Assembly: GCA_951406725.2 (NCBI GenBank)
Contig: OX597820.1
Coordinates: 10,540,001 to 10,604,000, forward strand
Source of the DNA: Octopus vulgaris
Lineage: Eukaryota
Direction of reading: 5' to 3'
Length of the DNA: 64,000 nt
Made by a program: the position numbers and the translations under genes. Positions 1 through 64,000 of this stretch are shown one piece after another. The notes below the pieces were generated by a model. The model did no database searches and was not told where the DNA came from. It saw nothing but the letters and a program-made list of their open reading frames with translations. Each line of letters begins with the position of its first letter. Position 1 is the stretch's first letter.

Positions 1-99
1 TAATTGTAACATTCAAAACTTATTGAATAAGTAACTAACCAATATTTTCACTGAAATTTTTCATCTCTTAATGAGGTTTATAATCTTTATTTGAACTTA

Positions 100-153
100 T
101 ATATACATATATATATACGCGTGGGTAGTTGTGTATGTGCCTGTGTATGTATG

Positions 154-207
<54 letters not shown>

Positions 208-270
208 TATATACATGTGTGTGTTTGTATGCGTATGTGTGCGTGTGGTTGTGTGTGTGTGTGTGTGTGT
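100..270. repeat. (TA)n/(TG)n compound microsatellite
   Basis: Read directly from the sequence. Confidence 0.95.
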
Positions 271-476
271 CTTCGTGCCAGTGCCTGCCACCACCTATCG
301 CTTCACAATCAGTGCTGGTATATTTGCTCCTGTAACCAAGCGGTTCGACAAAAGTGTCCGATAGAATATATACCATCTTTAAAAAAAAAAAATTCCTATA
401 GTCGCTTCGCCTGACTAAGCTATTTAAATGTGGGGCTCAAGCATGGCTCCAGTGTAATGAGTGAAATCAATAAAAG
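265..476 (+). mobile_element. SINE family A, degenerate 3' half
   Basis: atcgcttcacaatcagtgctgg...gcggttcgacaaaag..ccgatagaat matches the 3' part of the copies at 3726 and 33916. Confidence 0.65.
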
Positions 477-917
477 ATGCATAGTTTTTTTTTTGTTTTC
501 CTTTTCCACATCCAAGAAATACCGAGTTTGATTATTGATTACCTTTCGTTATTAGCCCGTAAACGTTGGACATCATTAATTGATGCTTCAAAAGATTCTA
601 CATGGATACAGCCATTATCAAAAGAATGCGAATATTTTACGGAACGTTCTTATAAGATTGTAAATTTTCTTGCGCCAGAGACTAATTATTAGAGTCTTCG
701 TGCTTATTCAATGTGAAAATTAGAATAAACATTTTTTTCTTAAAGAAAAGAGATATATATCATCTTTCCTTTTCTTCTTTTTTGTTGTACTTTGTACGTT
801 TGGCGCTTATTTTAATGTAACTCTTTCACGCAATTTAAGGGTTTAAAGATCCGTAACTGAAAACACGTTGCAGAAAATATGCCGGGAATTTCCTAATTGA
901 AGATAGTGTCATCGATT

Positions 918-1107
918 GAGTTGTTTAGTTTGTTCCTTCTGGAGCCATGCCTTGCTCATAGGGCCGGTTTCCCGGTTTCCTTGGCGTATAGGTTCCCCAC
1001 CTGGACGGGACGCCGGTCGTCGCAGGTGAACTACAAGATGCATAAGGAAAGAGTGAGAGCAAGTTGTGACGAAAGAGTCAGCAGAAGTTCGCCATTACCT
1101 TCTGCCA
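918..1107 (-). mobile_element. SINE family D fragment (3' part)
   Basis: Reverse complement of about 13120-13305 (gccaaggaaaccgggaaaccggccc...gaaggaacaaac). Confidence 0.8.
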
Positions 1108-1408
1108 AAAGATGTGGCATCTTAAAGCTGTTCCTGTTATTGTAGGTGCTCTTGGTATTATAAGAAAGGGATGTAAGCTACATCTAGATAATATCCCAGA
1201 AGAACCATGCCTCAGAGAAATCTAAAATGTACCGTTCATATTTTTAGAAAAAACTCTCTCAATTTAAGTGACTGCGTTGTATTACATGAAGATATTTCGC
1301 TACTGCCTTTGCCAAATCCCCATACTGTAACATCTCTTATCCTTCACTCACCGCAGGACGCTGGTTGTGTCTCGCAAGTGATTGTAACAAAGTTGCAGAT
1401 TAAAAATA

Positions 1409-1447
<39 letters not shown>
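1108..1447 (+). mobile_element. 3' fragment of an R4/Dong-like non-LTR retrotransposon with (TAA)n tail
   Basis: Translates KMWHLKAVPVIVGALGIIRKG...then, after a frameshift, TVHIFRK, typical of the C-terminus of restriction-like-endonuclease LINEs; followed by a short UTR and (TAA)n. Confidence 0.75.
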
Positions 1448-1579
1448 TAGTTATAATAATAACTAGTTATAAAAGAAGTGAAATAGAATCAATGCATATT
1501 GTTTATTTTTGGCACATTGACCTTCCCATGATATAACAAAATCTGATTCAAAAGAAGAATTCACATAAAAAATTTGCAT

Positions 1580-2000
1580 ATCAAATACAAAACGAAGGAT
1601 GTGCTGTTATGCAAAAGATGAATATGTAGAGTGAAGTGAAAACGGAACCCGGTGAAAAGCATATTGGAAGGGTGCCAATAGCTGCAGTGAGGCGAGAAAA
1701 ATGTTATGGCATGACATGAATTAAGCAATGACAATAAAATGATGATAAGAATGCGCCAAGTAGAGTAATGCAGCGAATACAGAATGTTCCCAAGCAAATA
1801 AACTCATAAAAATGCTGAGGTAAGTAGTGAAAGAAACAAGAATTGCTTTGATATGCAATACTTGGGTTGTTGCACTGGAAAAACGAGCTAATTTCGCGGA
1901 TGAAAATAAGAGAAGGCAGTAAGTGAACGGTAAGAAGAAAAGATTTGGCACTCCATCGATTACGACGAAACGTGTCGCAGCTGATGCGATCAACGGAAAA
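1580..2000 (+). mobile_element. Possible highly decayed RLE-type LINE remnant
   Basis: Broken frame reading ..SILEGCQ.., resembling the CCHC knuckle region; many stops. Confidence 0.25.
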
Positions 2001-2032
2001 GCCTGCTTGCAAAATTACCGTGAAAGTGTCTG

Positions 2033-2260
2033 AGAACTCCAAAGACACGTGTACCCTTTAGCGTAGTTCTCAGCGTGACACGGAATTTGAGAATGGTGTC
2101 TCTTTGAATTACAGCTACAACTCATTTTTGCCAGCCGAGTGATGTAGAAAAAGGTGAAATAAAACGTCTTGCTCAAGGATGTAATGCGCCGCCGAGAATA
2201 GAACTCGCGATCTTACGACCTGTGAGCCGAGCACCCTAACCACTGAGACACGTGCCTTCA
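2033..2260 (-). mobile_element. SINE family E (tRNA head, CORE-like segment, body shared with family B)
   Basis: Reverse complement resembles 7451-7774. Confidence 0.7.
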
Positions 2261-3725
2261 CTGAGGGGGAACTGACTTACGTGGTCGAGCATAAGAGCAG
2301 ATTTTAATATATATATAGTTAATGAGAGAGACAGAGAGATAGAGAAAGAGAGAGAAAGAAAGAGATAGAGAGACAAAGAGAAAGAGAGAGAGAGAGAGAG
2401 AGAGTGTGTGTGTGTGTGTGTGTGTGAGGAATCAAACCATGACAAATAAGGAAAGTTTAGTTCGTCGGACAAATGGTCGCTTGTGTCATAATATATAATC
2501 CCTCATTTGATAAACCAATGACGTGCTCAGGCAGTCAGCCAAACAGAATAGAAAGCCACAGACAAAAAAATAAAGCAACTGACGTCATTGAGTTAGGAAG
2601 CAAAAAGGATTGAAACCGATATCTTAAAACTTACACATACAAAGTAATATCGAATTGAAACAGTTCAACATTTCACTAGTAACACGACCGATTTTCTTTT
2701 GTACTCTCTGAATAAGCGTGAAAATAGTCACTGTTTTTGCTTTTACAAAATTAACTTCATCGTATATAATTGCTAATATAATTTATTGCTTTGAAACCTT
2801 CTGAACTCTCAGTCATGTATCATTGCTATTATTGTTATTAAATATATCGAGCATTAGAACTTTTACCATATCCTATAGCAGTGAAATTTGTTGAATATTC
2901 GACTTCGTATGGGCATTTGTATTTTTGTGTATATTTTACTGTTTTGGAATATTCTCTTGTACATTCACCTCTTTGAAACATTTATGTTGCATGTTTTTTT
3001 TTATTTATCATCGCAAAAGAAAACAAAAATGTTGAAAACCGGTTTGGGATTTTAATAAATTCGTAAACAATTTTAAAACTATCACACTTTTTAAGATCCA
3101 GGTGCATTTCAACCCAACTAAACCACAATTTATGTGTGTGTGGAGTGTGTGTGTGTAATAATTCATCGTTTAAGAAATGACTCAGCACAATAGTTGGCGT
3201 TCTTCTAATAATGTGTTTATTATTGGTCAATGTAGAGAAAAATGGTACATTGAATATTGCTAATCTGAAGTTGTAAAAGCAAGTTATTTTAAGCTAACTC
3301 AAGTCATTTGTTTATATTATTAATTTTCTATTTACCTTCGTCGCTTCTCAACGTAATTACTTTTAATTAAATTTCGCTATAAATTTGTCTTTCCGATCTT
3401 ATCTTCTATATTAAATTTTCGTTGAAGTACCGTCGATAGTTTGAAGTCTCACCGTCATATATGATTACAACTTAATCCATTTTTCTGCATACATAATCTT
3501 GAGCTGTTCAATGTAATTTATTTTGTTTTGTAATTATCTTTTTACACGTGACCTCTTGCAATACTTCATTGAGCTATTTTAATGACGTCTCTTCCAAAAT
3601 TTTCTCTGACATTCTGCAGTCATAACCAATTAGTCTGTTATATATCAATGTGTCTCCACGTAATTTCAATGGTACCACTCAACTCTAAGATATTCTTATG
3701 AATGTGAGATCGTTCACTACTTTTT

Positions 3726-4123
3726 TGTGTGGTAAGTAGCTTGCTTACGAACCACATGGTTCCGAGTTCAGTCCCACTGCGTGGAACCTTGGGCAAGTGT
3801 CTTCTACTATAGCCTCCGGGCCGACCAAAGCCATGTGAGTGGATTTGGTAGATGGAAACTGAAAGAAACCCGTTGCATATATGTATATATATGTATGTAT
3901 GTGCGCGTATATGTTTGTACGTCTGTGTTTGTCCAGCCCCGTCCCAAACATCGCTTGACAACCTATGCTGGTGTGTTTACGTCCCCGTAACTTAGCGGTT
4001 CGGCAAAAGAGAGCGATAGAATAAGTACTAGGCTTACAAAGAATAAGTCCTGGGGTCGATTTGCTCGACTAAATGCGGTGCTTCAGCGTGGCTACAGTCA
4101 AATGACTGAAACAAGTAAAAAAA
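3726..4123 (+). mobile_element. SINE family A (tRNA-derived, internal TA/TG microsatellite)
   Basis: A-box-like tgtgtggtaagtagc, B-box-like gagttcagtccc, CORE-like ccttgggcaagtg, tail aatgactgaaacaagtaaaa; more than 12 copies in the window. Confidence 0.9.
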
Positions 4124-5282
4124 CTTTTCTTTTATTCTTAACTATATGGAGCAGAATTCTGTATGCCTGAAAAAGTCGTCTCCTACGATTATGCCTCTAT
4201 TTATGATGCTTGTAACCACTGAGGTAACGTCGTATATGTTTGTTTGAGAGAGTCATTCATATTGGTCTAGCTAGTTGGGGCAGGGTGGACTCCAGATTAT
4301 ACCGAGCAGCAATTTAGTTTGGGGATCTAATTTGCATATTTCTCTTGCTCACAATGCAAGGTGTGCGACTTTACAAAGATGTTACGCATCAAGCTGGTAT
4401 TTAAACCTAATTGGTATATCTTATTGACACCGAATCAGTAACAGTAAAATGTGATGCCGACATTATTTGAATTCAGAGAAAAGAGATTCAGAACAATACC
4501 AACAGATATTCTTTCCGGCATTCAAACGATTTGCTGGAAAATGCCTGAATTGTTAGGTTATGTAGTGTCACCTGATGTCGTCAGATGACGTAATGGTTGA
4601 TTTGTTGATATCATCCTTTGAGAAGAAGAAATCTTAAGCAGATGCGAGATCACAGCAATTCGATGCTAAAGTATGCGATGGCAACTCAGTCGATGTATAT
4701 TTATTTTTAGTGTAAACAGAGCGTGCGATATTGAAACCAATATAATATAAGCACCTATAGCTGACTTCAACGTTATACGCATCAAAGAGTTTCTATACTA
4801 CCAATGGATGTCTGGGAAGATCTGTCATATCAAGTACAGGAATATAATAGCTACATTAGTGAGTACTTCTTTCCGGAAGGAGGATTGTATCAGATTGCCT
4901 TTCTTTTTCTGACTCTCTTCAGGTTTGGGGGTTGGGTGGGGCAACATATAGACTAAACTATCAGAAAAGTCCATTGCTCATCATGCTATTTCTTTCAGTT
5001 TATCAAACTGAAAATTCTGTTACTGATACCTCAAATAGCAACTGGTTGTGAAGTTCCTCTGGATGTAAAGAATTACCTAATTTGTCTTTCTGAAGAGATA
5101 TATTATGCCTGTATTGCGGGCCAGAATGACATGTAGGACGTCGACCATGGTAATGTATTGATAAGGGATATACTCGGGCCGAATCCGTTAACATGTTTAT
5201 AACAGCCTTTTAACTGATCGGTAGCGCAGCCATTTAGGTTAGAAGCTGTGAAAGAGCAATAATAATAACAATAATAATAACT

Positions 5283-5540
5283 TTATTGTTATTATTCACT
5301 CGTAACACAGTGTAGGTAAAAATGACCGGAGTCTTTAGTCGTCTGTCAAGTCACAACAAGGACTCCAGACAGATAATACTTTCCTTAACATGTGCGCTGT
5401 ACCCAATAAGGCTGAAGTGTGAGACGCTTACAGCACCTAGGTTTCCCAAGCGGTCACCCATCTAAATATTCACTACGTTCGATATTGCTTAACGTTGGTG
5501 ATCTGACGAGAACCGGAACTTTGAACGTGATATGGCCGTT
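5283..5540 (-). mobile_element. 5S rRNA head fused to an R4/Dong-like 3' tail (SINE3-like)
   Basis: On the minus strand, a 5S-like sequence is followed directly by TSALLGTAHMLRKVLSV, a UTR and a TAA-like tail. Confidence 0.7.
5426..5540 (-). pseudogene. 5S rRNA-derived sequence, diverged
   Basis: Reverse complement acggccatatcacgttcaaagttccggttctcgtcagatcacc..gttaagcaa..gatgggtgaccgcttgggaa.cc.aggtgctgtaagc follows the 5S rRNA consensus with many substitutions; no oligo-T terminator. Confidence 0.9.
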
Positions 5541-6635
5541 TATTATCATTATTGTTATTTTCGTTATATAATTTCAGAAACTTGAAAGTATATTTCTGAA
5601 AATTACGCTTTCGGGTGTTCTTATGCGCATCCGTCAATAATAGACTAAAATGGGTTTCTTTTACGTAATATTTTTCATAAATATTTTAATGTGTAGCATG
5701 AAAATGAAATTACATCTATGCAATCTATTGGTAAATAAAGGGGAAAAAACGTTAAATTTTGTAGTTTCGGTTCTTGCATGTTGATCATACATGGTGTGCT
5801 GTGTTTATTAAATGCGATACTTTGCTTTCATTAACGTAATATGCATTTTTAAAATTTATTATCTAGATATATAGTCGTTATTAACACTGACAGCATTTCT
5901 ATAATTCTATTAAGTTGACATGGATACATAACTTTCACGATTAAACTCTAATTCCATTGTTTGAAGAGTTAACAATTAATAAAATAAAGACAACCATATG
6001 TAACCACATGCAAACTATGTACAATATACGACCGGCCATATGAAATATAATTACAAACACACAAAAGCGAAATCATGGAAAACATTTCGTAATGAAAATT
6101 TACGAGTAAATGCGTAATATAAATATGAATTTCAAATTAAATTTGATTTCATTTCGTTAATATTTTGTATGGGGTTTCTACATAGGATAATTTTCTCTTC
6201 GATGTGTTTTATTTGGTAATTTCGATTTAAATCAAACAATATAGAATAGAGATTACACGATAATGCATTCCCATTTAGATTATCATAATATGATCCAAAG
6301 AATTTATTAAAACCATAGGGATATATCAAATCATATGTGATAGAGTTTAAAGTGTCGCCATTGCTTTTAGATTTCCAATTTACTCTAAAAACGAGAATAA
6401 AATAGACATTTATTTTCCATGATATAAACTAAACTAAATTGATGAAATAAATTTTCTGCTAAACAACTATTACCACTATGGTTATAACAGACTGTTATCT
6501 GCTGTTCTACCATCATCCCGCTGCAACTGAATCTTCAATATTTCTATGACTCTTATTCTGGGCAGCAACTTCTGTCTCTTTTCTCCTTTTTGATTCATGA
6601 TCTATACTTTCAACCTAGCAATGGTATTTCAACTG

Positions 6636-7437
6636 AAGGCGGCGAGCTGGCAGAAACGTTAGCACGCCGGGCGAAATGCTTAGCGGTATTTCGTCCACCG
6701 TTACGTTCTGAGTTCAAATTCCGCCGAGATCGACTTTGCCTTTCATCCTTTCGGGGTCGATTAAATAAGTACCAGTTACGCACTGGGGTTGATGTAATCG
6801 ACTTAATCCGTTTGTCTGTCCTTGTTTGTCCTCTCTGTGTTTAGCTCCTTGTGGGTAGTAAAGAAATATGTATTTCGTCTGCCGCTACGTTCTGAGTTCA
6901 GATTCCGCCGAGGTCGACTTTGCCTTCCATTTTTTCGGCGTCGATTAAATAAGTACCAGTTACGCACTGGGGTTGATGTAATCGACTTAATCCGTTTGTC
7001 TGTTCTTGTTTGTCCCCACTGTGTTTAGCCCCTTGTGGGTAGTAAAGAAATAGATATTTCGTCTGCCACTACATTCTGAGTTCAATATCCGCCGAAGTCA
7101 ACTTTGCCTTTCATCCTTTCGGGATCGATTAAATAAGTACCTGTTACGCACTGGGGTCGATGTAATCGACTCACCCCTTTATCTGTCCTAGTTTGCCCTT
7201 TCTATGTTTAGCCCCTTGTGGGCAGTAAAGAAATAAGAAACGTTAGCAAGCCGGGCGTAACGCTTATTGGTATTTCGTCTGTCTGTACGTTCTGAGTTCA
7301 AATTCCGCCGAGGTCTACTTTGCCTTTCATCCTTTCGGGGTCGATAAATCAACTACCTGTTGCGTACTGGGGGGTCAATCTAATCGACTGGCCCCCTGCC
7401 CCAAAATTTCGGGCCTTGTGCCTAGAGTAGATAAGAA
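6636..7437 (+). mobile_element. SINE family C tandem array (one head, 184-bp body units)
   Basis: Head ggcggcgagctggcagaaacgttagc; the tatttcgtc motif recurs near 6687, 6871, 7055 and 7271. Confidence 0.9.
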
Positions 7438-7450
7438 AGCTATCTCAATC

Positions 7451-7774
7451 GAAGGCGCTCGGCTTAGTGGTTTGGGTATTCGGCTCCCGATCGTAAAGCC
7501 TTGAGTTCGATTCCCGGTGGTACATCTTGTCCTTGTGCAAGACACTTTATTTCACGTTGCTCCACTCCACTCACTTCACAAAAATGAGCTAGAACTGTAT
7601 TTCAAAGAGTCACTCTTGTCACATTCTACATCATGCCGAATCTCCCAGAGAACTACATTAAATGTACGCGCGTCTGTGGAATATTCAACTAACTTCACGT
7701 TTACTTCACGAGCAAACTATTCCCTTCATTAGATTAAACTGGAACCCTTGTCATTGTAACTGTCGGAGTGTCAG
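7451..7774 (+). mobile_element. SINE family E
   Basis: tRNA-like head (ggcttagtgg...gagttcgattccc), ccttgtgcaagacacttta, then a family-B-like 3' body. Confidence 0.8.
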
Positions 7775-8084
7775 TTAAGTTAGTTCACGTATTTACGTAA
7801 TTCGAGGTTAATTATCTGTCCTAATTAAAACCCACCCTGTCAATACTTTTTCTTCAATTAATATAAAATTGCTAGAGGGGTAAATTTTAGCGAAATTGCA
7901 AAGACAATTAGCATATAACTTTATGTAACACTCTGAGGAGTTGGTTTTGCTCTGCTTCGTCAAGGGAAAATTACACAGTGCTTGGAAAATGACCAGTAAT
8001 CACTTATGTGGAAACGGCGTTATTGATTATAATGGAATGCTACGAAACAACTGTAAACTGAGCAATAAACGTAATTTTTAACTC

Positions 8085-8085
8085 C

Positions 8086-8117
<32 letters not shown>

Positions 8118-8200
8118 TTGTGTGTGTGTTTGTGTATATGTGTGTGTGTGTGTAAGTATATATATACCTACCTACATACATACATACATACATACATACA

Positions 8201-8231
<31 letters not shown>

Positions 8232-8321
8232 TATTATTATACATACATATATCTGTTCCCATGCGTGTGTGTGTGACAGAGAAACGCACTGCATCATTGG
8301 TATTTATTATTAAAACAATAC

Positions 8322-8417
<96 letters not shown>

Positions 8418-8526
8418 CATTATTATTATTATCATTATTTTCATTTGCATCTCCTTTCAGCTCTGTTTCCATTTTTGCCGAGTGTCTTCTCGAGACCTAG
8501 GACAGAGAAACGCACTGTATGCATTG

Positions 8527-8614
<88 letters not shown>

Positions 8615-8650
8615 CATTATTATAATTATTATTATTATTATCATTATCAT
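8085..8650. repeat. Compound microsatellites (TA, TG, TACA, TTA)
   Basis: Read directly from the sequence. Confidence 0.95.
8439..8529 (-). mobile_element. Short 3' end of a probable R4/Dong-like element between two (TAA)n tracts
   Basis: Unique 90 bp flanked by TAA runs; 30 bp of it is duplicated at 8275-8306. Confidence 0.4.
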
Positions 8651-9089
8651 ATTTTCACTACGAAACATATAATGTACGTAATACTCTGTTCACAGTTACT
8701 CTGTCAACAAACAGAAATCTACTAATCCAAAGAGATTAATTTCTATAAACACAGTTAATCCCCTCGTTTAGGATTTCCTTCTTCATATCAGCTGACTTTA
8801 CTTCCGTTATTCATTTTGTTAGTCTCTTTCTGTATTATTCATTCATTTGTATTCTTCACTTTCAAAAGAATTAACCGTCTTCCTTGTATTAAGTACAGCA
8901 CCAACATGAGCCTCGAGAAAGATTCTGTATATATTCTAGAATTTTCAAACTGAACCGATCAATTTAAACACTATCTTAGCAATTAATCTGTACATCTGCT
9001 GGTTTCCCGAACAAATGGACATACGTAAATTCTGCCTTTTCCGCCATGGAAGAGGAAAAACTAACGCAAAATTACATAGCTTTACACAA

Positions 9090-9217
9090 CTCATATATAC
9101 ATACGCACACTCGCATACACACACACACAAACACACAAACACACACATATATATATACATTTATGCATATATGCACACACACACATGTATGTACGTATAT
9201 GTATACATATATATATA

Positions 9218-9251
<34 letters not shown>

Positions 9252-9430
9252 CTATGTACATATACACATATGTGTATATATATATATGTATATATACATA
9301 TCTATATACATATATGTATATATGCACATACACATGTATGTATATATACATACACACACATATATGTATGTTTGTATGTCTATATATATATATACATACA
9401 TACATACATATACATACATACATACATACA

Positions 9431-9490
<60 letters not shown>

Positions 9491-9498
9491 CATACATA
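9090..9498. repeat. TA/CA/TACA low-complexity tract
   Basis: Read directly from the sequence. Confidence 0.95.
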
Positions 9499-10013
9499 AC
9501 TTTTAATAATTTCTCTTAACTGACATCTGTGCTGATATGTTACCAAGTTAATAGCTATTTATTGATTACAGACGAAAAATCGGTCTTTCATAGGAAGCTA
9601 TTGAGGAAAGCAGTTCGCCAAAATAGCTTCTGTATTGAATCGAAACTGATGTTGGAGATAAGTAGTCGCTGCATTCCAAGATAGTCTGCGACTTCATTTT
9701 CAACGCTCAGATGACAGTAGGATTAAAGCTAATATATTTACAAATTACTTTCTTATCTCTCTTTCCCCATTACCACCATTACTAGGATTATGAAGAGGTT
9801 ATTTAGCCTACACATACACACACACACACATATATATATATACTAACACGCAAACTCACACACACGCATGCATGTATGTATGTATATAGTTATATATGTG
9901 TGAGTCTGCATATAAATGTGGGTGTCTTATATTGTGCGCTGACTGTGACTATATATTTGCGGACGTCTATTATATACATAAGTATATGTGTGTATACTTA
10001 TATTCACACACAA

Positions 10014-10082
<69 letters not shown>

Positions 10083-10201
10083 TGTGTATGCACGTAACTG
10101 ACTAGCAGAAATTAAAATTACGCGCACACACACGTGTATATAATACACAAATACATATACAGTTATATCTATCTAACTGTCCGTCTGTCTGTCTGTCTGT
10201 G

Positions 10202-10313
<112 letters not shown>

Positions 10314-10314
10314 T

Positions 10315-10355
<41 letters not shown>

Positions 10356-10360
10356 CAACA

Positions 10361-10395
10361 CTAGCTTACTAATCGGAGCATCGCGTGCTGCGATT
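10361..10395 (-). mobile_element. Possible Helitron 3' terminus
   Basis: Reverse complement cgcagcacgcgatgctccg (hairpin), about 9 nt, then CTAG-T. Confidence 0.45.
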
Positions 10396-10739
10396 GTTTA
10401 GGCTCTGTAGAATGAATGGGAAGAGTGGTAGAAAAGAAGAACCAAATCCGACCGAAAGTGGTTCTGCGCCTTTCATCTGTTGACATTCGTTAGGTGTTGT
10501 GTTTCAAGCGACTCTGTCGGCATTGCTGCAAGTCAGGAACGGAGGCGCTTCTACACTTAAACCGTTTTCGTTTACAGCCACCCACAGATGTTGTTCTTCC
10601 TTAACTTCACTCGACTAATATATATACACAGTTGTGTTTATTAATCTACAGGTAGTGATACGCCTCTACATGTTCACATTACGCATACATTGAGTGGTGC
10701 GTTTATAGAAACGCATACATACATGCACGCACGTATAGC

Positions 10740-12390
10740 ACACACTTACAGACACACACAAATGCAAAACACACACAGACTCACAAATGCAAACACAACA
10801 CAAACACACACATACAAACACACACTCACAAATGCAAAACACACACATACAAACACACACAAATACAAAACACACACACTCACAAATGCAAAACACACAC
10901 ATACAAACACACACAAATACAAAACACACACACTCACAAATGCAAACACACACATACAAACACACACAAATACAAAACACACACACTCACAAATGCAAAA
11001 CACACACATACAAACACACACAAATACAAAACACACACACTCACAAATGCAAAACACACACATACAAACACACACAAATACAAACACACACACTCACAAA
11101 TGCAAAACACACACATACAAACACACACAAATACAAAACACACACACTCACAAATGCAAAACACACACATACAAACACACACAAATACAAAACACACACA
11201 CTCACAAATGCAAAACACACACATACAAACACACACAAATACAAAACACACACACTCACAAATGCAAAACACACACATACAAACACACACACATACAAAC
11301 ACACACACTCACAAATGCAAAACACACACATACAAACACACACAAATACAAAACACACACACTCACAAATGCAAAACACACACATACAAACACACACAAA
11401 TACAAAACACACACACTCACAAATGCAAAACACACACATACAAACACACACAAATACAAAACACACACACTCACAAATGCAAAACACACACATACAAACA
11501 CACACAAATACAAAACACACACACACAACACAAATGCAAAACACACACATACAAACACACACAAATACAAAACACACACACTCACAAATGCAAAACACAC
11601 ACATACAAACACACACAAATACAAAACACACACACTCACAAATGCAAAACACACACATACAAACACACACAAATACAAACACACACACTCACAAATGCAA
11701 AACACACACATACAAACACACACAAATACAAAACACACACACTCACAAATGCAAAACACACACATACAAACACACACAAATACAAAACACACACACTCAC
11801 AAATGCAAAACACACACACACAAACACACACAAATACAAAACACACACACTCACAAATGCAAAACACACACATACAAACACACACAAATACAAAACACAC
11901 ACACTCACAAATGCAAAACACACACATACAAACACACACAAATACAAAACACACACACTCACAAATGCAAAACACACACATACAAACACTCACAAATACA
12001 AAACACACACACTCACAAATGCAAAACACACACATACAAACACACACAAATACAAAACACACAAATACACATAAATACAAAACACAGACATTCACAAACA
12101 CACACAAGCACAAGACACACACACACACACTCACAAATACAAAACACACATAAACACAAAACACACACCCACAAACACACACAAATACAAAACATACAGA
12201 TACACACTCACAAACACACGCAAAACACAAAACACACACACACAAACACACGCAAAACACAAAACACACACACACAAACACACACAAACAACACACACGC
12301 ACACAAACACATACAATTTCAACACACTCACACTCACATAGACACACACACACACACGCGCACACAGTCACGCTCATATGCACATATACA
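10740..12390. repeat. 54-bp CA-rich minisatellite, about 23 regular units with degenerate flanks
   Basis: Unit cacacacactcacaaatgcaaaacacacacatacaaacacacacaaatacaaaa; 18-aa period in the overlapping ORFs. Confidence 0.95.
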
Positions 12391-12997
12391 CGCACGTTTT
12401 CTCTAATTAAAGTTGTATCGAAAATATCTTGGAATTATCGTAGAAACAAGAGACAAAAAATCCTGGCGTATTTTCTTCCGACTCTTTAGATTCAGGGTTC
12501 GAATGTTGCTGCAACCAGCAACATTCCGTCAAATGTAAATAATGTAAATAACAAACTGAAAATGTATTGTACTTATCTCCCAGCCTCTTCATCAAATTAA
12601 GCTTTGATCGTTTGGTATAACGTAAGTGCAAGAAAAAGTGCCAAAATATCCGCGATACGCATTTTATTCTTCCATTATGAAAACTGTTTTAAAATTGATT
12701 TTAAACTTCCGTACATTTTATTTATTTCTAACTCGGTAATGTTTGACGTCGCTTTTAATCTTGTGGTCATCGGTTAGGGCAGTAATTCCTTGAAACCTCT
12801 GCTTTTGGAATTGATCGTTACCAGTTCAATGAATACTGGATTTATTTTTCAAATCGAGATACTTTTCACTATTTCTCAAAATTTCATTTCAATGATTTGA
12901 CAGAATATTGCATTTTCTTTTAAAACTTACTCAACAAAATTTTGCATTATGCGTTCAAATTTTTATTAGCGTTTAGATGAATCTACCAATCGATGGT

Positions 12998-13307
12998 GGA
13001 GGCACATGACCTAGTGGTTAGAGCAGTGCACTGGCGTCGAGGGATTGCGGGTTCGAATCTCAAACTGGGTGATGTGTGTATGTTTATGAGCGAAACACCT
13101 AAGCTCCATGCGGCTCCGGCAGAAGATAATGGCGAAAACTTCTGCTGACTCTTTCGCCACAACTTTCTCTCTCTCTTTCCTCCTGCATCTTGCAGCTCAC
13201 TTGCAACGGACCGGCGCCTCGTCTAGGTGGAGAACGTGTACGCCAAGGAAACCGGGAAACCGGCCCTTATGAGCCAGGCATGGCTCGAGAAGGAACAAGC
13301 AACAACC
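12998..13307 (+). mobile_element. SINE family D (family-B-like head, different 3' tail)
   Basis: ggaggcacatgacctagtggttag...ggttcgaatc; tail gagaaggaacaagcaacaac. Confidence 0.85.
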
Positions 13308-13860
13308 AAAATATTCTGTCTTTAGTACCTGCTCTTAAATAGAAAATTATTGAGCATTTTCTATTATCTGTTTCTTATTTTCTGCGCTGCTTACGATATC
13401 AAACTTGGAGGATATAACAAGGTGGCTAACTAAGACGGCCAAATCATTTTCCCTGCTTGCCTGTCGATCAATGTCTTTCACAAATGTTTAATTTGTTCTG
13501 CTCCTCTGTCCGGTGCCAACTGTGAAAAAACGATTTTCAAGAGTATCGCTAATACTCGCTCTGGGAAGATGACAAAAAGAAATTTTTTTGGAGGTATCTC
13601 TGATAGCTTTTCACATTTAAATGGAACCACTCTCCATATATATATATAAGCATATGTGGGCACAGGACGTCATGAAACGTATGCAACAAAAGAAAAATAC
13701 GAAGCACGAGTACATGGAACATGGGCAATTCTTTCGAACAACGAAAGACACAAATGGAAAACAAAACGATAAAGAACGACCCTTCATATATATATATATA
13801 TAAGCATATAAACATATCTATATAGTGTATACACATACATGCACACACAAACACACACAA

Positions 13861-13923
<63 letters not shown>

Positions 13924-14187
13924 TACATATACAACTGTATATATATATGTATATATATATATGTGTGTGTGTATATAAGTATACATTATATGCATCCATA
14001 TAAATATATAAATGTATATATATATTATATATATGTATATGTACATAGTATAAGTATATATATATATATATATGTATGTATGCATGTGTATCCTCCTGTT
14101 TGTTCTCCACCACTTAAACGATGTTTAGATTTAAGTCAACCTCTCCCTCTTTTTTTCTCTGTCTGTCTCTTCTCTCTCTGTATTAGA

Positions 14188-14301
14188 GGTGTATGAAAAG
14201 TCTTGAGCCTCAAATTAACAAAATATAGTACAAGTCTTCTGATGAAGGTACAAGACTTGACGGCCTCAAAGGCCTTGAAGGCTCTAAACTTTTCATACAC
14301 C
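14188..14301. mobile_element. Small Tc1/mariner-type MITE
   Basis: Terminal inverted repeats ggtgtatgaaaagtcttgagcc / ggctctaaacttttcatacacc. Confidence 0.55.
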
Positions 14302-16107
14302 GTATGTATGGATTTTTTTATAAAATCGAGAAGACAATTTGGTTTGTATGGCTGATAAGAATTGAATGTGCTTTTCCTCTGCTCACTTTCCATATTGCTT
14401 GTGTCTACGAGACTTCATTTATCGAGAGGATGAAACGTTGACGCTGTCAAAAAACCATTTGCAACAGTCTACTTTTAAATCTATAATTCTTGCACATATC
14501 ATTTCGCGACTAAAGTCCACTTTTCATTATGTTATATTGAGATATGCGAGAAACAAAACTGGTTTAAGAGGGAGATCTGGTTTAGTTACGAGAGGAAGGA
14601 TAATGGTAAATTTATGTTTTACTTTCATGTGTTAGGTTTTGTTTCTATTCTTTTTTGTATTTCCTTGTTTCCATTGTTTTCTGAACACCATAATATTTTG
14701 ATGGTGAAGGACAACTGATCGATACTGAACGTCGAAGGTAATGGTTATGTAATATAAGCATGCTTGGTAGAGTTTAGTAATAAAGAATTTGAACTAGATG
14801 GATCAGACAGGAAATCAATGGAGCCAAGCTGTTGGTTGTGTTGGTAACAGTGTGGATGTTGCTACTGAGGATAATGGCAATATGGGATGAAATTGATAGC
14901 TGTGTCTATAATAGTAATATCCGTGGTGTTGGTGATGGCCGCGAGATAAAAAAAAATTTTGAGTTACCATAACATTTTGGCTCACAAACTTTTATAGTTA
15001 ACATTAAATGTATGGAGCGAGAATAGATACGATGGGTAGAAGCCTGAGGAGAGAGATCGATGTTTAGATCAGCAGAATCAATACACATATACATATATAG
15101 TAGCAAAGGGTGAAAGTGAATGTATCTAACTTCAGTATTTTTTATCGATTTTAACAAGAACGAACATATGTGTCGAATGATTTAGGAGATGTAAGGTTAC
15201 TTTCGACCAGGAACGGCTGGTACTCGTAAGGTGATTAATGGGTTTAAAACTATAAGAAGCAACGTTGGGTGGAATAATTTATCAGCCTGGTTATTTAATC
15301 AGTCTATTTAGAGTGTTCATTAATTAATTCTCTGGGTAAATTAGAAAAAAACAAACTTCATGTTTTATCTACAGATATGAGGAGATAAAATCTTTGAATA
15401 TTTGAAGACTTATGATAACAAATTCTATCATTTGTGACAGACGTTGACTAGGAGTGAAAAATGGACTACTCGCCATCACATTTAATTTGTAACTAAGTAT
15501 AATTGGTTGTCCAAGTCTATACTAATGTCTCAGCTTTAATGAGATTTTCAAATAAGTAACACAACCTAAATTAACAGTCGTTCTTTGTCCTCCTGTACAT
15601 TGCAGCTATTCTTTCAAATCGAAATATTCTACGACTATTGAAGTGTCTTCGATATCTTGGCTATCAAACTAACTGTTTGCTTGTCCTGTTAAGCACATGG
15701 CATTCACAAGACTTATTTCCCAGGTGTTCATGCTTCATATTCGGTACATCATTCCCAGGCTTTCTTTCAACAACCTGAGTAACTTGGAACTTATGAATGG
15801 AAAGCTTTATATCATACAAAACACGTGAAACAAGGGCTAACTAAAGGTCTGAAAGCAAGCATGGGCGTTTAGTAGAAACTTATGAAAATTATTTCGACAG
15901 CTAAAAGGTTAAACATTAATGAGTCACAAGCGAAGTGATTTGAACTATTGAGAAATTGTTGAGAATTGCTTAAAAATCAAATATATTGAATGTCTCAGGA
16001 ATAATTGTTTATAAAGCCTGTACGTACAAAATGATGGTACGATGTCATGTTTTACTGATAAAAAATATATAAAGTTGAGAACTAGCTATCTTGGTTGGGT
16101 GATGTGT

Positions 16108-16482
16108 GGAGGCGCAATGGCCCAGTGGTTAGGGCAGCGGACTCGCGGTCATAGGATCGCGGTTTCGATTCCCAGACCGGGAAGTGTTTATTGAGCGAAA
16201 ACACCTAAAGCTCCACGAGGCTCCGGCAGGGGATGGTGGTGTTCCCTGCTGTACTCTTTCAACACAACTTTCTCTCACTCTTACTTCATGTTTCTGTTGT
16301 ACCTGTATTTCAAAGGGCCGGCCTTGTCACTCTCTGTGTCACGCTGAATATCCCCGAGAACTACGTTAAGGGTACACGTGTCTGTGGAGTGCTCAGCCAC
16401 TTACACGTTAATTTCACGAGCAGGCTGTTTCGTTGATTCGGATCAACCGGAACCCTCGTCGTCGTAACCGACGGAGTGCTTC
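16108..16482 (+). mobile_element. SINE family B (tRNA-derived)
   Basis: ggaggcgcaatggcccagtggttagg..gtttcgattccc; flanking ggttg(g)gtgatgt target-site duplication. Confidence 0.92.
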
Positions 16483-17619
16483 TAGGTTGGTGATGTAAAT
16501 AATACGAACCATGGATCCCATACACCAAGTGAAGGCGAGTGGAATGGTATTTAGATATTGCTCAGAAGACCGGATTTTCGAATTCCCGACCCGGCGGCGC
16601 ATTGTGGTCTTGAGCCAAACATTTCGTTTCACTCGATCGTGACTGTCCAGCTGTTTAATATTTTTCTCTTCTAGGAAATGAAGTCCAAGCACAATTTGTA
16701 AGAGAAAATATTATCTGTTACTGTCTATATGACGCTAGACTAAAACAGATTTGTTTCAACATGTACATTGTAACAGAAACTGCTGAAATGTAGCATTTGT
16801 ATATAGCAGTTTGATATTATCAACAACTAAATCATTTAAAATAATTTACCAAACTTATTGCCATATTTGCGTTAAAATTACTTTCTCAAGTTTCCAAGTC
16901 ATATGTTAAATAATATAATCTAAGAGGCTTTCAGGCGAAATTCGCTGACAAACACTTCCACATAATTACAAGAGTATAAATAATGTATACATTTGTGCCA
17001 AAGGATAAATACAATCTCACATTGTCAGGAGAATTTAAAACAGCAACCAGTAAAACGTCTAGCATTAGGCTTTACTTGTGATGTTAAAATTTTAATTGAT
17101 AACCCTTTTGAAACGTTAAGACAACTGAAAAGCTTTGCTACTGCATCTGTAAACGTGTGTTTAAAAGTCAATGAATTATAAACCAAAATAATGCTTGTCG
17201 CTAGCTTCAATCTCACAATCGGATGAATCATCTCTGGAGATAAAACATCCTATTTTAATATTCTTTTGCTATCTTGGATGTAATATTCTGGAGAAAGCCA
17301 TAGCGACATTTTCATAACATTTCTCTTTCTGTAGAAATAGTTTTCTTGTTTAAATAATAAAACACATTCATTTCTAGACGAAAAAGCAATTGACTCATGA
17401 CATTATCTTCTGCATTATTCGAAATGCTTTTCAAGGTTTTCTAAATAGCAGCGAATGATTATGAGAAGATTTTGCGAACCAGAGAGAGAATCAAGTGTCA
17501 GTCAATATTGAAGAATTCTGTCAGGTAGTGTATTGAGGACAAGTCAAGCTGACAACGAGGCTAGCGTTCCTTTGGCAATAAACGTCAGTCAGCAAAACTG
17601 AAATGTCTGAGACAAGATA

Positions 17620-17971
17620 TCTTTATATATAAAAGTGAGGTTGTGTGCTGTCTGTCTCCTACGATTTAGATTCCTAACTACTCCCACATTTTGCTGTGCA
17701 GTTTAACCAAAACCGGGTATCTTATAGTCGTGATTCATATCGAGCCCTTCTGGGTATTAGCGCGCGTCTACGATGAGTCTACGATTTAAAAAAACATTTA
17801 CCATCAATTTTTCCCATTTTTAATGCATTTTTGGCATATATAAGGGAAGTAACTCTCTAAATATTTATTAAATCTCAGAAACACACACTCACAAATGCAA
17901 AACACACACATACAAACACTTATATAGTTATTTCCCTTACAAACCCGAGCAACGCCGGGCGATACTGCTAG
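17620..17971 (+). mobile_element. Non-autonomous Helitron
   Basis: A|TC 5' start, 3' hairpin cccgagcaacgccggg, CTAG|T end, no TSD. Confidence 0.8.
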
Positions 17972-18580
17972 TTAAATATACGTCTCTGGGACAGCTTGCA
18001 CACGGAACTGAAGCCTAACCTCAACCGTACTGTTGAATTAATGAGAGAAATGCAAATAGAAGCGGATTAAAATCACGCTCGTTAATTCTCATATGTTGGC
18101 GTATATCACTGTAAACTGCTATCTAATTTTCAAATGCGGCGAATAAAGTACAGTGTGTTATTCTATGTAGGATCAGAGTGACACGGACAAGGAACTAAAT
18201 TACTTAATATTATGAACAGAGATCACGACCACTGAACATATTTCCATTCAGCCACTGAGGATTAATGAATAATATTAAGATTTTCATTTCCACCAGTCCG
18301 TTCAGATACATAAACCGTGAAACAAAGACATGATATATAAAGTAGTAAATTTAACGGTAAGATTACATAGTAGCAGTCCAAAAGCTAATGAATTGCCTGA
18401 GTATTTAATAAATTTTGGATTATTGCTATCAATATTCGCAGACAAGTAATAAAATAGTGAAATATATTTACACAAAGGTGAACTAAATTACGATTTGTTT
18501 TGGCAGAATAAAAAGTAATATTTTGAAATAGAATGAATATTCTTGGTCTGAATTTATCTCAGCAGACGTTTATCTCAGCA

Positions 18581-19629
18581 GTCTGATCAATAACTATCTG
18601 GACTGTTGCTATAGTAACGAAGTTAAGGCACGGAGAGTTAAGCTACTGGGCACAAGTTGACCTTGGATACTGCTCTGCATGCTCACCAAATTTTAACGTT
18701 CTTATTTCTTTACTACCCACAAGTGGCTAAACACTGAGGGGACAAACAAGGACAGACAAAGGGATTAAGTCGATCATATCGACCCCAGTGCGTAACTGGT
18801 ACTCATTTAATCGACCCCGAAAAGATGAAATGCAAAGTGGACCTCGGCGGAATTTGAACTCAGAACGTAGCGGCAGACGAAATATCGCTAAGCATTTGGT
18901 CCGGCTTGCTAACGTTTCCGCCAGATCGCTGTTTTTTAACGTCCTAGCCAACTTCCACTGTTTACAGCAGTGCTTGGAAGGAAGGTGTGTAACGTGTGAT
19001 CATCGCATTGACCATGGCATAGAAAATGAAGCAGAGAATCTGCATCAAATTTTGCCAAAAGCTTGGCGATACCCGTTCAAAGGCCTACGCCAAGTTTTCA
19101 AAACATTTTCATCGTAAAGAAGGAGATGGTTTGCAGCTGAAATCCGAGTGTCCCATTGATCAGCTGAAAGAAATGTTGGCACAAACTTGGCAGACACGCT
19201 ACTCATACGCAAAACTCACGGATGGTGATTCGACGATTTCCTCCACACCCTGATGCAGGTTTTTCTCAGTTTTGCTGGTTGCGGGTCTGCCAGAATGTTC
19301 GTCACTATCGATATTTTTCGGCCATCTTGGAAACGTCTGAACCACTCGCGCACTTGTGTACGGTTCATACACTCCTCTCCACACATTTTCTGCAGGACTC
19401 TGAGGAGGTATCGCCATGACATTTCTCTGTCATGGTCAATGCAACAGTCAAACGCTACCCACCTTCCTTCCAAGCACTGTTGTAAACGGCGCAAGTGAAC
19501 TAGAACGTTAAAACTTAGTGCGCATCAACAATAGCGTTCAAGGCCAATCTTTGGCAAGCGGTTTTATTCTGCATGATTTAGCTTCATTACTATGGCAACA
19601 TTCCGGATACTTATTGATCAGACTTCGTA
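18581..19629. mobile_element. Palindromic mariner derivative made of two inverted left ends, interrupted by a SINE
   Basis: TIRs gtctgatcaataactatctgga / tccggatacttattgatcagac; MKQRICIKFCQKLGDT on + and MNRTQVREWFRRFQDGR on -. Confidence 0.8.
18702..18930 (-). mobile_element. SINE family C nested in the mariner derivative
   Basis: Reverse complement of the 6636 unit; TSD ttttaacgt(t/c)ct. Confidence 0.9.
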
Positions 19630-19800
19630 TAACTTTTCTGTCATAGACACTGACAATCACCAAGGAATAACTTTCTACCAATCGAAATCTAGATTAGGTT
19701 TCATGTATTAACTTCTAAAATTTGGCTTGTGTAATATCAGAAGCAATGCAATCTACAGTTTGTTAATAGGTAGTGGGTAGCGATTTTCTTCACTATTTCA

Positions 19801-20220
19801 AGGAGTGATGACCCTGCCTGACACGAGTTCCAGGCTTAGCTGGCTCCGGCTGACAGTACCCAGTATGGATCCCTATACAGGGTTACAGAAAGGAGACAAC
19901 CTTCAAAGACATCCGGAATGGAGCCCCGTAGGCGGTTTAGTGTTCGACTCGACACTCTTCCGGCAGCTCCTGCAACCTAGCTGGTGCCAAACGTAATGCT
20001 CTCTCTGCGCTCCTTTGAACAACGTCAGCAAGGTCGAGAGAGAAATCCTGACGATTGGGCTACCCAGGATTTTCCTACATCTAGCCCAGGCCTGCGCAAA
20101 ACTAAAGAGGAAACTGGAGAGGACATGAAATGTAAAATCCAGACTGGATTAGTTTATGCGCAACTCCATTGTCTCCCGAGACAAAAGGATGCCAACAACA
20201 ACAACAACAACAACAACAAC
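19801..20220 (+). mobile_element. Probable short non-autonomous RTE-type element with (CAA)n tail
   Basis: GC-richer block with gctggtgccaaacgta, similar from memory to RTE 5' UTRs; ends gagacaaaaggatgcc(aac)n. Confidence 0.5.
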
Positions 20221-22199
20221 AGCCTTTTGTTACATTCGTATGTCTCGAAGATTATTATCCTTTGGTGAATATTGTTGCAGACGAAAATGAAAATTTCCCA
20301 CTTTTTATCATATTTTGTGTGTAACTAATTTTGTAATTGAAAATTTAATGTTGAATCTTTGTTTAAAATGAAGGAAAATGATGTTTTCTCTTGCAAGCAG
20401 CATAATTAAAATGATGCTCTCCCCACAAGCAGCCTCGATGGGGTTCGAATGAGTACTCAGTTTATCATGGCTGATGAGTTTAACGCTCGTTGAGTCACCT
20501 TAACTAATAAGATTATTAAAGGTAATCAACAAGAGAGTTTTATAGCTGACAATCGTTTGCTAGTTTCAGTGAGGCATTCAAATCCTGATTTTGATAAAGG
20601 TAGAGAAGGATCTATTCAGTTAGAATGGCTATTAACATTTGCTACATAAGACGATTGAGTTACCGTTCATAAACCTAAATTAATATCATGATTTAAAACC
20701 CTTTAAACATCGCTAAAGGCTGTTTAACCTCAATTCACATTTAACAGAACAGATGTATGATCAGAGACACCCTCGTTATAAACAGCTCGTCTTTCAGCAT
20801 AACTAGGAGTAAGCTATGTGATGTGACCTCCTCGTTTTATGATTTAGACGAGATGTAGTTGCTATTTTTGTAGCTTTGGAGATCATGTAGAGTTCCAGCT
20901 AAATATGGATCTTGATGTCTTTTGATTCGTCAGAAATATGCAATTTTAGGTGACAACATTATACTAATTTAGCCTTCTTCTATATTTATTATCCTCTCTG
21001 TTCTTGAATATTTACATAAAGTACTAACGTATTTAATCATTAAAAATTGATTAAAAGCTTTAGACACCCATAACGAGTAAATTGGAATGCATATGTGATT
21101 TCATATTTACTCCATATTGCAAACATTCCAAATATCATCGCATTTATTAAAGCATTCGCTAAATGTGAACATTAATAGGAAAGTAGCATGCCGTGCATAT
21201 AATAACGCAATAAATGATACATTAGCAACGATTATACGTAGTTATTACACGTGGTAAAATGAATCATAATGACACAACCATACTGTCAAAATTGCATTAG
21301 GTGAACAGATGCTATCAAACATGAGAGCTAAACTTTGTACTACGCTCTTTCAAATGATATTTAATGTAGCTGTTTTGTCAGATCAGCGCAAATCAGATCA
21401 TGTCCACTTGTTGATCTCTTTCACCCGGATCTCAGATACGATTTAGATTTTAAAGCATAAATTCTGGAATCATAGATCAGTAATAAATTTCATTCGGAAT
21501 ATTTTCTGTTTAAATATGAGACTTCATAGCCATGGATTATTTTGTTGGGTGAATGTTATAGTGTGAATGGTTGAGGAAGTGGGCCGAAGCACGGCGACCT
21601 TTATATAATGTCTCCTGTCCTGCTTGGACTGGGGAAGGAGAAAAGATATTAGGCGTAGGATGGTATGATGGCGGTGTGGTCGTGAAGATCGTTTTACAAT
21701 TACGTTGTTTCGGGTCCTCCCCTAGAGTGTGTTACTTTGGGCAAGCGTCTTTTGCTGTAGCCACGTGACAACCAATACGTTTTATGAGCGAACTTGGTAG
21801 AAAAATACTGCGTGAAAGCTTGTCGTATATACCGGGAATACCATCAAAATTGTCACGCTCATTCTTAAAACTTCTTAAAACCAAAAAATGAATCGGTTTA
21901 TATGTTTTCCAGATAAGACGTCTGGTCATGCTGACGCCGGTTTTTGTAAGAATCAGTGAAAATCTCATTGTGATATTTAGCCAGAAAGAGAACAGGCTGA
22001 AATCGTTTTGTGCCGGCCTCACCATGTCTTCCCAAGTGAGCAATGTTGAGAGGGACAAGATCAACCGAACCTTCAATAATAGCACCGATATCCATTCTCT
22101 GACTTCCATCTTGAAATTCCATTCAAGAACCAGCAATAGAATTGTGAATAAGTTTGAGAAAGAGTGAATAATTGGGGGAGGACAAAATTAAGCGATCAT

Positions 22200-22592
22200 T
22201 ATTTCAATCTTGAGATGAAGAGATCAATCAGAAGAGATCCAACTCAATGCATAAGATGCTTGGCGCGTGAGAGAGGCGTTTGAGGTATGGCAGTTCAAAG
22301 AGTGGTAACAAGAGACTTGAAAATAAAATCGTACATGCGACCTATGTGGCACCTTGTTACTCCAGGAAAAAAAAGGTTAGAAGGTTAGCGAGAGTGAAGA
22401 TTATCTTGAACAAAATGTAACATAATCCTGGAGTAATCTTCTGCACAGATGAGTAGAAGTTCACCCAAGATATGTACACAAACAGATGCAACAGTCACGT
22501 TCTGGATTCAGTATGGGGACAGGTTTTAGGATAGGGACATTTGACCCCGTTTATCACCTGATTTGAACCCTTTAGACTTTAGCATCTGGTCG
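22200..22592 (+). pseudogene. Decayed Tc1/maT-like transposase fragment
   Basis: EMKRSIRRDPTQCIRCLARERGV*..VVTRDLKIKSY, FCTDE*KF, SPDLNPLDFSIWS. Confidence 0.7.
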
Positions 22593-23083
22593 GAAAATCT
22601 TGTGAGTAGCTTCACAGTAAGCTGCAAACTCTCAAAAGTTTCATCTGTAGGACATGAGAGGAAGACAGTGAAGAGTAATTCCTTAAGAAAGCTTGTGGTA
22701 GAGTCAGGAAGAGGATTAAGGAAATCATTACCAAAAGAGAAGCAACTCCTAACAGGTAGGGTTTCGGCCAGGATTAGCACTTTGAGATAAAACTTTAAGC
22801 TTCCATTCAATTTTATTCCAATCTTTTATGAGCTCCCAGTCCTCAGCTTTGGTTAATTATTTATGCAAATGTCATTTTCGTTCGTGATCAACTTCATAAC
22901 GATTCATCTGGTGAGCTTGGAGAGTTATCAACATTTTAACATTTTTCTGGTTCAAAATAGAGTCCAATAGTGTGAGAAGCATCTCTGATAATTCCATTAA
23001 GTTATCGCCAAGCATTGCTGAGATACAAAAGTTCGAAGCTGAATCTAAAATTTTGACAATTTTACTGGTACGCCAGGTATATA

Positions 23084-23118
<35 letters not shown>

Positions 23119-23204
23119 ATGTATGTATGTATGTATGTATGTATGTATGTATGTGTGCGTGTACGTGGATGGCAGGGGGCCACCCACATACTCACATACA
23201 TACA

Positions 23205-23412
23205 TTGTGTTGGCCCCCGCCACGCACACGGACGGTTTGACAACCGGTATTGGTTTGTTTACCTCTCCGTACCTAAGTGCCATACTTAAAAAAAGTCGAA
23301 TTGTTCGTCTAAAACTGGGGGTTGGTTTGTTCGACTATACCAGTCCAGCTGGTGCTCCAGCATGACCGAATTCCTATGAGTGATACAAATTACGGCAAGA
23401 AAATAAGAAAGA
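23205..23412 (+). mobile_element. SINE family A, degenerate 3' half
   Basis: ttgacaaccgg..ggtgctccagcatgaccg. Confidence 0.55.
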
Positions 23413-24247
23413 GAGCGTCTAAATTTTACACGACGTTAAAAGAACTCCACTATTACGGAGTTGTTTATGTCGCAGAGAATGGAAGTAAATTCCAAGGCAT
23501 CTACAGAGTATTCGCCAAAATATTCTGTTAAAATATTGTGAACCACCCAAACATTAATAGTACTGCATAGAAATCAATGTCATTATGAGCGATATACTCG
23601 AAATTAATCTGTTCCATGGATTACTTTCTATAATTCTGGAGGAAATGACATTTTAATGAAAGGATTAGTTTTCCGATTCGAAACAAAGACACAGAAGGAA
23701 TTGAAAAGGTTAAGAAAGGTTCAAAAATCTTAATGTTTCTCCAGAAGACCTAAATTAATATATGGATCTTTTTACCCGATTCTGCGCATCTTTGTAAGGA
23801 ATAATATAAATTCGCTTGACTTAATGCCAATAGAATTTAATATATAGCCCTAGGATGAATGAAAGACGAAGTGAACCATGATTGAAATTACGAACAAAAT
23901 ACACAAGACTAGATGCCATACATGTTACTTCACCATTCTATGTGACATCTATAGAAGTTAACAGCTCTAATATAAAAGCAAAATTATCAATGAACATTGA
24001 GAGCGATCTGATAAAGATGCTATTGTTTTAACTTGGTGCTACGCCAATTTCTCTTTTGTGGAGTTTGGTTGATTCAGTTTCTATGAAGTATTTAACATAA
24101 TAACGTCTTCTGTGTGAAAGACAATATTTAGACCGTGTGACTTAAACTCAGAACAAGCTTAGTGAAAAGGAATGTAGATGAGAAAGAAATGTTTCGGACA
24201 TCCTCCATCGATACTACGAAAGGAATTAATAAACAAATGGATATATA

Positions 24248-24810
24248 GGCATAGGGTTGGGGTGTGGTAAGAAACTTGCTTCCCGACCGCACAGTTTTAG
24301 GTTCGGTTCTACTACATGGCAACTTGTGCAAGTGTCTTCTACTATAGCGTCGGATCAACCAGAGTGTTGTGGTGGATTTGGTAGACGGAAACTGAAAGAA
24401 GCTCGTCGTATTTGCTGTCTTGCCATTACTATATATATATGTGTGTGTGTGTGAGTGTGTGTGTGTGTGTATGTGTGTGTGTGTGTGCGTGTGTGTGCGT
24501 ACGTGTGCGTGAGTGCGTGTGCATGTGTGTGTGTGTGTGTGTGGGCGTATGCATGTGTGAATGTGTGTGCCTGTGTGTACGAGTGTTTGTGTGTGTGTGT
24601 GCGTATTTGTGTCTGTGTTTGTCCCCCACTACCGCTTGACAACCGGTGTGTTTACATCCCGGTAACTTAGTGGTTTGACAAAGGGTCCAATAGAATAATA
24701 ACAGGTTTTACAAAGAATACTACCGGGGCCGATTCATTCTGCTCAAAATTATTCAAGGCGCTGCCTCAGTATGGGCGCAGTTAAATGACTGAAACCTGCA
24801 GCAGACAAAA
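24248..24810 (+). mobile_element. SINE family A with expanded internal (TG)n
   Basis: Both halves match the 3726 copy. Confidence 0.85.
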
Positions 24811-25344
24811 TATATATGTCTTTCTTCTCTCCCGTCTCTGCACAGTCTGTACAAATATTTACACATTTTATACATCCCTGTCTCACTTCGAACTATTACC
24901 GAGTCAGTGATACATAATTCCATATCTTTTGCTCCCCTGTTTCGGAAGTAATATCTCCTTACCAGCAGAAGTAATATTTAGGAAAATAAACTGCACCGCA
25001 ATTGATTTATTCACAAGGTCGACATACTCTTAACATAGGCTCGTCCGCCATTGTTTAGTCAACCTTTCCTTTTCCAAAACATTCATCAACCAAACCCGGA
25101 ATAAATAGTAAGAAGAAATATAATCAATCGATAATTTCTCATTACATGCACCGATGTTTGTGGGTGCAGCGCAAACTTGATTTAACCGGTCATTTCCTAT
25201 ATAAAGATAAAAAAAGAAGCAGCCATATTTTATTATGATTATACTTTCCTGAGACACAAGTTTCCTGTGCTATATAATTTATATGTCTTTGTAATTCAAC
25301 TTATACATATGATGATGTCAAGTTGTTGCCACAAGGGCAGCTTG

Positions 25345-25689
25345 GGAGAGAGAATTAAGTCGATTACATCGACCCCAATGCATCTCCGAAAGGATGTAAG
25401 GCAAAGTCGACCTCGGCGGGATTTGAACTTAGAACATAGCGGCAAACGAAATACTTATTTCTTTACTGCCCACAAGGGGCTAAACATACAGGGGATAAAC
25501 AAGGACAGACAAAAGTATTAAGTCGATTAGATCGACCCCAGCACGTAACTGGTACTTATTTAATCGAGCCCGAAAGGATGAAAGGTAAAGTTGACCTCAG
25601 CGGAATTCGAACCCAGAACATAACGGCAGATGAAATACCGCTATGCATTTCGCCCGGCGTGCTAATGTTTTTGCCAGCTCGCCGCCTTC
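25345..25689 (-). mobile_element. SINE family C, two tandem units
   Basis: Ends gccagctcgccgcctt, the reverse complement of the head. Confidence 0.85.
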
Positions 25690-26567
25690 GGCAGACGAAT
25701 TGCTGCTATGCATTTTGCTCAACGTGAAGTTACACATATAGTAATGGTGTTTACATAGGACCTTGTCTCTTTTATGCTTTTCTCACTTGGCCGCGAATAA
25801 CATAAACCCTACTGCAACAGCAGAAACTATAACTCTACAAATCCTTTAAATCAATATGCTTTCCCTAATGCTCCCAGAAGAACATCAACGATCACATGCA
25901 CAATTCGGTGAATCTCATTTCAGGCTCCTGTAAGATACCCGGCATTAAACTCACATAATATCAACAAATGGTGCGTTTGATTTAATTAGCGAGCATTTCA
26001 ATAAAGCTTCTCAGTTAGAATTGGAGGAAAATCCCTTGAGATAATTTCTACAGCTACAGCGAATCTATTTCGGAAACTTATTCTGAATTGCAAAATATTA
26101 CGGTATGACAATATTCTTAATAAGACTAGTAAGACAACATATACACCGGTATATACACCTCTCTCAAGACATCTTGAGTTTTAACATGTTGTTCGACTCG
26201 CTGGAAATAGCCTTAAAAATCTTTCCAAACTACAACTGGCCAAACGAGAATGGTTGTGTCAGAATATCGATAAACAAAATCTTCCGCGACGGGGACTGAC
26301 TTGGTTTTTTTAAAAATCCACATCAATAAGAACCTTATAAGGCCGTCACTTTTCACTTCTTCACTCGATATTCTCTTGAGACAATCTTATCATTTCACGG
26401 GAAAATCACTCCTGGCAATTCTTCATTAAATTTTCTTCGTTTTAATGCAGTATGATTTTTCTAAAACAATTCGTCGTTTTATATATATATTTTTAGCTGT
26501 ATGTACGAAAGGCAATACTAGATTAGCGAATCATGCATATACGAGTGCTATATATATATACATATAC

Positions 26568-26635
<68 letters not shown>

Positions 26636-26726
26636 TTTATTTTATAGAAGGAGTTCTACAGGACTAGAACTGTTTCATTTGAATGAAACAGTTCTAGTCC
26701 TGTAGAAGCTCCTTCTATAAAATAAA
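26636..26726. repeat. Near-perfect hairpin (about 44-bp arms) in a TA-flanked element
   Basis: tttattttatagaagg..ctgtttcatt TG aatgaaacag..ccttctataaaataaa. Confidence 0.9.
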
Positions 26727-26795
26727 TTAATTTACTCTACTATGTATTGAGTACCTTATTTACTGTGGTTAACCCCGACTCAACCCGGGACCTAC

Positions 26796-26859
<64 letters not shown>

Positions 26860-27153
26860 GCACATATAAATATGTTTTTGTGTGTATTGAAAATAGAATT
26901 ATAAGCTTTCGTTGTATATTGATTATAGGAAACAATCTAATACTAGAGCACATAAAATATCCAAGAGCAGACAAAAGCAGGCATTAGTGCGGGTAGGATC
27001 GGTTCCCACATGTACTGAGGCACATTTCTTTTCCCTGCGGTGAATTATATCCCGAAATATTAGACTATTTTCTATAGGCATATAGGGTGAAGGGTTAAAA
27101 TCCTATTTAGAATATTTCAATTCACACGTTTACAGATATATGCGCAGGCACGC

Positions 27154-27211
<58 letters not shown>

Positions 27212-27295
27212 TTAGAGACAAAACCACTATTTTGCAAAACAAACAAGGAAAGACTTAATCAATACATAAAATTTTAATAAAAAGTAAAAAAACCG

Positions 27296-27339
27296 CCACT
27301 ACAATTGTTTCATGTCCTCTAATGACAATCTTCAGGTGG
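27296..27339 (-). ncRNA. Minimal type I hammerhead ribozyme in a TA-flanked element
   Basis: Reverse complement ccac CTGAAGA t tgtc-attagag-gaca t GAAAC aatt GTA gtgg. Confidence 0.75.
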
Positions 27340-27439
27340 ATTTCCGATCTAAAATATCAATATATTAAAATATAAGTTTAAAATAATTTTAAAATAAAAA
27401 AAAAAAAAAAATTTATTCATATTATTCCCTAATATTTAT

Positions 27440-27487
<48 letters not shown>

Positions 27488-27686
27488 ATACGGCAACAAG
27501 AAAATGGAAGGGATTAAGAGGTGGTATTCATCAACTTTTAGGCATTATATTATGTCTATTTATTTTATATATTTTATATATCATAATTATTATAATTATA
27601 TGAAAAGAGAAATACGAACTACTACAGTAATCCTCCCTTTTCAACACATGAAATATGTATGTGCCTATGAGTATGTTTGTACGTAA

Positions 27687-27817
<131 letters not shown>

Positions 27818-28092
27818 TATATATTCTTTATTTATATATCTTTTCATTCCTACAAACTATAACACCCTTAAGCTAGATTGATTATTTAAATTCCAATATT
27901 ATTTCCCTTTTGATAATTTTCTCTTTCCTCTAATAAGAATAATATAATTCACTTAATAATAATATTAAATAATAATAATAATAAATAATAATAATAATAA
28001 TTGATTCCGTTGTATGCATATATATATATACATATAAATATATGGATATGTATTTATGTATAATTATGTATATATGTATATTTATATGTATG

Positions 28093-28127
<35 letters not shown>

Positions 28128-28239
28128 GTATATGTCTATATATATATATGTCTATATATATATATATATATGACCTCGTGTGTACCGTTGGCGATTTTTT
28201 CCCACTGTCTTCCCTTCTCGGGATCTTTCCTTCTCCTAT

Positions 28240-28274
28240 GTTTCCGACGAAGATCTCCGCTCGAAACGTTAAGC
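28240..28274 (+). ncRNA. Minimal hammerhead-like motif (U4C core) in TA-flanked element 28172-28377
   Basis: gttt CCGACGA a gatc-tcc-gctc GAAAC GTT aagc. Confidence 0.55.
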
Positions 28275-28424
28275 CCTCCTTCTTCCCTTCTTTCCTGAGC
28301 GTCCAATAATACTATATTTGTTCCACGTCCTCGCGTTGTTGTGTTTTTTTTGTGCTTTCTTGTTTGGATAAACTTGATATATATATATATATATACACAC
28401 AGGTATGTATGTACATATTCTTTT

Positions 28425-28615
28425 ATTATTTTCTGCATCTATTTGTTTTGGTCATTTGACTGCAGCCATGCTGGAGCATCGTTTTGAATTACTTTAGTCC
28501 CCAAGACTTATCTGGTGTTTATTCTATCGGTCAATTTGCCGAACCGCTACTTCACGGGGTCGTAGACACACCAACATCTATTGTCAAGCCGTGATGGGAG
28601 CACAAACACAGGCAG
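28425..28615 (-). mobile_element. SINE family A, 3' half
   Basis: gtcatttgactgcagccatgctggagca. Confidence 0.7.
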
Positions 28616-28628
28616 GTGTCTGTGTGTA

Positions 28629-28696
<68 letters not shown>

Positions 28697-28851
28697 TGTA
28701 CTAAGAAATAAATTGTTTGTCATCTAAAAACTAACGTGACGAATGAGCAGTCTTCTAAGGGAAGCAACCAAGCTGTAAAATTGCCTAAAATACCATATAC
28801 GTTTAACCAACGGTAGGTTGGAGACATGGATGTAAGTGAATGAATGATTTT

Positions 28852-29000
28852 GTGGCTGTGTGGCATGAGGCTTTCTTCCCAGCCATATGGTTCTGGTTTC
28901 AGTCCCACTGTGTGGTAACTTGGGGAAGTGCTTGCTACTATAGGTCCCGTCGGCCAAGTCTTGTGAGTGGATTAGGTAGACAGAAGCAGAAAGAAGGCCC
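28852..29000 (+). mobile_element. SINE family A, 5' half
   Basis: gtggctgtgtggc..ttcagtcccactg. Confidence 0.65.
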
Positions 29001-29309
29001 TTGAAATCTGACATTGAACTGTTCCACAAAAAACTGTATATTACACGCTTTTACTAAATATCTTATTCTGAAACAGAACACTGTAAAAGACTCTTACTTT
29101 TTTTCTTATACACTGAAATCATTCACAAAAAATGAACATTGTATTCTAACCCAATTTTTCTCTTTTTTTTGTTTAAAAACAGAACTTTCACCTAACTAAA
29201 TACACTCTCCCTTACTTAAATTATTTTGTCAGCATTTTCTTCATTTCCTTTTTTTATATATCACAACTCGTGTTCCACATCCCCTTTTTAAAATATATAT
29301 ATATATACG

Positions 29310-29525
29310 TATATGTTTGTGTGTCTTTGTTCCCACCTAACCATCGTTTGACAACCGTTGTTGGTGTGTTTACTTCCTTGAATCCAAACGATTCAGCGAA
29401 AGAGACTGATAAAATAAGTACCAGGCTTACAGACAATAAGTCCTGAGGTTGATTTGTTCGACTAAAGGCGGTGCTGCAGCATGGCCGCAATGAAATGATT
29501 AAAACAAGTTAAAAAAAAAGAATCA
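29310..29525 (+). mobile_element. SINE family A, 3' half
   Basis: Matches 3920-4120. Confidence 0.8.
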
Positions 29526-29621
29526 AAGAATATATGTGTGTGTTTGTGTGCGTGTGTTGGTGTGTGTGTCTGTGTGTGTTTGTGTGCGTGTGTTGGTGTG
29601 TGTGTCTGTGTGTGTGTGTGT

Positions 29622-29876
29622 GGAGGCACCAAGGCCCAATAGTTAGGGCAGCGGACTCCCGGTCGTGGAATCGCGGTTTCGATTCCCAGACCGGGCATTG
29701 TGAGTGTTTATAGAGCGAAAGCATTTAATGCTCCAGGGAGTGGTGGCGAACCCTGATGTACCCTTTCACCACAACTTTCGGTCTTTCTTCCGGTATACCT
29801 GTGTCATGCTGAATCTCCCCGAGAATTACGTTAAGGGTACACGTGTCTGTGGAGTACTCAGCCACTTGCACGTTAT
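29622..29876 (+). mobile_element. SINE family B, internally deleted
   Basis: Matches the 16108 copy. Confidence 0.8.
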
Positions 29877-29881
29877 TCTAT

Positions 29882-30177
29882 CTAGTACTTATTCTATCGG
29901 TCCATCTTTGCTGAACCGCCAGGTTATGGAGACGCAAAAACACCAGCATCGTCGTCAAGACAGTTTGGGGGGGGGGGTCAAACACAAATAGGCACAGACA
30001 CACACACACACACACATATATAGTGAGGGAGACGGTCTTCTTTCAGTTACCGTCAGCCAAATCCATTCACGAGGCTGTATTAGAAGACACATGCCACCAA
30101 AGGTGCCACGCAGTGGGACCGAACCCAGAAGCATATTGGTTGGGAAGCAAGCTACTTACCACACACCCACTCCTGTG

Positions 30178-30179
<2 letters not shown>
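29882..30179 (-). mobile_element. SINE family A
   Basis: Ends cactcctgtgcc, the reverse complement of the head. Confidence 0.8.
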
Positions 30180-30237
<58 letters not shown>

Positions 30238-31079
30238 TGTATACATAGATACACATATAAGTCAGTTCAGAAGTAATTTAGTTTTATCTTTTGTTGATTT
30301 TTAATTATTTTTCCACTTTGAATTTAATTATTTTTTTCTAAGCTTTGATCATTTAGTTATTACAATTTATTGAACCTGGGTATCTTTCCATTATAGTTAC
30401 CTATCACAGTTCATCTCTATGTACTTACCGTAATATATACACACGAAAAAAAAATCGTTAGATCATTTTATATCAAAATATAACTCCCAGGAATAATTTT
30501 GTGGAAAATTCATCGATTATTTCCTTTTCCTTTTTTCTTTTAATTTGTTTTGTTCTTCCTTTTTTCTTTCCTTTTTTTCTCCCATCTTTTTAAATTTAGA
30601 AACAGTGAGCGTGAATCGTGTGAAATTGCCGTAGCTTTCGAACAGAATAAGGCAAACAATATTCGGAGCTATTGATTAAAGAAAGTTGAGAAATCATCTT
30701 TTGACAAGGCTTCGCCATTTCCAATATTCCAATCAATAAAGCAAATACAGATTGATTTTTTTCCCCTTTCTTACGTGTCCATATGTGGAATTTGAAAGTA
30801 AGATATTTGTAGGATAACATAAGATAAAAAAAGAACTTCCATTAAAGTCTATATTTTGATATTAAGCTATAGATTTGTCGTTAAGAAATTTATTTGAAAT
30901 AATTAATGGTGCTATTAGGTGCAGGAATGGCTGTGTGGTAAGTAGCTTGCTTACCAACCACATGGTTCCGTGTTCAGTCACACTGCAAGGCACCTTGGGT
31001 AAGTGTCTTCTACAATAACCCCAGGTCAATCAAAGCCTTGTGAGTAGATCTGGCAGACTGAAACTGAAAGAAGCCCGTC

Positions 31080-31151
<72 letters not shown>

Positions 31152-31155
<4 letters not shown>

Positions 31156-31811
31156 GTAAAAATTTTGAATTCGCCTTAAATGGTCCTTTTACATACTGAA
31201 CACTTGGTGAAATTGATTAATTAATTAATTTAACCCTCAATTGTTGATATTATAATTCATTTCTCTCGGTCATACTGCCTCGGTTCTCGCGGTTAAAATA
31301 TAATGTTTGCTAGATAGACCACGTGGGTGGAAGCGGATTGAAGAAATTTACGCCTGCGCATTTTGAATTTGTTGACACTGTTAGTCGGAGTGGTTCATCT
31401 GAAGCGATAAGTTCGCTGATATGTAAAGTTCCTTCTTTTTAGTGTTTCCAAATCCAAATTAAGAAATTTTGAGCTGACGATAGAAATGCTGATTTTATTT
31501 GGCTAATCTTGAAACGTTGACGTACTCAAACGATCTATGTACTTGTGATATTTTTCTGTATTTACCTCCAAACCTTCGTGGGCTGTCTGGAGTAAACATT
31601 ATCTGAGAGAAATTTTCTTTAAGTTGTAGAAATGCTAAGAAAAAAATTTTTTTGGCTGCTATTTCTACTAAGTTCAGTATGTGGCAAAGTAATTTATTTT
31701 ACTAAGCCCTAATTATATAATGTAAAATTTTGAATTCGCCTTAAATGGTCCTTTTACATACTGAACACTTGGTGAAATTGATTAATTAATTAATTTTACC
31801 CTCAATTGTTG

Positions 31812-31814
<3 letters not shown>
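31152..31814 (+). mobile_element. Terminally redundant HHR element (565-bp monomer plus about 97-bp direct repeat), Penelope pLTR/retrozyme-like
   Basis: aatgtaaaattttgaattcgcc...caattgttgatat at both ends, offset 565; TA tracts on both sides. Confidence 0.8.
31468..31530 (+). ncRNA. Type I hammerhead ribozyme
   Basis: tttgag CTGACGA t aga...tct t GAAAC gttgac GTA ctcaaa; 6-bp stem I. Confidence 0.75.
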
Positions 31815-31908
<94 letters not shown>

Positions 31909-33244
31909 GTTTGTCCCCGCCCAACATCGCTTGACGACTGATGCTGGTGTGTTTACCTCCCCGTAAACTAACGGTTCGGTAAAAGAGGCCGATAGACTTA
32001 GTACTAGGCTTACAAAGAATTAGTGCTGAGGTCGATTTGCTCGACTAAAGGCAGTGCTACAGCATGGCCGCAATCAAATGACTGAAACAAATCAAATGAA
32101 TAAAAGACTGAAAGAATATTAATACATCAATTAAGCTGTTTTTTTATCGCTGATTATTGAACTATAATTGCTGCATACGCGTTACGTAAGTTCTAAAACC
32201 CAACACAACCGAAAACGCTTTCGAACATAAAGAAAGTGTTATAATGTTTCTAATTACCGAACCTAATTTATAGACATGTTTTCATAGAAATAATTATTAT
32301 TGAATGTTATGTAAACATTTGTTGGTATGTTTTTTCGTGATATAACTTCATAACGAATAGGCAAGATCGTTACACATATAATGCTAAACTACAAATAACC
32401 GCAAGTTACGTTCCCATCTTCTTCATCTTTCTTCCTATTCACGTCATCACGACATCATCCTAATCAACTCATTTGCTAACATTGTCAACAAGCTAATAGC
32501 TCTGCTAGATACATTAATCCCGTCATTCTATATAATAGCTGTTACACTTGACTGTCGTAATAATCTCACAGAAAACTTCAAGTCAGAGCATCAACGTATC
32601 TCATTGCGTGCTATATGCCTCGGAAATTCGAATTCGAGACACGATTTTGGTCTTGTCATTTTAATTAAGGCCACTCACAAATATCTCTCAGTTTCCACTC
32701 ATGATGTCTTTTTCTCATATTCTGAAATGTAAAAGTGAAGACGAATCCCCGTTTTCCAACAGTGAAGCAGTGCTTAAATAACTTATCATACCATAATATT
32801 GTGTCCGTCAAAAGAGCTCTGAAACTGGAAATTAAAAATTAGTTGAATGTAAGAAACACTATATACATGAGTACACAAACAGTAAATTTTACTCCGAGAA
32901 TCATGGTCCCCCTCACACACACGCACCCACACCCTCATTAAAGGTATCTATCATGTAGAGCGGAGTTTTGCAAAAGTATTTATCGTTTACGTAATATTTT
33001 CCCATAAATTGTCTACGAATGCAGAGTATACGCTAGTGATGATGTCCAATGAGACAGGAATTTCCATACGATCCTTTCTGCCCCAGATATGACTGCCTTC
33101 GTCTGACTCCGGCATATGTATGTATGTATATATATATACACACACACACATATATTCGCCATTTTGGACCGCTGAAATCTACAAGATTTTTTTCATTCGC
33201 TCTCTCTCTGTCTGTCTCTCTCTCTCTTATTCTTCCACTTATTC

Positions 33245-33280
33245 GTTTCTGTTGAAGAGCTTAGGCTCGAATCGTAAAAG
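33245..33280 (+). ncRNA. Degenerate hammerhead-like motif, related to 28240
   Basis: gttt CTGTTGA a gagc-ttag-gctc GAATC GTA aaag; two core mismatches. Confidence 0.4.
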
Positions 33281-33362
33281 ATTATTTCATTTTTCACGAG
33301 CGTCAAACTACTACACTTGTTTGTTGTTCATACACGTGCTTTTGTTTTTCTGTAAATTTCAA

Positions 33363-33455
<93 letters not shown>

Positions 33456-33458
<3 letters not shown>

Positions 33459-33771
33459 AATTGCAGCGTGAAAGGTGCTTATAAGCCATTTAAGAAATAC
33501 ACAAAAACCGTTAGATTCACATCAACATTTAAATTTAATTTGCCAAAATATTTTCGTCGCTTTGAGACGTGTTGCATTTTGTCAGAGAACAGGTCACAGT
33601 CTCAAAGCGACGAAAATATTTTGGCAAATTAAATTTAAATGTTGAAGTGAATCTAACGGTTTTTGTGTATTTCTTAAATGGCTTATAAGCACCTTCCGAT
33701 CGTTTTCGTTCCAGCACACCATCTCAGATCAGGTCACTTGTTATGCAAGTATATCTCCGTAATTCCGAAAA
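33456..33771. mobile_element. TA-flanked fold-back element with 97-bp inverted arms
   Basis: 33472-33568 is the reverse complement of 33599-33695. Confidence 0.85.
33578..33628 (+). ncRNA. Variant hammerhead fold (G3-C8 core)
   Basis: tttgtca GAGAACA g gtcac-agtctcaaa-gcgac GAAA atattt tggcaaa. Confidence 0.5.
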
Positions 33772-33915
33772 CTATATATATATATATATATATATATTGC
33801 GTTTTTATAAACCATACGTTCATAAAATATATTATCTCCAGATGAATGCTGATGTGTATTTCATGACGTATCTACATTAAGTATGACACACAGATGGCAA
33901 TTTTAATCTAATATC

Positions 33916-34078
33916 GGTGCAGGAGTGCCTTTGTGGTAATTAGCTATCTTACCAACCACATGGTCCTGGTTTCAGTCCCACTTCGTGGTACCTTGGACAA
34001 GTGTCTTCTACTATAGCTTCGGACCGACCAAAGCCTTGTGAGTGGATTTGGCACACGGAAACTGAAAGAAGGTTGGCG

Positions 34079-34111
<33 letters not shown>

Positions 34112-34315
34112 AATTTATGTGTTTGTCCACCAACATCGCTTGACAACCGATGCTGGTGCGTTCACGTCCCAGTAACTTAACAGTTCGGCAAAAAACCGAT
34201 AGAATAAGTACTAGACTAACAAAGCATAAGTCCTGGAGTCGATTTGCTCGACTAAAGGCGGTGCACCAGCATGGCCGCAGTCAAATGACTGAAACAAATA
34301 AAAGAACAAAAGAAT
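33916..34315 (+). mobile_element. SINE family A, full length
   Basis: Matches the 3726 copy. Confidence 0.9.
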
Positions 34316-34445
34316 AACATAGCCCCTTTCGTACATAACAGGTAAATACATTTTTAGTTGTATTATTAATACTATTTCAAGATATTTATTTTGACAAATT
34401 GATCGGTAACTTATTTGCAAGGACGAATTGTATAGTGAGTAACTA

Positions 34446-34970
34446 TTGGGTTGTCCGGAAAGTTCGTGCCGATTTTTAAAGGAAAGAGAAAGGTCAATAA
34501 ATACTTGCCATTACATTTTTAATCAACCAAATGTGAAACATTTTGTTGCACAATGCGTCTCCATCTTTCCTTTAACTTCAAAATACCCTCTTCCCAGAAT
34601 TGAGGTGATTTCATGGCAAAGAATTAATCAAGGTATCTTTTTACGTCATCCAAGGAATTGAACTTTTTACCATTAAGACTATTCTGCAGAGACCTGAGGG
34701 TGGGGTAACACATCCCAGCCGAGCTGCAGCAATTTTTGTCTGGTTCCCAAAGCATTAAGTGCTGAAAATGAAATTTCTCATCTTCCATTTTATAGGGTTA
34801 CAGAATTCACACAGGTTATAGGAACATAAATTTTCTTCCACGAAAAGATAGCTTAAACTGTGCTCTAAATGGAGGTGTAGTCAAATCCTATTTTATGGAC
34901 TCAACCATGTGCTAAAATAAGTCGAAAGGTAAGCTACTATAAATCGGCACGAACTTTTCGGACAACCCAG
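34446..34970 (-). mobile_element. Internally deleted mariner (mellifera-like)
   Basis: TIRs ttgggttgtccggaaagttcgtgccgattt / aaatcggcacgaacttttcggacaacccag with TA TSD; minus strand gives MEDEKFHFQHLMLW, LLQLGWDVLPHP and SLQNSLNGKKFN. Confidence 0.88.
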
Positions 34971-35799
34971 TATTTGCATTCCTTACCACTACCATGGAAA
35001 GATGTTTTCTCTAGATTGTATTATCAGAATAATAACTAATCACAGAGATAAAATTCGTAGCAACCAAGTACAAAAGTATTTACTATCATGTTTGAAATTG
35101 CAGCATAATTATTCAAAGTCATATAAGCGAAATACACATAGAGAAATGCATATATATTTACGGATCCAATTACATGAATTTAATTATAAGCATAAACGAT
35201 ATTATATTTTTATCAAAATACATTATTGCTGAAACAAATTATATAATTAGTTTTCGAATAATTACATTTAATGAATATGAAAAACACTATGCAAATTTAT
35301 TTCGGAAACTATAAAAAATAATTTACGAAATTAATTATAATTTTTAATTTTTCATAACACATTCTTTTACCATTATGCAAATATACCAAGCAGTTTCATG
35401 AGAATTCTTTTTCTCTTTCTCTGTCTTTCTCTCTCTTTCTCCTTCTCTTTCTCTTTCCTCCTTTCTCTCTCCTACCACATATATGTGGGTATATGCATAT
35501 ATATATATATATATATATACATACATATGTGTGTGTATGTGTACATGTATAAATAAATATTCTATATATTTAGATATAAACTTATATATACATACCTGTA
35601 TATGCAATAACAGTGATATCGATATATATACATACCGTGATACTAATTAAATTTTCCCCTCAGCAGATTGTTTAATTACAACAAATATATTTCTTCTTTA
35701 ATCATTCCATAAATATTTACCGAATTCTGATTTTTCTTCCTTTTCGAGGTATAAATTTTATTAGTTTGTTCAGAGCACGTGGATGTGGAAGAATAGGAA

Positions 35800-36280
35800 G
35801 ACGGAGGGGGAGGAGGAGGAGAAGGAGGGGAGGGGAAGAGGAGAAAAGCAGAAAGGAGAGTAGATAAAAGTATAACGTAATAATTGTGAGAAAGCGGAGG
35901 AAGAGGAGGAGGGTGCAAGAGAAGAAGGTGGAGGAAGAAGAGGAAAAAGCAGAAAGGAGAGTAGAAAAAAGTAGAACTAGTTGTGAGAAAGAGGAGGAGG
36001 GAGCAAGAGAAGGAGGAGGAGGTGAGGAGTGGGAGGAGAGGAGGTGGAGGGTGTGAGAGAAGAAGAAGGTGGAGGAAGACGGTGCAAGAGAAGGAGGAGG
36101 AGGAAGGTGAAAGAGAAGAAGGCAGAGGATGAGGGTGCAAGAAAAGGGGGAGGAGGAGAAGGAGGAGAAGGAGGGTGCAAGTGAAGAAGGTATAGGATGA
36201 GGGTGCACGAGAAGGAGGAGGAGAAGAAGGAGGTGGAGGAGGAGAAGAAGAGAAGAAAATAATGATGACGATGATGATGG
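35800..36280. repeat. Purine-rich GGA/GAA low-complexity repeat with recurring ggtgcaagagaagg motif
   Basis: Read directly from the sequence. Confidence 0.85.
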
Positions 36281-36840
36281 CTGAAATCCTCATGAAGTGT
36301 AAATGTGATATCTCCAAGCAATGTAAATTTAGCGAGGTGTATTAATCCGCGAGGTGGCTCTGCGCTTTCTAGCTCTCAAGATTCAGGTGGTGAGTTTTCG
36401 TCTCTTCGTCGAAGTGATTTTACCTTCCATTCGGAGATCCATAAACTGGAGATCTATAACCTGATCATGTTGACGAAAAAACGGGGAAGCATTCTTTTGC
36501 TTGGCATTTTCTCAAAGGGAACTCTCAGTTGTTGAATGATGGGCCTTCTTCCGTCAGGTGAACTCCTCATCACTCATTACAACTCCATTCTGAGAACATG
36601 TTAGTTCACGCTCTACACTCTCCATGACCCACAAAGTTATCCATGGTAGTCAGTATTAAAACTTGAACAGGTAAATAGACTTACTACTGATCAAGAAACA
36701 CCATAAACATGCCGACCAAACGACTAAGCGCACCCAAAAAATCTGTAGCTCCTCTTATACCCTGTGTCCCCTTACATACTAAATCTACTGTAGGCTTCGA
36801 TATGATGAAAGCCTAGATACACTTGCAGCAAAGTAATCTG
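36262..36840 (-). mobile_element. Decayed RTE-like LINE 3' end
   Basis: Minus-strand fragments VYLG.., CGSW.., HVLRME; ends cagcc(atc)n. Confidence 0.5.
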
Positions 36841-36889
36841 AAGCAAAGGAAGCTGAGAGTTTTAATAACTGTAAGGAACCCTTTTAGCC

Positions 36890-37570
36890 TCCACTTGTTT
36901 TATACATTAGACTACGGCCATACTGGAGCTCCGTCTTGAAAAACTTTACTCGAACGAATCGACGCTGGTACTTATTCTATCGTCTCCTATTGCTGAACTG
37001 TTAAGTTTCGGAGACATAAACACTCCAACGTCGGTTGCCAAGTGGCGATGGTGGTGGTGGACAAAACTTAGACACAAACACAAACACTTATGCAAACACA
37101 CACCCATATACATGCAAACACACAGCTCTCTCTATCTCACACATACATACACACACAAACACACACAAACTCTCATACAGACATATACACGCAAACACAC
37201 AAACATACAAATGTATGCAGGCGACAGGCTTTCCATCTACGAAAACCACTCGCAAAGGCAGCGAGCTGGCGGAAACGTTAGCACGCCGGGCGAAATGCGT
37301 AGCCGTATTTCGTCTGCCGTTACGTTCTGAGTTCAAATTCCGCCGAGGTCGACTTTGCCTTTCATCCTTTCGGGGTCGATAAATTAAGTACCAGTTACGC
37401 ACTGGGGTTGATGTAATCGACTTAATCCGTTTGTCTGTACTTGTTTGTCTTCTCTATGTTTGGCCCCTTGTGGGTAGTAAAGAAATATAAAAGCACTCGC
37501 AAATCTATGGCCGAGGCTATAGTGCCACGCAGTGGAAGTGAAGTCGGAACCATGTGGTTCGGAAGCAAAC
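36890..37570 (-). mobile_element. Old SINE family A interrupted by SINE family C
   Basis: cactcgcaaa is duplicated on both sides of the insert. Confidence 0.7.
37255..37487 (+). mobile_element. SINE family C
   Basis: Matches the 6636 head plus one body unit. Confidence 0.92.
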
Positions 37571-38584
37571 ATTTTTGCCGAACAGTCACAGAAAGTAATA
37601 AATTGATGGCGTACATAAAGCCAGAATGAAGGAGACATTTTCATACGGATATATTCCTCAAACCTGGAGCATTTTACGATGTACTAATTATGTTATTTCA
37701 CGATACAGGAAACATAATAGTGGCTTGCAATAACTCTCCGGTCAGGATTGGTACTTTCCTGAATCGAACCACACATTAAAACATATAAAACACAGAACAT
37801 GAAATAGAGTTAAGTATGAGTAACAATGAATTTACCAGACAATTCTATTTCCTGTACACGCACAACTATGGATTTCGGTTCAATGGTTAAACCATCAGCG
37901 ACCTCTTACTAACATATGTACAAAACATAATACCGCTCAGAAAAATCTATCACTTCTTGTCACTATCCCATTTCTGCTGTGGAAGCAACACTTTAAATCT
38001 CAACTCTAGTCTGAAAGGCGCCGTCTATATTGGTACAGAATCAATTCTCTTCAAAAGTCACCTTTCTCATCTGATTATCAGCACACATAACGCTCATTTT
38101 ATCTGATTCGAAGTTTCCTTATCACAAAGTCGTTGACTACAATATTCAGTTTTCTATGCCTCCCAACGTCTTCCGTTAGAACAGCAGGTAGTCCAGCGAA
38201 AGAGCTTTTGACACAATTGTTTTTAGCGAATCCGGCTATCGGCCGAGTCCATCGTGGGTATTGCCTCGCTATTCACCTTCAACAAGGCATTCATGCAGTT
38301 TTCCTGCGTCTGCTGTCAATGACGATGGTGTGCTGAACGAGGATGAAAGCAATGAGGAATCACATTCGCTGGTCATCGAATTTTCAAATTCGACTTTGAA
38401 TGAAAATTGAAGGTGGATTGTCCAAATATGGGTGACTATGGAACAACAGTCAGGACGAATGGAGACACTTGAAATAGGCGACAGTAGACTGGAGAAAAAT
38501 GATACAGTTTTATATTTAAGAGATGAGGAATAATGTACATTATTTACATTAGAAATGAGAACCCAGTTTCGAAATTTCCCCAAG

Positions 38585-38628
38585 ACACCTGATGCAGGCT
38601 GGAAGGTATATCAGCCGAAACGTTGTGT
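38585..38628 (+). ncRNA. Minimal hammerhead-like motif (A9C mismatch)
   Basis: acac CTGATGC a ggctg-gaaggtatat-cagcc GAAAC GTT gtgt. Confidence 0.6.
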
Positions 38629-38807
38629 TAACAACAAACAAGATGAGGACAAATATCCGTCAAATGTAAATAATGTAAATAATGGAGAAGAATATTTGGA
38701 TGAGGGTTTGTGCTTTGGTGGTCAGAGTGACCCTGGACCTGTAGAGTTCCTTGACTAATTCTGTTTGGAGCGTTTCCTATATAAGGAGGACTGGATTATC
38801 CAAATCT

Positions 38808-39194
38808 TTTACTCTTTTATTTGTTTCAGTCATTTTACTGTGGCCATACTGGAGCACAACCTTTAGTCGAACTAATCGACTAGTACTTATTCTTTCGGTC
38901 GCTTTTGCCGAACCGCTAAGTTACGGGGACGTAAACACACCAGTATCGGTTGTCAAGCGATGTTGTGGGACAAACACAGACACACAAACATATATATACA
39001 CACACACATATATATTAAATATACATATATGCGACGGGCTTCTTTCATTTTCCGTCTACTAAATCCACTCACAAGGCTTTGGTCGGCCCGAGGCTACAGT
39101 AGAAGACACTTGCCCAAGATGCCACGCAGTGGGACTGAATCTGGAACCATGTGGTTGGTAAGCAAGCTACTTACCACGCAACCACTCCTACGCC
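38808..39194 (-). mobile_element. SINE family A
   Basis: Reverse complement of the 33916 copy. Confidence 0.9.
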
Positions 39195-40844
39195 TATAAG
39201 TGTTTATGTATTTTGTATATTGTGTATACGTTTAACCCCATCTCCTTTCTTCTCCTTTTCTTTGCCTTGTCTTTTCATGTAAGCCCCACACAAATTGTAA
39301 ACTAATCTTTGTGATATCTCCCTCACTAGACGCACGGCAGTTTCTGAGTTCAAATTCCACTGCAGCCAGGTCAGCTTTGTCATCTTTTCCGGCCTCATGA
39401 AATTAAATTGCAGCCAAGTACTGGAGTCAAGATAATCGACTTTCGCCTCTCCTCTAAAAGTTGGTGGATTTGTGTCTAAATTAGAAAGAGCTATCATTTT
39501 TATCGATGCTAGAATTGCAGTTCTTATTGTTGCTGTACCAGAATCGAATTCCTGGCATAACCAGACGAACTTTCATTCTGAGGAAATTTTGGTTGTTGGA
39601 GGAGGCGAATGTGCAGAGTGTGATAACGCGAATTGCGCTGATTTGTGAGTTATATTTTTAGTCCGTTTGTTCGTTGCAGAAATACAGTAATATCAGACAA
39701 GAGTAGCATATCTCGTTGTTGATTAAATTTATCATTTGCACAATGATGTGTATTTGCATAGACAAATGTATTACTTGTGATATGAGATATCTCAAGCCTG
39801 CATCTACTGACTTTCTCTGATCTCAAACGCGTTCAATGCTAAGAAGAGTGCAGGAGGAATTGCATCTTGCATTTGTGATGTTATCAATGGCCTCTTTAAA
39901 CCCTCATTCGTAATATCGATTTTGGTTTTTATTGTTTATTGTTTATAGCATTCCTGTTTTTGTTGCTATTCATGAAGCTTTCCAGTGTATCCTATTTACT
40001 AATATTCTTCGATCTTTGGGGAAGCAACATTTTCTCATTGGGTTGCTTTATACATTTTAATATTTTTACCTTCACCAGTTGTATGCATTAAAGTATGTTG
40101 GCTTTATTAGCACATAAAAATATTTTTAACCCTTTACTCTCTCAAATGTAAAGCTTATTTACGCACATTGTTTTTAATTAATCATGTAATTAATCTTGTA
40201 GCTTCAAGATTCGGTTGAAGTAATTATTTAATTAATTATTTTTAGAATGTCATTGTAGGGTGTGGGTGTTAGAGGCTGAACCTGGGTAGTCTGAACATAA
40301 AAACTGTAGGATATTTGGGCCAGATATGGTTAATTTAAACGCTAAAGAGTTAAACATATAGATGGCGCGGGAGGCACAGATGCAATACAAACAAACTTTA
40401 GAAGAATTCAAATAAGCTTGTGACATCTTCGACTTGTAAAGAGGCACCCTCGCAGTAGTAAGCTATGGAGAAATGTTAACGTGCTAAAAAAGAAACCAAA
40501 GTCAGTTCAGAGCTTTCCCTATAGATTGGTAGATGTATATCAAGCTTCGTTGTCTGCTGTAAATATATTACAATTACAACGAAACAATAATAATAAATTA
40601 CAACCAATGTAACTAAGTACATTTTTATAGAATTTACTGAATATTTTTAATCAGTACTAAGTCAGTTAACAGATAATGGAGCGATATTGCTTTCAGCACT
40701 TTAACTCCCAAGTTCAAATCTCACTGCGGTCAACTCAGCTTTTCATTCGACCGAGGCCAATAATTTGAAGCACCAGTCAGGTGGATAGTATCAGTTATTC
40801 ACCCATTCTCTCTATATTGCTGGTCCTGTGCCTAAATCAGAAAC

Positions 40845-40870
40845 CATCATCATTATCATTATTATTATTA

Positions 40871-40937
<67 letters not shown>

Positions 40938-40984
40938 CATCATCATCATCATTATCATTATTATTATTATCATTATTATTATTA

Positions 40985-41048
<64 letters not shown>

Positions 41049-41058
41049 CATTATTATT
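40845..41058. repeat. (TTA/TCA)n microsatellite
   Basis: Read directly from the sequence. Confidence 0.95.
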
Positions 41059-41065
41059 CAGGAAC

Positions 41066-41275
41066 CGAGCTGGCAGAATCGTTAGCACGCCGGGCGAAAT
41101 ACTTTGCGGTATTTCGTCAGCCTCTACGTTCTGAGTTCATATTCAGTCGAAGTCAACTTTGCCTTTCATCCTTTCGGGGGGGGGGGGATTAAATAAGCAC
41201 CAGTTACGCACTGAGGGTCGTTGTAACCGACTTAATACCCTCCCCCATCTGCCCTTGTGGCAAAAATTTGGAATC
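41066..41275 (+). mobile_element. SINE family C
   Basis: cgagctggcagaatcgttagcacgccggg. Confidence 0.8.
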
Positions 41276-41438
41276 GTTATTATTATCTTTCTTCATATCT
41301 TGCAGTTTCATTCCACACAGCTGGCAAAAATGAGAAAACCCGCGACAGACCACTCAAGGGTGGGCGGATATGTATTCCACAGAAACAGAGAAACCAGCCC
41401 TGTGAGTCTATATGACTCAGGAAGGAACTTTATAAGGT

Positions 41439-42040
41439 GAGCTGCCAGAATCGTTAGCACACCAGGCAAAATGTTTTGAGGCATTCCGTTCGTCTATACG
41501 TTCTGAGGTGTTAGGAGGCGCAATGGCCCAGTGGTTAGGGCAGCGGACTCGCGGTCATAGGATCGCAGTTTCGATTCTCAGACCGGGCGTTGTGAGTGTT
41601 TATTGAGCGAAAACACCTAAAAGCTCCACGAGGCTCCGGCAGGGGATGGTGGTGATCCCTGCTGTACTCTTTCACCACAACTTTCTCTCACTCTTACTTC
41701 CTGTTTCTGTTGTACCTGTATTTCAAAGGGCCGGCCTTGTCACTCCCTGTGTCACGCTGAATATCCCCGAGAACTACGTTAAAGGTACACGTGTCTGTGG
41801 AGTGCTCAGCCACTTACACGTTAATTTCACGAGCAGGCTGTTCCGTTGATTCGGATCAACCGGAACCCTCGACGTCGTAACCGACGGAGTGCTTCCTCCT
41901 CCCCTGAGGTAAAATTCTGCCGAGGTCGACTTTGCCTTTCACCATTTCGGAGTAGAAAAAATAAGTACCAGTTGAATACTGGGGGTCCAAGTCATTGACG
42001 TAATCTCTCACCTTAAAAAATTGCTGGCCTTCTGCCAAAG
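41439..42040 (+). mobile_element. SINE family C interrupted by SINE family B
   Basis: TSD ctgaggt on both sides of the family B copy. Confidence 0.8.
41514..41903 (+). mobile_element. SINE family B, full length
   Basis: Nearly identical to the 16108 copy. Confidence 0.93.
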
Positions 42041-42562
42041 TATGATGCCATTAGTATTATTTTCCTCTGAGACTTGGCGAGATCTTCCCATATTTTCTCT
42101 ACCTGGAAGCAGGTAATAAACAGAATTCCAATCTCTTGTCGCTCAAAGAGACTAAACCTTCTTTAGGAAACGATCTGAAACCGACGCAGCTGCTTTCTGG
42201 GTCACTTCAAGCCTGACGCTATCTCTAATGTCTTCAATGTGCTTTTCAAACCGCTTACAAACTCCTCTCGACGCTTAGTGAGGTCTTACACATTACTCGG
42301 AAAAAGAACTTCTACTTACAAGTATTTCTGCTTTTTTATCCAGAAAGAATAAAGTGTTTTTTTTAGTAATTTAGAATACCCAGGGAAGTTACAGTTACTA
42401 AATATAAAAAAAATAGATTCCTTGTTTAACATTCTACTGATTCTAGCACTTTAATAAATAAACAAAAAAAAATTAAAGTTATAAGTCAAAAAAGGAAGAA
42501 ACAATAACAACGGCAACAGCAACAGTAAAATTAGACTTAGTTTTAGTAACAGCAGCAATTGC

Positions 42563-42613
<51 letters not shown>

Positions 42614-42614
42614 T

Positions 42615-42645
<31 letters not shown>

Positions 42646-42853
42646 CGCAGTAGTAGTAGTAGTAGTAATTGTAGTATGAGGAGGAGGAGGAGGAGAAGAG
42701 GGGAGGAGGACGGTGAGGAGGAGGAGGAGGAGGAGGAGGGGAGAGAAAGAAGGAGTGCGGTGATGAAAAAGAATGTGGAGAAGAAGAAGAAGAAGAAGAA
42801 GAAGAAGGAGAAGAAGAAGAAGAAGAAGAAGAAGAAGAAGAAGAAGAAGAAGA
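42563..42853. repeat. (AGT)n-(GGA)n-(GAA)n trinucleotide tracts
   Basis: Read directly from the sequence. Confidence 0.95.
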
Positions 42854-44754
42854 CGAATGCGGAGGAGAAAGAGAAAAAAGGAAAGGAACAACAACGTCGC
42901 TAATATCTAATACAGCGGGTAAGTTTGGTTCTTTTCTGATGAAGCACGGAACAGAGGCTTTTCATAGGAAAGTATAAATATAATCCGTACAATTTATCGA
43001 AGACCAGTAGTGATTTAATTAAATCTAGGATGATAAAAAAAAGAAAGAAATGAAATATATAAAGTGTAACATAAATATAATTAATATGTGACGAATCTAG
43101 GATTAGGTAGCTAACTGTGGGGATTGGATTTTAAATCTCTCTCGCTGATAGAAGACAAGTAGAGAAGATAAATAAAATATTTGCGGAGAGAAAAATAATC
43201 GAAAATAAATCTAGGACGTGATATACTGAAAATAATTTTGTGAAAACCCATCTAATCAGGCATTTCAGAAATAAAACCTAAGAAAAAAAATAAGGTAAAA
43301 TAAATAAAAGTTATTGAAAAATAATGAATTAGCTGAGCAATCAGAACTAAAATGAATATTACGAGGTAAAAATCTTATAAGATGTTTTGAGAGAAGATAC
43401 AAAAGAAATACTTATCCTTTGATTTCAAGAGTATAGAATATGATTGAAGAGACTGGCTAAATGGAAATAAAGAAGAAACCTCGTTTAAAAATAGAAGGAT
43501 CTCATTCAAAAGAAAAAGAAAAAACAAAAATGAAAGCAAGAAAAGTAGGAATTTTTAAACAGAGGAATATTACTGTTCGACGAAAATAGATCGTTCACGT
43601 GAGTATTTTGCAGGAATAACGTTTAAAAGTATGTAGAATACGTTGTTAGGAAAATCAACGCAAATCTCTCTTGAAGATAAAAAAAAATGTACAACAAAGG
43701 TCGTATTGTAAATTGTAGTCCTGGATAAAAAAAAAAAATGCGCTTTAATGAACTGCTGGAATATTTGTGATCATAGATCTGATAAAATCTTCAACAACAA
43801 CAGCCACAACAACAGCAACAACAATTCAGAGATTGAAGTAACGAGACTTACTAAGGAGATTAGGAGAGATGGAGATTTTATGGTGTTTTATTTCTTTTGT
43901 CAGTAGTATCAAAAAATAGGCCACTGGAATGACTTTAGATGCGTAGGTGAGTATTTATAGACTCATGCATACACAGAAAAAACGTGCAGAGATATTACTT
44001 GAGATATTCTTGTAAGAAAGGAGCTCGATTTTGACAAAAATACAAAGTTCCATCGCTGGAATGTTGATTACAAAATCAATGTCACATTTTGCACTTTAGA
44101 AAAATCTTGTATATTTTTGCTATTCCTCTTACGAGTTGTACTTGTAATGAGCCTGTTAGCTGGCTGATTGCTTTTTCTGAAAATTTTAGATTTTCTATAT
44201 AGACATTTACTCCCTAAGCAAAGTGGACAAATTATTATTGCTACAAAAGTGAATTAATAATCTGAGTATAATATATATGGTACGAAACCGAGTATTACCA
44301 TTCTGATAGAAAACTGATGAAGAATTAGGGACCTTCTGTGTCTTATATATTTATCTGTCGTTGTTCATTTACAATGCATTTTATAATTTACATACACATA
44401 CATATATATATATATATATAATATATATAAGAGTGTATAAAATATTTTTATACACAAAGACGAGACTATTCACAGCAGTCCTTGCATGATAAAAAGGCCG
44501 GTTAAAACCCAAACTACGAAACAGAGAGAGGTCATGAGGCACGCAGTTATAACACTAGAACGAACAAAAAAAGGAATTTGCTAATATTGTACTCGATTTT
44601 TGCTATTGTCAAATACACTCTCATATTTTTAGAAATATGTGTTATAACTTTTATTTATGCATGCTAGCCAATGGTAATAAGATATTTATAATTTATTACC
44701 CTCATATTTACGATAGTATACATATATACATATATATATATTTATATCTATCTA

Positions 44755-45160
<406 letters not shown>

Positions 45161-45417
45161 TAGTAACTTTCAGATTTTTCAGGAGCCGAGTAGTTGCAAC
45201 TGTGTCGGTTAATTTAGCTATGTAACTTAAAACTGGCCTCATCAGTTCAAACAATTTTGGATGGAAGTGCTGCATCTTCCTCGCATTTACCCAGGCCCCA
45301 CTCATAAGATTCGACTCTCTGTTCAGGGTGGTCTTCATCTAGAGCGTAGGTTAATACTGGAATGTAACCTTTCCCACCAACTCGTTCTAAAGTGCGATGG
45401 GCGCTTGATTTTGGGAT

Positions 45418-45500
<83 letters not shown>

Positions 45501-45720
45501 TTAAAATTACTAAGTCTCTCTAAAAGAGAACAACGGCAGCGTTCCCGGAAAATATTAGTTATCGCCATACTAATATGGCATTCTTATAAAAATAAGAATA
45601 AAGCTGACCGCTTATTAGCTCCATGAGGCCATCGCCTTAAGTTAGCTATTTGATACACAAACTGTATCCATATAACCTTTGAACAAGGGAGGTCAGTCGC
45701 TCCACACTACTTGGCCGGCA

Positions 45721-45762
45721 GCTACAGACGCGTTTCGGAGTATTGCCCCTTTTCAATGCAGC
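45721..45762 (-). ncRNA. Hammerhead ribozyme (U3-A8 variant), inverted copy
   Basis: Reverse complement of the 46183 motif, with one G-U pair in stem II. Confidence 0.7.
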
Positions 45763-46182
45763 GTAGCCAAACCAGTAGGTGTCGCTTCCGACAATCTCTG
45801 TTCAAAGGTTTTATTTACCTAGCTTCGGTGGAATACATCCACTTGTTTTCAATAATAGAAATATTAAAATTACTAAGTCTCTCTAAAAGAGAACAACGGC
45901 AGCGTTCCCGGAAAATACAGTTTGTGTATCAAATAGCTAACTTAAGGCGATGGCCTCATGGAGCTAATAAGCGGTCAGCTTTATTCTTATTTTTATAAGA
46001 ATGCCATATTAGTATGGCGATAACTAATATTTTCCGGGAACGCTGCCGTTGTTCTCTTTTAGAGAGACTTAGTAATTTTAATATTTCTATTATTGAAAAC
46101 AAGTGGATGTATTCCACCGAAGCTAGGTAAATAAAACCTTTGAACAGAGATTGTCGGAAGCGACACCTACTGGTTTGGCTAC

Positions 46183-46224
46183 GCTGCATTGAAAAGGGGC
46201 AATACCCCGAAACGCGTCTGTAGC
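46183..46224 (+). ncRNA. Hammerhead ribozyme (U3-A8 variant); repeated at 46546-46587 and 46909-46950
   Basis: gctgca TTGAAAA gggg-caata-cccc GAAAC gc GTC tgtagc; palindromic ACGCGT in helix III. Confidence 0.75.
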
Positions 46225-47606
46225 TGCCGGCCAAGTAGTGTGGAGCGACTGACCTCCCTTGTTCAAAGGTTATATGGATACAGTTTGTGTATCAAATAGC
46301 TAACTTAAGGCGATGGCCTCATGGAGCTAATAAGCGGTCAGCTTTATTCTTATTTTTATAAGAATGCCATATTAGTATGGCGATAACTAATATTTTCCGG
46401 GAACGCTGCCGTTGTTCTCTTTTAGAGAGACTTAGTAATTTTAATATTTCTATTATTGAAAACAAGTGGATGTATTCCACCGAAGCTAGGTAAATAAAAC
46501 CTTTGAACAGAGATTGTCGGAAGCGACACCTACTGGTTTGGCTACGCTGCATTGAAAAGGGGCAATACCCCGAAACGCGTCTGTAGCTGCCGGCCAAGTA
46601 GTGTGGAGCGACTGACCTCCCTTGTTCAAAGGTTATATGGATACAGTTTGTGTATCAAATAGCTAACTTAAGGCGATGGCCTCATGGAGCTAATAAGCGG
46701 TCAGCTTTATTCTTATTTTTATAAGAATGCCATATTAGTATGGCGATAACTAATATTTTCCGGGAACGCTGCCGTTGTTCTCTTTTAGAGAGACTTAGTA
46801 ATTTTAATATTTCTATTATTGAAAACAAGTGGATGTATTCCACCGAAGCTAGGTAAATAAAACCGTTGAACAGAGATTGTCGGAAGCGACACCTACTGGT
46901 TTGGCTACGCTGCATTGAAAAGGGGCAATACCCCGAAACACGTCTGTAGCTGCCGGCCAAGTAGTGTGGAGCGACTGACCTCCCTTGTTCAAAGGTTATA
47001 TGGATACAGTTTGTGTATCAAATAGCTAACTTAAGGCGATGGCCTCATGGAGCTAATAAGCGGTCAGCTTTATTCTTATTTTTATAAGAATGCCATATTA
47101 GTATGGCGATAACTAATATTTTCCGGGAACGCTGCCGTTGTTCTCTTTTAGAGAGACTTAGTAATTTTAATATATATATATATATATGTGCGTGTGTGTG
47201 TATATAGTAGAAATATGTTACGAAGAGAAAATATTAAATACACGTGGAAATGTAAGGGTAAAATATGAAAGATCAACGAAAATGCATATTGCAAATAGAA
47301 AAAGGCTATTTATGACATGTAACGACAAATATATATATTTAGATTGACTGAGGTAGTAATACGAGTCATAAAAGTCATTATTATGAGATGATTATAAGAT
47401 GATAATAAATAAGAGAACAACACGAACCAATGATTTACGCAAAGCTATTCATCGTTTGAATATATATATCAACCATAATAATAATAGTGATTATTACGAA
47501 ATGGCGTAGCATAACCATTAATTCCTTTTATATACATATAGCTTTACATAGAATAACCTGATAGCAAGCCGGTAAATGCTTCGAGGAATCCCTTTATATT
47601 TACAAT

Positions 47607-47683
<77 letters not shown>

Positions 47684-47765
47684 ATACAAATGGCAGGACA
47701 ACAAAAATTAAAGAGACCTCGATAATATGTAAATAGAGGAATTTATCTGAATAATTGGGACATAT

Positions 47766-47812
<47 letters not shown>

Positions 47813-47813
<1 letters not shown>

Positions 47814-48150
47814 GAGGTGCAATGGCCCAGTGAATAGGGCAGCGGACTCGCGAACATAGGATCACGGTTTCGATTCCTAGACCGGGCGTTGTGAGTGTTT
47901 ATTGAGCGAAAGCACCTAAATCTCCACGAGGCCCCTCATCTTTCTCTCACTCTTACTTCCTGTCTCTGTTGTACCTGCATTTCAAAGGGTCAGCCTTATC
48001 ACACTCTGTGTCACGCTGAATCTCCCCCAAGAACTACGTTAAGGGTACACGTATCTGTGGAGTGCTCAGCCACTTGCACGTTAAATTCACGAGCAGGCTG
48101 TTCCGTTGATCGGATCGACTGGAACCCACGTCGTCGTAACCGAGGGAATG
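47813..48150 (+). mobile_element. SINE family B
   Basis: Matches the 41514 copy with an internal deletion. Confidence 0.9.
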
Positions 48151-48168
48151 TCACACACACACACACAC

Positions 48169-48214
<46 letters not shown>

Positions 48215-48411
48215 ACACATTTATATATATATATATATAGAATGGTTGTATACTGTCAATCTAACAAGAACGTGACAGTAGGGGGTACACCACCGTTGTT
48301 TAGCTCTAGGAGGCATCGAACACCTCCTGACAGCTTCGACACATTTTTTCCCTGTGTCCTTATATACATATACGAAGGGGAGACAAACACCCCCAACCGC
48401 CGGAACTGCAT

Positions 48412-48455
48412 CTAGGGACACCGTGTTTCAGGATCATTGTCCTTCATCGGCCTAG
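48412..48455 (-). ncRNA. Hammerhead ribozyme (U4C core), inverted copy
   Basis: Reverse complement of 48754-48797. Confidence 0.72.
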
Positions 48456-48753
48456 AGTAGCAGACACCGGTCGGCTGGTGATATTTGCCTGGACTTCGTA
48501 TCTGTATATAAGTAAACTCAGTGAAGTCTATTCACTGATTATCAAAATACGAAATATTGAATTTCTAAACCTCTCGTAGAGACATGTACGGTGGTGGGGC
48601 GATAGAATGGTTGTATACTGTCTATCTAACAAGAACGTGACAGTAGGGGGTACACCACCGTTGTATAGCCCTAGGAGGCATCGAACGCCTCCTGACAGCT
48701 AAGACACATACGAAGTCCAGGAAAATATCACCAGCCGACCGGTGTCTGCTACT

Positions 48754-48797
48754 CTAGGCCGATGAAGGACAATGATCCTGAAACACGGTGTCCCTAG
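48754..48797 (+). ncRNA. Minimal type I hammerhead ribozyme (U4C core)
   Basis: ctagg CCGATGA agga-caatga-tcct GAAAC acggt GTC cctag. Confidence 0.75.
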
Positions 48798-49037
48798 ATG
48801 CAGTTCCGGCGGTTGGGGGTGTTTGTCTCCCCTTCGTATATGTATATAAGGACACAGGGAAAAATGTGTCGAAGCTGTCAGGAGGCGTTCGATGCCTCCT
48901 AGGGCTATACAACGGTGGTGTACCCCCTACTGTCACGTTCTTGTTAGATTGACAGTATACAACCATTCTATCGCCCAACCACCGTACATGTCTCTACGAG
49001 AGATTTAGAAATTCAATATTTCTTATATATATATATT

Positions 49038-49069
<32 letters not shown>

Positions 49070-49100
49070 TATATATATATTTATATATATACATACTCAC

Positions 49101-49164
<64 letters not shown>

Positions 49165-50512
49165 GTGTGTGTTTTTATAGTAGAGGTATAAAGAAATACG
49201 AATACAATGTGTTAGTCAAGTTTGACCAAGTTACGTCTCTTTATGGCGATTGGCTTCTTATTTCTCATGAGATCGATAAAATACCAAAGTTTGGCATTAT
49301 AATCGACTAAAATCCTTCGTTATCTTAAATGTGTTGTCATGTCTCGGTGAGTAGTTTGCTATGCTATTCATCATTCTGTTCTCCAAGACGTGGTCGAATT
49401 GTTTCTCCCTTGTTATAGAACAAATAATTGATAGATTTTTATCTATGCCACTCTGAGTAAATATTAGTTTGCCGTTGTAGCCTGCTTGCAAGAATAAAAC
49501 TAATATTTCGTTTCCCAACGTCTCAATAGTGTAGCCAGTATTCCATATTAACAGAACAGTTCTCATTTATTATGTACACTTGCCGTTACAAAACTCAATT
49601 GTCCTATGTTATTTACACCAACAAGCGTTACAGTTCTTGAAAGTAATACAGCACTCAAGTGTAATATAATATCTATTCGACTTGGTCAGCTTCAACTATC
49701 GGCTGATCTTCTTAACATCAGTAATTATTTCATTCATAAATAGAACTTTTGCTTATGCAAAATATGTTTTTACTGGCAGAAATTTATTCACGTATTACTA
49801 GTTTAACTTATTCTCAAATGACTAAGAGCCACCAGATCACACATGTAAATTATTTAACTAGTAAAAGATATTGATAATGTAATGATGAGATGCAGACTGT
49901 GAGAGATGCAGTAGAATATATTTCTGAATATTTCTTCTGTATTATCTGAAAATAATTTCTGGTGGGGAATTACTAAATAGATCTTTGGCAAGTTTTATTT
50001 AAAGCTATCATCGTTTCATTTATATCTCTAATCTGATATACAAAACAAGTTACTTCTACTTTCATTAAATATCGCTCTTGTTTTGATATCTTTTAAGTTG
50101 ATCACCTATTTGATAAAAACAAGCCTGGTAGATACAGACGATACGACGGGTGGTGTACCAGATTGTATATATAGTTGAAGATACCAATCAGTTTTTGTCC
50201 TTCTATTCCTGATTTTAAATCTCAAATCTAATTTACAATTCATCTTTCATTGATTGATAATATAATTATCGGTTATTTATCATTTCATTCTTTCTTTGCT
50301 TCATCATAACTGTTATTTCCTTCGGCAACATATTAAATTATTTTACAAGTTTGTCACAAAGCTTCCATCTTGTATAATGTTGATTTATTTTGGCCTGCTA
50401 TAAGGTCACTTATGAAGGTAGAAGTTATTTGGAGAGGCTTAAGAAGAATTAAGATGAATAAAACGAATTGGTGAAATAATTGACGCGATCCATTTCAGAA
50501 TAATATTCCATC

Positions 50513-50645
50513 GCATTCCTTGAAGAAAATTACTTGCTGAGTGATACCCTGCATGATTTTCGACCAGGTAGGAGATGCCTGACACAGCACTATGACTGGG
50601 TGTTGAAGCAGTTACCTCGGCAACTCAAATGTGGACGTAATATAC
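50513..50645 (+). pseudogene. CR1/L2-like reverse transcriptase fragment
   Basis: FLEENYLLSDTLHDFRPGRRCLTQ..HYDWVLKQL..NSNVDVIY resembles the QHGFRxGRSCLTQL...VDVIYLDF motif. Confidence 0.7.
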
Positions 50646-50857
50646 ATATTCACAAATATATTTTCTTCTACTACAAAGCACTGAGCTGTCCAACCACCAA
50701 ATGTACATTCCTAAATTTTTCATTCCACAATGTTACTAGCCCCTCTCAACTACAAATGTAATATCCTGCATATCTCACATATATTTTCATTCCTCCACTT
50801 CACTCTATATTTCGTAACTTATGTAAATTAACTATTGCTTAACTATATTCTCACACC

Positions 50858-50905
50858 GTCTCCGATAAAGGGATATAATAAATATCCTGGAAATAGCTGC
50901 AAGAC
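50858..50905 (+). ncRNA. Degenerate hammerhead-like motif
   Basis: gtct CCGATAA a gggatat-aataa-atatcct g GAAAT agct GCA agac; several core mismatches. Confidence 0.45.
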
Positions 50906-50971
50906 CTTCTATTTATAAATGTTCAAAAATCTTCCCAGCCGCGAGGTTTTTTAATCTCATTCTGAAAAAAA

Positions 50972-51084
<113 letters not shown>

Positions 51085-51239
51085 AATTTTTTCAGAATAT
51101 ATACACATACCGGAGTAAGCACATGAATGTGAAACAAGTTAGAAAGAAGAATATTCAAATACCAGAGGTAGAGTAATATGCTTTATTTAAAAGCAGCAGG
51201 AATATGACTGCTGCTTTTAAATTAAGTACATACAAACAT

Positions 51240-51321
<82 letters not shown>

Positions 51322-51331
51322 CCGAGGTAAT

Positions 51332-51417
51332 GTGGTACGATCGTTTCATGCTACTTCATTTTATTAACCATTCTAAGTATTACATCAGTTTTAAAATGTC
51401 GAGCAATCTTCAGCCAC
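51332..51417 (-). ncRNA. Type I hammerhead ribozyme with long helix II insert
   Basis: Reverse complement gtgg CTGAAGA t tgct...agca t GAAAC gatc GTA ccac; adjoins a TA tract. Confidence 0.7.
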
Positions 51418-52141
51418 TTATAGAAATTTTCCAATCAAACGGACAATGACAATTTACATTCTTATCTCTATTTCGTTTGCCAACATCATAAGGAGGGTAG
51501 ATATACAAAGAGGTTTATTTCATTCTTAAGAACACGATAGTATTAAATTTCCTCTCTGGCAGTAGATTTTCACTTTGTTATTTAGATCTGTCATTAGGGA
51601 GGGTTTTTTTTATTTTTGGTTGGATGGAGACAAAGAATCTTTCTATTTATAGATATAGGAAGGGGTAGGACAAGTGTCAAAACAAATAAATCTATTCCTA
51701 TTCTGAGGAACCCAACCCAGATACATTTGAATGCACTATAGAAAAAAGCAAGTATGCTGAAGTTAGAGGGGTAGGGGAAGATAGTCTATTAGTGCTCTAG
51801 AAGTTTTAATGTCTCTTACTACTTGACATCTAGATTCTATATTGAGAAATTTAAGTAAATATTGTTTAGACAATTTCCTAAAGGATTTCAATAGATATTA
51901 GTGTCTTATATAGGGATAGAAAATATAGAAATCATTTCATATTTATATAAATATATATATTTTTACTGTTTATATATATATTTCTTTTACTGTTTATATT
52001 TTTGTACTGTCGTTACTGTCTCGTTTTTTTACCATTTTTTTACCATTTTTTGCCCCTCTGCGAAAAGATCTCAGAATTTTAATTGATTTGCTTTTCGCAG
52101 GAAGGAAAGTTTCTTGTCGAAGATACGTCTCGATTTTATCC

Positions 52142-52394
52142 TTCGAAACGTAGAGTAGATGAAACCTTAGCGACTGAAGAAGGGGTTTTTTCGTTGTGTT
52201 AACTGTCCTGTACTCCATTTTTTGTTGTTTTTAAAAGAATGTCCTGTTCCTTTGGTTTGTGTCTATGTTTTCGTTACTCTATGTGTTCGACGTCCCTTTG
52301 GTGTCCTGTACTCATATATGCGTGTATATGTACATGTAGAGGTAGATACACACATATATGTTTATATATATATGCATATGTTTTATTTCTTTTA

Positions 52395-52453
<59 letters not shown>

Positions 52454-52730
52454 GAAACGTGGAGTAGATGAAACAAAGGCGACTGAAGAAGGGGAATTTT
52501 CCTTGTTTTGTATGTCCTGTACTCTATTTTTTCGTTGTTTAAAAAAAATGTCAATTTCCTTGGTTTTGTGTTTATGTTTTTGTTTCTCATTGTGTTCGAC
52601 GTTTTTTTGGTGCCCTGTACCCATATATGCATGTATATATACATGTAGGGGTAGGTACGTACATATATGTATGTATATATGCATATGTTTTATTTATTTA
52701 TTAATTTATTATATATATATATTTCTATTA
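52142..52730 (+). repeat. Two diverged tandem copies of a roughly 309-bp unit, each ending in TA-rich sequence
   Basis: ttcgaaacgt.gagtagatgaaac..gcgactgaagaagggg at 52142 and 52451. Confidence 0.8.
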
Positions 52731-53010
52731 ATATATAATCATAATTAGCTAATAAGTGGTGATTATTTTAATGAGTTGAATTAACAGAAAATGTTAGACA
52801 TAAAATATATATATACTAACCGTGGAAAAAAATTATTAATTTAGTACATATATTAGGAGTCAATAAGATATATTAAAAAATAATGGAAGGGACGTAATCA
52901 AGATGAACCAAGTAATTTCTCTAGATATATAGAAATATTTGCGATTATTTCATATTTATATATCCCCATTTCCATTAATATAGAATCATAATTAGCTAGT
53001 AAATGGTGAT

Positions 53011-53232
53011 TTTACTCTTTACTCTTTTACTTGTTTCAGTCATTTGACTGCGGCCATGCTGGAGCACCGCCTTTAATCGAGCAACTCGACCCCCGAACTT
53101 ATTCTTTTGTAAGCCCAGTACTTATTCTATCGCTCTCTTTTGCCGAACCGCTAAGTAATGGGGACATAAACACACCAACATCGGTTGTCAAGCAATGCTA
53201 GGGGGACAAAAACAGACACACAAACACACACA

Positions 53233-53314
<82 letters not shown>

Positions 53315-53489
53315 TATACATATATATGACGGACTTCTTTCAGTTTCCGTCTACCAAATCCACTCACAAGGCTTTGGTCGGCCCGGGGCTATAGTAGAAG
53401 ACACTTGCCCAAGGTGCCACGCAGTAGGACTGAACCCGGAACCATGTGGTTGGTAAACAAGCTACTTACCACACAGCCACTCCTGTGCC
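53011..53489 (-). mobile_element. SINE family A inserted in the second copy of a roughly 250-bp duplication (52735-53655)
   Basis: Full reverse-complement match; atttta on both flanks. Confidence 0.92.
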
Positions 53490-53866
53490 TATTTTATGAG
53501 TCGAATTAAAAGAATATGTTAGACATAATATTTACTAACCGTGGAGAAAAACTTTATCAATTAAGTAAATATATGAGGAGTTAATAATATATATTAAAAA
53601 GTAATGAAAGGGAGATAATCAAGAGGAACCAAGTAATTTCCATAGATATACAGAATTTTTTCTTTCCAATATAGGACAGTATGAAAAAAAATTCTAATTT
53701 CATATATTCAGATTTATTTATATAATGAGATTTTAAAGTAATCTATGCAGGTTGAATAAAAGTTAGTATGGTATATTAATTTTTATTTGGTTACTAAATA
53801 ATAGGATTTGAAAATTCAGGAATGGTCAGAAAGTTATTAATTAAAATACTTAAACGCACGGGTAGC

Positions 53867-54064
53867 TCAATGTATACAAGATACTCCCAGTTCGGAACGG
53901 TTATTCAATAAGTTTGTATTATTCCTATGTTTTAAAATTTCCTATGTCTCCATTGAACAAAGTTCACATCCATCTCTACTATTTTTATAAGGCTGTGCCT
54001 TTCTTATTATATCTCATTTTAGGTTAAATTTCATATTTTTCTTTCAGTTCCCAAATTTTACTGC
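53867..54064 (-). pseudogene. Penelope-like GIY-YIG endonuclease C-terminal remnant
   Basis: SKIWELKEK / NMKFNLK*DIIRKAQPYKNSRDGCELCSMET*EILKHRNNTNLLNNRSELGVSCIH matches the IW.LK..W.I...A.PY..C.LC..E..LLN.RSEL..C.H pattern of PLE ORF ends. Confidence 0.75.
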
Positions 54065-54230
54065 ACAGTGGGATCTGAAAGAAAAAAATATACTTTTTGC
54101 TTATTTTGATTATATACTTGTTGCTTATTTTGGTTATAATCAGCCCATGGATTTATATGGATAATACCATACAAAATTCTGGTGCCTTTGACTTAAGTAC
54201 CATATTCATCTGAATCTAAATTTTGCTGAA

Positions 54231-54274
<44 letters not shown>

Positions 54275-54275
<1 letters not shown>

Positions 54276-55565
54276 GAGGGACGTTCAATAAGTAATGCCT
54301 CTGACCCATTTGCAGTTGTTTGATCTAGCTGAAATTTTGAATGTGTAATCATTTATATCTCTATAGAGTAAGTGACAAATTACAGCTCTGAACTAATTGT
54401 GGTTTCTGATTTACAGGTGTTTGAACTGAGTCAAGAGTGAAATGGAGCCTGTTGAGTGTCGAGCAGTGATCCGGATTTTGTATTTGAAAGGACGCACACC
54501 GCGGGAGACTTTTGATGAAATGAAAGTAACTTATGGTGATGATGCCCCATCATATGACCTTGTAAAACGCTGGGATCGTGAATTCAAACATGGTCGGAAC
54601 TCTGTGGAAACAGCTCCCAGATCTGGTCGCCCCCTTCTGCCATTGATGAGACATCTGTCCGTCATGTTGAGGCTGCCATTTTGGGGGATGGACGCATAAT
54701 TATTCGCCAAATAGCCCATGAAATCAAGATTCGTACCGGGTCTGTGGAAACTATCATTCATGACCATTTGCATATGCAAAAGGTGTCTGCCAGATGGATT
54801 CCCAGGTTGCTCACGCCTTTCCAGAAGCAAGAACGCGTCGAGTGCTCGAGGATGAATTTGGAGATGTGCCAAGAAGATGAGTGAAAAGTTTTCAAAAGAC
54901 TGATTACACAGGATAAAACCTGGGTCCATCACGATGATCCAGAGACCAAAGCCCAGTCAATGCAGTGGAAGCACTGTGACTCACCCCCTCCAAAGAAGGC
55001 AAGGGTGCAGCCCTCCGCTGGCAAGGTCATGCTCACAGTCTTCTGGGACCAGGACGGAGTAGTGATGACAGATTTCCTGGCAAAGGGTACCACAATTACA
55101 GGAGCCTATTATGCTTCACTTTTGAGGAAATTAAGAGAAGTTATCAAAATCAAGAGGCGGGGCAAGATCAGCAAATGCATCCTCCTCCTGCAGGACAACG
55201 CTCCGGTCCACAACTCGCGTGTCGCCAGATCAGAAGCACAGGCGTATGGCTATGAACTCCTCCCCCATGCCCCCTACTTTCCTGACATTGCACCCTCTGA
55301 TTTTCACCTCTTCCCAGCCATGAAGTTTTTTTTGAAAGGAAAGCATTTCCCAGATGATGCAGCCTTGATTTCTGAAGTCACGTTGAGGTTGGAGGACCAA
55401 GCTGGGTTCTTCTACAAAAACGGTCTCCAGAGCCGCATCAAACGATGGGAGAAATGCGTAACTCTGGGTGTTTCCTATGTAGAAAAAGATTAATAACTGT
55501 GCCAAGTTTCGTTGCTCTACTGCTATGGGAAGTGAGTCAGGGGCATTACTTATTGAACGCCCCTC

Positions 55566-55566
<1 letters not shown>
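54275..55566 (+). mobile_element. Full-length mariner DNA transposon (about 1.29 kb) in (TA)n
   Basis: TIRs cgagggacgttcaataagtaatgcc / ggcattacttattgaacgcccctcg. Confidence 0.95.
54442..55493 (+). pseudogene. Mariner transposase D,D34D with two frameshifts (about 54635 and 54883)
   Basis: MEPVECRAVI.., [45 protein letters not shown]; 34 residues between the last two Asp. Confidence 0.93.
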
Positions 55567-55603
<37 letters not shown>

Positions 55604-55637
55604 ATGTATGTATGTATGTATGTATGTATATATATAC

Positions 55638-55689
<52 letters not shown>

Positions 55690-55693
<4 letters not shown>

Positions 55694-56520
55694 TATACGA
55701 TGAATTATCTCAAATATATGAGAGGCGAGTGCAGAGCCCCTTTTAAAAAAATAGTTCATTAAGAAGAAATGTTTGTCTCGTGACGCCTGTTTCGAAGTCA
55801 TACAATTTTTAGCTGAGAACTCTTGATAATTTGATAGGACGGGATACTTATACTTGATGGTGATAACGCTTTTTTTTTGTATATTTCTAATATATTTCAT
55901 TTGTTAAATTCGTTATATTTAATTTGTTTGCCTTTTGCTCTTGCTGATTGGCTGTTATTTCCATCCTTAACAACGTTAAATCGGGCGGCGTTGAGATTCT
56001 TTCTTTTTTCTTTTATGGCGTGGGAGCGTGTTTTTAACTAGATCTTTGGACTTTCCAATTAATCTCATTAAAGTTGTTTATTATGGTGTGCTTATTTCGT
56101 TAAGATTTTGTTTTGTGTCGGAATATAATTGTAAAATTTATTCGTTTGGACTAGATAAGGGAATTTAAATGATTTACTTGTTTGTGAGTGAATTTAACTG
56201 TAAAACTAAATGGAGACATTTATTTATAGAGGAATTATTAGCATTTCCTACTTGACTGAATTGGTGTGGCTTGTAGACGGAGTTTGTTAAACTAATTAAA
56301 GAGTGTTTTTTTCTTTCAATGGGGCATTGTTTTTACTTTTAATTATAATTCCTTACACGCATTGTTGTTGCCAATTTTTCTTCTAGCGTTCGTATAATTG
56401 TCTGGTTTGGACTCGAACATTCTGAATTTTGTTTTGGTTACTTTTGACTTTTTACCATTAACGTCGGCTTGCTATGGCTTCTTGATTATCTATTAAGCTG
56501 ATTAAAGCGTTTCTATTTTT
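55690..56520 (-). mobile_element. Possible decayed Penelope-like remnant
   Basis: Minus-strand ..KQCP.. motif and half-HHR gaaacaggcgtc near 55780; AT-rich and heavily decayed. Confidence 0.3.
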
Positions 56521-56727
56521 TTTTTATCTGTATAGTTTATTGAAGGTTTCAAAGGGAGGTTGTTTGCACGCGTGTGTGGGCATGTGTGTGTGTATATGTG
56601 CGTATGTGCGTGGGTGTAGTGAACAGTATTTTTCTTGTATGTGGTTAAGTATGCTTGTAAATGCAAGTTCGTGTGCTTTGGTATAGGGTTGATGTCTTTG
56701 TTTATGTGTGCACATGTATTCCTTCAT

Positions 56728-56940
56728 TATTTTATTGTTTTACTGGCTTCAATCATTTGACTGCGGCCAAGCTGGAGCACCGCCTTTAGTCGAGCAAATC
56801 GACCCCAGGACTTATTATTTGTAAACGTAGTACTTATTCTATCAGTCTCTTTTTACCGAACCGCTAAGTTACGGGGACGTAAACACACCAACATCGGTTG
56901 TCAAAAGCTGGTAGGGGGGTACAAACACAGACACACACAA
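56728..56940 (-). mobile_element. SINE family A, 3' half
   Basis: Reverse-complement match. Confidence 0.85.
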
Positions 56941-56945
56941 ATATA

Positions 56946-57105
56946 GGCGCAGGAGTGGCTGTGTGGTAAATAGCTTGCTTAGCAGCCACGTAGTTCTGGG
57001 TTCAGTTCCACTGCGAGACACCTTGGGTGACTTCTACTATAGCCTCGAGCCGACCAATACCTTGTAGGTGGATTTGGTAGACGGAAACTGAAAGAAGCCC
57101 GTTGT
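56946..57105 (+). mobile_element. SINE family A, 5' half
   Basis: ggcgcaggagtggctgtgtggtaa. Confidence 0.88.
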
Positions 57106-57127
57106 GTGTATATATATATATATGTAT

Positions 57128-57602
57128 ATACAAAATAAGAACATGGAGGAATAGATTCCTTTCAATCATCAACTTCCAAATAATACCAATTCATATAATT
57201 TATTAACTAATTAATTAAATTAAATAGGAACATCCAAATCCAACAGAATAAGACAGAATAAAACAATATACATCAATTATTATCTTTCTTATTGATGTAT
57301 ATTGTTTTATTCTGTTGGATTTTGATGTTCCTATTTAATTTAATTAATTAGTTAATAAATCATATGAATTGGTATTATCTGGATGTTGATGATTGAAAGG
57401 AATCCATTCCTCTATTTTCTTATTTTGTATTATGAATTTGAGGTAAAACATTTTACCTTCGCCCATATAATACAATAAATGAACTGATTGCATTGCAATT
57501 GTAAGCATTTATGTATTAGACTTTTGGGTACTTCACTGGCAGTATATTGGATAAATGATATCCCATAGTGGATTACACTCATAACCCCTATCTCACTTTG
57601 TA

Positions 57603-57604
<2 letters not shown>
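57128..57604. mobile_element. TA-flanked fold-back element (about 145-bp inverted arms)
   Basis: 57128-57277 approximates the reverse complement of 57291-57430. Confidence 0.8.
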
Positions 57605-57661
<57 letters not shown>

Positions 57662-57672
57662 GTGTGTGTGTA

Positions 57673-58070
57673 TACTCTTTACTCTTACTCTTTTACTTGT
57701 TTCAGTCACTTACTGCGGCCATGCTGGAGCACCGCCTTTAATCGAGCAATTCGATCCCGGGACTTATTCTTTTGTAAGCCCAGTACTTATTCTATCGGTC
57801 TCTTTTGCCGAACCGCTAAGTAACGGGGACATAAACACACCAGCATCGGTTGTCAAGCAATGCTAGGGGGACAAACACAGACACACATACACTCATATAT
57901 ATATACATATATACGACGGGCTTCTTTCAGTTTCCGTCTACCAAATCCACTCACAGGGCTTTGGTCGGCCCGAGGCTATAGTAGAAGACACTTGCCCAAG
58001 GTGCCACGCAGTGGAACTGAACCCGGAACCATGTGGTTGGTAAACAAGCTACTTACCACACAGCCACTCC
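57673..58070 (-). mobile_element. SINE family A, full length
   Basis: Nearly identical to the 53011 copy. Confidence 0.92.
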
Positions 58071-58144
58071 AGCCCCTTATGGATAGTCAAGAAATAAGTA
58101 TTTCGTCTGTCTTTATGTATGTGTGTGTTTATACATATTCTCTT

Positions 58145-58350
58145 ATTCTTTTCTTATTTTATTTGTTTCAGTCAGTTGACTGTGTCCATGCTGGAGCAGC
58201 GCCTTAAAGGGTGTTATTCGAAAGAAATCAATCCGAGAACTTATCCTCAGCAAGCCTAGTACTGATTCTATCGGTCTCTACGGGGATATAAACACACCAG
58301 CATCGATTGTCAAGCGATGGCGGGTGGGTGGACAAATACAGACACACAAA
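58145..58350 (-). mobile_element. SINE family A, 3' half
   Basis: Reverse-complement match, diverged. Confidence 0.7.
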
Positions 58351-58554
58351 TATATACATATACATATGTACTTCGAGTTCCACCGATAAAATTTAATTAT
58401 ATCGCGTCTTCTCGAAGTTCCTATCAAATATGCTATTATGGATGAAGGAATTTGAATGATTGCTAGTGTAGAACGCCTGTCATGTATACAGAAGATGGGA
58501 ATTCGAGTGTCACGAGCGGCCTTCGACTTTTCTATCCAATATTTACAGCTTATG

Positions 58555-59168
58555 TGAGCTGGCAGAATCGTCAGGACGCCGGGCGAAATGCTTAGCGGTT
58601 TTTCATCTGTCTTTATGTTCTGAGTTCAAATTCCGTCGAGGTGGACTTTGCCTTTCATCCTTTCGGAGACGATGAATTAAATAACAGTTGCGTACTGGGG
58701 TTGATCTAATCGACTGGCCCTCTCCCCCAAAATTTCGGGTCCTGTGCCTAGAGTAGAAAATAATATTTACAGCGTATGCGAGCGGGCAGAAACGTTAGCA
58801 CGCCGGGTGAAATGCTTAGCGGTATTTCGTCTGCCGTTACGTTCTGAGTTCAAATTCCGCCTAGGTCGACTTTGCCTTTCATCCTTTCGGGGTCGATTAA
58901 ATAAGTACCAGTTACGCATGGGGTCGTTATAATCGACTTAATCCGTTTGTCTGTCCTTGTTTGTCCTCTCTGTGTTTAGCCCCTTATGGATAGTCAAGAA
59001 ATAAGTATTTCGTCTGTCTTTACGTTCAGAGTTCAAACTCCGCCGTGGTCGATTTTGCCTTTCATCCTTTCGGAGTCGATGAAGTAAGTACCTGTTACGT
59101 ACTGGGGTAGATCTAGTTGTGTTACCTCCTCCCCCAAAATTTCGGGCCTTGTGCCTAGAGTAGAAATG
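58555..59168 (+). mobile_element. SINE family C compound array (3 units)
   Basis: Same units as 6636-7437; aatatttacagc at both ends and internally. Confidence 0.9.
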
Positions 59169-59582
59169 AATATTTACAGCTTATTTTTCTTAACATCGAC
59201 TGCTTCGAATTACAAATTATTTCACGTTCTCTCAACATTTGTAACTTCTTATGATGTAAGCAACTAAACAAAGGCTTCATAAGAAATCATACACAATAAA
59301 AAGAAATTCATAATGATTAAGTGGGTTGAAAGTTTATATTTAATATTGTGTCTTATGATGAAAACAAATTTGTCGATTGTGTTTTGTAATCAATACTTAC
59401 CTCGAAAGAAAATCATGAAACATTAAGAAAATTCATTTATAATTCTTCTGATAGATTGACATCTTGAGTGCTTGTGTTTACTGGAAAATAATAGTGTTAT
59501 ATTAAACCAATTAATTATGAAATACTTGTATCAAGTTTTATATTTCTATCTTCTTGAGCGGATGTAATGAAGTAATACTGCA

Positions 59583-59902
59583 GACGCGTATCTAAATGGT
59601 TAGGATATTCGGATCAAGATTGTGAAAAAGATAGTTCGATTTCTGGTGGCTCTATGGGTCCTTGAGCAAGAAACTTTATTTCACGTTGTTCCAGTCCAAT
59701 CAGCCGGCAAAAATGAGTAGGACCTTTACTTCAAAGGGGCCAGACTTGTCACATTCTTTGTCATGCTGGGTCTCTCTGAGAATTACATTAAGTGTACACG
59801 TGTCAGTGGTATGGTCAGTCACTTGCACGTTGATTTTCCGAACATGCTGTTCCATTAATCGGATCAGCTGGAATCCTTGAAGTCACAACCGCCGGAGGAC
59901 CA
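59583..59902 (+). mobile_element. SINE family E, diverged
   Basis: gtccttgagcaagaaactttatttcacgttg. Confidence 0.7.
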
Positions 59903-59932
59903 GTTTAATTCAGTAATATTTTAGTTTACTTA

Positions 59933-60148
59933 AGGCTGCAAGCTGGCAGAAACGTTAGCACACCAGCTGAAATACTTAGCGGTATTTCATCCGTCTTTAC
60001 GTTCTGAGTTCAAATACCGCCGAGGTCGACTTTGCCTTTTATCATTTCGGAGTCGATAAATTATGTACCAGTTGCGGACTGGGGTCGATGTAATCGACTG
60101 GCCCTCTCCTACCAAAATCTCGAGCCTTGTGCCTAGAGTAGAAAAGAA
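59933..60148 (+). mobile_element. SINE family C
   Basis: Head plus one unit, tail gtgcctagagtagaaaag. Confidence 0.88.
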
Positions 60149-60686
60149 TATTTTAGATTCTGTAGGAACTAAACCCGATTAAAAGTGGCAAAGAAAGTAA
60201 ATCTGCTCATATTTTATTTATTTCAAACACAGGATGAGTTGAATTTCGTAGACTATTTACTTACAAAGGGAATAGTATTTCAATTGTACGTTGCAATGCT
60301 GGCAGAACATTTCATATGCGTGGCAGGACGAAAAACAATCAAATCGAGATTTGGAAATAAGAGAAACAGGTTTAAACGTATCTGCATTTTCCGTCTACTT
60401 AATAACTCTTTCATGAATAAAAAAACACATAACATTCTTGTCTTCTAATAAATTGTAGACGGAATATAAAGCCTGTTGTCTTCCAAAAAAAACACAAGCT
60501 TCTTACCGTACACTCGAATAACCTCACTTCTCATGCAACGGAGATCTTTTAGAAGGAGCGATGTTGCCATGTCTCACTCACTCACTCACTCTGTTTGTCT
60601 CTCTGTGTCTCTGTCTCTCTTTCTCTCTTCCTTATTATACTCATGTATCTATATATACAACATACATACATAATTATATATATACT

Positions 60687-60783
<97 letters not shown>

Positions 60784-60818
60784 GTATGCATGTTTATGTA
60801 TGTATATATATATATCTA

Positions 60819-60868
<50 letters not shown>

Positions 60869-60869
60869 C

Positions 60870-60903
<34 letters not shown>

Positions 60904-61114
60904 ATTACATTGCTACAGACAGATACGGAACCGGCACCAGTTAAGGATACAATTCTACAGGGTTGCTTCTGTAACGAAGTAGATTTTGCATTAAATATCA
61001 AAGATATTCTGCTCCTTAGTTTTGTCAGAATAAAAATGACAGTATACCTCCATTTGTTTCAACTTAGATTATTTGCACTTCATATAAACGCTATATAAAC
61101 GTAATTATATATAA

Positions 61115-61176
<62 letters not shown>

Positions 61177-61392
61177 GAATATTTAAGTAGATAAATGAAT
61201 TATCTTATTACGGATAAATCGAAAGATAACCGATACCTGGGTAGCAAACTCACAACAGAAAGAACACGGTTGAAGTTACATCCATAGGGCATATACTCCG
61301 TGCCTTAGTGCAGAAATTTGAAGTTTAATTTAATATTATAAGTATAGGAAAGAATGGAGCTGAGCGAAGATTTAACAAAATTCCTTTATTTT

Positions 61393-61478
61393 ATTTTCGA
61401 CATATGTTTCGAAGTCTGCAAAATTCCTAATTCCGAATGAATAAGGAGTCCATTATGCAGCTTTCTCATCAGGAAAAT
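61393..61478 (-). ncRNA. Canonical type I hammerhead ribozyme with extended helix II
   Basis: Reverse complement attttc CTGATGA gaaag-ctgca...tgcag-acttc GAAAC atat GTC gaaaat. Confidence 0.82.
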
Positions 61479-61566
61479 CCAGGAACTTCTTTCGACAACA
61501 AAATGCAGAACAAGTTTTTAGATGACTGCTCTCGAGGAGCCCATAGCGACAATGATAAATAGTGTC

Positions 61567-61593
61567 TATTTATAGGGGGTGACGTCAGATTGG
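61567..61593 (-). promoter_or_regulatory. CCAAT box, CRE (TGACGTCA) and TATA box cluster
   Basis: Reverse complement CCAAT c TGACGTCA ccccc TATAAATA, about 90 bp upstream of the HHR on the same strand. Confidence 0.6.
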
Positions 61594-62079
61594 TTGAATG
61601 TAGGAGAAACTGGCAGTTACTAGAGTTCAAGGGTTCAATCGAGGTGGGATGAGGAAGGTAAAAGAATATTAAGGTGAGGGAGTGTATTCCGTTTGACTGG
61701 TGTTTAAATTTGATTTATTTTATGAATGAGTGCTCGTATGTGTGAGTGTGTATAATTGTCTTAATGTGTGTGTGTGTGTGTGTGTCTGTGAATGCGTGAT
61801 TGTGTGTGTAGAAGGCTGACAGAAAATTAACAGTTAGGAGGTGAACGGAGAGCAGAGAGAGCCCACAATTGTAGTGACAAGAGACGAGGGGACTACTGGA
61901 ATTGGTAGCAGCTCTTAGAAATTATGAGAAAATCTTATAAACTAAAGGGATGAGATATCACAAATTGATTTTGTAGGGAATCCAGGGGTTATCTATATTA
62001 GACTTCACTGGTATGAGTGAAAGGTATGCTTTTTCCAGTGTAAACATCTGAAAGATCTCTAGACAATCGAGTTTATTAT

Positions 62080-62290
<211 letters not shown>

Positions 62291-63030
62291 CACATACGTA
62301 TGGTGTGTGCATATGCACACATTTACATATATATAATATAAATGTTTGTGTGTGTGTGTTTAACAGATATAATCCGGATATTCTCTGCGTAAATAACAGT
62401 AGTCCTCAAAAGATTCAAACTTACACTTGGTGTGTTTACATGGGATCGCTCCACAAGGTAAGGAAAGGGTATAAGAGGGATCAGGTCAAATATATATATA
62501 ATAAACAGAGTAGATATTTTTACGTGCAACTATTTTCATGTGCTGAGGACGTTGGTGTCCCAGCGCAATTCTCAGACACTGCCCACAATGCATAACGAAC
62601 TGAAAATGGAGCGAAATAAAAACCGAGAAAAGGCGAGAAGGAAATATATATATAAAAGGTGGAACGTTGAAAAACCAGAAAACAAAGTATAAATCACAAA
62701 GAATCAAAAGGAGATAGTAAGAGTTATTTCCCTTAAAACGCAAATTATAAAGCTGAAAAGGTAATGGCTGTGAGCCTATGGTAAAAGTTATTCAATCTAG
62801 TAAGGGAATCAATTTCCAATTCGTCAATAGAAACTTAGTTATATATTTTCAATCGCTGAAAATTTCGGTTCCAAAACCCAACAGTGAGTTAGAGTTCTTG
62901 GATGAGAAAAGGATCCGATTTCTTTCAGCTACGCATAACTTAATTTTTTATTCATATAACATAGATTATTTTTTACTATTTTCACTTTATCATATGTGGT
63001 GTGACATTATGGTAGTACATAAAAAACAGA

Positions 63031-63645
63031 TACGAAATTTGATCAACAAGTATCTGAACTGTTGCCATAGCAACAATATTAAATCATGCAGGGTAAAACT
63101 GCTCGGTGCAGACTGACCTTGATGTCTGCTGTGCGTGCGTACTAAGTTTTAACGTTCTAGCTCACTGTTACTGCTTACAGCAGTGCTTGGAAGGAAGGTG
63201 CGTAGCTTGTGATCGTCACGTTGACCATGACAGAGAAGGTTGTCATGGCGATACCTGCTCAGAGTCCTACTTGGGTATGAGACACGTTTCTGCCAAGTTT
63301 CCGTCAAAACTGCTTTCAGTTGACCAAAAAGTCACTCGGATTTCAGTTGGACAAGGTCACTTTGATTGAGTTGAGAACGATGACAAACTTTTGAACTCTG
63401 AGCAGGTATCGGCAAGATTTTGGCAAAATTTTTTCCTATTCTCTCCTCAACGTTTTTGTCATGATCAATGTAACGAGCACACGCTACACACCTTCCTTCA
63501 AAGCAATGTTGTAAATTGGTGAAATAAGCTAGAACGTTAAAACAGAGTGCGCATGTACAGCAGAGATCAAGGTTAATCTCACCAAGCGGTTTAACTCTGT
63601 GTGCTTTAGCTTCGTTACTTTTGCAACAGTTCGGATACTTAATGG
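63031..63645. mobile_element. Second palindromic mariner derivative (two inverted left ends)
   Basis: tacgaaatttgatcaacaagtatctgaac...gttcggatactt; cagtgcttggaaggaaggtg occurs in both orientations. Confidence 0.78.
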
Positions 63646-63650
63646 AATAT

Positions 63651-63996
63651 GGAAGCACTCCGTCGGTTACGACGACGAGGGTTCCGGTTGATCCGATCAA
63701 TGGAACAGCCTGCTCGTGAAATTAACGTGTAAGTGGCTGAGCACTCCACGGACACGTGTACCCTTAACGTAGTTCTCGGGGAGATTCAGCGTGACACAGA
63801 GAGTGACAAGGCCGGCCCTTTGAAATACAGGAAGTGAGAGTGAGAGAAAGTTGTGGCGAAAGAGTACGGCAGGGATCACCACCATCCCCTGCCGGAGCCT
63901 CGTGAAACTTTAGGTGTTTTCGCTCAATAAACACTCACAACGCCCGGTCTGGGAATCGAAACCGCGATCCTACGACCGTGAGTCCATTGCACCTCC
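63651..63996 (-). mobile_element. SINE family B
   Basis: Reverse complement of the 41514 copy. Confidence 0.92.
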
Positions 63997-64000
63997 ACAG

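Follow-up and report, generated by a model that had tools for sequence, protein, structure and literature searches.

The closest described counterparts of the element analysed here are the metazoan non-LTR retrozymes. In the available text of PMC7229834, these are dispersed, ORF-less repeats with 170–400-nt tandem units (350–390 nt in Mytilus), each unit having one type I hammerhead ribozyme (HHR), a GC content below 50%, and a highly self-paired predicted RNA, in genomes that also contain Penelope-like elements (PLEs). Circular RNA has been demonstrated in coral, mussel, and axolotl, and PLEs have been proposed as the driver (PMC7229834, PMC7761336). A 2026 preprint (10.64898/2026.07.22.740005) ties retrozymes to the pLTRs of PLEs by distribution and phylogeny. 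How non-LTR retrozymes move, and how PLEs come to make tandem and inverted insertions, are stated as open questions in the parts available of PMC7229834, PMC8557442, and PMC7761336.

PLE insertions are reported to carry an inverted truncated copy, to have the tail at just one of their ends, and to lie preferentially in (TA)n (PMC8557442, PMC3846280). Purified PLE protein cuts and extends both DNA strands and prefers AT-rich DNA. In vitro, it starts at two internal RNA sites, the interval between which is the tail, and uncleaved RNA is the main substrate (PMC11167929). Non-autonomous elements of the Chlamys type, e.g., MRC1, are PLE passengers that lack coding sequence, have pLTRs, and insert as multiple head-to-tail copies; the available account has them without canonical HHRs and generally resembling the 3′ end of their partner (PMC8557442).

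The window, i.e., the whole 64,000-nt stretch of Octopus vulgaris DNA that was analysed, comes from a 2.8-Gb genome rich in microsatellites. An earlier note on it had described a tandem plus inverted array of a 363-bp unit joined at an ATA. The array is real: the arms overlap by 3 nt, and (TA)n lies on both sides. The tandem arm has a period of 363, with 3.5 copies (3.47 units) and 99% matches, and the inverted arm, 45492/45496–45917, is 97–100% complementary to it. Unit positions are numbered from 45915 (position 1). The features are as follows.

45421..45495, no strand: left (TA)n target run.
45496..45917, minus: inverted arm, 1.16 units, with its 3′ end (position 172) against the TA run and its 5′ end at position 114.
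45721..45762, minus: predicted type I hammerhead of the inverted arm, with one G-U wobble change in stem II.
45915..45917, no strand: head-to-head junction, 3-nt microhomology ATA.
45915..47173, plus: tandem arm of 3.47 units (363 bp each), running from position 1 at its 5′ end to position 170 at its 3′ end.
46030, repeated at 46393, 46756, and 47119, plus: site A (unit position 116), family-wide 3′ end point and putative reverse transcription (RT) start site.
46031..46093, plus: 63-nt “tail” from site A to site B (position 179 = 46093), which typical insertions have at just one end.
46135..46146, plus: 5′ arm (positions 221–232) of the 12-bp stem by which the ribozyme rod is closed.
46183..46224, plus: predicted type I hammerhead, first copy, called by pattern scan, folding, and covariation.
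46219..46581, plus: predicted self-cleaved 363-nt monomer, from HHR to HHR.
46260..46271, plus: 3′ arm of the 12-bp stem, positions 346–357, at the family hot spot of arm 5′ ends (335–357).
46546..46587, plus: predicted hammerhead copy 2, identical to the first.
46582–46944, plus: second predicted 363-nt monomer.
46909..46950, plus: predicted hammerhead copy 3, in which one G>A alters the stem III palindrome.
47174..47187, no strand: right (TA)n target run.

Since the element has (TA)n on either side, no TSD, which in non-LTR retrozymes is longer than 4 bp where present, can be delimited. The ORF scan found no ORF of at least 120 aa in the element, and GC is 0.415 in 46001–47000. Among the hairpins listed earlier, 46135–46146/46260–46271 is exact, and the TGTCG/CGACA hairpin is not supported, being broken by 242G>A in 21 of 40 loci and absent from the sister family described below.

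Each full unit carries a predicted type I hammerhead. A regular-expression scan of the window returned six hammerhead-like motifs, two in a neighbouring insertion (48237–49033) and four in this element, at 46189, 46552, and 46915 on the plus strand and 45756 on the minus strand, i.e., one per full unit, with three consecutive on the plus strand. In the first copy, the predicted stem I has 6 bp (46183–46188/46219–46224), and the core reads UUGAAAA (46189–46195; U3:A8), not CUGANGA. Stem II has 4 bp (46196–46199/46205–46208) and a CAAUA loop, GAAA follows at 46209–46212, stem III is the palindrome ACGCGU, and cleavage is predicted after C46218. Replacement of C3:G8 by U3:A8 is known from Schistosoma PLE ribozymes, and helices of 6 and 4 bp with a short palindromic helix III are given as the canonical animal form, which works as a dimer, in the available text of PMC4209133. 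The fold of the monomer is better than that of shuffled sequences (z −6.9; 0 of 100 as good). In an alignment of 25 sequences with the sister family, 94.6% of cells pair, against 29–41% in slid controls, and in 5 of the 31 pairs both partners change, these being differences between two families, each one event, in a pairing register chosen after the alignment had been viewed. The covarying pairs sit in the outer stem, the stem I extensions, stem II, and the stem III palindrome. Rfam returned no hammerhead at E up to 1 for the whole window or up to 10 for 46100–46300; the basis of the call is our own pattern together with folding and covariation. Visual comparison with consensus sequences, plus the Rfam scan, led us to set aside twister, HDV, pistol, and hatchet motifs.

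Dispersed copies of the unit, which the note had proposed looking for, are found by a genome search. Searching with the unit gave 1174 candidates, and the 40 scored, a sample biased towards loci with full units, are all 98–100% identical across full units. A second search, with positions 91–179, gave 802 candidates, of which 40 were scored and 18 were new loci. The family thus comprises at least 58 near-identical loci on many contigs, with a median identity of 99.1%; 51 of the 58 are two-armed, head to head, and 7 are single-armed. L030 and L066 are one insertion, duplicated. A sister family (L108–L137, e.g., L134) has a 362-nt unit, 82% identical, with a UUGAUAA core; it is older, has 2724 candidates in the genome, and uses the same end sites. 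The insertion at 48237–49033 is a second retrozyme insertion from another family, with a 365-nt unit and a hammerhead with a CCGAUGA core. It too lies in (TA)n, with inverted arms ending at its own two sites and a 55-nt tail; its family has 1942 candidates, and its site-B region is 75% like that of the sister family.

The element is therefore a member of a young genome-wide family of 363-base repeats carrying a predicted self-cutting RNA. As the earlier note proposed, it is retrozyme-like: dispersed, ORF-less, and made of tandem units with a type I HHR. It is a non-LTR retrozyme, an already described class, and represents a recent insertion that is ordinary for that class. It shares with metazoan non-LTR retrozymes the unit length, the single type I HHR per unit, the GC content, the lack of ORFs, the dispersal, the self-paired predicted RNA, and the presence of PLEs in the genome, and differs from those in the available text of PMC7229834 in its U3:A8 core, its (TA)n targets, and its lack of a definable TSD; moreover, circles have been demonstrated there and are a prediction here. 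A plant LTR retrozyme, with type III HHRs in LTRs, a PBS, a PPT, and a 4-bp TSD, does not fit the type I topology and the tandem units without LTRs.

The inverted second arm and two fixed end sites set these insertions apart from the retrozyme descriptions found. The 3′ ends of the arms fall into two classes, site A at 108–119 (mode 116) and site B at 176–180 (mode 179), which were set on the first sample and then applied unchanged to the second. One arm ends at A and the other at B in 27 of 33 two-arm loci of the first sample and in 16 of 18 of the second, 43 of 51 in total. No locus is A+A (0/51); the window locus is B+B, as is L245 (167/179) if so counted, and six other two-arm loci have one odd end. 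Had the arms chosen their sites independently, as by coin toss, 43 of 45 A+B would have p = 3e-11. The same pairing recurs in 11 of 15 two-arm loci of the sister family, whose ends are at 116/175, and in 14 of 16 of the neighbour's family, whose ends are at 365/55; neither has a same-site pair. Nearly all A- or B-type 3′ ends (95/102) abut a TA run. Microhomology by itself does not account for the choice of start site: ATAT ends at 95, 116, 170, and 361 and TAT occurs at 13 places, yet 116 and 179 dominate.

At the window locus, the outer ends lie at unit positions 172 (left) and 170 (right), so the earlier statement that both stop at the same monomer position is nearly right, and this same-end layout is the family exception. 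Both ends lie 7–9 nt before site B, which among the 51 two-arm loci is otherwise seen only in L245. The locus breaks the A+B rule and so counts against the twin-priming explanation.

Where the arms meet, an overlap of at least 2 nt is found at 40 of 47 junctions, against 17% by chance. The 5′ ends of the arms fall in 335–357, at the 12-bp stem, in 31 of 106 cases and at the cleavage site in 4 of 106, the latter enrichment not being significant; in the second sample, 4 of 36 lie at 300–305. Identical inversion junctions recur without aligned flanks (9 of 48 junctions: L001/L229, L013/L078, L009/L071, and L016/L028/L236), one of them with A and B swapped; arm joining has hot spots.

The note had also raised a chimeric or palindromic read artefact. 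The junction of the window locus itself, 45915–45917, is unspanned among the pieces listed from four public runs. Against an assembly or read artefact stand 51 two-arm loci, whose junctions mostly differ and whose outer ends are fixed, and contigs of other runs, in which a wide variety of inversion joints and the end at position 179 next to TA are found. An artefact is hardly credible on this evidence.

A further possibility is that the inversion arises by fold-back self-priming on antisense RNA rather than from two target-primed starts. Such a route has been proposed for rotifer Penelopes in the available text of PMC3846280, and a 14-nt palindromic joint at 342 occurs in three loci (L016, L028, L236). 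It would leave the one-A-one-B outer ends unexplained, however, and both 5′ ends are within 25 nt of each other on the unit at only 11 of 48 junctions, with 6.7 expected by chance. We consider fold-back very improbable.

Priming from both DNA ends, as had been suggested, is upheld in a sharper form: the two arms have separate start sites, each at a fixed place in the unit. At the same offset from the 3′ end, 42 variant sites are common to both arms; the arms disagree at another 82 sites, an expected outcome of subsequent mutation or of RT error. L028 and L245 each have, in the terminal units of the two arms, variants absent from upstream units. The shared variants and these terminal units support one enzyme dimer priming twice on one RNA. 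The nearest familiar process is L1 twin priming, a head-to-head inversion in which two target-primed cDNAs are joined by microhomology. In L1, one start is fixed, at the poly(A) tail, and the other is internal and variable, whereas here both starts are fixed and internal.

The match to EN+ PLEs is closer. In the available text of PMC8557442, PMC3846280, and PMC11167929, those elements likewise have partial tandems, an inverted 5′-truncated copy, a tail at one end, two internal RT starts, AT-rich or (TA)n targets, microhomology joints, and an HHR. The tail is 63 nt here and 30–40 nt in EN+ PLEs, and helices I and II are of canonical size here, as opposed to the minimal HHR described for EN+ PLEs. 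The element is not itself an autonomous EN+ PLE, as no RT plus GIY-YIG ORF was found in it. The two end sites match the RT start sites of the PLE tail, which points to twin priming on one RNA. Two fixed ends and head-to-head arms are likely the footprint of PLEs, which would copy this RNA into TA microsatellites.

Three or more PLE families of this genome are very young and have long open frames (L082–L100, L183–L202, and L203–L214; 781 aa, 775 aa, and up to ~1200 aa), and young autonomous PLEs of this genome lie in (TA)n with two ends 40 and 32 nt apart. In the 781-aa family, the linker is of the CxxxxCxxC type and the hammerhead is minimal, with U3:A8. When four PLE families (781-aa, 775-aa, ~1200-aa, and L065-type) were compared with the unit or a tail profile, no significant match emerged and no autonomous partner was found, which counts against the PLE-driven explanation. 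Nor was a Chlamys-type resemblance to a partner's 3′ end found here. A 13-nt stretch of the ~1200-aa family (L203–L214), ~65 nt before its 3′ end, matches the antisense of the hairpin before site A and is probably a chance match.

The unit might instead be the pLTR of an autonomous PLE, the loci being 5′-truncated copies of it. Xenopus retrozymes resemble pLTRs in the part available of bioRxiv 10.64898/2026.07.22.740005, one PLE family's HHR has the UUGAUAA core and ACAUGU stem III of the sister family, and the scored loci are 40 of 1174 and 40 of 802 candidates. On the other side, no arm in the 58 loci examined continues into shared non-unit sequence or an in-register ORF, so that the monomer is not confined to copies joined to a full PLE ORF, the outcome that had been named as fatal to the retrozyme reading. 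PLE ORFs do lie near a few loci; they are set apart by a TA run or other sequence, or face in the opposite direction. The longest arm reaches 4.35 units and is unit sequence only. A pLTR origin is thus quite unlikely.

What was the template? The earlier note proposed a circular monomer. In its favour, 57 of the 71 arms of the first sample run through the cleavage site, 28 of them two or more times, and the units are uniform: 25 of 28 informative shared variants are present in every unit. Of these 25, 23 are subfamily variants, which are fixed across all units of most loci, and only 2 are private to a locus. These two properties, uniform units and read-through of the cleavage site, make a circular template plausible; post-insertion unequal exchange could also homogenise the units. 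In five loci (L009, L016, L018, L028, and L071), both arms stop at 335–357 and differ by whole units, which fits a stop met at each turn better than one RNA end. Among the public runs listed as holding the sequence, none is catalogued as RNA, which is neutral as to expression. A 393-nt contig (363 + 30) from run X1, which is RNA only by guess, closes the unit on itself; it was not counted, as tandem DNA gives the same.

Several loci depart from this pattern. L070 has a private variant in four units and another in every second unit, an alternation that a dimer circle would give and a monomer circle cannot. In L233, a standard unit is preceded by two variant ones; L028 and L245 contain mixed units, and L023 and L069 show partial sharing. 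The mixed terminal units of L028, L245, and L233 cannot come from a monomer circle and call for a multi-unit RNA or a template switch. The 5′ ends at 300–305 are such as run-off from a cleaved linear RNA would give and count against a circle, as does the PLE assay, in which uncleaved RNA served as the main substrate (PMC11167929). The circular monomer is plausible and favoured as the template, these loci apart.

The strongest competing explanation draws on the same loci. PLE twin priming could have acted on an uncleaved linear multimer, circles being minor and arrays lengthening by unequal exchange or template jumps. The mixed units of L028, L233, and L245 and the partial sharing of L023 and L069 are in keeping with this, the 5′-end cluster at 335–357 could be a transcription start, and HHR mutants left PLE insertion in vitro unaffected in the available account of PMC11167929. 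Truncating linear copying, however, would only shorten arrays, and no arm exceeds 4.35 units, which speaks against a long master array among the loci scored. The subfamily variants fixed through all units, and the five loci in which arms stopping at 335–357 differ by whole units, also count against it. We regard the linear multimer as unlikely, with a real minority chance, and favour a template that is a mixture, circles most often.

We therefore propose that a protein-free hammerhead retrozyme is written into (TA)n by a PLE enzyme; as a whole, this is the best explanation, and we hold it to be probable, with some reserve. An existing array would be transcribed, and the RNA would cleave itself, probably as a dimeric hammerhead, and be circularised by a host ligase. 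A PLE RT/GIY-YIG dimer would then bind the RNA; the enzyme is predicted to nick both DNA strands and start RT at two fixed internal positions on a single RNA, likely a monomer circle in most cases and sometimes a multi-unit RNA. Both cDNAs would run round it for 0.1–4.3 units, often stalling where the 12-bp stem closes the ribozyme rod, and the two cDNA ends would anneal through 2–5 nt to leave the head-to-head arms, A+B ends, and microhomology joints seen in the young dispersed copies at TA targets, where the stems covary and the cleavage site is read through. The narrowest version, that one PLE dimer primes both (TA)n strands at two fixed sites of one ribozyme-made circle and rolls round it, is offered tentatively, its chances falling somewhat below even.

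In the literature searched, which consisted mostly of listings with few subscription papers and no supplements, no description of retrozyme insertion ends or of a strict one-site-per-arm rule was found. In the main text of 10.64898/2026.07.22.740005, the word “tail” is absent and “inverted” occurs only in a reference. The A+B rule is thus a modest, testable mechanistic addition to a known class. The retrozyme–PLE link has so far been based on co-occurrence and pLTR similarity; a young family with near-identical loci and one fixed start per arm makes it testable, given a short RNA, start sites known to the base, and young long-ORF PLE families in the same genome. If a PLE dimer does act on a circle, the A+B rule in three families would be direct evidence, from end anatomy, that animal retrozymes ride PLE machinery, and the 363-nt unit would serve as a minimal substrate with which tandem and inverted insertion by PLEs could be reconstituted in vitro.

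Other features share the window. A PLE 3′ end fragment at 47197–47460 (minus strand), 90% like L169, has the right TA run in common with the retrozyme. A 5S rRNA-like sequence at 5425–5543 (minus strand) exceeds the Rfam gathering score, and a 202-aa open frame at 54885–55493 (plus strand) resembles, as judged by eye, a fragment of a mariner-type transposase. A CA-rich 54-bp minisatellite of 29 copies occupies 10739–12303, and a three-copy tandem of 184 bp lies at 6685–7235.

Follow-up and report, generated by a model that had tools for sequence, protein, structure and literature searches.

Anatomy of a fold-back hammerhead repeat

The window, by which we mean the whole 64-kb stretch of DNA that was analysed, holds at 48237-49022 a 365-base element that is a real, multi-copy hammerhead repeat, set as two head-to-head arms between TA runs. 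Its layout comes from comparison of the window with itself, and unit coordinates are counted from the predicted ribozyme cut. The locus is described from the assembly sequence, and other copies are known from contigs of public runs. Arm A (48237-48709, ribozyme sense on the minus strand) measures 473 nt, or 1.30 monomers, and extends from its 5' end at the central joint (unit 73) to its 3' end at unit 180 (177-180, given a shared TAT). Its second lap appears as a direct repeat at offset 365 (48602-48709 versus 48237-48344; 108 nt, 94%, 6 differences), which bears out the roughly 1.3 copies of a preliminary description. Arm B (48704-49022, ribozyme sense on the plus strand) is an inverted, 5'-truncated copy of about 320 nt that covers unit about 277-365 and then 1-231, with its 3' end at AATATTTC. 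The two arms meet 5' to 5' at 48704-48709, an imperfect 6-nt overlap in which 5 of the 6 letters fit both, and two substitutions lie beside this joint at 48701-48702.

The self-comparison gives two inverted matches, one pairing 48704-48971 with 48237-48505 (269 nt, 97.8%) and one pairing 48864-49026 with 48547-48709 (163 nt, 96.3%). Unit 181-231 forms a one-sided extension of 51 nt (48972-49022, plus strand), present at the end of arm B and missing from arm A. The element sits between a left (TA)n target run at 48222-48239 and an imperfect right one at 49024-49161. Both of its ends are 2 nt from a run of at least five TA units, the definition used here for the edge of a TA run, and the inverted, TA-flanked partial copy reported earlier is thus upheld. 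The monomer also contains an internal 19-nt inverted repeat (48359-48377/48494-48512) that belongs to its predicted rod; arm B starts inside the second arm of this repeat. All three additional hairpins named in the preliminary description are present, and one of them, AGGAGGC/GCCTCCT, is intact in two of three copies.

Away from the joint, arms A and B differ at 6 substitutions and 1 indel. At three positions (48396, 48491, 48661) the arms agree with each other and disagree with 71-88% of run-contig depth. They point to one template variant, and we read them as the outcome of one fairly recent event.

The monomer has the features expected of a non-LTR retrozyme: its GC content is 45% (below 50%), it is non-coding (longest ATG ORF 51 aa sense and 57 aa antisense), and there is no LTR pair. 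It is also a head-to-tail unit within the 150-450 bp range of retrozymes and bears a type I ribozyme. This copy has one ribozyme per strand, fewer than the at least two consecutive ribozyme-bearing units by which a copy, as distinct from a family, is classed as active (Li et al., 10.64898/2026.07.22.740005); given this layout, it cannot release a monomer. Read-through RNA of the whole element is predicted to be 85% paired and would form a duplex of about 270 bp that hides the ribozyme.

Hammerhead motifs on both strands

A descriptor scan over the 64 kb, with 10 shuffled windows as control, recovered six type I hammerhead motifs, two in the 365-base element and four in a neighbouring 363-bp element; each shuffled window gave 0-1. 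The arm B motif (48753-48798, plus strand) has the core CCGATGA at 48759-48765, a U4C variant, and a predicted cut after 48792. Its stem I is 6 bp (48753-48758/48793-48798), stem II is 4 bp with the loop CAATGA, GAAA lies at 48780-48783 and stem III is palindromic. The identical motif in arm A (48411-48456, minus strand; predicted cut after 48417) has its core at 48450, and the claim of a hammerhead on both strands is confirmed. Three helices surround the core and the cut opens stem I, as in type I ribozymes. A TAC bulge next to stem I is common to the 365 and 363 families.

Measured against the strict core consensus as listed in PMC3088659, 12 of 13 positions fit, and position 4 is C in both arms. 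Over 48417-48450, the contigs of four runs show no substitution at or above 5% and one 1-nt deletion, at 48421. U4C is a trait of the family as far as compared, because no core substitution reaches 5% in the four runs. It is a known natural variant, considerably lowered in activity in vitro and sufficient for a viroid in vivo (PMC3088659). We regard the 365 hammerhead as a core variant with predicted self-cleavage. Stems I and II form in the circular fold with P 0.86-1.0. An Rfam search over the window returned no ribozyme at gathering or E-value thresholds. A profile built from both monomers and a ribozyme scan with relaxed settings failed to add a third member to the family within the 64 kb. 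Hammerheads with U4C and U3-A8 cores are natural lineages missed by Rfam.

Kinship with the neighbouring 363-bp element

The sister element occupies 45496-47173. Its left arm (45496-45917, ribozyme on the minus strand) is about 1.2 units long and is joined 5' to 5' to a right arm (45915-47173, ribozymes on the plus strand) of 3.5 tandem units. The plus-strand hammerheads have a U3-A8 core and predicted cuts after 46218, 46581 and 46944. Both 3' ends of the element lie at unit 229-231 in (TA)n, and its tandem units differ at 0-2 positions in 363. Since three tandem ribozymes occur on one strand in near-identical units, in keeping with the rule of at least two consecutive ribozyme-bearing units, this element, unlike the 365 copy, could release monomers. 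Unit 173, where the left arm begins, coincides with a further AATATTT word close to the position that corresponds to the end of arm A.

The two families had been presented as unrelated and devoid of sequence similarity, and neither statement holds. Anchored at the predicted cut, the monomers align end to end with 211 of 347 positions identical (61%). The alignment scores 188 against 64.6 +/- 11.4 for dinucleotide shuffles (z 10.9), none of 500 scoring as high. Low-complexity bias is an unlikely cause of this score because the shuffles preserve dinucleotides. The signal persists without the ribozyme (z 8.4) and outside both the ribozyme and the best block (unit 11-189, z 5.7). Unit 190-278 is best conserved (57 of 88 identical, z 8.2), and unit 279-315 does not rise above the shuffles (z -1.0). 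As controls, alignment to the opposite strand yields z 1.3, and none of 29 rotations scores above 92. Judged by sequence, the 365 and 363 families are colinear homologues, that is, diverged relatives, and for this reason their near-equal unit size can be put down to descent. The earlier suggestion of a shared mechanism and a size constraint survives in its first part, given that the two families have in common 5'-joined arms, an end site and 3' ends that run into (TA)n. The size constraint is superfluous because homology suffices.

Folded as circles, as the preliminary description had proposed for the 365-bp monomer, both monomers form a rod that runs from stem I to a branched end. The z-scores (60 shuffles each) are -9.0 sense and -4.5 antisense for the 365 monomer, and -5.3 sense and -5.6 antisense for the 363 monomer. 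In the former, stems I and II are formed and the rod closes across the predicted cut site, with strand bias. When the 365 structure is mapped onto the 363 sequence, 73 of 109 pairs still pair, with 15 two-sided changes, versus 39-55 when the mapping is slid by 1-3. Between the two MFE folds only 37 of 117 pairs are identical and 77 lie within 2 nt. Of the 52 pairs in a consensus fold, 16 show two-sided changes, two sequences being weak ground for covariation. Despite 39% divergence, stems I and II and their loops have been retained, with two-sided changes.

3' ends and a conserved block

The best-conserved block, unit 190-278 in both families, corresponds to 48504-48592 (minus strand) in the 365 element and holds the 3'-end site at unit 231 (48551). 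Inside it lies the hairpin TCAGTGAA/TTCACTGA (48518-48538), the core of which has one two-sided change between families. The end of arm B is at unit 231 and that of arm A at 180, and the two 363 arms stop at 229 and 231; the three ends at unit 229-231 fall at one aligned AATATTT word inside the block. All four arm ends are at most 4 nt from a TA run; for the remaining window positions, the share within 10 nt of a run is 2.45%. The 3' end of arm A lies in a 19-nt A/C-rich stretch that is predicted to be unpaired, and has TAT in common with the flank. From this placement of the ends, we propose unit 190-278 as a candidate start signal for reverse transcription (RT), and the shared end block as a candidate motif pointing to the retrozymes' partner.

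The one-sided extension measures 51 nt at the 365 element and is absent at the 363 neighbour. By analogy with Penelope-type insertions, the 51 nt of arm B are a candidate "tail" (PMC11167929, PMC8557442). Later loss of 51 nt at the TA run of arm A could be another origin of that arm's end. We also considered copy-back of arm A onto itself and rejected it, because arm B has 51 nt that the arm A end lacks, though arm A may have lost them later.

Other copies in public runs

One monomer (48336-48700) was compared with the contigs of 4 runs out of 24 listed. The monomer stretch occurs in 20 of the 24, from 10 studies under 4 organism labels, none recorded as RNA. The four runs gave 2016, 1440, 148 and 33 matching contigs, the first two being probable DNA runs. 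These contigs comprise many variants with mixed flanks, as a dispersed multi-copy repeat would. The joint that leads from 48700 back by 365 to 48336 is found in all four runs (4, 1, 1 and 1 contigs), so that the further genomic copies with 365-base periodicity on which the preliminary description had staked its reading do exist. The bridging letters at these joints are mostly unlike the 48237-49022 locus.

Among the 24 of 219 loose ends listed, matches run out into mixed AT-rich flanks at 48551 (unit 231) on 14 contigs of run X4 (agreement 0.54) and on 2 of run X20. The same listed ends include one X20 contig at 48547 and two long contigs that stop at 48543. Inversions exist in other copies too, because X20 contains an opposite-strand joint at 48458/48515 (1 contig, depth 7.5) and, among the 24 of 219 ends listed, a loose end at 48382 that is on the opposite strand by eye. 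Summed contig depth gives no copy count and was never used as copy number. It has a minimum at 48492-48517, just past the end site, and rises at 48544-48570 and again at 48596-48621, a profile that fits fixed 3' ends with 5' truncation. The 24 of 219 loose ends listed contain none at 48602, the second site. What weak signal there is for this site comes from the depth step at 48596-48621 and from a single X20 contig that matches from 48605 onward. We discounted contigs with a start at precisely 48602 as a sign of a second end, given that the polymorphic site 48632, 30 nt further on, would break contigs there. Exact-pattern scans of metagenome and viral contigs gave 0 matches.

The run contigs also revealed an additional repeat that has only the 3'-end block and the TACTGTC/GACAGTA hairpin in common with the monomer (48547-48640) and is followed by unlike sequence. 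Among the ends listed, its loose ends behind 48622 number 15 contigs in X4, 3 in X10 and 2 in X20. Depth in X20 is 420-640 over 48557-48621 and mostly below 120 elsewhere. This block-sharing repeat is a candidate sister family or autonomous partner. Separately, the listed ends from X1, X4 and X10 include a subfamily that diverges beside the ribozyme (48397-48424), with the first stem I base after the cut changed.

In X20, a probable RNA run, nine A-to-G differences cluster at 48628-48667 on the plus strand, antisense to the ribozyme, in 1-2 contigs at depth 3.5-7. In neither probable DNA run, one of which has the organism label of X20, do these differences exceed 0.04% of depth. The cluster is absent from X10, the X20 depth is low, and the X20 animal is unmatched to the DNA runs. 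This pattern resembles what A-to-I hyper-editing would leave in read-through RNA spanning an inverted copy.

Further repeats in the window

Near-perfect palindromes at 33472-33695, 57128-57430 and 26633-26729 lie near or abut TA runs and had no ribozyme motif in our scans; they are possibly head-to-head short 3' ends of other Penelope-type elements. A 309-bp two-copy repeat split by (TA)n (52142-52737) and a separate TA-flanked stretch (28180-28380) contain separated hammerhead-like core pieces (CTGAAGA or CCGACGA, and CGAAACGT), and both failed the descriptor scans. A mariner-type transposase remnant in two frames occupies 54582-55493 (PF01359, E 4.6e-24 for 54885-55490). The minus strand at 5425-5543 is 5S rRNA-like, above the Rfam gathering score at 60.2 bits, and is probably a pseudogene or the head of a SINE. 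A dispersed SINE-like repeat at 47802-48150, between both ribozyme elements, has copies at 16096-16482, 41504-41896 and 63651-63985, and a 184-bp three-copy tandem of another dispersed repeat lies at 6685-7235. In its SINEs and its load of microsatellites, the window resembles octopus DNA.

A probable route of insertion

We think it probable that the 365-base insertion arose when non-LTR retrozyme RNA was copied into a TA microsatellite by a Penelope-like RT/endonuclease acting in trans. Source loci with at least two tandem ribozymes would be transcribed and the RNA cut to 365-nt monomers, which may be ligated into circles. A Penelope protein would then cut both strands of (TA)n, each free 3' end priming cDNA synthesis within the RNA. 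Start sites would fall mostly at unit 229-231 in the conserved block and, once here, 51 nt upstream in the unpaired A/C-rich stretch. Judging from the 1.30-unit arm, synthesis would continue beyond one unit; because it ran past one unit, the template is expected to be circular or multimeric. The two cDNAs would stop variably and be joined 5' to 5' over a few shared bases, a process that would give the fold-back structure seen in the assembly. The 363-bp neighbour, a diverged relative, may have taken the same route.

By analogy with published insertions, the fold-back is better read as a known Penelope-type insertion structure than as a property of the RNA. Insertions of Penelope-like elements (PLEs) show a partial tandem, an inverted 5'-truncated copy, a tail of 30-40 nt at one end and a bias for (TA)n (PMC8557442). 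At 51 nt, the candidate tail of the 365 element is longer than those described, which speaks against this reading. Both the 365 element and its 363 neighbour consist of a partial tandem with an inverted 5'-truncated copy at its 5' end. The target is AT-rich or (TA)n, as for Penelope-mobilised insertions, and octopus PLEs that prefer (TA)n include Naiad_Obim, Naiad_Ovul and Hydra-1_Obim (PMC8557442). PLE-type motifs have dual ribozymes 100-700 bp apart on opposite strands (PMC4209133). Work with purified PLE protein showed cleavage and extension of the two strands of AT-rich DNA, with RT beginning at two positions inside the RNA; the distance between these positions is the length of the tail (PMC11167929). 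Hammerhead mutants leave PLE insertion in vitro unaffected (PMC11167929); because cleavage is dispensable there, a linear multimer would serve like a circle.

The 365 unit itself is distinct from an autonomous PLE in that an RT plus GIY-YIG ORF is absent. No PLE ORF was noticed by eye in the window's ORF list, from which 3 ORFs were compared with Pfam. Eleven exact short motifs, a weak test, gave one match to the PLE consensus files of PMC8557442, in an unrelated ORF-like stretch. Of nine predicted Xenopus retrozymes, eight remained uncleaved in vitro (10.64898/2026.07.22.740005).

Alternative explanations

In a first rival reading, the repeat is no independent RNA parasite. Internally deleted copies of PLE pLTRs would spread through linear read-through multimers or be amplified locally as DNA; the ribozyme would be weak or idle, and a circular stage would be missing. 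The U4C core would agree with this, as would the indifference of in vitro PLE insertion to hammerhead mutation (PMC11167929) and the proposal by Li et al. of local amplification of PLE termini (10.64898/2026.07.22.740005). However, the helices measure 6 and 4 bp and stem II is not preceded by a bulge, as in a canonical retrozyme and unlike the PLE minimal type (PMC4209133). In addition, stems I and II and their loops are conserved with two-sided changes over 39% divergence, and the rod is strand-biased and bridges the cut site. We consider this origin unlikely. Rather improbable as well is movement of the same RNA by a LINE-type RT, in which the inversion would reflect twin priming, with the second strand primed on TAT microhomology at unit 177-180. 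Arguing for it, TAT is common to the arm A end and the flank, the X20 joint 48458/48515 is a short inverted piece adjoining the main body, as twin priming gives (1 contig), and the recently active LINEs of O. vulgaris are more numerous than its PLEs (PMC13282606). Counter to this, both 363 arms end at one site (unit 229 and 231), which random-site twin priming does not predict. A poly(A) or repeat tail is absent, and 231 nt separate the main end from the ribozyme cut, which places this end within the RNA.

An origin at the DNA level, either as a foldback or MITE-like element with TA target duplication or as a satellite inverted by template switching at the 19-nt inverted repeat, has little to recommend it. 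The inverted, TA-flanked ends, the start of arm B within one arm of the internal inverted repeat and the mariner transposase remnant at 54885-55493 could be cited in its favour. Yet the arms are unequal, with outer ends that differ by 51 nt, and arm B is not a simple copy-back; joints vary between copies, and the ribozyme motif and strand-biased fold are conserved. Two further possibilities seem to us scarcely credible. Had two unrelated families converged on one size and layout, their differing cores (U4C versus U3-A8) and the lack of any 365-363 match reported by blastn of the window against itself would be accounted for, but not the colinearity (z 10.9, or 8.4 without the ribozyme) at the same offset from the cut, for which the strand and rotation controls are negative. 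Long palindromes are a recognised artefact of assemblies and libraries, so a fold-back artefact deserves mention. It is opposed by the 6 substitutions and 1 indel between the arms off the joint, by their offset and unlike flanks, and by the 363 neighbour, which has the same build with a different joint.

Copying of retrozyme RNA by a Penelope-like enzyme is thus the account that we favour. It suggests a broader picture, which we offer tentatively and would not yet bet on. The families may be circular RNAs that a dimeric Penelope enzyme copies without a free 3' end: cDNAs from both cut strands would start at the unit 190-278 block (229-231, with another start near 180), go round the circle and meet head to head. 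With this block, a cis-signal that ties animal retrozymes to a mobilising enzyme would be recognised for the first time, and the fold-backs would seed long dsRNA for A-to-I editing in host transcripts.

Comparison with known systems

Retrozymes, inverted copies or fold-backs of PLEs, tails and opposite-strand ribozyme pairs are already published. We found no description of an octopus or cephalopod retrozyme or of the anatomy of a retrozyme insertion, which subscription literature, repeat databases or supplements may hold. The accessible text of the O. vulgaris repeat paper and its supplement does not mention ribozymes (PMC13282606), and that of the giant squid paper only counts 235 hammerhead matches (PMC6962438). 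A 2020 review describes animal retrozyme repeats as being without a conserved motif that points to a partner (PMC7761336), and a 2026 preprint leaves the mobilisation mechanism for elucidation (10.64898/2026.07.22.740005). Against this background, copy ends fall in one block that two families of 61% identity have retained, and the insertions bear the Penelope signature. The shared candidate start site makes the question of the animal retrozyme mobiliser testable, and it provides an exact RNA site and target for an in vitro PLE assay, including a circle as template.

Non-LTR retrozymes were defined by Cervera & de la Pena (2020), who described mussel circles of 350-390 nt units and named PLEs as the candidate mobiliser (PMC7229834). 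Like these metazoan retrozymes, the 365 family has a short, non-coding head-to-tail unit (365 nt, GC 45%) in many variant copies, and a type I hammerhead with helices of 6 and 4 bp and a palindromic helix III; its circle is predicted to be extensively paired with the ribozyme still folded (PMC7229834). It departs from them in its U4C core, as far as the family was compared, in being inserted as head-to-head arms whose 3' ends are fixed and lie in (TA)n, and in that this copy has fewer than two ribozymes per strand and its circles and cleavage are predicted (PMC7229834). The words "inverted", "tail" and "microsatellite" have 0 matches in the main text of that paper (PMC7229834).

The likeness to insertions of PLEs (Naiad, Hydra, Neptune and Penelope/Poseidon; Craig et al. 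2021, PMC8557442) lies in the partial tandem, the inverted 5'-truncated copy, the extension at one end only, and the (TA)n target with no readable TSD. The 4+1+4 palindromic helix III recalls several Hydra-clade ribozymes (PMC8557442). In contrast to PLEs, the unit has no RT/GIY-YIG ORF and is 365 nt rather than 2-4 kb long; its ribozyme has canonical helix size and no bulge before stem II, its extension is 51 nt and its 3' end lies 231 nt past the cut (PMC8557442).

For vertebrates, retrozymes have been proposed to be non-autonomous PLE derivatives (Li, Clavereau, Pollet 2026, 10.64898/2026.07.22.740005), a relationship and a size range that our reading shares. The evidence in that work is co-occurrence and pLTR homology; its available text covers no molluscs and contains no analysis of insertion structure or end sites (10.64898/2026.07.22.740005).

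The closest biochemical parallel is Poseidon of Anolis carolinensis, studied in vitro (Frangieh et al. 2024, PMC11167929), which likewise has two end sites downstream of the cut and within the RNA, an AT-rich target with both strands extended, and one site in an A/C-rich unpaired stretch. In Poseidon the cut is at +26 and the sites lie 111-118 nt into the ORF, about 85-92 nt past the cut, whereas those of the 365 element lie 180 and 231 nt past it (PMC11167929). Unlike Poseidon, the 365 element is non-autonomous, and its sites are deduced from copy ends only (PMC11167929).
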